Below are positions 1 through 64,000 of a stretch of DNA of 64,000 nt, in pieces. The stretch is taken from the NCBI RefSeq assembly GCF_009914755.1, contig NC_060943.1; one strand, written 5' to 3'. A model generated the notes under the pieces. It saw only the letters and a list, made by a program, of their open reading frames with translations, made no database searches and had not been told where the DNA came from. A program made the translations under genes and the position numbers. Origin of the DNA: the human T2T-CHM13v2.0 reference genome, Homo sapiens. The number at the start of each line of letters is the position of its first letter. Within the stretch, counting starts at the first letter, position 1.

Positions 1-102
1 CGTAAGTCTCCGTTTATTGAGACCACTGATTGGGTTTCAGAGAAGACTATAGCGTAAGTCTCTGTTTATTGAGACCACTGATTGGGTTTCAGAGAAGACT
101 AT
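1..102 (+). repeat. 52-bp tandem duplication containing a 5' splice site (C|GTAAGT); probable NLRP4 exon 5 donor at 2-7
   Basis: Unit cgtaagtctc(c/t)gtttattgagaccactgattgggtttcagagaagactat at 1 and 53. GC| plus the first G of the 5032 exon gives Ala, matching the remembered NLRP4 sequence KELA-LVNC. Confidence 0.75.
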
Positions 103-604
103 GTATTTCTTTTTGTGTTGGGGGAGGGGGCTGCATATTTGAAGACATCCACTTTTTCCTTCTATGATTTGTATGCAAACTTAGTTTCCTGAGAACTTGG
201 ATAGGGAAGTTAAAGTTTCCCAATTGATGTAGCCATTTCGGAAAACTGTGTGTATTCAGCCTTCATGGATTCTGGCAGATTATGTAACCCAATAATTCCA
301 CCTGGAGGTGCACATTCGACAGAGGGACCTGTCTCAGTTTGCTGAAAGACAGGCACTAAAGCATTCCCAGCAGGTGTTCATAATCTCTGAGAAGTGGAAA
401 TACCACTGACAGTAAGTTGGATAAGAAACCTGTGGTTACATGCTCCTGTTCCATGAGAAAGAACACTCTCGGTCGTATGCAAAAACCTGGACAAATCTCA
501 GACATTGTTGATGGCAATGAGCCAGACTCAAGAGTACATCCTATGGCTTTATTCCTGTGAAGTTCAAAGATGGACAAGGCTCTGGTGTTGGAGGTTCGGG
601 CAGT

Positions 605-990
605 GTATTCACACGTTCTCGCGCTGCTATAAAGACATACCTGAGACTGGGAATTTATAAATAAAAGAGGTGTAATTGGCTTATGGTTCTGAAGGATGTA
701 CAGGCTTCTGCTTCTGGGGAGGCCTCAGGAAACTTACAATGGTGGCAGAAGGCAAAGGGAAAGCAGGCACGTCTTACATGGGGGAGCAGGAAGAAGAGAG
801 AAGAGGGAGGCGCTACACAGTTCCAAGCAACCAGGTCGCGTGAGGACTCTGTCACAGGAACAGCTCTAGGGGATGGTGGTAAATCACTAGAAACCACCCC
901 CATGATTCCGTCACCCCCCAGGCCCCTCCTCCAACACTGGGATTACAGTTCGACGTGAGGGTTGGGTGGGGACACAGCCGAACCATATCA
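605..990 (-). mobile_element. MaLR solo LTR (MSTA/MSTB-like)
   Basis: ctgctataaagacatacctgagactggg ... ggggacacagccgaaccatatca, the reverse complement of the MST 5' end. Confidence 0.8.
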
Positions 991-1329
991 GACAGCGGTT
1001 ACTTTTGTTAAGATAGTGAAGGAGAGGGGTACAGGAGAATGATGAACCTGCTCTGTTTCTTGACCTGGATACTGGTAACTCAAGTGCCTTAAATTCATGA
1101 CAGTGCGTTGGCTGGCACTTAACCATTGTGTGTACTTTCCAGTATGTATGTTTTAATTCAAGCATTTTTATTTTTGCAATTAAATAAGGGTTTCCTGTAA
1201 ATACTTACCCTCTACTTACCTTCATTGGTACCCACACATTCAAATACTTCTCTATACTAGTCTTTGTTGGCCATTTTTCTGAGCTTGCATCAACCGAACA
1301 CAAAAAGACCCAAACCCTTTTTTAAAAAA

Positions 1330-3330
1330 TAACAACTTTATTGTGATATCCACATACCACAAAACATATACTTTTAAAGTATGTACTTCATATATTTTAA
1401 GAAATACTTTTAAAGTATAACTATGTTTTAAAATGTACAGTTTAGTGATCCTCATATATATTCATGAGGAAGTACAACCATCATGACTGATTTTAGAATG
1501 TTCTCATTACCTCAGAAAGAAACCCCATACCCATTAGCATTCACTCCTCACTCCCTTATCTCTCTGGTCCCTGGGAATTACTAACATACTTTCAGTCCTA
1601 TTGGATTTTCCTATCCCAGGCGTCTCATGTAAGTTGAATCACATGTGGTCTTTTGCGAATGGCTTACTTTCACTTAGCAAAATGTTTTCAAGGTTTATCC
1701 AAATTGTACCATGTATCAGTACTTCATTCCTTTTCTTGGCTAAATAGTATTCCACTGTGTAGATATTCCCCATTTTGTTCTTCTAGTCCTCTAGTGATGA
1801 ACACTTGGGTTGTTACCACCTTTTAGCTATTCTGAATAGTGCTCTATGAACACTCATGTGTGAACACCTGCTTTCAATCCTTTTGGACTTGTAACCAGGA
1901 GTAGACTTGCTAGGTCATATAGTAAATCCATATTTAACTGTTAGAGAAACCACCAAGTTATTTTCCTCAGTGACTGCACAATTCTGTATTCCTACCAGCA
2001 ATGTATGAGAGTTCTAATTTCTCCACATCTTTGCTTATTTTTTACTTATTTACTTATATTTTATTATTACTTATATTTACTTATTTTTTATTATACCCAT
2101 CCTAGTAGATGTGAAGGAGCATCTCATTGTGGTTTTGATTTGCTTTTCCTGAATGACTAATGATGAGCATCTTTTCCTGTGCTTTTTGATCATTTCTATA
2201 TCTTCTTTGGAGAAATATATATTCAAGTCCTTCACACATTTTTAAAAACTTTTATTTTACATTCAGGGGTACAGGTTTTTAAACATTTAAAAATTTTAAC
2301 ATTTAAACAACATTTTAAAAAACTTTTATTTTACATTCAGGGGTACAGGTTTATTATAAAAGTAAATGGCACGTCATGGAAGTTTGGTGTACAAATTATT
2401 TCGTCACCCGTTAATAAGCATAGTACCTGATAGGTAGATTTTTCTTCCCCACCTTCTTCCCACCCTCTGCTCTCAAGTAGGCCCTGGTGTCTGTTGTCCT
2501 TTTCTTCATGTCTATATGTACTCAGTGTTTAGCGTCCACTTATAAGTGAGAACATGTGATATTTGGATTTATGTTCCTGTGTTAGTTTGCTAAGGATAAT
2601 GGCCTCCAGCTCCATCCATGTTGCTACAAAGGACATCATCTTACTCTTTTTTATGGCTGCATAGTATTCCATGGTGTATATGTATCACATTTTCTTTATC
2701 TAGCCCACTGTTGATGGGTATTTAGGTGAATAGTGCTGTGATGAGCATACAAGTGCAGGTGTCTTTATAGTACAATGATTTATATTCCTTTGGGTATATA
2801 CCCAATAATGGGATTGCTGGGTTTGATGGTAGTTGTGTTTGAAGTTCTTTCAGAAATTGCCAAACTGCTTTCCATAATGGCTGAACTAATTTACATTCCT
2901 ACAAAAATGTGTAAGTGTACACTTTTCTCTGCAACCTCACCAGCATATATTATTTCTTGACTTTTTTTAATAATAGCCATTCTGACCTGTGTGAGATGGT
3001 ATCTCATTGCAGTTTTGATATGCATTTTTCTAATGATTAATGAGCATTTCTTCATATGGTTGTTGGCAACACCTTTGCACATTTTTAATTGGATTTTTTG
3101 CCTTTTTGTCAAGTTGTAAGTGTTCTTTATGTTTTCTGATTACAAGTTATATACGAGACGTACTTTGTGAATATTTTTTGCCATTCTGTGAGTTGTCGTT
3201 TCACTTTCTTAATGGTGTCCTTTGAAGCACAAAAGCTTCTAATCTGATGAGATGCACTTTATTTTTTTCTTTTGTCTCATGTGCTTTTGGTGCAATTGCT
3301 ACGAAACCATTGCCTAACCCAAATTCATTA
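1330..3330 (-). mobile_element. Nested degenerate L1 3' fragments (L1MB-like host with an L1PA/PB-like insert at ~2245-3060)
   Basis: Antisense L1 3'UTR/ORF2 motifs; ORF 2891..3112 resembles the L1 ORF2 C-terminus (MRYHLTQVRMAIIKK). Confidence 0.75.
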
Positions 3331-3374
3331 AGATTAACTTCTTTGTTTTCTTTTCTTTTTTTTTCCCCCAAATT

Positions 3375-3655
3375 TGAGATGAGTCTCACTCTGTCACCCA
3401 GGCTGGAGTGCAGTGGTACAATCTCAGTTCACTAAAACCTCCGCCTCCTGGGTTCAAGTGATTCTTCTGCCTCAGCCTCCTGAGTAGCTGGGACTACAGG
3501 TGCCCACCACCATGCCCAGCTAATTTTTGTATTTTTAGTAGAGATGGGGTTTCACCATGCTGGTCAGGATGGCCTTGATCTCTTGACCTCATGTTCCGCC
3601 CTCCTTGGCCTCCCAAAGTGCTGGAATTACAGGCTTGAGCCACCACGCCCGGCCG
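3375..3655 (-). mobile_element. Alu
   Basis: Antisense Alu consensus. Confidence 0.9.
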
Positions 3656-4285
3656 CACCAACCTATATCTTAAATCTAGAAAGAACATTAAAAGCATGCA
3701 TGGCCTCAGAGCCCTGCTGCAGAGGCGTGAGGAGCCATGGACTCGGTGACTTGCCAATTCCACATTTATTTCTGGACAACTCCCATAATGGCTTTCATCT
3801 TTATTCTGTTGTCTCTGAGCTTATTTTTTGTGGCAACCAGAGGTAAGGAGAGTGGTTGAGGTAATAGAAAACCACACAGTTAAACCACACAGTTGTGAGG
3901 CAACACAAATCAACTCAAGCCACCAAAAAAGGAGTCCTAGGGGACTCGGGTTCAAGGCTTCTTCCATGTTCTTTGAGGAGATATTACTTGAGCAGAGACC
4001 TGAATGATAAAGATGCATCTAACCACAGGCCAGAAAAAGAGCATTCCACTTGGCGGGCACACATGCAAAATAGCCCAAGTTGAGTAAAGGAGCCACTAGA
4101 CACGAGTTTGGGGAGGATCAAACATGAATAATATCTTAGAGAATGAAACCTGTGTTGTCAAGCAACTGAAAAAGAACCAGGGTGGCTGGGACATGGGGAC
4201 TTGGGAATGGGTAGGACCCTTGTGGATCATGTTGTATATTTTGGGATTTTCTCCAAGTGCAGTGAGATAAGTTACTGGGGGAGGC

Positions 4286-4882
4286 TAAGCCAAGCATGCA
4301 TATAACTGACACTGTGCGTCTCAGGTTGGCTGTCTCTGTACCCCAGAGACCGTAAGCCAAGCATGCATATAACTGAGACGGTGCATCTCAGGTTGGCTGT
4401 CTCTGTACCCCAGAGACCATAAGCCAAGCATGCATATAACTGAGACGGTGCATCTCAGGTTGGCTGTCTCTGTACCCCAGAGACCATAAGCCAAGCATGC
4501 ATATAACTGAGACAGTGCATATCAGGTTGGCTGTCTCTGTACCCCGGAGGCCATAAGTCAAGCATGCATATAACAGATGGTGCGTCTCAGGTTGGCTGTC
4601 TCTGTACCCCAGAGACCGTAAGCCAAGTGTGCATGTAACTGAGACTGTGTCTCAGGTTGGCTGTCTCTGTACCCTAGAGACTGTAAGCCAAGCATGCATA
4701 TAACTGAGACTGTGTGTCTCAGGTTGGCTGTCTCTGTACCCCAGAGACCGTAAGCCAAGCATACGTATAACTGAGATGGTGCATCTCAGGTTGGCTGTCT
4801 CTGTACCCCAGAGACCGTAAGCCAAGCATGCATATAACTGAGACTGTGCATCTCAGGTTGGCTGTCTCTGTACCCCAGAGAC
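4286..4882 (+). repeat. Minisatellite, ~67-bp unit x ~9
   Basis: Unit aagccaagcatgcatataactgagacggtgcatctcaggttggctgtctctgtaccccagagacc(g/a)t; unit starts at 4421 and 4488. Confidence 0.95.
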
Positions 4883-5031
4883 TGGGTTGACAGGGATCAA
4901 GAACAGGGTTGGGAGGCAGTGAGCCTCTCAAGGACAGCAAATGTGGGCTTCCCGACTCTGACAGGATTGGCAAGAGGAATGAGTCCAGGAACTAGAAACC
5001 AACAGAATGTGACATTTTCCCTTTCCTGCAG

Positions 5032-5199
5032 GCTGGTAAATTGTCACCTCTCACCCATTGATTGTGAAGTCCTTGCTGGCCTTCTAACCAACAACAAGAA
5101 GCTGACGTATCTGAATGTATCCTGCAACCAGTTAGACACAGGCGTGCCCCTTTTGTGTGAAGCCCTGTGCAGCCCAGACACGGTCCTGGTATACCTGAT
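5032..5199 (+). CDS. NLRP4: NLRP4 LRR exon (exon 6), 168 nt
   Basis: ttcctgcag|G ... AT|gtgagt; LVNCHLSPIDCEVLAGLLTNNKKLTYLNVSCNQLDTGVPLLCEALCSPDTVLVYLM, ribonuclease-inhibitor-like LRR. Confidence 0.95.
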
Positions 5200-5824
5200 G
5201 TGAGTGGATGTTGGGGGTGCCTACTGTGGAGGGCCATGGCGGCAGTTCAAACCTGGGCCTATTGATGACAGTCTGCTCATTGATGGAGGCCACATAGCGG
5301 AGGTTTAAAAGCTCACGCTTAAGAATCAGAAAAGACTTGAGTTCTAGTTCAGGATTTACCACGTATATACTGTCTTCTTAAGCAAAATATTTAACTTAGA
5401 AGCAGAGGAAAATCCTGTCTTAGAGGTCTTATGGCTATCAAGTGAGACTGTCTATACAGAACACGTACTGCGTTTCAAAGCTGTTAGGTTGGGTTAATGC
5501 ACCTGCAACACACATGGTACTTCCCGTGTTGATAACGGTTATTTCGAGCATGTAGAATAGACTTGGTGGGTACTCAGGACAGTAGCGGGGAAAAATGTCT
5601 ATGGGCCTCTTGACCCCAGTTAATACTATAATACATGTGATGTTCTTGCAGTAATAGGATGAGAAGAGGCTATTCAAGCCAGTTTTAGGGTACGTAAAAC
5701 ACAGAAGGAAGACAGATGAGTAAGTGTTAAAGGCCAATTGATTTACCTATTAATGGAATTCTAATACCTTTAGGTGATACTTATACAAAAGGGGAGAGGA
5801 CAGGAGAATATATATGCATTTGTG

Positions 5825-6048
<224 letters not shown>

Positions 6049-6495
6049 GTGTGTCTATTTTTTAAATACACAAATATCATTGGAAGAAATAGTATTATAA
6101 TATAGGCTGCCTGTGAGAAATAGAACTGAGAAGCTGGGAGATAGGGGAGGATGGAGATTTTTCCCTCTTTATACTTTTGGGCATTTTGAAATATGAACAA
6201 CATGAAAGTAAGAGTATTCTGAAAATGTCAAGAAAATGAGAGGATTTATACCTCGAGCTAAAATAGAGGGACAGGGACAGGACTTAACCTCCCACCTAAA
6301 ACAACCAAAAATAACCAACTAAATAAAACAACTGTTTAAGACTTCAGACATCAGGCAATGAAGGACAGTGGTGCCTGAGTGATAAGGGACAAACAGGTGA
6401 GTCCTAGAATTGTCCCAGGTAACTATCTGGAGAGAGATTTCAGGATGCAGTTCAGGAAGGGGAACCCACATGGAAGTTGGTAGACTCTGTGAGTT

Positions 6496-6725
<230 letters not shown>

Positions 6726-7130
6726 AACAAAGTCCACAAATGCCTGGATATGCCAGAAAATTGAGATCCGTGAGAGAAGCAAGCTGGGTGAGGCCTCCGT
6801 GGAAATGCAGATCTTGTGTCTGTCAACAGGAAGCAGTTGCCCGTTCTGTCCTAGCCTGTTGGATTTCCATGTGGGAATGCGGCTCATTATTGCCAGATAT
6901 CCCAGTTTTCAACAGAGGTTGAAATCTAGATTTTACATACAATTTTACTGATGGTTATATATTGCCAACTGATTTTGTTAAACATAAAAATGCCAGGAAA
7001 TTTAAATATCCGTAGGCCATATGTGGTTCGTTCATCACTAGCTTGCACCGTCTGCTTTTTTGTTTTTCTCTACTCCACACTTTTTTTTCGAAGTCAACAT
7101 GGATCCTTAAAAAAAAAAAAATTCATAAAC

Positions 7131-7514
<384 letters not shown>

Positions 7515-7620
7515 TTACCAGTCCATGAGGGAGCGGTCTCAGAAGGTCCATGTCTTGTCCAAGGACATCATCAGATGAAGAATTAGAACCAAAATTAAAG
7601 CCCTGTTAGAGTATTAGCTA

Positions 7621-8000
<380 letters not shown>

Positions 8001-8151
8001 GAGAGGAGGTGTTTTCAGATAATCCAGAACTTCATCTCAGCTGGGGAGTTTGTAAGATTATAGAAATATTACCCTGAATGTGAAATTAAGCAAATCTCCC
8101 TGAGACACCACGTCCCTCTTCACTCTCCTTCTCGTGTTTTTGTCCCCATAG

Positions 8152-8322
8152 GTTGGCTTTCTGCCACCTCAGCGAGCAGTGCTGCGAATACATCTCTGAA
8201 ATGCTTCTGCGTAACAAGAGCGTGCGCTATCTAGACCTCAGTGCCAATGTCCTGAAGGACGAAGGACTGAAAACTCTCTGCGAGGCCTTGAAACATCCGG
8301 ACTGCTGCCTGGATTCACTGTG
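8152..8322 (+). CDS. NLRP4: NLRP4 LRR exon (exon 7), 171 nt
   Basis: ccccatag|G ... TG|gtaggc; LAFCHLSEQCCEYISEMLLRNKSVRYLDLSANVLKDEGLKTLCEALKHPDCCLDSLC (translated by hand, not in the ORF track). Confidence 0.95.
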
Positions 8323-9171
8323 GTAGGCTTTTTGCTGTTTCTTTGAAGACCAAGCCGTCTTTTCAAGGGCATGCACTGCTGAGAATGGGGCATCTGGAAT
8401 TGAGGAAGGCTGTAGTGTCTGTGCCTGGGCATGTGAAGGTTTAAAAAATACTTGCTTCAGATTCTTGTCGAGACGTTCATGTAAACAAATCAGCACCCTG
8501 ACTTCTGTGGCATGGATTTAATATGTTGCAAAGAGTTCTCCAGTGGCATATAGGTAGAGGACTGAGAGAGCCGGAATTAGGTCGGGACCTGAGGGGCAAT
8601 TTCATGGCGAAGATGATATTTGGTGTGTGTTCTACAAAATGAATGCACTTCATCAGGTGCAAAAATAAAGCCAAAATTCCAGGTAGAAGGGTAAAACGTG
8701 AAGGTGGGAGATCCAAAAATACACGTGAGAATTAATGTGTGTAACAGAGAATGCTTTAGAAGAAGACAAAGGGTAGCATGAGATGAGCCAGAAAGGAGAT
8801 GGTGAAAAGACTTAATTTCATGTTATCAAATAGAGAAATATCTGGGTAACCCCTGTAGCGGCGGTGGCAGTGTTTTTAGAATTACCAGTTAGGATAACAT
8901 GTTGTTATGTATTTTCCCTGAAAAATACAGAGGCTTCTGAAATCTGGCAGCGTGATTTTTACCTAATCCATTAGGAAATCAGTTTAGGATTTTGTATTCC
9001 TCACTTGAAGAGTATGTTAAATAACATAACAAAAACACCAGATGCATTCTTTCTCTCCCAGTAGTGCGTTAGGCTATCTGGGCCAATCGTTGGCACTGAA
9101 AGACACCAAAAACATCAGATACAATATTAAGAAAAAATTTAAAAGCATCTAGAAGCTAAACAGAAATAATC

Positions 9172-9650
<479 letters not shown>

Positions 9651-9699
9651 TCAGCTTATTCCTAAAAGGATTTTTTAAGGTCAGTAAATACCACACAGT

Positions 9700-12600
9700 T
9701 AAAATAACCCAACCCACAAGGAAATAAAGCTCATTGAGCCAAGGACAAGTCAAAATACAAACAGCTACCAAACTATCTAATTATCTATAAAGCTATTATA
9801 CTTACTATGTTTACAGAAAAATAACAAGTTTGAATCTTAGGGAAAAGGAGATGAAATGAGCAAATAATACAACTAGAAATTATAAATATAATAACTGACT
9901 ATATGGGGTGAATAGTAGATTAGACATAATTAAAGAAAAAATTAGTAAAATGGAAGATAGGTTACAATTACCTAGAAAGCAGCATGAAAACAGAAAAATA
10001 GGTAAATCATAGAAGAGGGTATAAGACTTAGATGATTAAGATGTTCTAACACACTTACTGGGAATCGCGGAAAGAGAAAATATTTTAAGAAGACTGAAAT
10101 TTTTCTGTAACCAATGAAAGATTCCAATTCAGATTCAAGCATCCAAATAAGCGCTTAACAGGATAAATAGTGGAGAAACTGCAGAACACCAGATATAAAG
10201 ATGTTGGTCTGTAAAGATTTAACAAGGGGCTGGGAGCTTGGGGCGGGGGGAAGTGATATCTACAAGAAAGGAGACAGACTTGGGTGAAGAGTAATAGTGG
10301 AAACCAGAGGGCTGTACAGTGAGATATTCAGTATGGCGGGGAGACAGGAGGGTGGATTGTCAACCTAGAATTCTATAGCCACCAAAAACTATCAAGAATG
10401 AGGATAAAAACACATTTTCAAATAAATACCAAGTTTCTTACCACCAGATCCTTCCTAAAAGTAATTCTAAAGACTGTTCCTTAGACAGAAGTAAATCATT
10501 CCAGATGGAAGAGAGATAGAGCAAAGAGAGGGGTAGATCTTTGGATAAATCTAAACAAAATGTGGATTGTGTATAAAAATAATACCATCTTGAAGATTTA
10601 ATGGAAAACATATACAACAGCCATAACAAAATATAAAGGGGTAAATTAAGGTGAATACTCAAATTAGCAGAAAAGAGGAGACAGAATGATTAAAAAATTC
10701 CCGATCCAAAAAAGAACAAGGAAACAAAAATTGAACAGGTAAGAAAATATGAAACAAGATATATATTTGAATTCAAATATGCTAGTAATTAAACGAACAG
10801 ATTAAATGTTTCAGCTAAAAGATTGCCATATTAAAACGTAACTAATGTTTATAAGTTACTTATTAAAACGTGAGGTTGTGGTTGTACAACATTGTGAACT
10901 GTAGTAAGTGCCACTGAACTGTTCACTTTAATATAGTTAATCTTAAGTAAATTTTACCTCAATAAAATGATGAAAATGAAAGGATAGAAAAAAAGACCAC
11001 GCAAATACTAAAAGGAAGCTTACGCAACTGTATGAATCAGACAAAATAGAATTTAAGACAAAGTATTATTCGGTTCATGCTAATTTTTAAATTATCTTCC
11101 TACTCAGTTGAACTTTAAATCTTACAAGGTGAACATAATTACTTCCCATATAGAGTCCAGGAATCTAAGAGAAATCATAATGGAAATTAGAACATATGTT
11201 GAAATGAAAAAGGAATATACTTTGCAACAAACTCAGATGGAGCTGTAGTGCATGTATATATTTTAAAAGGAATCTAAAGAATAATGAACTTAAGGATTTT
11301 TTTAATGGTAAAATAAACCCCCTAAAGGATGGAAGGAAATAAAAATAAGGACAGAAACTAATGAAACAAAAATCACAATGGAAAAGATCAGAAACCTGCA
11401 GGGTGGTTCTTGGAAAAAACAGTTTTTGTTAATGCCATCCTATAGAATATAATGCAAGCCACACATGTAATATTAAATTTTCAAGTAGCCATATTAAAAG
11501 TGATGTAATATTTGAAAGTAATTTTATAAGTAAATATTTGAAACTAATTTTAATAATATAGTTTATTTAGCCATATATCAAACATCACTTCAATATGTAA
11601 TCAGTACAAAAAATTACTAATGAGAGATTTTACTTTTTTGTATTAACTCTCTAAGGTTCACTATGTATTTTATACTATGGCACATCTAGATTCAGACAAG
11701 CTACATTCCAAGTGCTCAGTGGTCACACGTGGCTGGCTATCACACTGAAGAGTGCAGGTCTATGTCAAGAATGGGAAAAGAAACATTACTACAGATGCTA
11801 CAGATATTAAAAAGATTACATATGAGCAACTTTACACAATAAACTTGAAAATTTAGATATTTTCAAGACTCAATAAGCTTCTAAAATGATAGAACCTAAA
11901 TGTACTCAAGAGAAAAGAAAAATGAATCAGTCAAATCTTTTTATATAGAAAATTCCAGGCTTAGAAGCCTTCATTGGTGATTCTTACCAGACATTCAAAG
12001 AATAAATAATTCCACTCTTACATCAGCTTTTTCAGGATCAGAAGAGGAGAAACTCCCCACCATTTTTTGTGGCTAGCATAATCTTGATGCCAGAAACCAA
12101 TAAGAATTTTATTGGTTGTAATATAATCCTTACAATTTTTGTAAGAAAGCAGAATTAAAGGCTAGTGTCATTCATGAAATGCAAAAACACTGAACAGAAT
12201 ATTAGCAAGCAGAATCCATAAATGTATTAAAAGAATAAACATAATGACTAAGTTGGGCTTATCCCCAAAATGTAAAGTTGCTTTAACATTAAAAAGATTA
12301 GTAAAAAAATCAATGTAAATCACTTTACTGGTTAAAAATAAAAATCATGATCTAAAATGCAGAAAAGTTTGAATTAAGACATACAATTCTTGAAAAACTA
12401 TTTGGGAACTTCCTTGATGATCTAAAGAATATGTTCAAAAAAATCTAAAGCAAACATTTGTCTAATGATGAGAGAAAAGCTTTCTCTTCAATATCATGAA
12501 AAAGATAAGAACGGTGGCTATAATCACTTCTAGTCAACAGTGTCCTGAAAATCTTAGCAAATGCTTCAAGGTAAGAAAAACACTAAACCTGTAATCTTTG

Positions 12601-13070
12601 AAGAAACACCTAATTCTATACAGATGATTTGAATGTACATAGAAAAATCCAAGAAAATCTGTAGCTAAGTTATCAGAATTAGTCTAACAAGCTTGCTTGA
12701 AACAATATATCAAAAACAGTTACTGATATACCAACAAGAAGTAATAAGCTAGTGGAATTAAATAAAAGTACCTTTTACAGTAACATAAAAAAGAAATTAC
12801 CTAGAAATAGCTACTGTGATATATGTGAGACTTTTGTAGAGAATATGATCAAATTATGGTATAAAACAATGTTATATTCAAAGATTGAAATATTCAGTAT
12901 CTAAAAAGTCAGTTTTCTGTAAGTTGAATTCATTTGCTTTCATGAAATCCCAGTGAAAATGCGATGTTTTTGTTTGGTGATTGAGTTGAACTTGAAAAGT
13001 AAATTTTAAAATGTGTATGGAACTTGCAAGAGGCCAAGAATACCTAAGAAACACCTAAAATATAAAAAGT
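9700..13070 (+). mobile_element. Old, highly degenerate L1M fragments, with a MER33-like DNA element at ~11420-11760
   Basis: Long A-rich stretch with recognisable L1 ORF1/ORF2 remnants and no long ORF. Confidence 0.6.
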
Positions 13071-13071
13071 G

Positions 13072-13506
<435 letters not shown>

Positions 13507-13584
13507 TCAGATGTCGCATCATGGAATAGCGTATCACTGGTGCAGAGAGAGGATAGACCTCCAACAAACGATGCTGAGACAATT

Positions 13585-14215
<631 letters not shown>

Positions 14216-14320
14216 CCTATCCACATGAATGACAAAGGCTGTCGTGCTTTGGTGTCTCTTTTCCTGATATTAGACTGAGGTGTAATAGCCTTTAAGCATG
14301 GTACCCTTACTCCTTTGCAG

Positions 14321-14491
14321 TTTGGTAAAATGTTTTATCACTGCTGCTGGCTGTGAAGACCTCGCCTCTGCTCTCATCAGCAATCAAAACCTGAAGATTC
14401 TGCAAATTGGGTGCAATGAAATCGGAGATGTGGGTGTGCAGCTGTTGTGTCGGGCTCTGACGCATACGGATTGCCGCTTAGAGATTCTTGG
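14321..14491 (+). CDS. NLRP4: NLRP4 LRR exon (exon 8), 171 nt
   Basis: cctttgcag|T ... GG|gtgggt; LVKCFITAAGCEDLASALISNQNLKILQIGCNEIGDVGVQLLCRALTHTDCRLEILG. Confidence 0.95.
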
Positions 14492-14874
14492 GTGGGTATC
14501 GCCAAGCTCCTGGTTATGTTTTCATGAGTGGCAAAGACGGAAAATGGATGGGAAGAAAGAGAAAGATGAAAACTCCAACAGGACCACATAGCAGCTAGCT
14601 GTGGTTGCATCATGAACCAGTGTAAAACTTCAGGGCTTAAGGCAATGAGAAGTTAGATTGCTGCTGGCTCTGCTTGTCTGGGCAGGCGTCACTGACCTCA
14701 GCCAGGTGTGCTTAGGAAGCTGTGGTTAACTGAGGGATTGGCTGGTTTGGGTTGACCTTGCTATATGGTATGGAGGTTGGCTGGCTGGGTTGGCTGTCCC
14801 CTTGGGGATGACAGGTGTAACTGGGCCACGTCTCATTATCTAACTGGTTGGCCTGGGCTCATTGACATGGCATC

Positions 14875-15280
14875 TGTATCAGTTTGCCAGGGTTTAAAAA
14901 GTAGCATGGACTGGGTGGCTTAGGTAATGAATTTATCACTTCACGGTTATGGAGGCTGAAAGTCTGAGATCAAAGTGTCAGCAGAGTTGGCTCCTTCTGA
15001 AGGCCATGAGGGAGAATCTGCTTCAGGCCCTTCTTGTCTTGTCGATAACCATCTGTCTTCTCCCTGTGTCTTCATGTTCTCTTCCCTCTGTGTGTGTGTG
15101 TCTAAATTTCCTCTTATAAGAACACCAGTCATATGATTAGAATCCCCCCAGTGTCCTCATTTTAGCTTAATTGCCTCTATAAAGACCTTGTATCCAAATA
15201 TGATCACATTTTGGGGTACTGGGGTTTAGGACTTCAACGTATAAATTTTGGCAGGGACAGAAATGAGCCCATAGCAGCAT
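14875..15280 (-). mobile_element. MLT1 (MaLR) LTR
   Basis: ggaggctgaaagtctgagatcaaagtgtcagcagagttggctccttctgaaggcc is typical of MLT1B/C. Confidence 0.7.
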
Positions 15281-15321
15281 CTCAGGAGTTCAAGAGATGA
15301 AGTATAGAAAACATCCAAGAT

Positions 15322-15750
15322 CACCAGGTGTGATAGCTTAGTCCTGCAGTCCCAGCACTAAAGGAGCCTGAGGCAAGCCAATAGCTTGAGGCTAGGAGTT
15401 CAAGAACAGGCTGGGCAACATGGTAAAACCCCATCTCCATAAAAATTAGCCAGGCGTGGTGCATGCCTGTAGCCCCAGTTACTCAGGAGGCTGAGGAAGG
15501 AAAATTGCTAGAACCCAGGAGGTCAAGGCTGCAATGAGCCATGATCATGCCACTGCACTTCAGCCGGGATGACAGAAACCCCATCTCCACAAAAATTAGC
15601 CCGCAGGCGTGGTGCTTGCCTGTAGTCCCAGCTACTCAGGAGGCTGAGGCAGGAAAATTGCTAGAACCCAGCAGGTCAAGGCTGCAGTGAGCCATGGTCA
15701 TGCTGCTGCACTTCAGCCAGGATGACAGAGACCCCATCTCCAAAGAAGAA
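15322..15750 (+). mobile_element. AluJ-like element with tandemly duplicated right monomer
   Basis: Two ~160-bp right-arm copies sharing ggaaaattgctagaaccca and cacttcagcc.ggatgacaga. Confidence 0.85.
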
Positions 15751-16118
15751 AAACACCCAAAATGGTGGCTCAGAACTCTCCTAATCTTGCTTCCATTGTT
15801 ATATTAACCAAAAAAAGGTATGAAGCCGTCTCAGATGTTATATTATCCAAAGCAAGGTATGAAGCCGGAAATAGACTCTGTTAGTGGAATGAGCTGCAAA
15901 GTCACATTGCTGTGGGTAGGGATACAGAGAAGAATGGACACTTATGGCTACTTTTACCACCTACCCACAGACGCGTGATCTGAGGTCGTAAACACTGGAC
16001 TGTGAGAGATTGCACTTGAGGCAATGGGGTGTGCCTCAACTAGACGTCTAGCTCACATCCCATCCTACCTCCACCCTGAGGCTGGGGCCGCATCTTACCA
16101 TGTGTCTTTTTATTGCAG

Positions 16119-16289
16119 GTTGGAAGAATGTGGGTTAACGAGCACCTGCTGTAAGGATCTCGCGTCTGTTCTCACCTGCAGTAAGACCCTGCAGCTGCTC
16201 AACCTGACCTTGAACACCTTGGACCACACAGGGGTGGTTGTACTCTGTGAGGCCCTGAGACACCCAGAGTGTGCCCTGCAGGTGCTCGG
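16119..16289 (+). CDS. NLRP4: NLRP4 LRR exon (exon 9), 171 nt
   Basis: ttattgcag|G ... GG|gtgagc; LEECGLTSTCCKDLASVLTCSKTLQLLNLTLNTLDHTGVVVLCEALRHPECALQVLG. Confidence 0.95.
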
Positions 16290-16406
16290 GTGAGCTGGGG
16301 TCTGTTGTGCTCTATGGGCAGAGTGCTCCGGGCTAAGAAGGGATTGGCTGGGACCTGCAGTGTAATCACGTTGCATTTAAAATGCAAATGATGTTCCTTG
16401 TCTCAG

Positions 16407-16434
16407 GGTTGTTGCAGGAGTAAGAACCAAGCAG
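16407..16434 (+). other. Candidate 28-nt NLRP4 alternative microexon
   Basis: ttccttgtctcag|GGTTGTTGCAGGAGTAAGAACCAAGCAG|gtgagt; consensus donor. Confidence 0.4.
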
Positions 16435-16513
16435 GTGAGTATAAAACTCTTACCACAGTAAGTGGTGAACAGTGAATGTCCAACAAATGGAAACACTTGT
16501 GAAGTGGCCTCAT

Positions 16514-17149
16514 TGTCTGGGGTAACACCCGAGGTTCATTGTCCCAGGGCCGTGGAGATCCAAGGACGCAGAGATCCAAGGACGCAGATACACAAAGAGT
16601 GAGGTTAAGAGCAGAAGTTTAATAGGCAAAAGAAAGAAGAGCTGTCTGCTACAGAGAGGGGTCTCAGAAAAATGGATTGCCCGATCCATGGTGAAATGCA
16701 GAGGGTTTTATAGACGAGCTGGTGGGAGGTGTGGTGTCTGATCTACATAGGGCATGAAAAACTGGTTAGGACCAGGTGTGCCGTTTGCATAGGGTGTGAA
16801 TTTCTGGCAGCCCCCACCCCAGTCTTTTATTAAGCAGGCAGGTTCTCTGCCTGAGCTGCACTATGTTGCCCATTTCTTTCTTACTGTACCCATGCTAATA
16901 AAAAAGGGAAGATGGTGCTTCCATGGTGAACAGGCCTGGCCCCCAGGTAGCTCTTTTCACTGGCGCAGCTGCTGGCATTCCCCCCATGCAATCTTCGCGC
17001 TCCCTTATTTATGTTTGCAGCTCAGTTTTTCAGGATGCTCTTTGTTAGAAAAGAAATGATTTCTTGGGCTGGTTTTTGTTAGAAGGGAAGCTCTGCTGAG
17101 GACTTTTGCCCTCACTATCTGCCTAAATAATTTTTTACCTCCTATATCA
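16514..17149 (-). mobile_element. ERV1 solo LTR, MER50-like
   Basis: Reverse complement begins tgatataggaggtaaaaaattatttaggcagatagtgagggcaaaag; TG...CA termini. Confidence 0.7.
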
Positions 17150-18374
17150 CTTATTATAATACAAATTATGATACATGTTTATATTTTAAATATTTATGTG
17201 TAAATACAAGTTATATGTATATTCATAAGTATAACATTTATAAATAGAAAACTTATATAAACATAATTTATATTTTAATTTGTTATATTTATAATTACAT
17301 ATAATCCCACAAACATTATTTTACTAGATAACTATAGAGTCCTTAACATTTTTCTCATTCATTTTCCCCTACTGTTTTCAAACCAATATGAGATGAAGGT
17401 AATCATAGGCAGTTATTAGGCTGTTCATTTCCAGAAAAGGGAAATATAATGGGTTAAAACTGTTATAACTCTAACACTAAAGAACATTCACTGATTTTTT
17501 TTTTCCATTTTGTGAAGATACAGGTTTGTTTTCTTGAAGTCCATCCTTATAAATCTCCACCTGGAAAGGCTGAGTGCTTGGCATTGTTTCTTTCTCATTT
17601 TAATGTTTGCTAAAGATTCAGAATGTAGACTACCAAAGTAGACACGTGATTAAGGGGAAGGACTCAAATTGTCTGCATTCTGAGTCACGGAGGTCTGTGT
17701 TTGTCTCCTAGCCTTGCCATGTTTGGCCCTGTAAGCCAGGGTAAGGCATTTGTCCTCTTTGATTATCAGCCTCCTATCTACAAAATAGGGATGATTATTT
17801 GGCATGGTAATTATGAAAGTATGCATCAGATAATGTGATAACTATGGCAGAACTAAATAAGTGAGTTTTCATCTTCCTCCAGCCCCTACCATAGATAGTC
17901 TCACAAAGATGTGTATTAAGATACATAGTTGTGCTAAAGAACATAGCTTACCCCAACAGTGTGGGACAGTTGCACGCAAACAGATGCCAAATGGAGATGA
18001 GAGATATTATACGTAAAAGGAAGGACCAAGACACGGTGATACTTAATCCTTCTGATTCAAAGCAATGATACAACGTATGGGGGCTCCAGAAACAAATTGC
18101 TTGAATTTGTATCCAGACTACCACTTTCTGGTTTTGTGACCTTAACATTGTTCTCATTGTCTTCATCACAAGTCGGGACAATTATGCTACCTCATAAGGC
18201 AGTTGTGAACATTTAATGAGATAGGCATGTAAAAAGCCTTAGCAGAGGGCCAGGGCCCAGGTACTCGGATAATGGAAACTATTAACTTTATCTTTGAAAA
18301 AGTAAAAATAGCTTCAGTCTTTCTCCCTAACTCCCACTGACTTCTTGTTGCAAATCCAAATGTTTGTGTGGAGT

Positions 18375-18455
18375 TCATGCCTTCTATTACCAATTCTGGA
18401 CATTTATTTATGTCCAGTGACATATTGGAGCCAGCTCCTACAAGCTGGTGAGAGC

Positions 18456-18506
<51 letters not shown>

Positions 18507-18798
18507 CTGTCTTTGTAACTCTGTTTAGTGACAGCAAGTGGGCAGCTCGAAATTGGCCATGATTGCCTTGGAGAATTTACACCACAGAAATTGGCAAAGC
18601 TATAAATTGGGACTTTATTTATTTTCTGGGGATCCAGGGGTAACATTTATCAGCATACCGCTGCATTTGATGTGTATGTCTTTCCTCTTGGAGGTAACAC
18701 CAGGGTTTCCTAGGCTTGTCCTGGGATGAATTAGGGAGAAAGATGAGCTGCAGAAAAGGGAAAAAGTATGTGAATTAAAAATAGAACCTCTTAAAATA
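18375..18798 (+). repeat. ~400-bp segment with an inverted paralogue at 46703-47095
   Basis: Alignment by eye; near-identical conceptual ORFs 18538..18729(+) and 46772..46966(-). Confidence 0.92.
18459..18504 (+). repeat. (GT)23 microsatellite
   Basis: Perfect dinucleotide run. Confidence 0.95.
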
Positions 18799-18807
18799 TT
18801 TTACCAG

Positions 18808-18925
18808 GCTGAGAAAAACTGATTTTGATGAGGAAACCCAGGCACTGCTGACGGCTGAGGAAGAGAGAAATCCTAACCTGACCATCACAGACGACTGTGA
18901 CACAATCACAAGGGTAGAGATCTGA
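18808..18925 (+). CDS. NLRP4: NLRP4 terminal coding exon (exon 10)
   Basis: ttttaccag|G CTG AGA AAA ...; LRKTDFDEETQALLTAEEERNPNLTITDDCDTITRVEI*, the recognised NLRP4 C-terminus. Confidence 0.95.
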
Positions 18926-19162
18926 TTGCGAGGAACCTGGGCTCTGACTCGAACACCTGCAAAGGACAGGGACTGGGACCGTTACTTACATGACACTGCA
19001 CCCAGGAGATACAAATCATTGACACTCTGAGTTGTGAGATTTCTGGCACCCCATTCATAGATTTGATATGATACACGTGGTTTTTATGTGCTCTGTGGCC
19101 TTGGATGAGTCACTGAAAGGCCTTCATGGTCTCTCGGTCTCACAAGGACCTCTTAACCCCTC

Positions 19163-19168
19163 AATAAA
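19163..19168 (+). terminator. NLRP4 polyadenylation signal AATAAA
   Basis: AATAAA ~240 nt after the stop, followed by a T-rich tract. Confidence 0.8.
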
Positions 19169-19194
19169 GTGTTACATTTCTAAACATTGGAAAT

Positions 19195-20070
19195 TCTTTT
19201 TTTTGCCTTTTTTTATTTGTATAAATTTAAGGGGTATGAGTATGGTTTTGTTACATGTATATATTGTGTGGGAAAATCTGGGCTTTTAGTATACCTATCA
19301 CACAGATAGTGTACATTGTACCCATTAGGTCAGTTCTCACCCTGCACCTCCCTCTCACCCTCCTGAGCCTCCAATGTCTACTATTCCACACTTTTTTTTT
19401 TTTTTTTGAGATAGATTTTCGCTCTTGTTGCCCAGGCTGGAGTGCAATGGTGCAATCGCGGCTCACCACAACCTCCGCCTCCTGGGTTCAAGCGATTTCT
19501 CCTGCCTCAGCCTCCTGAGTAGCTGGGATTACAGGCATGCACCACCACGCCTGGCTAATTTTGTATTTTTTTTTTTTTTTTAAGTAGAGACGGGGTTTCT
19601 CCATGTTGGTCAGGCTGGTCTTGAACTCCCGACCTCAGGTGATCCACCTGCCCCAGCCTTTCACAGTGGTGGGATTACAGGCGTGAGCCACTGCATCCAG
19701 CCACTCTTTATATATTATTTAGCTCTCACATACAAGTAAGAACATGCATTATTTGACTTAGTTTCTGAGTTATCTCACTTAAGATCATGGCTTGAGTTCC
19801 ATCCATGTTGCTGCAAAAGACATGATTTTATTCTTTTTATGGCTGAATAGGATTCCACTGTCTATAAATCATGTTTTCTTGATCCACTCATCTGCTGGTG
19901 GACACTTATGTTGATCCCATGACTTTGCTATTGTGGAGAGTGCTCCAGTAAACACATGGATGCAGGTATCTTTTTAGTATGATTTCTCTTGCTTTGGATA
20001 GAACTCGGTAGTGAGGTTGCTGGACAAAATGGTAGCTCTATGTTTAGTTCTTTGGGAAATCTCCATACTG
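19195..20070 (-). mobile_element. L1 3' fragment with inserted antisense Alu (19392-19702)
   Basis: Antisense L1 3'UTR motifs on both sides of the Alu. Confidence 0.75.
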
Positions 20071-20480
20071 CCTGGAAAATCTTGAAACAGTGTTTGCTAC
20101 TGATGAATGACTGGAATAGGAGTGCAGGTTGAAGAAACTGTGGCCCCCTCCCCGTGTTGACTTGGAAAGACGCTGGCCACACTGAAAGCACTAGAAAGGC
20201 TGGTCTGACTTGGGCACCCTTCTTTCTGCCAGTCCTACTAGGATTCCAGGTTGGGCTCCTGATCTGTTCTTGCCTGATGAAAGCACCTTTTTTATTGGTA
20301 CATAATAGTGGTATATATTTTGGGGTTCATGTGAATGTTTGGGTAATTTCCATGGCATTGCTAATATTACCTCTCCTCACGGTCTTTGCCTCTCATATTC
20401 TTCCCCAAACTCCCCTCTGGCTCTCCTTTCCTCATTGGGCCTCTTGAGTTCTGAGGCTACCCTGTCTCCCCTACCTTTGA

Positions 20481-20847
<367 letters not shown>

Positions 20848-20894
20848 CACTTCTGAACTTCTGTGCCACTGATTTAGGAGTGAAGATTGAGAAA

Positions 20895-21335
20895 ATCAGC
20901 AACCTGAATGTCCATCAATGGGTGAATGGATAAACAAAATGTGGCATATAAATAAAATGAAATACTGAGTCTTCAAAAGGAAGGACATGCTGATATATGA
21001 CACAACATAGATGAACCTTGAGGATATTATGCTAAATGAAATAAGCCAGTCACAAAAGAGCAAATACCGTACATTCTCCTTCTATGAGGTACTTACAGTA
21101 GCCAAATTCATAGAGGCAAAAAGTAAAATGTTGGCTACCAGAGGCCAGGGGAAGGAGGAGAAGATGGAGTTATTTAATGAGCATAGAGTTTGTTTTGCAA
21201 GATGGAAAAGTTCTGGAGATGGATGGTGGTGATGGTTGTAAAATGTGAGTGTGCTCAAGGCCACAGGGATGTACACTTTAAATGGGTTAAAATGGTAAAA
21301 TTTTGTTACGCATGTTTTACCACAATAAAAAGAAA
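20895..21335 (+). mobile_element. L1MB-like 3' fragment
   Basis: atgaaccttgaggatattatgctaaatgaaataagccagtcacaaaa. Confidence 0.75.
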
Positions 21336-21342
21336 GTGGGGA

Positions 21343-21679
<337 letters not shown>

Positions 21680-21934
21680 TCATTTAGTCTGTCATCTGTA
21701 AAGTGGTAATGATTAAGGACTTCCCACCTGGGTGCAATAGACGTGATAAAATATAAAAGCAGCTTGAGGAACCAAAGAACCTATTCTCCAGCTACCTTAA
21801 TTATGTTCATGAGATGTCCATTTCCACCCCCAGCAGGAACATTAACATTTTTCTCCTAACGGTTTTCCCTCCACTAAAAATACAGGTCAGTAGAAAAGAG
21901 GGAGAAGGAAGTGCTGATAGAGAACGGGTACTGA

Positions 21935-22054
21935 GCTGCCCAGCACAGTGGTTTACGCCTGTAATCCCAGCACCTCGGGAGGCCAAGTCAGGAGGATCGC
22001 TTGAGCCCAGGAGTTAGAGACCAGCTTGGGCAACATAGAGAGACCCTACCTCTA

Positions 22055-22114
<60 letters not shown>

Positions 22115-22300
22115 ATCTATCTAGAATTATTATTATTATTTTTTAATTATCTGGGCGTGGCGACTCATGCCTGTGGTCCCAGCTACTCAGGAGGCTGGGG
22201 AAGGAAGACCACTTGATCCTGGGAGGTTGAGGCTGCAGTGAGCCGCGATCACACCACTACACTCTAGTCTGGGTGACACAGCAAGGCACTGTCTGAAAAA
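21935..22300 (+). mobile_element. AluJ-like with (CTAT)n in the middle linker
   Basis: Left and right arms separated by an STR. Confidence 0.85.
22055..22123 (+). repeat. (CTAT)~15 tetranucleotide STR
   Basis: Long perfect run. Confidence 0.95.
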
Positions 22301-22776
22301 CTTTTTTTTTTTAATCACAAAAAAAGAGGTACTAAGCTATAAAAAGTCTAAGTTACAAGTAAAGAATCTTAATGACAGAATTGAAGGAGATTATTCACCC
22401 AAGAGCTATTAATACATTGACAGGTGCTTACCACAAGCTGAATATTTTATATGTGTTATTTCAATTCTTGCAAAATCTGAGGTTGATGCTATAAGACCCT
22501 TCTTGTAATGGGAAAATTGGCCTAAAGGGTACAAGTAACTGCTTCCAAGCTAAGAAGCTGTCACTCTGGCTGCCTTCACCCTGGGAATCCTTTTCCACCC
22601 AAGTTCATTATTCCTGGAATTCCATCTGTCTCTTCTTCAGTCCAAGGATCTCCTGGGCTGTTTCAGCACTCTACCACCTCTGTCTCTCATAACCTGAGCT
22701 GTGCACCAAGCTTGACTCACCTCAGCCACACATTAGTCCTGGGCACATCTAGCCAAGCTTTTAAGATTGCATGGTT

Positions 22777-23063
<287 letters not shown>

Positions 23064-23596
23064 TTGCAAGGTGGTGGGTGAGGAAGTGAGTGTCAAAAAA
23101 GACAGCAAGCAGGGTGGGTAAAAGGAGAGGGAGGAAAGGTAAATGAAGCTGGAGACACAAATAATCCGTCTACCTTCCTCATAAGTATAGGCTTGAAGTT
23201 AGACAATTGGTCACAAGCTAATTGGTCTGTCTTGGTTCACGGGCTTCATAATTTGGAGGCAGCCTAGAAAAAAGTTCAGCAGTCAAGGTACACTGGAATC
23301 CCTTCTATCTCATCTCTTCTCTTTTCCTGAATCACCAATTACCCCTTCCAAACCCCCTCCAAGACCTATTATGGGCCCCCCCAGTCCTACAAAGTAACAT
23401 TGGCCTGACTGTACAGTGGATTTGAAATCATCTGTCTACTCTAAAAAAATGTTGCTTTAAGATACTTTGATGTAATTGAATTCTAGGACAAACTTAGAAA
23501 TTGTAGAATAACAACAAAAAAAATTCCTAAATTAGTAATTGAGTAGACTAAATATGATTGACTTGAGTATTGATTAGTAAATTGAAAATTTAGTAA

Positions 23597-24255
<659 letters not shown>

Positions 24256-24310
24256 CATCTCTGTTATTTTTAAAGAAACAATGGAGAAATCTTGGGATAG
24301 TCTTTATTTA

Positions 24311-24656
<346 letters not shown>

Positions 24657-25649
24657 TCAATGAGATGAAGATTAAGGCAATTAACCTTTGATTTTATTTT
24701 TAACCTTTATTGCCCTGACAATATTTTCTAAATTAGTTCACATACGTCTCCCACTCTTTCTATCCCAGATTTCATCTACAAAGGGCAGTAAAGATATAGA
24801 AAAAGGAAGAGAATGAAGTATTTATTTCAAGGACTCTGGGTTTTACTATGTCTAATAGTGAGAACATGGATGGATAGAAGGATTATAGCCTTCAACTTAT
24901 TGAAAGATCCCATCAGGTGTTGTAAAGTGGGTCAGATCTTAAAATAGAAAAGTTGGATTTATAGGCCAGTTTGACTTACTATCTCTGTAATCTGTTGTAA
25001 AGCATTTTCTTTTGGTATCTTTGCTTTTAAATCAGTAAAGTAAGGCTATCCTATCTTACAGGGCTTTGATGGGGATTTAGACCCTCTAGGAAGGTGTTTT
25101 ATAAGCTATGAAATGCTAAATGGATCTCCAGCTATTCTGTAAGACTGCTTCTGATAGCGTCTGCTTATTGAATAATAAAATAGTACAAGAAAGACTCTTG
25201 GTGTTAGAGCGGGGGAGAGAAAATTACAACTTAATAAGATCTTATTCTTCATAGAGATTTCCATCCATGACACATCGATTTCACATATCCTGTGCGGGAT
25301 ACAGTTTTATATTTTCAGGTGAGTAAAGTACATTTTAGAAGTGTTACACAGCCACAGAGCTAACAAAGGCAGAAGTGAAAGCCAAAATTGGGTCTAATTT
25401 AATTACAAATTATTTCTGTCCTCATCATTTTGAAGATGAGGTAATTAGGTCCAGAGAGGGGAAGTGACTGACCCAAAAGTAACAAAATAAGGAATTATCC
25501 TGGGGTGTAAAGACAGAGTCTGTGGCCGGAGGCAGACCATATTTCTGTGCAAATGGATAGGACAGAGTGGTGGTGAGTTCATGGAGGAAGGACGGAAGAC
25601 CACATCATTGGCATCTAACAACCAAACTGATTAAGAAAAACTTTATTTT

Positions 25650-25990
<341 letters not shown>

Positions 25991-27295
25991 TTACGATGGT
26001 TTTGTATTAACCTGAATATTATTCCTGTAAACAGGGTCCCATTCTACCTCCATGTCCTGCACATCTGCAGAATAGAGAAGGAAGACTTTTACTTTCTGGA
26101 GAAAATTTATTTCAAGTCTCCTTGAGCAGCAGTCTTAAGTCTCAACCCATAGCATCCAATCCTTTGTGTATTAGAGGGTTTACCTCTCTTGTCCTGCAGC
26201 TAACTCAGGTTGACACTTTCTATGCCTCAGAGCCTTTATTTTTGTCTTATCAGGGTACAGGTGCTGGTAGATGTGGCAGTGGGTACTTGTGGAAGATCTG
26301 GATTCTTATTTCTTCAAGAAATATGTAAAATCAACTGAGCATGAAAATGGAGAACTGTTGAGGACAATGGAAGTTGAGTAGAACGGGTTAAAGCAGTATG
26401 TTACAGTATCATGTGCAACAGTACCATAAGCAACGGTAAGAAAACTCTTAGGATTAGCCATAAATTTAAGCAGGGTTGAACATCCTTCAGCATGTTCAGC
26501 TATCTGGATACAAGTGTGGAATACGTAGAACATTGGAAAAAGGCTTGTGGTTTTAAGTGCATAGGACAAAGTGAGAGGGGCAGGCAGAGCATGGAAGATG
26601 TTTAGACAAATTTGAGGGGCTGTTTGGAGTACCGTCAGCTAAATAGATAAACTCTAAGCAGGGTGAAGTATAGCAAAAAGGCAGCTGTCTTCAGGAACTG
26701 AGAAGGGTTTGGGGTGTTATTCTACTTATGAGCCAAAAAGCCTGTTCCTGTTTCATGGAAGCTAGCAGAAGATATGAGACTCCTGGCCCAGAAACAAATA
26801 ATTTTATCATCCATGACAAAAGCATGAGTCAGTATTTCTTGTTGCTTTTAATCAGTTCCTCATACTTCCCAAGTCTCACAGCTTTGGGTGCCATAAAGGG
26901 TCCATGATAGATGACTGTACCTGCTGTAGACTGGATTAAGAGAAGCATGCTGAGCTTAGGGAATCTGCCGATTTTCAATAAGCAGAACAAGCCTGCTTTT
27001 TGTCTGGGGTAGAAAGTTACCTTATCCCTCAAGTTTGCTCAGTGCAAACACAACCTGGCAAAAGTCCTTGGCAAAAAAACAAAAATAAAAAAAAAGAAAT
27101 TTAAAAGTCAGGGTCCAACATTTTATGCATACCCATAAAGAATGTACAGGGGTGCTTAGGGCCCATGATAAACAGCCTCTTGCTATAGTATATCAGTGAG
27201 AATGGAATCTACAGATTAATCTCTGGTTAGAGTCAGTCAGGAAGATATGAAGTGGTTGTTGAAGAGGCAAATGCCAATTAAAAGTGAAACTACTA

Positions 27296-27880
<585 letters not shown>

Positions 27881-27904
27881 GAGATTAAAATTAGGTGTAA
27901 GGAA

Positions 27905-28115
27905 TATAGGCTGAACATCCCAAATCCAAAAATCCAGAATCTAGAATGTTCCTTTTGAACGCTGAGACGATGCTCATAGGAAATGTTTACTGGAACGTTT
28001 CCGAATTCAGAATTTTAGATTTTGTGTGTCCAGCCAGTAAGTATAATGCAAATATTCCAAAGTCTGAAAAAAATGCAAAGTCCATGCATTTCGGATAAGG
28101 GATACTCAACTTGTA
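27905..28115. mobile_element. Tigger4/MER46-like DNA element
   Basis: Termini ggctgaacatccc ... gggatactcaacttgta. Confidence 0.6.
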
Positions 28116-28550
28116 CCACCGGAGGGGCTGACGGGGGGCCAGGAGCTAAAGTCTTTTAACTGAAGTCTAATTTGGCAGTCCGGAAGTGGCTCGAAGAACA
28201 AGGGGTCTAAATCTAAAGACACGAGGATAGAGGCTGAGAGGGAGACAGAGGGGTGAAGAGAATGGTCGCAGAGCAGAAGGTGAGGAAGAGACCACCCACC
28301 CGATTAACTGCTAGGCTCCCGAGACAAGACAACCACGCCCGAAAGAGCTGCAAGAGAAGCAATGTCCTCAGAGGAGATGCAGGTTTCAGAGAGAGGGAGA
28401 TTAAAGGGACCGTTTCAACCTATTCTCTAAATATAGGTTTGCTGGTTTCCAAAGAGCACAGTGAGAAGGTTTCGGGTGAAGAAGGGCAGGAGATGGAATA
28501 AACTCAGAAAAGTACATCGTAATGAAGAGTGGGAGATAGGAATCAATCCA

Positions 28551-28848
<298 letters not shown>

Positions 28849-29036
28849 CAATGCAGAGTCTAATATTTCTTGGGGGAGTCAATATAAGTGAAGATAAAGG
28901 CATATTAGGAGTTCTGGATGTCTATGTGGTTTAATCACAGTATAATAATTATGGAATTATAAACACATCGATCCCACTTCTCAATCCATGAGAAATGAGG
29001 CTTTGGACTTTCCTGAGGTATTTTTATATGCTTTGC

Positions 29037-29042
29037 TTTATT
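29037..29042 (-). terminator. AATAAA for the distal NLRP13 terminal exon
   Basis: TTTATT on +, ~290 nt past the TGA at 29330. Confidence 0.6.
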
Positions 29043-29329
29043 GAATTCTCTCAACACCTCCAAGAATTAAAAACATTACACCAAGGAGGACATAGACAAG
29101 ACTGAAGGCACAGCCAACTTATGATCTTGGTACCAGACACAGTATTACACTAGGATTCCAGACCTGGGCGTGCAATGGGCGGCCTCCAACAACCGTGACA
29201 AAGCCTCCTGCAGGGAACAGCTCATTTGTCCCCACAAATGGTGACATTGGAGCGACACACAGGCCAGGATGTCCTGGTGGCTTTCCCCCAAGATCCATGG
29301 TCAAGCCACGTGGCATCTAATCCGTGGGA

Positions 29330-29450
29330 TCACCACCACCACTTGTCTTCAAGGTCATTAAAATCCCACGCACACTTGAGTTTCAGACAGAGCTCCTTCT
29401 GTGAGGTCTGTATCTCCTCTCTCACTACATTGTGCAGGTCTTTTTGAAGC
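29330..29450 (-). CDS. NLRP13: NLRP13 distal terminal exon (exon 12); phase-2 frame LQKDLHNVVREEIQTSQKELCLKLKCAWDFNDLEDKWWW*
   Basis: ttattttgcag|G acceptor, 39-codon open frame with an NLRP-type Trp-rich end, downstream AATAAA. Confidence 0.7.
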
Positions 29451-29504
29451 CTGCAAAATAAGAAGTACTGAAGTTTAGAAGCAGTGAAGAAGTTTAGAAG
29501 TAAT

Positions 29505-30330
<826 letters not shown>

Positions 30331-30390
30331 AAGCAGTGAAGTACAGGCAGGGTGCAGTGTAAAGTGGCAAACTGATATAAAGCATAATAA

Positions 30391-30804
<414 letters not shown>

Positions 30805-31348
30805 CAGAAAGACTAACAAATGAAGGGTAACTTTTGTTTACCCTTCGACTGGGACCTCCCACCACCCTAGCCTTACCCACAGATGTCAGGGAGAAGATTT
30901 GATGGCACGGGAACCCCTTTCCATAGAGAAAAGGCACAACCACAAAGGTAGAGGATGAGAAAACCATGGCGCAGATGACACAAGGGACCTTGTGGGCAGG
31001 CCAGAGTAACTCAGGCCATTTTCACTGTGTATGAATAAATCCAAGTACTTCTCATTAATCTGCATCTAGCAATTTTTGAAAAATAAAATCTGAGCGTTCT
31101 ACAAGAGGAGGCGAGGGTCTGGGCACCCAGTCAGAAGCCCCTTCTGCACACATGCATGATAGACAGCAGAGAAGCTTCATCTTTAACGGTTGCTGTCCCA
31201 GAACCCTTTTTAAAATGCACCACTGAAGTGTGAAGTTGGCAACATCAAATCTTTAAAAGGTGCAGATCGTGACTCACTTCCTAAAGTAGGCAAGGTTCCT
31301 TGGCATCTGGGATGACTTCTGCTGAGATGTACCAGTAACAGCTGTTAA

Positions 31349-31704
<356 letters not shown>

Positions 31705-32283
31705 TGAATGGGGTGGAAAGTGTTCTAATTAAATGCTCTTCTCTCAGTGCCTCAAAGGGGCAACATAAAGCTTGGTGCAACCTCAGGGCCTTTGCACATG
31801 CTACTGAAACATCCTCAGTACATTCCACCCTTCATCTCTAGTCACCTCTCATGTTCCCTTCCTGATATAGGGACTCCTCCTTCCAGCCTCCTTGGGACTC
31901 AGGATCAATGGTACCGCCTCTGGCAAGCCCCTTGCTATTCTGGTCACCCTCCTGTCTTATCTCAACCCAGAGTTTCTTTCACAGCATTCATGACAACAGA
32001 GATTGCTTTTATGTCTCAGACCTGTTATCTCCTGGAGGAGAACTCAAGACTCTCAAGGACAAGGCTCATGTCCGTTTGTTTCCCCCCTGTCTACCATGCC
32101 ATGGTGCTTGGCCCAGAGTCGGTATTGAAAAAGAAGCCACAAGTTAATGGCTATGGAGTGACACGTACAGTAGGTACAAGAATGATAAACAGAAGCAGGC
32201 TCTCAAAATACCCAAAAGTCTCCAGGACTGCACCATCCAGTACGGTAGTCATTAGCGACATGTGGCTGTTAAGATTTAATTAG

Positions 32284-32402
32284 TAGGTTGATGCAAAAGT
32301 AATTGCCATTTTTGCCACTAAAAGTGACAGCAAAAACCATTACTTTAAAACCACTGCATTAAAAGTAATAGCAAACACCAAAATTACTTTGTACCAACCT
32401 AA
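32284..32402. mobile_element. MADE1-like Mariner MITE (expanded variant) within a MER3-like element
   Basis: taggttgatgcaaaagtaattgc ... aattactttgtaccaacctaa. Confidence 0.85.
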
Positions 32403-32440
32403 TAAAATTAAAAATTTATATTTATATTAAAATAGGCTGG

Positions 32441-33061
<621 letters not shown>

Positions 33062-33279
33062 TCACACTAACCATGTTTCAAGTGCCCAATGATGAGATGC
33101 CGCTCGTGGCTACACAGCAGGTGCACAGCACAGAGATCACTCCCACCCTTACTGGAAGTTCCGTTGGCCTGCATGGCCTGAGGAAGCCGAGTGCAATGGA
33201 AACCTGACACATGCTCTAGAAGCCTAGTCAATCTAGCCTTGTCCCTGTATGTTCTCCCCTGCAGAAAAGTCAGTGAGGT

Positions 33280-33454
33280 TTACCCGAGTTTCTGCAGCCT
33301 GCATGTCGACTTTTTCAAAGCCTTACATAGCATCTTGACACCATCAGTATCCAATTCATTGCCTAGAAGGTTCAGATTGACCAGGCTCTTACTGCTGCTG
33401 AGAACAGAGAAGAGATGCTGGCAGCAAGCAGTTGTCAGATTGCATTTCGCCAAC
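33280..33454 (-). CDS. NLRP13: NLRP13 exon 11 (canonical last coding exon), LRR
   Basis: ccctag|G; LAKCNLTTACCQHLFSVLSSSKSLVNLNLLGNELDTDGVKMLCKALKKSTCRLQKLG*; the TAA overlaps the donor GG|GTAAAC. Confidence 0.93.
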
Positions 33455-33577
33455 CTAGGGGCGGGTGGGAAGAAAGCACAACAGATAGTCCTCTGAGACT
33501 GGGAAGTTAGAAAAGAGATACCACATCTGCAGGAAAAAAACTATTACTAAAGCAGACTGCTTAAGAGTGGAGCACTT

Positions 33578-34180
<603 letters not shown>

Positions 34181-34573
34181 AATGGAAAAGAGTGGAGTAC
34201 TTACTGCATGCCGGGCACCTTTTAAATACTGACATATAACTCATCTAACCCATCTATCAATCTTATCAAAGGTACATACTATTTTAAACTGTATTTGATG
34301 GAGGAGGAAACAAAAACTTAACCTGCCAGAATGTGAAACAAACCATTTTAGTATACAAGGGATATGAGTTTATTAGATCTTTGAAAGAACTGAAATAGCA
34401 CTATTATTCCTTATTTACACTTTTTTCCATCTTATTCTAAATTCAACAATACAAAATTTGAACATAGGGTTGGCTAGCTACTAGAAACACAAAGACAAAA
34501 GTGAGAAAATACATTAGATCAGTTTAACACATCAGAGATCTCCACCTGAGTTCATAAATAACTATTACACGCT

Positions 34574-34855
34574 GGCCAGGCGCAGTGGCTCATGTCAGTA
34601 ATCCCAACACTTTGGGAGACTGAGGCAGGCAGATCACTTGAGCTTAGGAGTTTGAGACCAGACTGGGCAACATGGTGAAACCTCATTTCCATAATAAATA
34701 CAAAAAAACAGATGGGTGTGGTAGCGTGCACCTGTTGTCCCAGCTACTCAGGAGGCTGAGGAGGAAGGATTGCTTGAGGTTGCACTGAGCTGAGATCGCA
34801 CCACTGCACTCCAGCCTGGGTGACAGAGTGAGACCCCATCAAAACAAACAAAAAA
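34574..34855 (+). mobile_element. Alu
   Basis: Diverged Alu dimer. Confidence 0.85.
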
Positions 34856-35357
34856 CCATAAAGCCCTTCTTTTAGAAAGAAAAAAGTCAGAATGAGTCTC
34901 TCTAAGGAAATAGTTCAGTAAGTTGCTTCGTTAACTGATTTTTTTGAAGATAAACTTGATTCAGAATGCATTTATGCCAAACTATCTTAAATTTGGCACT
35001 GCAGATAACGTTAACCTATTCATGTTTCTTTCAGGCCTATGAGAGAACAAGTCTAGTTTATGTTTAAACCAATAATTTAATGTGTGGTGTCTATATAGTA
35101 GATTTAACAATCTCTGAATAGAGGTTTGAGGTGGCTGGTAAACCCCAACAATGCTGGAGGTGGTTTACAATTTGAGTCGGTTCATTTGATACTAACAAAT
35201 CCTAACACTGTTTCTGAAAACATCACTGAGCTAATGGAACCATTCCCTACATGAGAAATTGCTATCATGTAAGCCACATTTAGCAAAAAATCCTACGGTT
35301 CAGAGCAACTCATCTTAGTCTGCTTAGTACACGTTGCATGATGGTTAACAACGGTGA

Positions 35358-35978
<621 letters not shown>

Positions 35979-36103
35979 GAGATTTCTTAGATGGCTTGTC
36001 CTTACTTTGCCTCACTTTCTAACCCCCGATGGGATCCGATCATATCTCCCCACCCGCAAGAGTAGAGAAGGAAGACTCTGCAAGGAGAACAGCATCAACT
36101 CAC

Positions 36104-36271
36104 CCAAGTGTGTGCAATGCACGATGTGGTTTCAGAGCCTCACACAGTAGCTTCACTCCATCATCCTGAAGATCATTTTCTCCCAAATCCAAGATTTTCA
36201 CATTATGATTATGGCTGAGGGCATTAGCCAGCTCTCCACAGCCCTCTCTTGTGAAAGAACAACCTGACAAA
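36104..36271 (-). CDS. NLRP13: NLRP13 exon 10, LRR, 168 nt
   Basis: ttttgcag|T ... GG|gtgagt; LSGCSFTREGCGELANALSHNHNVKILDLGENDLQDDGVKLLCEALKPHRALHTLG. Confidence 0.95.
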
Positions 36272-36832
36272 CTGCAAAATAAAAACATACAAAAGGGGGG
36301 AAAGTAAGTGCGTCCCGAAGCTGTGCTGTGTTTACAACTGCCCATCTCACGTCCAAGGAAAGGAGACACCCTGAAGCCAGACTTTTGTCCCAAGCCTCGA
36401 AGGAGGAGGGTGCGAGTCAGGAGGGCCGAGACACCTCCAGGTGCTCTATTTACCTGAGATAGAAAGCCGAGGGCACAGCAACACAGCCCTCTCCCTCCCA
36501 CGCCCCCCGCAGGTGCATGAACGTGAAGGGCCTCTCTGTGGTGGTTACCCCCCAGCACCCAGAGTTGGCTTGGCTATCACAGTGCACGATTCTCAGCCTT
36601 CAAGCTCGACAGTTGAGCTGAAGATACCAGGAATCTCCCATAACGGCAGGTCTGAATTTCCCAGAATAAATTACTATACCATAATAAGTTCAAAATAGTT
36701 AATCCAGGTGACTATTTGGAGAAAATATGGGTTGAGGTGGGGAGGGATGAGGAGAGGAAAGACAAGGAAGCGACAGGAGGAGAAAGAGTCATCCAAAATC
36801 CTTAAACCCACCCCCCCCATCCCAAAAAGGTT

Positions 36833-37157
<325 letters not shown>

Positions 37158-37821
37158 TCAAAGGCCAAGTGTAAGAGAACTGCCAGGCTGATAAATGATA
37201 CATGCAAATCAAAGACAGTCAGATTTCCCTAGAGTTTAGACATGGTGGTCAAAGGGTACAAAAATCTCAGCAGGAATATAATTGTTGTTTTTTTTTTTTT
37301 TGAGATCTATTCCATGGCATGGCAAACATACTTAATAGAACATTGTACCTTTCAAAATTGCTAACATAATAAATTTCAAATATTATCACCACAAAAAATT
37401 GTTAAGTATTTGAGGTGATGGACACATTAACTAACTTAATTATTCCACATTGTATTCATAAAGTTTGTACCCCCAAAACATATACAGATGGTAAATTTAC
37501 AATAAAACGATTAAAGTTTTAAAAACAAGAAAGAATTCCCTACAAGTGACGAGGGGAAAAACAAAATGAAATAGGTTAAAAAAAGAATCAGCAAATTTTA
37601 TCAACAGGTTTTTTTAATCTGGAAGTTTTTATCAATGGTTGTCAGCATTTGAAAACATACTCAACTTCATTCTTATAAATGCAGATGCAAATATAAAACT
37701 ACTTTGTGTTTACAAAGGAAGAGATATGACCCACGGGATGGGCCTCAAAATAATCTTAGAGGGAGAAATTAGTTCAACCATTGTGGAAGACAGTGTGACG
37801 ATTCCTCGAGAATCTAGAACC

Positions 37822-39190
<1,369 letters not shown>

Positions 39191-39367
39191 CACATTCACG
39201 GTCCTCCCACTTTCCCCATCCCACACCCCCGACAAAACCAGAAGCTCCTCCATGGCAAAGAGCTTGTCCACGCCTCATTCAAACCCCATCAGGAACTCAG
39301 GCATTGGTGGGTCAATTCCCATGGCTCTCCTCCATCTGCCAACTCAGAGGGAGCCAAGAAAACTTAC

Positions 39368-39538
39368 TTCAGGCTCTGCAGGTTACCATCTGGGCGACCC
39401 AAGGCCTCACACAGGAACTTGACTCCCTCGTCTCTCAGGCTGTTCTTGCTCAGATTCAGGTGTGTCAGGCTCCTGTTCTGCAGGAGAGCATCTGACAAGT
39501 GCTTGCAAGCGGGTGCTGCCAGCTGGCAAAACCAGAGC
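39368..39538 (-). CDS. NLRP13: NLRP13 exon 9, LRR, 171 nt
   Basis: ccctgcag|G ... AA|gtaagt; LWFCQLAAPACKHLSDALLQNRSLTHLNLSKNSLRDEGVKFLCEALGRPDGNLQSLN. Confidence 0.95.
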
Positions 39539-40059
39539 CTGCAGGGTGAAAGCCACAGAGATGGACACTCAGGGAAGCAGCCCAGACCCAGGCTCCTGGA
39601 ACAGAGCCTCAGGGCCCCCTCCGAGCCTACACATGCAGCAGCTCCCTGGACGACAAGGTCTTTCTTTTTAGCTGGACACCGACCCAGGCTATGGCAGTAT
39701 CTTGCATACCATAACCCTCCCTCGATCCAGATTTCTACAGTGAGTACACCAAGTCTGTGGTTCTCATTAGTGACTGGTTTAGGAAAAAATAAAGAAAAAA
39801 AAAACTTTCAAGGCTCCAAGGCTCTGGAGCCAGTTGGGCGTGGGTCCAAATGGGCTTGTCTGTCAGCAGCTGGGTGACCCTCAACAAGCTCCCGCACTCC
39901 TTTCAGCCTTCATTGCCTTCCATTCTGAAGTGCAGTAGGATGGTCTGGCAGAGAGCTGCCAGTGAGCCCACGAGCAGTGCATGTGCTTGGGACAGCACTT
40001 GGCAAACAGGCAGTGTACAGGTTATAGAAGATTATTATATCACAAATAGAGATGGCATA

Positions 40060-40550
40060 TATTAGATATGCATGTATTGCATAATATGTGTTAACATATA
40101 AGTTTTATGAAAATATATGTAGTTACATAATAGTATATCGTTAATATATTAAATATTAACTATTACATACATATATTGCATAATACATATATCATAATGT
40201 AAATATATAATGAAATATATGTTACAATTATACATGTATATATGTATAATTACAATCAATTACATTATAAATTATAACAACTAATTGTTATAATATATAA
40301 ATAACTGTAATATTAGTCATAATTATATAATTACAATTATAATTGGTTAAAATTACAACCTATATGTATATGATGTTACAATGTGTAGAATTATAACAGT
40401 TATAATTATACTAATTATTAGGGCTATAATAGAGTTGTAATAATATATTAGGGTTGTAATACTAATTATAATTAGTTATAATGGTGTTACAATTCTACAC
40501 ATTGTATCATGATCATACACGTATAATTACACACGTATGATTAACTCACA
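40060..40550. repeat. AT-rich low-complexity tract
   Basis: Degenerate ataattaca/taattata motifs. Confidence 0.8.
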
Positions 40551-41437
40551 TTATGTGTGTGAATCACCTATCGATAATCCCATTCTTGGAGACTCAGTGC
40601 CGAATGAGCAGTGAACTGGCAAAGGAGCAGAGGGCCAGAGTCTGTGGTTCTCCGGGATAATCAACTTGGTGACACCTAAAGGTCCTTGGCCTTTTCTGTG
40701 CTTTTTATACTCACCTGACAATTGTCCAGTCTCAGGAAAACCCACCTTTCCCTCTATTCCACACCTGCACCAGAGCAGCACGATGCAGCTAGAGAAGAGG
40801 AGACCTAAAGAATCTCTTTGTGCGTCCACCACTGTACGGGGTCTCTCATTCCCACAAGGCAATCTTCTAGATTCCCGCAGTCCTGCCTACAACGGCTCAC
40901 GTAACATCTCTGAATGGCATCTCAAGCTCCTATACCCCCAACCCAAACTCTTCTTACCCAGACCCTGCTCTGCCCCCAATCTTCCCTGCATTGGAGAATG
41001 GTCCCACCCTTTACCTAGCTGCCAACCTCACCCTCTGGGAGGTGTTCTTGGTACCCTCCCTCCTAAACCACCTCGAATCCATTGGCAAACCCCATTGGCT
41101 CTACCTTCCGATCTATCCTGAAATCCTATAACCTCCCCATGGGCCACTCCCTCCTGGTCAATAGGAGCCCTATCTCTTGCTCATACTGGTATTTTTGTCC
41201 GGACTGTAGTCCACCTGTCCACAGCAGCCTGCATGATCTTTCAAAGTACGTCAGATTAAGGTAACATCCCACTTCCAATCCAAGGATGACTTTCCATCTC
41301 ACTCAAGACAAAACAGATTCCTACACAGCCCAGCATATCCCAGGCACTGCCATCTCCTACCACTATCACCCTCACTCTACTCCAACCATGCTAGCTTCCT
41401 CATTGTTCCTCCAACATGCTGTGCTTATTCCAACCTT

Positions 41438-41717
41438 TTGAGATGGAGTCTCACTCTGTCATCCAGGCTGGAGTGTAGTGGCACGATCTCAGCTCACTGA
41501 AACCTTCACCTCCTGGGTTCTAGCGATTCTCCTGCCTCTGCCTCCTGAGTGGCTGGGATTATAGGCACCATGCCCGACTAATTTTTTGTGTATCTTTAGT
41601 AGAGATGGGGTTTTGCCATGTTGGTCAGGCTGGTCTCAAAATTCCTGACCTCGTGATCTGCCCGCCTCAGCCTCCCAAAGTGCTGGGATTACAGGTGTGA
41701 GCCACCTTGCCCAGCCC
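41438..41717 (-). mobile_element. Alu
   Basis: Antisense Alu. Confidence 0.88.
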
Positions 41718-42270
41718 AACCTCAGGCCTTTCACTCTGCTGTTCCTTCTCCGCATACGGCTGCCTCCCCCTTGCTTCATCTGAGTCTCTATTTAAGTATC
41801 ACCTGTTCAAATAGGTTAGTGAGAGAAGACCCTGCTGGGAAATCAACCCCATCCCTGTCATTCTACTCTCGTTCTACTTTGTTTTTCTTCATATCTATTG
41901 TTTTGTTTTTATATGTCACTCATAAAACTATACCTTCCACATGGGCAGGAAGTAAATCTGTCATATCTACCACCCCAGCCTTGAGGCCTTGTTCTATCTC
42001 TGCTAGAAGCTCACATATGAGTTGACCAAAAAATTCATTACTTCCTGGGGTCCTCGTGGAAATTAAGTTTCTTGGCAAAAGCTCCAGAGACGGGATCAAC
42101 AAATCCAGGATGCTACTCTGAATCTGTTTTAGAGCAATTCCTGGCACATAGTAATTACTCAATGAATGTTACTTTTTAATAATATAAATAGATATCAAAT
42201 GAAGAAACCATTGTTCTAGATATCTGTGCCCATAGAGTCATATCTAGAAATGGAAGTAGGGAAAACTTAC

Positions 42271-42441
42271 TCCAGTCTCTCTAAGGCACACTTGGGGTGA
42301 GTCAGGGCCGCACACAATAGCTTTATGCCATCATCTTGGAGCCGATTAAATCCCAGGCACAATCGAGTTACATGTTGGATGCTGGTGAGAAACAAGGCTA
42401 GGTCCTGACAGCTGGCTGCCGACAAGTTGCATTTCTCCAGG
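42271..42441 (-). CDS. NLRP13: NLRP13 exon 8, LRR, 171 nt
   Basis: ttccacag|C ... GA|gtaagt; LEKCNLSAASCQDLALFLTSIQHVTRLCLGFNRLQDDGIKLLCAALTHPKCALERLE. Confidence 0.95.
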
Positions 42442-42588
42442 CTGTGGAAGGTGCAGGTGCAAGGTGAGCCTCAGCCATGATGCCCAGGTTCCTCTACCTT
42501 TCTCTCTCAACCCCTTAACCCCCGAGACCCAAACATTATGGGAAGATTAAATTGGAGAAAGAACAAAAGCTTAAAGAAGGAGAAAAAG

Positions 42589-42995
42589 GGCCAGGCGCAG
42601 TGGCTGACGCCTGTAATCCCAGCAGTTTGGGAGGCCAAGGCGGGTGGATCACCTGAGGTCAAGAGTTCGAGAGCAGCCTGGCCAACATGGAGAAACCTCA
42701 TCTCCACTAAAAAAAATACATATATATATACATACATATATATATACACGTATATATACACACACATATATATGTATATATATACATATATACACACATA
42801 TATACATATATATATACACACATATATACATATATATCTGGGCATGGTGGTGTGCACCTGTAGTCCCAGCTACTCAGAAAGGCTGAGGCAGGAGAATTGC
42901 TTGAACCCAAGAGGCAGAGGTTGTGGTGAGCCAAGAGTGCGCCACTGTACTCCAGCCTGGGTGACAGAGGGAGACTCCATCTCAAAGAGAAAAAG
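42589..42995 (+). mobile_element. Alu with (TA/CA)n expansion in the linker (~42718-42838)
   Basis: Alu arms separated by a microsatellite. Confidence 0.9.
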
Positions 42996-43331
42996 GTGAG
43001 GCAAGGTAGGGTTTTCTCAGCCCTATTGAGGTGTGGGCTGGATCGCACTTAGTTGCAGAATGAGAGGACTGCCCTGTGCATTACAGGATGTCAATAATAA
43101 CTGACCTTTACCCACTAGGTGTTACCCACTAGTAGCAACCCCTACACCATCAGGACAACCAAATATGTTGTCCAGGCATTGCCAAATGTCCCCTGGGGGA
43201 CAAAAATCAAATCATCCCCAGTTTCAACTAATTTAATAGAATCCAGTTGAAAACCCCTGGATTTGGGGAGAATCAAAGAAGCCTAAGGAAATTATGCAAA
43301 GAAAGGCTGCCGTGTGAGATAGCCATGATCA

Positions 43332-44033
<702 letters not shown>

Positions 44034-44299
44034 CTATCACAGAGGCCCCGAGACAGACCGTTACTCTTTGAAAGAGTGATCTGTGTTTACAGACCCCCCC
44101 TGCTCCATGAATGAAAGCTGACTTTCTCCCTCTTCCCCATCCCTTTCAGAGGTTGGATGGCCCGCATGTCAACGCTACTCAAAGCATGGTCCATGATCCA
44201 GCAAGAGCAGCATGACGTGGTAGCCTGTTAGAAGTGCTCATTCTTAGGTCCCACCCCAAATGTGCAGGATCTCTGCAGTTGAGTTCCTGGGATCTGTAT

Positions 44300-44930
44300 T
44301 ATTATTATTTTTTTGAGTTAGAGTCTTGCTCTGTTGCCCAGGCTGGAGTGCAGTGTCACAATCTTGGCTCACTGCAACCTCCGCTCCCGGGTTCAAGCGA
44401 TTCTCCTGCCTCAACCTCCTGAGTAGCTGAGATTACAGGCATGTGCCACCACACCCGGCTAATTTTTGTATTTTTTAGTAGAGACGGGGTTTCACCGTGT
44501 TGGTCAGGCTGGTCTCGAACTCCTGACCTCATGATTTGCCCCACTCCACCACCCAAAGTGCTGGGATTACAGGCATGAGCCACCACACCTGGCCTGGAAT
44601 CTGTATTTTAAAACACCCACTAGGTTGGGCCGGGCACATTGACTCACGCCTGTAATCCCAGCACTCAAGAGGCCGAGGCAAGCAGATTGCTTGAGTCCAG
44701 GAGTTCAAGACCAGCCTGGGAAACATGGCAAAACCCCATTTCTACAAAAAGTACAAAAATTCACTGGGTGTGGTGGCACACACCTGTGGGTACCAGCCAC
44801 TCGGGGGCTGCAGTGGGAGGACTGCTTGAGCCAAGGAGGCAGTGGTTGCAGCAAGCAGAGATCACGTCACTGCACTCCAGCCCGGGGAATAGAGTGAGAC
44901 CCTGTCTCAAAAACAAAACAAAATAAAAAA
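44300..44930. mobile_element. Head-to-head Alu pair: ~44300-44593 (-) and ~44627-44930 (+)
   Basis: Inverted Alus ~35 bp apart. Confidence 0.88.
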
Positions 44931-45113
44931 TAACCTCCCCCAAGGTGAGGCTAATATACATTAAAATTTGAGAACCACGGCTCTACACATAGGAACATTC
45001 TCCTTTGCTCATCCTTCTCTGTCTCCTTTTGCTACAAGGCTGAGTGCTGTCAGCCCTCCCAGTGGATCGTGGAAGCTACTGGTGGTCTTGCAACCCCCCT
45101 TGACAGATCTAGG
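44764..45113 (+). repeat. ~350-bp segment with an inverted copy at 48379-48730
   Basis: Alu right arm plus its non-Alu 3' flank are both duplicated. Confidence 0.9.
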
Positions 45114-45128
45114 GAGCCAAAGACTTAC

Positions 45129-45293
45129 CACAGATACTTGAGGTTGCAAGCTGAGTGTCTCAAAGCTTTAAGAATCAGGGGGACAGTCATTCCCAGCTTG
45201 TTAGAGCTGAAGTTCAGATGGGTCAGCTTGCTGTTACCCTGAAGGGCAATAATGAGGTCCTGCAGAACCCACTCAGGAGTTACCGATTTGCAC
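45129..45293 (-). CDS. NLRP13: NLRP13 exon 7, LRR, 165 nt
   Basis: ttcctcag|G ... TG|gtaagt; CKSVTPEWVLQDLIIALQGNSKLTHLNFSSNKLGMTVPLILKALRHSACNLKYL. Confidence 0.95.
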
Positions 45294-45741
45294 CTGAGGA
45301 AGGGAAGGGACATGAAAGCTGGATTGGGGGAGAAGACTGGTTTCCAGGATCCCGTCTGCCTCCTCACCCTGCCTTCTACTACACTCACTGCCAAGGTTAT
45401 ACACGGTACACAAGGAATTAAAAACAAGGGCTGAGCCATGGTACTGGACCTTGAAAATAAAAACTAAAATATACTCCCCCCAAAAAAATCAGTAAACTCA
45501 GTTGCAGGTACGAAGTCAGGGATCCCTCCTTCCCTCTCTACCTCTCCTAGAGACCTGCCATGAAGAGGTCCTGGGGCCACCTATTCTTCTAGGAAATGAC
45601 CCCCCCATATACACATACAATCCAACCTAGAAAAGCCCAGCAATAACTCTCTTGCATTTTCTGAACTTCTTTCTCCTTATCTTGAGAACTAAGTACGACC
45701 AAAAGTTTAATATTAAAAGAAAAATTTAAAAAGAAGACTGC

Positions 45742-46265
45742 CCAATCCCATTACTGGGTATATGCCCAAAGGAACGTAAATCGTTCTATTATAAAGACAT
45801 ATGCACACGTACGTTCATTGCAGCACTATTCACAATAGCAAAGACAGGAAATCAACCTAAATTCTCATCAATGATGGACTAAACAAAGAAAATGTGGCAC
45901 CTATACACCATGGAATACTATGCAGCCATAAAAAAGAATGAGATCATGTCCTTTACAAGAACATGGATGGAGCTGGAGGCCATCATCCTTAGGAAGCTAA
46001 TGCAGGAACAGAAAACAAAATACCACATGTCCTCACTTATAAGTGGGAGCTAAATGATGAGAACACATGGACACATAGTGAGGAACACTGGGGCCTGTTG
46101 GAAGGTGAAGAGTGGGAAAAGGCAGAGGATCAGGAAAAATAACTAATGGGTACTGGGATTAATATCTGGGTGATGAAATAATCTGTACAACAAACCCCAT
46201 GACACACATTTACCTAGTGACATACACTTGTACCCCTGAACTTAAATGTATTTTAAAAAAATAAA
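45742..46265 (+). mobile_element. L1PA 3' fragment
   Basis: caatcccattactgggtatatgcccaaagg ... tacccctgaacttaaa, then A-rich tail. Confidence 0.85.
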
Positions 46266-46702
46266 TGAAGGCCACAGCCCCCTCTGCCTGCCTCTCATGA
46301 GTTTGGTCCAGCTCACCCAATACACTGAGGTTTGAGGAAAGTTACGATCAAACCTTTCACTCTTAACTGGTTGAATCAATGCACACATCTAGGCTTTAGA
46401 CCTTGAAAAGTAAGACCTAATGGTGGGGGAAAAGCAAGGTAGAATTCATTGGCCTAGACACCAGATCATTCAAACAAATCCCACCTCAGATTCAAAGCTA
46501 CGCATTACTCTCTCCTCTATAGTTCCCCCCCGACTTAATTGTTATACAAGGTCCACCTCCATTTGCTAATTCCTTCCTATCTTCAAGCCAGATCTGAGAC
46601 ACTGTCATTCATTCCTCCTTGGATTATATTAGCAGGGGACCAATACGCTTTAGTCCACAGCTGTGCTCCAGCTCCAGAGAGGACCCTCCCCCTGCTCACC
46701 TT

Positions 46703-47095
46703 TATTTTAAGAGGTTCTATTTTTAATTCACATACTTTTTCCCTTTTCTGCAGCTCATGTTTCTCCCTAATTCATCCCAGGACAAGCCTAGGAAACCCTG
46801 GTGTTGCCTCCAAGAGGAAAGACATACACATCAAATGCAGCAGTATGCTGATAAATATTACCACTGGATCTCCAGGAAAAAAAAAAAAAAGTCCTAATTT
46901 ATAGCTTTGCCAATTTCTGTGGTGTAAATTCTCCAAGCCAATCATGGCCAATTTCGATCTGCCCACTTGCTGTCACTAAATGGAGTTACAAAGATAGGTA
47001 CACACACACAAGTGGCTCTCACCAGGTTGTAGCAGCTGGCTCCAACATGTCACTGGACAGAAATACATGTCCAGAATTGGTAATAGAAGGCCTGA
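46703..47095 (-). repeat. Inverted paralogue of NLRP4 intron segment 18375-18798
   Basis: Reverse-complement alignment by eye. Confidence 0.92.
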
Positions 47096-47899
47096 TGGCT
47101 TTGTTGATATCATTTGAATATACTAAGTACATTCTCCTCATGGTGCCTTCTATCTCGTTTTCTTGGCTTGGAATGCTCTTTTTCCCCAGGTATCCATGGG
47201 CACAGTCCCTCCTCCTTCCCTACACTGAGTCAAGTCGGTCTTTACCCAAATACCTTTTCAGTGAGGCCCTTCTGCCTTTCCTACCTAAAAAATGCAAGCC
47301 ACCTTCCTCCTCATACATCCTTTCTGAGCCCCCAGTTTTCTTTGGGAGATGCCACCCTCTTGGGTCCTATTTTGATGATTTTGTTTGCTTCCCTGACACA
47401 ATGTAAGATCCCTGATGGCAGGAGTTATCTGTGGGCTTCACTGCTAGAACCTCAGAACTGAGAACAGAACCTGGCACACAGGAGATGTCCAATACTCACT
47501 GAATGCAGGAGTACCCATCAAACACTACCTACTTTTGCTTAAGACACGAAGCAGTCTCAGACTACACGTGTCTGTAGCTCTTCTTGAGTGCTTTGAGTCC
47601 ACCATACCCTCGAAGTTTTCTACTCCTTCAAATCCAGCTCAAAACAGGACTGAGGCCCTAGGGAAAAATTACTTTGTCCACAGGTGCCTCTAATGCGAGA
47701 TCATTCTTGATAGATCGGCATTTTAAAATTTCAGCCTACTTTGCCTAAGTAGCAGTTTCATAAATACAAGCACAGTTTATTTTATCCTCCTGAGCACGTA
47801 GCTTGCCTTCTGGCAAATAGTCAACCACACTCATCAAAAGAGAGAAGTTGGGAGATTCTCCTAGGGTATCTTCTTGAGCTGCTGGCGTCTCACACTTAC

Positions 47900-48070
47900 G
47901 TCAGTTTCTGGACTTTGCATCTTGGATTTTTCAGTGCAAGACAGAGACCCTTCACAGAGGAAGCATGAAGTTTGCTGTTACTCAGGTCTAGCTCATGCAG
48001 ATTCTCATTTGTGACCAACGTAGAGCAAATGCTGTTCCATGCGTGCATCCTGGAATCAAACTTGCTTGTC
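47900..48070 (-). CDS. NLRP13: NLRP13 exon 6, 171 nt
   Basis: cctcatgaag|G ... AC|gtaagt; TSKFDSRMHAWNSICSTLVTNENLHELDLSNSKLHASSVKGLCLALKNPRCKVQKLT. Confidence 0.93.
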
Positions 48071-48186
48071 CTTCATGAGGGAGAGACAGAACACGGATAA
48101 GAGCAAATTAGCCTCAAGCAATACCCAGAATACAACCTACGGGACACAGAAAGAAACCCTAACAAAATTATTATAATTTTCCTAAT

Positions 48187-48378
48187 GTGGCTGGGTGCAG
48201 TGGCTCACGCCTGTAATCCCACCACTTTGGGAGACCGTCGGGAGTTTGAGACCACCATGGCCAACATGGTGAAGCCCCGTCTGTACTAAAAATACAAAAT
48301 TAGCCAGGTGTAGTGGTGCATGCCTGTAATCCCAGCTACTCAGGAGGCTGAGGCAGGAGAATAGCTTCAACCTGGGAA
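48187..48378 (+). mobile_element. 3'-truncated, internally deleted Alu
   Basis: Ends abruptly at cctgggaa, where the inverted duplication starts. Confidence 0.8.
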
Positions 48379-48730
48379 CCTACATCTGTCAGGGTGTGGG
48401 GGTTGCAAGACCACCCCTAGCTTCCATGATCCACTGGGAGGGCTGACAGCTCTCAGCATTGTAGCAGATGGAGACAGAGAAAGATGAGCAAAGGAAAATG
48501 TTCCTATGTTAGAGCCATGGTTCCCAAATATTAATGTATATCAGCCTCACCTTGGGGGAGGTTATTTTTTATTTTGTTTTGTTTTTGAGACAGGGTCTTA
48601 CTCTGTTGCCCAGGCTGGAGTGCAGTGATGTGATCTCTGCTTGCTGCAACTTCTGCCTCCTTGGCTCAAGCAATCCTCCCACCGCAGCCCCCCAGTAGCT
48701 GGGACCACAGGTGTGTGCCACCACACCCAG
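48379..48730 (-). repeat. Inverted copy of 44764-45113
   Basis: cctacatctgtca ... ggttgcaagaccacc ... cagcctcaccttgggggaggttatttttt ... ccacacccag. Confidence 0.9.
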
Positions 48731-49042
48731 CTAATAACCACTCAGTCATGGACATTCAGTTAGATACAAGTAGATGTCTTAGCACAATGCCTGGTACTTA
48801 AACCCTCCATATTCAATGCCTAAGATATAAAGATGTCTTTAAGTTGATCAATTAGATTAGCTAGGAAACTAGGTGATGCCTAAAGGACAACATTCTTTCA
48901 AGTTAGAGCTGCTCCAGACCATTTGGTCGGAAATAAGCACGAATACATAACGACAACACATCCCTGGTTTTGCATGAAAGAATTTGCACAGAGCCTGAGA
49001 AAACAGGAGAAAGCTGAGAAAGAAATGGTTTGTAATACTCAC

Positions 49043-50630
49043 TCCAGAATTTCCAAGTCCCTTTCAAGGATGTGACTGCTAACAGAAAGCCTTAGCTTAT
49101 TTAACCTTTTACAGTGCTTTAGGCAAAATGAAGAAGCTTGGAGTTCTTCGTCCTCCAAAATATTAAGGTCAACTTCAAAGATACGACCCAACATCTTCTT
49201 TGTGAAGTCTTCCTCCTGGGACTCGTGTAGGCAGTGAAAAAGTCGTAGAATGTGAAATTGGAGAGAGGCACTTTCAGCCTTACCTAACTCTTCTCCCCAC
49301 TTTAATAATTCCTCCATTACCCTGGGAGATATTTTACAATGCAAAGTATCTTCCAGTTCTCTTGCTATGTTTTTATTTAAAAGACCAAAGAAGAACAGAA
49401 CCACTGGAGTCCAGTAGGCTTCTTTGTCAAGCAAGACGTGTTGCAGTAACATCTTCATCTCTTGTGGCTTTGTGGAATGGGGAGGGAATTCTCTAGGTTC
49501 CTCTAGCACAAAGGACATGGCTGCAAAAAACTCCTGGAAACTTAGGTGGGTGAAAGTAGTGCAACCCCCACAGTCATTGATCTTTTGAAGAATATTGAAC
49601 TCGTAGAGAGAATCAATGAAAGGCACTTCCAGGCCCTCGATCTCAGTGTCTTCTTTGTTAAACGTGAAGTTCATAGACCACAGCCCTTCTATGGCCAGAC
49701 TGCAGAGGGCCCTCCATTGTCCTGGCCAGCTGTCATCTGCCAAATCTACCTCTGCTGTGGAGAACAAGTTGGAGAAAAAATAGGCATACAGACTGGTGGT
49801 AGTCTGAGTGATTGACTGGAGATCGTAATACCTCACCTTCGGCTGCTTCAGACAGGAACATACGGTCCAACACACCATGGGGGCACTGCAGGAATGAAAG
49901 AGAGTTTCGTTTTTTCTTAGCTGCTGCAGGATTTTCTCAACTTCACTTGAGTCATCAAAGTGTCTCATGAAATATACCCGTAGGTCGTCCCCTGTGAACC
50001 CTGTAATTTGTACAAAGCATGGATTCACTAATGAGGCCTTAAGATCTCTCACAAACCAGGTCTTGATCGTGATCAGTAAGGTAGCCAGGGGAACCAATTC
50101 TTTCTTCAACAAGCTGTGTAGGATTTTGGTCACTGGGAGCTCCTGGTACCAGTCTGTACATGGCGAGCCATCATCCAAGCTCTCAGAGCGTGACTCAGAT
50201 ATGATTATTTCCTCAAAGCCATCAATAATAAACAGGAGCTTCTCTGGTTGAGACATGAACTCTTCAATGGGGGCATCAAAATCGGGCCAATCCAAAGAAA
50301 TCAATTCAGCAAAGGTAGTTTCCTTCATGTACCTTATTTTATGGCAGCTGAGATAGAAAACATAGGAGAACCTTTGCTGAAAGAGAACTCCATTTGCCCA
50401 GTGCAGCATAGCCTGCATTGCCAAGGTGGTCTTCCCAACCCCTGCCCTCCCCACCAAGACTATCGTCTGGGCCTGGGCTCTAGTCCTATTAGGATCCAGT
50501 AGGCGCTGCAGTTCCTCATGTTCGTCCTTTGATGTATTACGGATATATACGTGGTCTTTAGGCCAACTGATGTTGTCCCATGTCTCCAGTAGTTCAGCCT
50601 TCATGTTCTCTCTGTATTTTCTTCTGTGGT
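49043..50630 (-). CDS. NLRP13: NLRP13 exon 5, NACHT domain, 1588 nt
   Basis: ctctctag|A ... GA|gtgagt; Walker A GRAGVGKT (50428-50451), Walker B LLFIIDGFEE, APMVCW, winged-helix FTHLSFQEFFAAM. Confidence 0.97.
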
Positions 50631-50780
50631 CTAGAGAGGGCGGAGTGGGGAGAAGAATGTTAAGAATAAATTTCAGAGTTAGGAATGATTCAGTTACAAA
50701 GTTCCTACCCCAAAGACTTGAATAAGAGAAACTCTGCCTTCCAGGATTTTGTGGGAATGCAGTGGTAGAAAGTTGCAAAA

Positions 50781-50901
50781 GGAGGCTGAGGTAGGAGAAT
50801 GGCGTGAACCCGGGAGGCGGAGGTTGCAGTGAGCCGAGAGGCACCACTGCACTCCAGCCTGGGTGACAGAGTGAGACTCCGTCTCAAAAAAAAAAAAAAA
50901 A
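50781..50901 (+). mobile_element. 5'-truncated Alu (right-arm end) with TSD aaagttgcaaaa
   Basis: TSD at 50769-50780 and 50899-50910. Confidence 0.85.
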
Positions 50902-51904
50902 GTTGCAAAATATGAAGACAGTTAAATAATTTGATGATATATACAAATGAAAAATACAGAATAACATAAGAGCGATCAAGAACACCTTTAAGAGAGGGCA
51001 GAGAAGGGATCATAGCGAGAAGCCTCTCACTAGAGGATTCTACACTGAGAATGGAGAAGAATCATCAGAAGAGAAGTCAGTCTGGGGTACTTTCAGGCGG
51101 GGGGAAGGCCAAGGTGAATGCCCACCCAGAATTTTTTTCTGCAAGCCTCGTGAGTGTGCCCACTCCATTGCCTGACCAGCTCAGCACCCCAAAAACACCT
51201 TCTAGCCAGTAGAGGGGGCCCATGAGCCCTCTTCCCTCACCAGCTATCAGGTTTTCCTCACTTCCTCGAAACACTTCAGAGCAACAAGGGATTTGGGCAG
51301 GTCAGAGTCCCCCACTCACAGAAGGCTGACCCGACTCGACTCACAAGGGAATCAGTAACTGTAGAGCCTGCCAGTTTTCCTGGTCCCTGTGCCCAGACAG
51401 CTTCAGCTGGTGAGGGCTTAGACTCTAGGTTGCCCTGAAGATCAAGGCTTTGTCTCTCCCATTCTCCCCATTCCTGGGTTTCTTCCCAAAATGACTACTG
51501 TGGGGCCAGTCACAGCACAAGGGCCAGGACCTCTACAGAGGCTGGGGTGAGGAGTGATTGAGCTAGCGATTCTTAGAGGCCTTCTGGGGCCTACTACGTA
51601 TGCTGAGACAGAAATGAGCATTCTAGAGTATAGTGACCAAGGCACATGGTAGGAGGCTGGATCGTGATTATCTTTGCTTTGAAAACCAAGGAATGAGATG
51701 CCGTAATTTATATTTTTAGAACTCCAGGTTTTATAAAGAATAGATTATGATGCATCAGTGTAGGAAAGGAGGTAGAGAAAACAAGTAGAAAGCTACTACT
51801 ATCTTCATCTAAGTGAAAATGGGCACCTGGCAGACTAGAATGTATTTGTAGAATATACCCCATCAGTATATGTAACTATTACATATCTGCAAAAAATTTA
51901 GGAA

Positions 51905-52562
51905 TGAATGGTAATCACCATTCTACTTTCTACTTCTATGAGTTCAAGATTCTTAGATCCCATATATTAGTGAGATGGGGCAGTAATTGCCTTTTTGTGC
52001 CTGACTTATCTCACTTACCATAATATCACAAATGATAGAATTTGTGTTGTCACAAATGATAGAATTTCACAAATGATAGAATTTCCTTCTCTTTAAAGGC
52101 TGAATAGTATTCTATTGCATCTATAGGCCATATTTTCTTTATCCATTCATCTGTTGATGGATACCTAGGTTGATTTCATATCTTGGCTATTGTGAATAGT
52201 GCTGCAATGAACATGGGAGTGAAAATCTCTTTGACATACTGATTTCTTCTTGCCAAGTGAAATAAGCCAGACACAGAAAGACAAATGCCAGATGATTTCA
52301 CTTATATGTAGAATCTAAAAAAGTAAAACTCAGAAGAAGAGAATAAAGTGGTGATTACTAGAAGCTGGGGAATGGCACGGGGAAAAGAGAGGGAAAGGAG
52401 AAATTTTGAGCAAAGGGTACAAAGTTTCAGGTAGACAAGAGGAACGAGTTCTGTGATGTACTGCATAGCAATGTAACTGTAGTTAATAACAGTGTGTTAT
52501 ATAGTTCAACATTTCAGAAAAAGTAGATTTTAAGTGTTCTTACCACAAAGAAAAAGTAAGTG
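51905..52562. mobile_element. L1MA-like 3' fragments in opposite orientations
   Basis: Antisense to ~52250, sense afterwards. Confidence 0.65.
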
Positions 52563-52569
52563 TTGTGGA

Positions 52570-58570
<6,001 letters not shown>

Positions 58571-58944
58571 AATGCAAACCACATATTGAGTCAAGACAGT
58601 ATTTCTGTTAATTTGGCAAATATTTGGAAGAATTTTTATTGATACTTGGAAGGAAAAAGACACCCACAATATCATAACGGATGATATTTTGTTACAGCCT
58701 TTTAGAGGATCAATTTGACTATAAGCTTTAGATTATATATATATGTTTTTGTCTAGGAGTCCTACTTTAAGAATGTCTTCTACAGAAATATTTGTGGATA
58801 TGCACATATGATATGGACATTTATCAAAGTATTGCTTAATGTTTTTTAAAAAGCTGGAAGCCTAGATTTCTGTCAACAGGAAAAGGTTAAATACAAACCA
58901 TGACACATCCATACAAAGGTATATGGCAAAAGAATAATAAATAT

Positions 58945-60015
<1,071 letters not shown>

Positions 60016-60592
60016 TAGCATACAACCTTCATTCCAAGACTCAGCATCAATTTATATGCCCAGGATACTGAACACTGATGCTGCTACACCCAGGAGAAAT
60101 GATAATGTTATGGGAGGATAGAAGGGAAGACAGATACCTAACACCATGACAAGAAGTCAGTAGATAACCGATTGGAAAACTAAGAAATAGCAGGAAATAT
60201 TAATCACTTATGACCATAGAAACAAATATCAGAAGTAGCCCCAAAGAGTAGTGGGTGGATGTCTCTGTAGAGCAGACCTCAAGAGCTGGCTGGGAGGATT
60301 GATGCTTTGCATTACAAGCTCTATGTCCCTGTGATTCTTTGGGGCTTGTATACATGCACATGTACTTCTTTGATAAAACTAAACTTAGAACTAGAATGTA
60401 TGTTTTACTTTCTCAGAGTGACAATCTCCATAGGGCCACTGGTACAAAAACTACAGATGCCTATTAATTCACCTGTTAAAAGGTAATCTCAATATCAGTT
60501 ATTTAACAAAAGCACCAAGTCCAGAAGCAGACACCAGTGTGTGAGAACCTACAGGAAAAACAGAGAATCCCGTTTATAGTAACCTATTTTTC

Positions 60593-61075
60593 TGTAGGAG
60601 ATCAGTCAGGGTGGTGGGAGAAGTTGTAGGAAAAATGCAAACTTTCTTGGAAGGCTGGGGGAGAGGGGGTTGCAAAGCTTTGGGGAAGAATGAGCTGAAG
60701 GCATGGTTCTTACCCTGGGGCAAAGGCCAAGTAGTAGGTACAGAAGAATGCAGGGAAGTTTATCTGAATAGCTTGTTTATCATGCCTCCAGAAACCTGGC
60801 CTTTCATCACCCACGCGCAGGAGTAGGGGGTGGAAGGGGCACCACCATGTGAATTGCCCACAAGTGTGTTGACTCAAGGCCTTTGTCATTAAATCTGTTC
60901 TAAATAAATGCCCGCAGTGCCAGCTTGTCAGGGCAGCAGCTGCTGACTCTTTATAGCACCCTCCTCAGTATCTGTGGGCAGCCCAGTCCCCTAGCCTGCT
61001 CTTTCACTGGATATCTGTGTCTGAGTGCATTTTTTCATTCGTTGTTCGGCCAGGGTCTGCGGGTTGGACCTGGCA
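60593..61075 (+). mobile_element. LTR22-like (HML-5/ERVK class) solo LTR
   Basis: Begins tgtaggagatcagtcagggtggtggga, ends cctggca; 6-bp TSD TTTTTC (60587-60592 and 61076-61081). Confidence 0.8.
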
Positions 61076-61240
61076 TTTTTCAACAAATTGTACTGGAAGA
61101 ACCAGTTGGGAAGAGCTTTTAATTTATTGCATACCATAAACTGAAGAAAATGTCAGTATGAGGCAACTCTACTATGGACCTAGTGAAACCAATGCTCGTC
61201 AAGCAACCTGTCCATTATCAACATAAAGTAGTATACACAC

Positions 61241-61306
61241 CTGCTTCCTCTAGCATCTCTGGTTCTTCTTGGTTTGGATCTTGGCATCCCTGGGCCTGTA
61301 CATTCC
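61241..61306 (-). CDS. NLRP13: NLRP13 exon 4, 66 nt, acidic linker repeat
   Basis: atttcag|GG ... G|gtgtgt; GNVQAQGCQDPNQEEPEMLEEA. Confidence 0.92.
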
Positions 61307-61445
61307 CTGAAATAAACAGTGATGATGAGATATGAAAATACCCCAGACTGAAAATGGGCCACAATGATAAAGACTCTCAGTAGAACCAACTCTTTCTATG
61401 GCAAACTTGAGAGTGAAGAGACTGGAGAAATCAGCATGCCCAGTT

Positions 61446-61749
61446 TATATTTTTTATTTATTTTTAAGAAATGGAGTCTCACTCTGTTGCCCACGCTAGA
61501 GTGCAGTGGTACCATCTTGGCTCACTGCAACATCTGCCTCCTGGGTTCAAGAGATTCTCCTGCCTCAGCCTCCTGAGTAGCTGGGATTACAGGCACACAC
61601 CACCAGGCCTGGCTGATTTTTGTATTTTTAGTAGAGATGGAGTTTCATCATGTTGGCAAGGCTGGTCTCAAACTCTTGACTTCAAGTGATCTGCCCACCT
61701 TGGCCTCCCAAAGTGCTGGAATTGCAGATATGAGCCGTTCTACTCAGCC
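61446..61749 (-). mobile_element. Alu
   Basis: Antisense Alu inside the triplicated cassette. Confidence 0.88.
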
Positions 61750-61916
61750 GTAAGTTATTATTTAATAAGAAATACTGGAAGAACTAGATGGAAAGAGTTT
61801 TTAATTTTTTATGTACCATAAATTCAAGAAATTTCAGCATAGGCAGCAAATGTGGACCAATGAAACGAGTGTTCCATCAAGCAACCTGTCAATTATCAAC
61901 CAAGTAATGTACACAC

Positions 61917-61985
61917 CTGTTTCTTCTTCTAGCTCGTCTAGTTCTTCTTGGTTTGGATCTTGGCATCCCTGGGTCTGCATATTCC
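61917..61985 (-). CDS. NLRP13: NLRP13 exon 3, 69 nt, acidic linker repeat
   Basis: atttcag|GG ... G|gtgtgt; GNMQTQGCQDPNQEELDELEEET. Confidence 0.93.
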
Positions 61986-62293
61986 CTGAAATAAACATTG
62001 ACGATGAGATATGAAAATACCCCAGAGTGAAAATGGGCCAGCAATAATGGAAGCCCCCAGTAGAACCAACTTTTTCTATGGCAAACGGGATTGAAGAGAC
62101 TGGAGGAATCAGTATGCCCAGTTTACAGTAAGTTATCATTTAATAAGCAATACTGAAAGAATTAGTTGGAAAGTTTTTAATTTTTTATGCACTATAAATT
62201 CAAGAAATTTCAGAGTAGGCAGCGGATGTGGACCAGTGAATGAGTGCTCCATCAAGCAACCTGTCCATTATCAACTTAAAGTAGTGTACACAC

Positions 62294-62362
62294 CTGCTGC
62301 TGCTTCTAGCATCTCTAGATCTTCCTGGGTTGGATCTTGCAGCTCTTGGGTCTGCACATTCT
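62294..62362 (-). CDS. NLRP13: NLRP13 exon 2, 69 nt, acidic linker repeat
   Basis: gtttcag|AG ... G|gtgtgt; ENVQTQELQDPTQEDLEMLEAAA. Confidence 0.92.
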
Positions 62363-64000
62363 CTGAAACAAACAGTGATGATGACATATGAGAATACCCA
62401 GACTGAAAATGGACCAGCAATAATGGAGTCTCTCAGTAGAACCAACTCCTTCTATGACAAACTGGAGTTTGAAGGTCTGATTCCTCCAGTTTTCTCAAGC
62501 TCCATTAGCCCAACTGAAGATGCAGTGTGCACTCTGGAAAGTCCACAGCACACGCTAAGCACATTCCTGCCTCAGGGCCTTGGCTCCAGCCCTCCCCGCT
62601 GCCTGGATTCCCAGACATCTGCTTAGCTCACTCTCAAGGCTCTGCTGAAATCTTACCTCCACAATGGTGCCTGATAATCCTAATCATGACTACCACCTAT
62701 ATCTTTAATAACATACCTTAGCCTCTCCCCATCTGCCTTATCCTCCGTTTGCACTTGTCACCTTTTAACACACCATGTGATTTATGCGTTATGTCTATTG
62801 CCTGTCTAGGGAGATGGCTAGTCTGTTTACGGATTCATCCCAAGTGTGTAGAACAGTACCCCACACAGAGAAGCCACTCTAATATCTTTGGAGTAGAATA
62901 CTGTAGGAATAAAAGCACCAAGAATTGGGTTCAAACCAAGTCCCTCAATTTGCTGCACATCACCACTCTGAATGTCCCCTTCCTCATGAGCTAGAAGACC
63001 TCTTCTATAACTCACAGTGGCCAAACTCACTTTACTGTGTAGTACATAGCTGCTACAGGACAATACCTTGTAAGGGATTTGCATCTAGAGATATGGCTCT
63101 AATATTTACAACTCCATTGCTTGTCACTGTTTACATGGCTTGTTCTGGTTAGCAAGCTGTGTCCTGCACTTCCTCCAGATGTTCCATGTTCCTTCAAAGA
63201 ACAAGAATCCATCATTCTACACCCATGTTAGCCTAGGCCAAATAATCCCAGCTCTCTGAAGCTCCACAGACCCTACCTGTGGAGTCTGAGCCCTACGTCC
63301 ACATATTTCAAGCTGAAGTCTGTCCTGAATTCTAACTCTCCTGGAAGCAGGGAGCCCGAGTGGGAACCTTTTCCTAGCCATAGCCCAAGCAGAGGAAAAG
63401 TAGACGATTTTCCCCTCTTCACTGGCTCTGTTTATCCAAAAGCCAACTGTTTGACATGTGGCATTCCTCTGTTGCAAACGAATCCAACGATGTGAGCCTT
63501 CCAGGTTATAGCTTTACTGTCAAGTATCAGGCATCACCATCTGGATCTTCATAGATTAAATTTAAGACTCCAATTTAGCTGGGACCACCTGTCAGAAAAG
63601 CCAGGCTATTCCAGATGAACAGCCTAGCAGGACTAGTACATGGCTGCAAAGAGAAAACAAAGGTTAAAAATTAGTAAGTTTTCACTTATTCTCCCTCATG
63701 CTTAGGGAACTTTGCAAGGACATGAAGGAATAGCGAAGAGCGGGCATATGGAAGTTCCACTGGTCACTCACCAGGCCTAGGCATTCCTCCATTCTCTGGT
63801 GAGGCGCACTTATCTGAGTATGTTTTAAATGCCAGAGGAGCATGTTTTAGGTAACCAGCCTACCCTTCCTACACCCAACATTACTCCCCCCAGGCTCCAT
63901 AGGTTTACTTAGTGGTGTCTTTATCCTAATCCTAGCAACCCCTCAATGTAGGGAAGCACCAGTGATTTACACATAATTATGCACTTAAGTCAATGTGGTC

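What the first reader, a model, noticed from the sequence alone, without database searches (positions are those of the whole stretch)
44764..48730. Inverted duplication bracketing NLRP13 exons 6-7 (loop-out / circRNA architecture)
Seen: 44764-45113 (Alu right arm plus ~180 bp of non-Alu flank) recurs inverted at 48379-48730, roughly 85-90% identical by eye. One arm starts 15 nt past the exon 7 donor; the other ends ~310 nt before the exon 6 acceptor. The second copy is fused to an Alu cut mid-arm, suggesting a templated insertion during repair. Established: complementary flanking intronic sequences promote back-splicing, exon skipping and ADAR editing. Exons 6+7 total 336 nt, phase 2-2, so skipping is in frame. 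Inference: the stem could regulate LRR number and would bring the NACHT donor closer to the cryptic 44033 acceptor.
Basis: partly seen in the sequence, partly recalled or inferred. Interest (0 to 1): 0.7.

Follow-up and report, generated by a model that had tools for sequence, protein, structure and literature searches.

The report
Inverted intronic duplicate bracketing NLRP13 exons 6-7
A 355-base piece of NLRP13 intron 7 was copied upside-down into intron 5 long ago, so the pre-mRNA can form a long stem that loops out exons 6 and 7; this resembles known layouts that favour circular RNA, but nothing seen here shows it regulates the gene.

Summary
Arm A (44759-45113) and arm B (48379-48735) are inverted copies: 354 aligned columns, 90.7% identical. 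Each holds the right half of one old Alu, its A-tail and 183 nt of non-repeat intron.

The 183 nt matches only these two places in the whole 3.1-Gb assembly. The Alu halves share 14 private changes. This is therefore one segmental copy, not two insertions of a repeat.

Arm A carries the complete Alu. Arm B is cut off at both ends and abuts a 3'-truncated Alu. The likely history is a copy from intron 7 into intron 5 during repair or template switching, very roughly 15-45 My ago.

As RNA the arms pair over 328 bp (ddG -409 kcal/mol; shuffles about -7.5). The stem persists in the minimum-energy fold of the 4.9-kb pre-mRNA.

A functional role is not shown. NLRP13 is listed as a circRNA host in early human embryos, at very low ratios and with exons I could not see. 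Its paralogue NLRP4 is listed at similar values.

All six LRR exons are frame-symmetric, so in-frame skipping is not special to exons 6-7. It is a new example of a known kind, of modest interest.

The parts
44759..45113 (+). Arm A (probable source copy), in NLRP13 intron 7, ending 15 nt from the exon 7 donor. Alu right monomer 44759-44904, A-tail 44905-44930, non-Alu intron 44931-45113.
   Evidence: the non-Alu part has only two places in the genome
44630..44930 (+). Complete old Alu ('AluA'). Only its right half was copied into arm B.
   Evidence: 14 shared-derived positions with arm B against 15 other window Alus
44291..44617 (-). Neighbouring Alu ('AluX'), head to head with AluA. It is the within-intron pairing competitor for the uncopied left half of AluA.
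   Evidence: 109 pairs with the AluA left half in the 4.9-kb fold
48379..48735 (-). Arm B (derived inverted copy), in intron 5, 308 nt upstream of the exon 6 acceptor in the transcript. It is truncated inside the Alu at one end and 15 nt short of the exon 7 donor equivalent at the other.
48189..48378 (+). Alu ('AluY') with an intact 5' end, lacking roughly its last third and A-tail, fused directly to arm B. Marks the acceptor break site.
   Evidence: no Alu match between 48736 and 50779
47900..48070 (-). NLRP13 exon 6 (171 nt), inside the loop.
   Evidence: annotation supplied with the finding; splice sites and translation read
45129..45293 (-). NLRP13 exon 7 (165 nt), inside the loop, with a gtaagt donor.
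   Evidence: annotation supplied with the finding

Best explanation
This is an old, locus-private inverted segmental duplication, and most likely a neutral relic. About 355 bp of NLRP13 intron 7 (the right half of an old Alu, its A-tail and the 183 nt of unique intron reaching to 15 nt from the exon 7 donor) was copied in reverse orientation into intron 5, at a break inside another Alu that lost its 3' third in the event. The mechanism is inferred to be template switching or a templated fill-in during break repair. Because the copies sit in introns 5 and 7, a pre-mRNA that still holds both introns can zip them into a roughly 328-bp imperfect duplex that loops out 3265 nt containing exon 6, intron 6 and exon 7. 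Expected consequences (inferred, not shown) are by-products: low-level back-splicing of exons 6-7 into a 336-nt circle, some exon 6-7 skipping, and A-to-I editing of the stem. I do not think it is a dedicated regulatory switch.
For: Shown: 90.7% identity over 354 columns in inverted orientation. The non-Alu 183 nt has exactly 2 matches in the 3.117-Gb assembly, both being the arms. The Alu halves are 92% identical to each other but at most 83% to any other window Alu. They share 14 derived positions out of 118 scored columns, against 7 A-only, 2 B-only and 3 ambiguous. Arm A has the whole Alu; arm B starts at Alu position about 135 and is fused to a 3'-truncated Alu with no continuation beyond it. 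K2P distance is 0.087. Computed: cofold dG -648.5 and ddG -409.1 kcal/mol with 328 intermolecular pairs, versus ddG -162 and -158 for the best Alu-Alu competitors. 25 dinucleotide shuffles give mean -7.5, minimum -14.3. All 328 pairs persist in the minimum-energy fold of the 4901-nt pre-mRNA segment. For a by-product rather than a switch: NLRP13 circRNA junction ratios in embryos are very low and similar to NLRP4. No paper names a circNLRP13. Inverted repeats alone do not guarantee a circle, and an Alu A-tract inside a repeat inhibited one at EPHB4.
Against: The direction (A to B) and the repair mechanism rest on parsimony from one genome. No outgroup or pre-insertion allele was available, and junction microhomology could not be assessed. 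The stem is thermodynamic only; co-transcriptional removal of the 972-nt intron 5, helicases or editing could prevent it. The 2-cell ratio (-4.89) is higher than any early-stage NLRP4 value, so a real contribution to circles is not excluded. At least 20 novel NLRP13 isoforms are reported in human oocytes, and I could not see their structures. A frequent exon 6-7-skipped form could be among them.
Confidence: 0.75

Rival explanations
1. One reading: the inverted duplicate is a functional cis-module. Its stem promotes back-splicing of exons 6-7 and/or in-frame skipping (exon 5 to exon 8, or to the LRR-like stretch at 44033), and thereby tunes the LRR number of NLRP13 in oocytes.
For: The architecture meets the physical requirements: arms in the two flanking introns, 328 predicted pairs, and cross-intron pairing far stronger than within-intron pairing. 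Exon 6 has an ag acceptor and exon 7 a gtaagt donor. 30-40-nt repeats suffice in minigenes. NLRP13 is among 2974 circRNA host genes in human early embryos. Many novel oocyte isoforms exist. Skipping keeps the frame.
Against: No junction, isoform structure or editing site for these exons was seen. The circRNA ratios are very low and not clearly above NLRP4. Frame symmetry holds for every LRR exon. An A-rich tract lies inside arm B as transcribed. The arms have diverged 8-9% with 6 gap columns, as expected for neutral intron. Searches found 0 papers on NLRP13 with RNA editing and none naming circNLRP13.
Confidence: 0.12
2. The two arms are independent insertions of a composite dispersed repeat (a Dfam family next to an Alu), not a duplication.
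For: None found.
Against: The whole-genome search with the 183-nt part found 2 candidates and scored 2, both being the arms. There is no other copy in the window at E of 0.1 or less. The Alu-tail-to-flank junction is identical in both arms, and there are 14 shared private Alu changes. Caveat: the genome tool warns that counts are lower bounds and that common words are skipped.
Confidence: 0.02
3. The pair matters at the DNA level: as inverted repeats 3.3 kb apart the arms could mediate inversion of exons 6-7 by non-allelic recombination, or hairpin-driven instability, giving rare null alleles.
For: Inverted orientation, 355 bp, 3265-bp spacer. The source arm adjoins a head-to-head Alu pair.
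Against: Identity is only about 91%. The longest continuous helix in the RNA duplex, wobble pairs included, is 68 bp, so uninterrupted DNA identity is no longer than that; this is short for efficient homologous recombination (recalled knowledge). Exons 6-7 are in the normal orientation in this assembly. No population data were available.
Confidence: 0.04
4. Assembly artefact: a spurious inverted copy in the T2T assembly.
For: None.
Against: 29 substitutions and 6 gap columns separate the arms, with derived changes on both copies. That pattern indicates long independent decay, not a mis-join of reads from one locus.
Confidence: 0.01

Closest known systems
Inverted Alu pairs / intronic complementary sequences flanking circularised exons (e.g. 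ZKSCAN1, HIPK3, EPHB4 exons 11-12; Liang & Wilusz 2014, PMC4201285: abstract and sections 10 and 15 read)
   Same: Reverse-complementary sequence in the introns on either side of a small exon block. The predicted circle (336 nt, two exons) is close in size to the 360-nt EPHB4 circle. The pairing length far exceeds the 30-40 nt shown to suffice.
   Different: The complementarity comes from one segmental copy that includes 183 nt of unique intron, not from two independent transposon insertions. At 328 bp the stem is longer than a single full-length Alu (about 300 nt). No circle from these exons has been documented in what I could read.
Mouse Sry circular transcript, whose circle depends on long inverted genomic duplications flanking the exon (recalled from memory; no paper read here)
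   Same: Flanking inverted duplicated genomic sequence, rather than dispersed repeats, brackets the circularised exon.
   Different: The Sry arms are recalled as far longer (kilobases) and near-identical, and the circle is the major product in testis. Here the arms are 355 bp at 91% identity and the output is unknown.
Small inverted duplications made by replication template switching or templated insertion at break repair (FoSTeS/MMBIR-type events; recalled knowledge)
   Same: A short nearby segment copied in inverted orientation a few kb away, joined abruptly to unrelated sequence, with loss of sequence at the acceptor site (the 3' third of AluY).
   Different: Such events are usually described as recent pathogenic or polymorphic variants. 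This one is fixed in the assembly and old (K2P 0.087). Its junction microhomology cannot be read without the ancestral allele.
Natural skipping of a single 171-nt LRR exon in NLRP3 (recalled from memory; not read here)
   Same: NLRP LRR exons are frame-symmetric, so skipping yields an in-frame protein with fewer repeats (for NLRP13).
   Different: That case is recalled as not depending on a flanking inverted duplicate, and no skipped NLRP13 isoform was seen here.

Membership tests
Intronic complementary sequence pair able to drive back-splicing | Reverse-complementary sequences located in the two introns that flank the exon(s) | tested here: met
   Arm B lies in intron 5 (48071-49042) and arm A in intron 7 (42442-45128), in inverted orientation
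Intronic complementary sequence pair able to drive back-splicing | Base-pairing of at least about 30-40 nt (Liang & Wilusz abstract) | tested here: met
   328 intermolecular pairs, helix runs up to 68 bp, ddG -409 kcal/mol; shuffles mean -7.5
Intronic complementary sequence pair able to drive back-splicing | Pairing across the flanking introns wins over pairing within each intron | tested here: met
   Thermodynamics only. Within-intron competitors give ddG -83 (arm A with AluX) and -44 (arm B with AluY). All 328 cross pairs are kept in the 4.9-kb minimum-energy fold. Kinetics were not tested.
Intronic complementary sequence pair able to drive back-splicing | Canonical acceptor and donor on the bracketed exons | tested here: met
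   Exon 6 has a pyrimidine tract and ag; exon 7 is followed by gtaagt
Intronic complementary sequence pair able to drive back-splicing | An observed back-splice junction joining the exon 7 donor to the exon 6 acceptor | not testable with these tools
   NLRP13 is listed as a host gene, but the other tables of that paper are .xls files that could not be read, so no junction coordinates were seen. No paper names a circNLRP13.
Templated inverted insertion / template-switch duplication | A nearby donor segment copied in inverted orientation with abrupt, non-homologous ends | tested here: met
   The donor is 3.3 kb away. Arm B ends fall inside the Alu linker and 15 nt from the donor-site equivalent. 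It is fused to mid-Alu sequence of AluY.
Templated inverted insertion / template-switch duplication | Microhomology at the junctions and an empty site in outgroup species | not testable with these tools
   No primate genomes were held (one search states the assembly has no relatives here). The intron 5 flank is single-copy, so no paralogue shows the empty site.
Dispersed repeat family (independent insertions) | Many genomic copies of the non-Alu part | tested here: not met
   2 of 2 genome-wide matches are the arms; no other window copy
ADAR hyper-editing substrate | Long intramolecular dsRNA in a transcribed region, with clustered A-to-G differences in RNA reads | tested here: inconclusive
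   The dsRNA is predicted, with 154 paired adenosines. Editing itself is untestable here, and 0 papers pair NLRP13 with RNA editing.

The most novel reading that the evidence does not exclude
A primate-specific inverted copy of NLRP13's own intron 7 acts as a built-in circularisation and skipping module in oocytes. Whenever intron 5 splicing is slow, the 328-bp stem diverts transcripts into a stable 336-nt circle of exons 6-7, which is stop-free in the native frame and has two AUGs, and into an LRR-shortened protein. ADAR editing of the stem would set the ratio. That would be a case of a gene acquiring a splicing switch through a single repair accident.
Probability: 0.1. Interest if true: 0.5.

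Novelty: new member of a known kind. Interest (0 to 1): 0.27.

Why it matters
Flanking inverted repeats are the main known cis-determinant of which human exons circularise, and nearly all described cases use two independent Alus. Here the complementarity was created in one step by an inverted copy of local intron. The stem (328 bp) is longer and predicted to be more stable than any Alu-Alu pairing tested here at this locus.

If it had a measurable effect, it would be a clean natural experiment: one datable event, one gene, one tissue. It would show how a repair accident can change the isoform output of an oocyte-expressed NLR. If it does nothing, it is a useful negative example that a very strong predicted stem is not sufficient. 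Either outcome is incremental for the field.

Tried and rejected
1. Independent repeat insertions: rejected by the whole-genome search and by shared private Alu changes.

2. A known structured RNA in or near the arms: the Rfam gathering scan of 42000-51000 found 0 families.

3. Reconstructing the empty acceptor site from a paralogue: intron 5 segment 48736-49042 is single-copy, so this was not possible.

4. The circRNA hit for NLRP13 in PMC6524185 is a 17-nt intronic interval in a serum-exosome table, not an exon 6-7 circle.

5. Target-site duplications around the arm A Alu were inspected by eye. They were not clear enough to use.

6. An RNA-templated (retro-copy) origin was considered. Neither end of arm B carries an A-tail and no flanking duplication is visible, so a DNA-templated origin is preferred. 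The RNA route is not excluded.

7. Asymmetry of change (7 A-derived vs 2 B-derived) involves too few sites to interpret.

9. The genome search failed three times as busy before answering.

10. Literature searches that found nothing useful: NLRP13 + RNA editing, 0 papers; circNLRP13 spellings, 0; NLRP13 + splice variant + leucine-rich repeat, 5 irrelevant listings.
Full report
**Observation**

- The repeat finder reports two adjoining inverted blocks, 44789-44985/48510-48706 (197 nt) and 44987-45098/48398-48509 (112 nt), each 92% complementary.
- blastn joins them into 44764-45113 against 48730-48379: 354 columns, 90.7% identity, 27 mismatches, 3 gap openings, E 1e-138.
- A global alignment of 44759-45113 with the reverse complement of 48379-48735 has 324 of 353 ungapped columns identical (17 transitions, 12 transversions, 6 of them in CpG context) plus 6 gap columns.
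- In a self-comparison of the whole window, 556 pairs of 250 nt or more were found, with identities of 65.9-92.8%. Only the tandem array at 4286-4884 matches or exceeds this pair, and it is the only inverted pair of 250 nt or more at 88% identity or more.

**Anatomy**

Read on the + strand, the arm A region contains:
- a complete Alu at 44630-44930 with both monomers;
- its A-tail, ending near 44930;
- 183 nt of non-Alu intron running to 45113, which is 15 nt from the exon 7 donor at 45129.

Arm B, read on the - strand, contains:
- the same Alu, starting at about position 135, just after the A-rich linker between the monomers;
- the same A-tail;
- the same 183 nt, 89.3% identical to arm A.

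At 48378/48379 arm B is joined directly to another Alu (48189-48378, + orientation). That Alu has an intact 5' end but stops at about two thirds of its length. No Alu sequence resumes beyond 48735.

The Alu map of the neighbourhood is:
- intron 7: Alu pieces at 42589-42993 (+), 43386-43690 (+), 44291-44617 (-) and 44630-44930 (+);
- intron 6 (2606 nt): none;
- intron 5 (972 nt): only the truncated Alu and arm B.

**One copy event, not two insertions**

A search of the whole assembly (3,117,275,501 bases, 24 contigs) with the 183 nt found 2 candidates and scored 2. These are the two arms, at 100% and 89% identity. The tool warns that its counts are lower bounds. Within the window no other match reached E of 0.1 or less.

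The Alu halves are 92% identical to each other, but arm A's Alu half is at most 83% identical to any other Alu in the window. I polarised 118 alignment columns against 15 other window Alu segments:
- 94 columns where both arms match the majority;
- 14 positions where both arms share a state differing from the majority;
- 7 positions changed only in A;
- 2 positions changed only in B;
- 3 further ambiguous positions, not counted among the 118.

So the Alu had already aged before it was copied, and both copies have decayed since.

**Direction, mechanism and age (inferred)**

Arm A carries the full Alu and runs on seamlessly to exon 7. Arm B is cut at both ends and sits against a mutilated Alu. 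The simplest history is that about 355 bp of intron 7 was copied in inverted orientation into a break within the intron 5 Alu, with loss of that Alu's 3' third. Template switching at a stalled fork or a templated fill-in during end joining would both produce this.

An RNA-templated origin was considered. No A-tail or flanking duplication marks arm B. The empty site could not be rebuilt, because the adjoining intron 5 sequence is single-copy and no primate genomes are held.

The K2P distance of 0.087 gives about 20-44 My with recalled neutral rates of 1.0-2.2e-9 per site per year. The ratio of post-copy to pre-copy Alu changes would allow a somewhat younger date. I therefore give 15-45 My as a rough bracket. 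This is not a measurement.

**RNA structure**

NLRP13 is on the - strand, so arm B (intron 5) is transcribed first and arm A (intron 7) about 3.3 kb later.

| Pairing | ddG (kcal/mol) | Note |
|---|---|---|
| Arm B with arm A (across exons) | -409.1 | 328 intermolecular pairs, no intramolecular pairs, dG -648.5 |
| Whole AluA with AluX (within intron 7) | -162 | |
| AluY with AluX (across exons) | -158 | |
| Arm A with AluX (within intron 7) | -83 | |
| Arm B with AluY (within intron 5) | -44 | |
| Arm B with 25 dinucleotide shuffles of arm A | mean -7.5, minimum -14.3 | control |

- In the minimum-energy fold of the 4901-nt pre-mRNA segment 49100 to 44200, all 328 arm-arm pairs form. The uncopied left half of AluA pairs with AluX over 109 pairs.
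- The duplex has helix runs up to 68 bp, 10 G:U pairs and 154 paired adenosines.
- The stem encloses 3265 nt: the truncated Alu, exon 6, intron 6 and exon 7.
- It places the exon 5 donor 307 nt from one end of the stem. From the other end, the exon 8 acceptor is 2317 nt away and position 44033 is 725 nt away.

**What bears on function**

In favour:
- Exon 6 has a pyrimidine tract and ag, and exon 7 is followed by gtaagt.
- Inverted repeats of 30-40 nt suffice for circularisation in minigenes (PMC4201285, abstract).
- In PMC4911693, Additional file 5 (Table S4, header seen) lists NLRP13 among the 2974 circRNA host genes of human pre-implantation embryos. The log-scale junction ratios are -9.56 (zygote), -4.89 (2-cell) and -10.30 (4-cell), with no value at the other stages. 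The log base was not stated in the passages I saw.
- In another table of that paper (column headings not viewed), the NLRP13 row falls from 618 to 0.5 across seven values, consistent with a maternal transcript.
- PMC13233917 (passages and supplement part 373 read) lists 20 rows of novel human-oocyte isoforms, NLRP13-HON-4762 to -4781. The strongest are HON-4764 and HON-4775. The text says some NLRP13 isoform ORFs have Ribo-seq support.

Against:
- The other tables of PMC4911693 are .xls files I could not read, and the isoform tables I saw in PMC13233917 give no exon structures. Neither source therefore ties anything to exons 6-7.
- NLRP4 is listed with similar ratios (-9.87, -10.14, -9.07, -8.82, -8.98, then -1.59). 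No comparable inverted pair exists elsewhere in the window, which covers only the last five NLRP4 exons.
- Liang and Wilusz found that an Alu poly(A) tract inside a repeat inhibited the EPHB4 circle. They stress that a repeat pair does not guarantee a circle and that ADAR may oppose pairing (sections 10 and 15). As transcribed, arm B carries the interrupted 25-nt A-rich tail.
- Exons 6 to 10 are 171, 165, 171, 171 and 168 nt, all between phase-2 introns. In-frame skipping is therefore a property of every LRR exon, not a signature of this pair.
- By inference, intron 5 is short and complete about 3 kb before arm A exists, so it may often be removed first.
- Literature searches found 0 papers pairing NLRP13 with RNA editing and 0 naming circNLRP13. 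The single circRNA paper naming NLRP13 in its text lists a 17-nt intronic interval.

**Verdict**

The structural reading (an inverted duplicate bracketing exons 6-7, probably a templated insertion) is supported. The regulatory reading is unproven and, on the indirect evidence, probably at most a minor by-product.

This is a new member of a known kind: intronic complementary sequences flanking exons. It is unusual only in that one segmental copy made it, rather than two transposon insertions. No Rfam family lies in 42000-51000.

**Side observations**

- The 'cryptic 44033 acceptor' belongs to an open, 162-nt LRR-like stretch (43872-44033, - strand). It has phase 2-2, a preceding ag with a weak pyrimidine tract, and a following gtaagt. 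Its peptide is 22/56 identical to exon 8. It is single-copy in the genome and is not among the RefSeq exons supplied with the finding.
- A circle of exons 6+7 would be 336 nt, stop-free in the native frame over three laps, with two AUGs.

Noticed in passing
window 43872-44033 (- strand), NLRP13 intron 7: An open 162-nt LRR-like stretch in the same phase (2-2) as the real LRR exons. It is preceded by ag with a weak pyrimidine tract and followed by gtaagt. The peptide is 22/56 identical to NLRP13 exon 8 and to the NLRP4 exon at 16119. It is single-copy in the genome and not among the RefSeq exons supplied: a decayed or unannotated alternative LRR exon.
   Followed up: partly
window 44291-44930: Two Alus lie head to head (44291-44617 on -, 44630-44930 on +), a dozen to about 35 nt apart and about 73% identical, immediately beside the copied segment. 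They pair over 109 bp in the long fold. Such close inverted Alus are recalled to be break-prone, which could relate to the duplication event. Not tested.
   Followed up: partly
window 45129-45293 + 47900-48070: A circle of exons 6+7 would be 336 nt, divisible by 3, with no stop in the native frame over three laps and two in-frame AUGs. It would be an endless reading frame if it were ever made and translated.
   Followed up: partly
window 4286-4884 (NLRP4 intron): Tandem array with a period of about 67 nt; copies are 90-96% identical.
   Followed up: no
window 15426-15742 (NLRP4 intron): Direct tandem duplicate of about 150 nt at 91% identity.
   Followed up: no
window 7715-7843 vs 35841-35968: A 129-nt inverted match at 89% identity between an NLRP4 intron and an NLRP13 intron. 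Probably a shared repeat fragment.
   Followed up: no
PMC13233917 supplementary file 1, part 373: Human oocyte long-read data list 20 novel NLRP13 isoform rows (HON-4762 to -4781). No FSM or ISM row for NLRP13 was seen in that part. Neighbouring NLRP11 also shows many novel isoforms. RefSeq models may under-describe these oocyte genes.
   Followed up: partly
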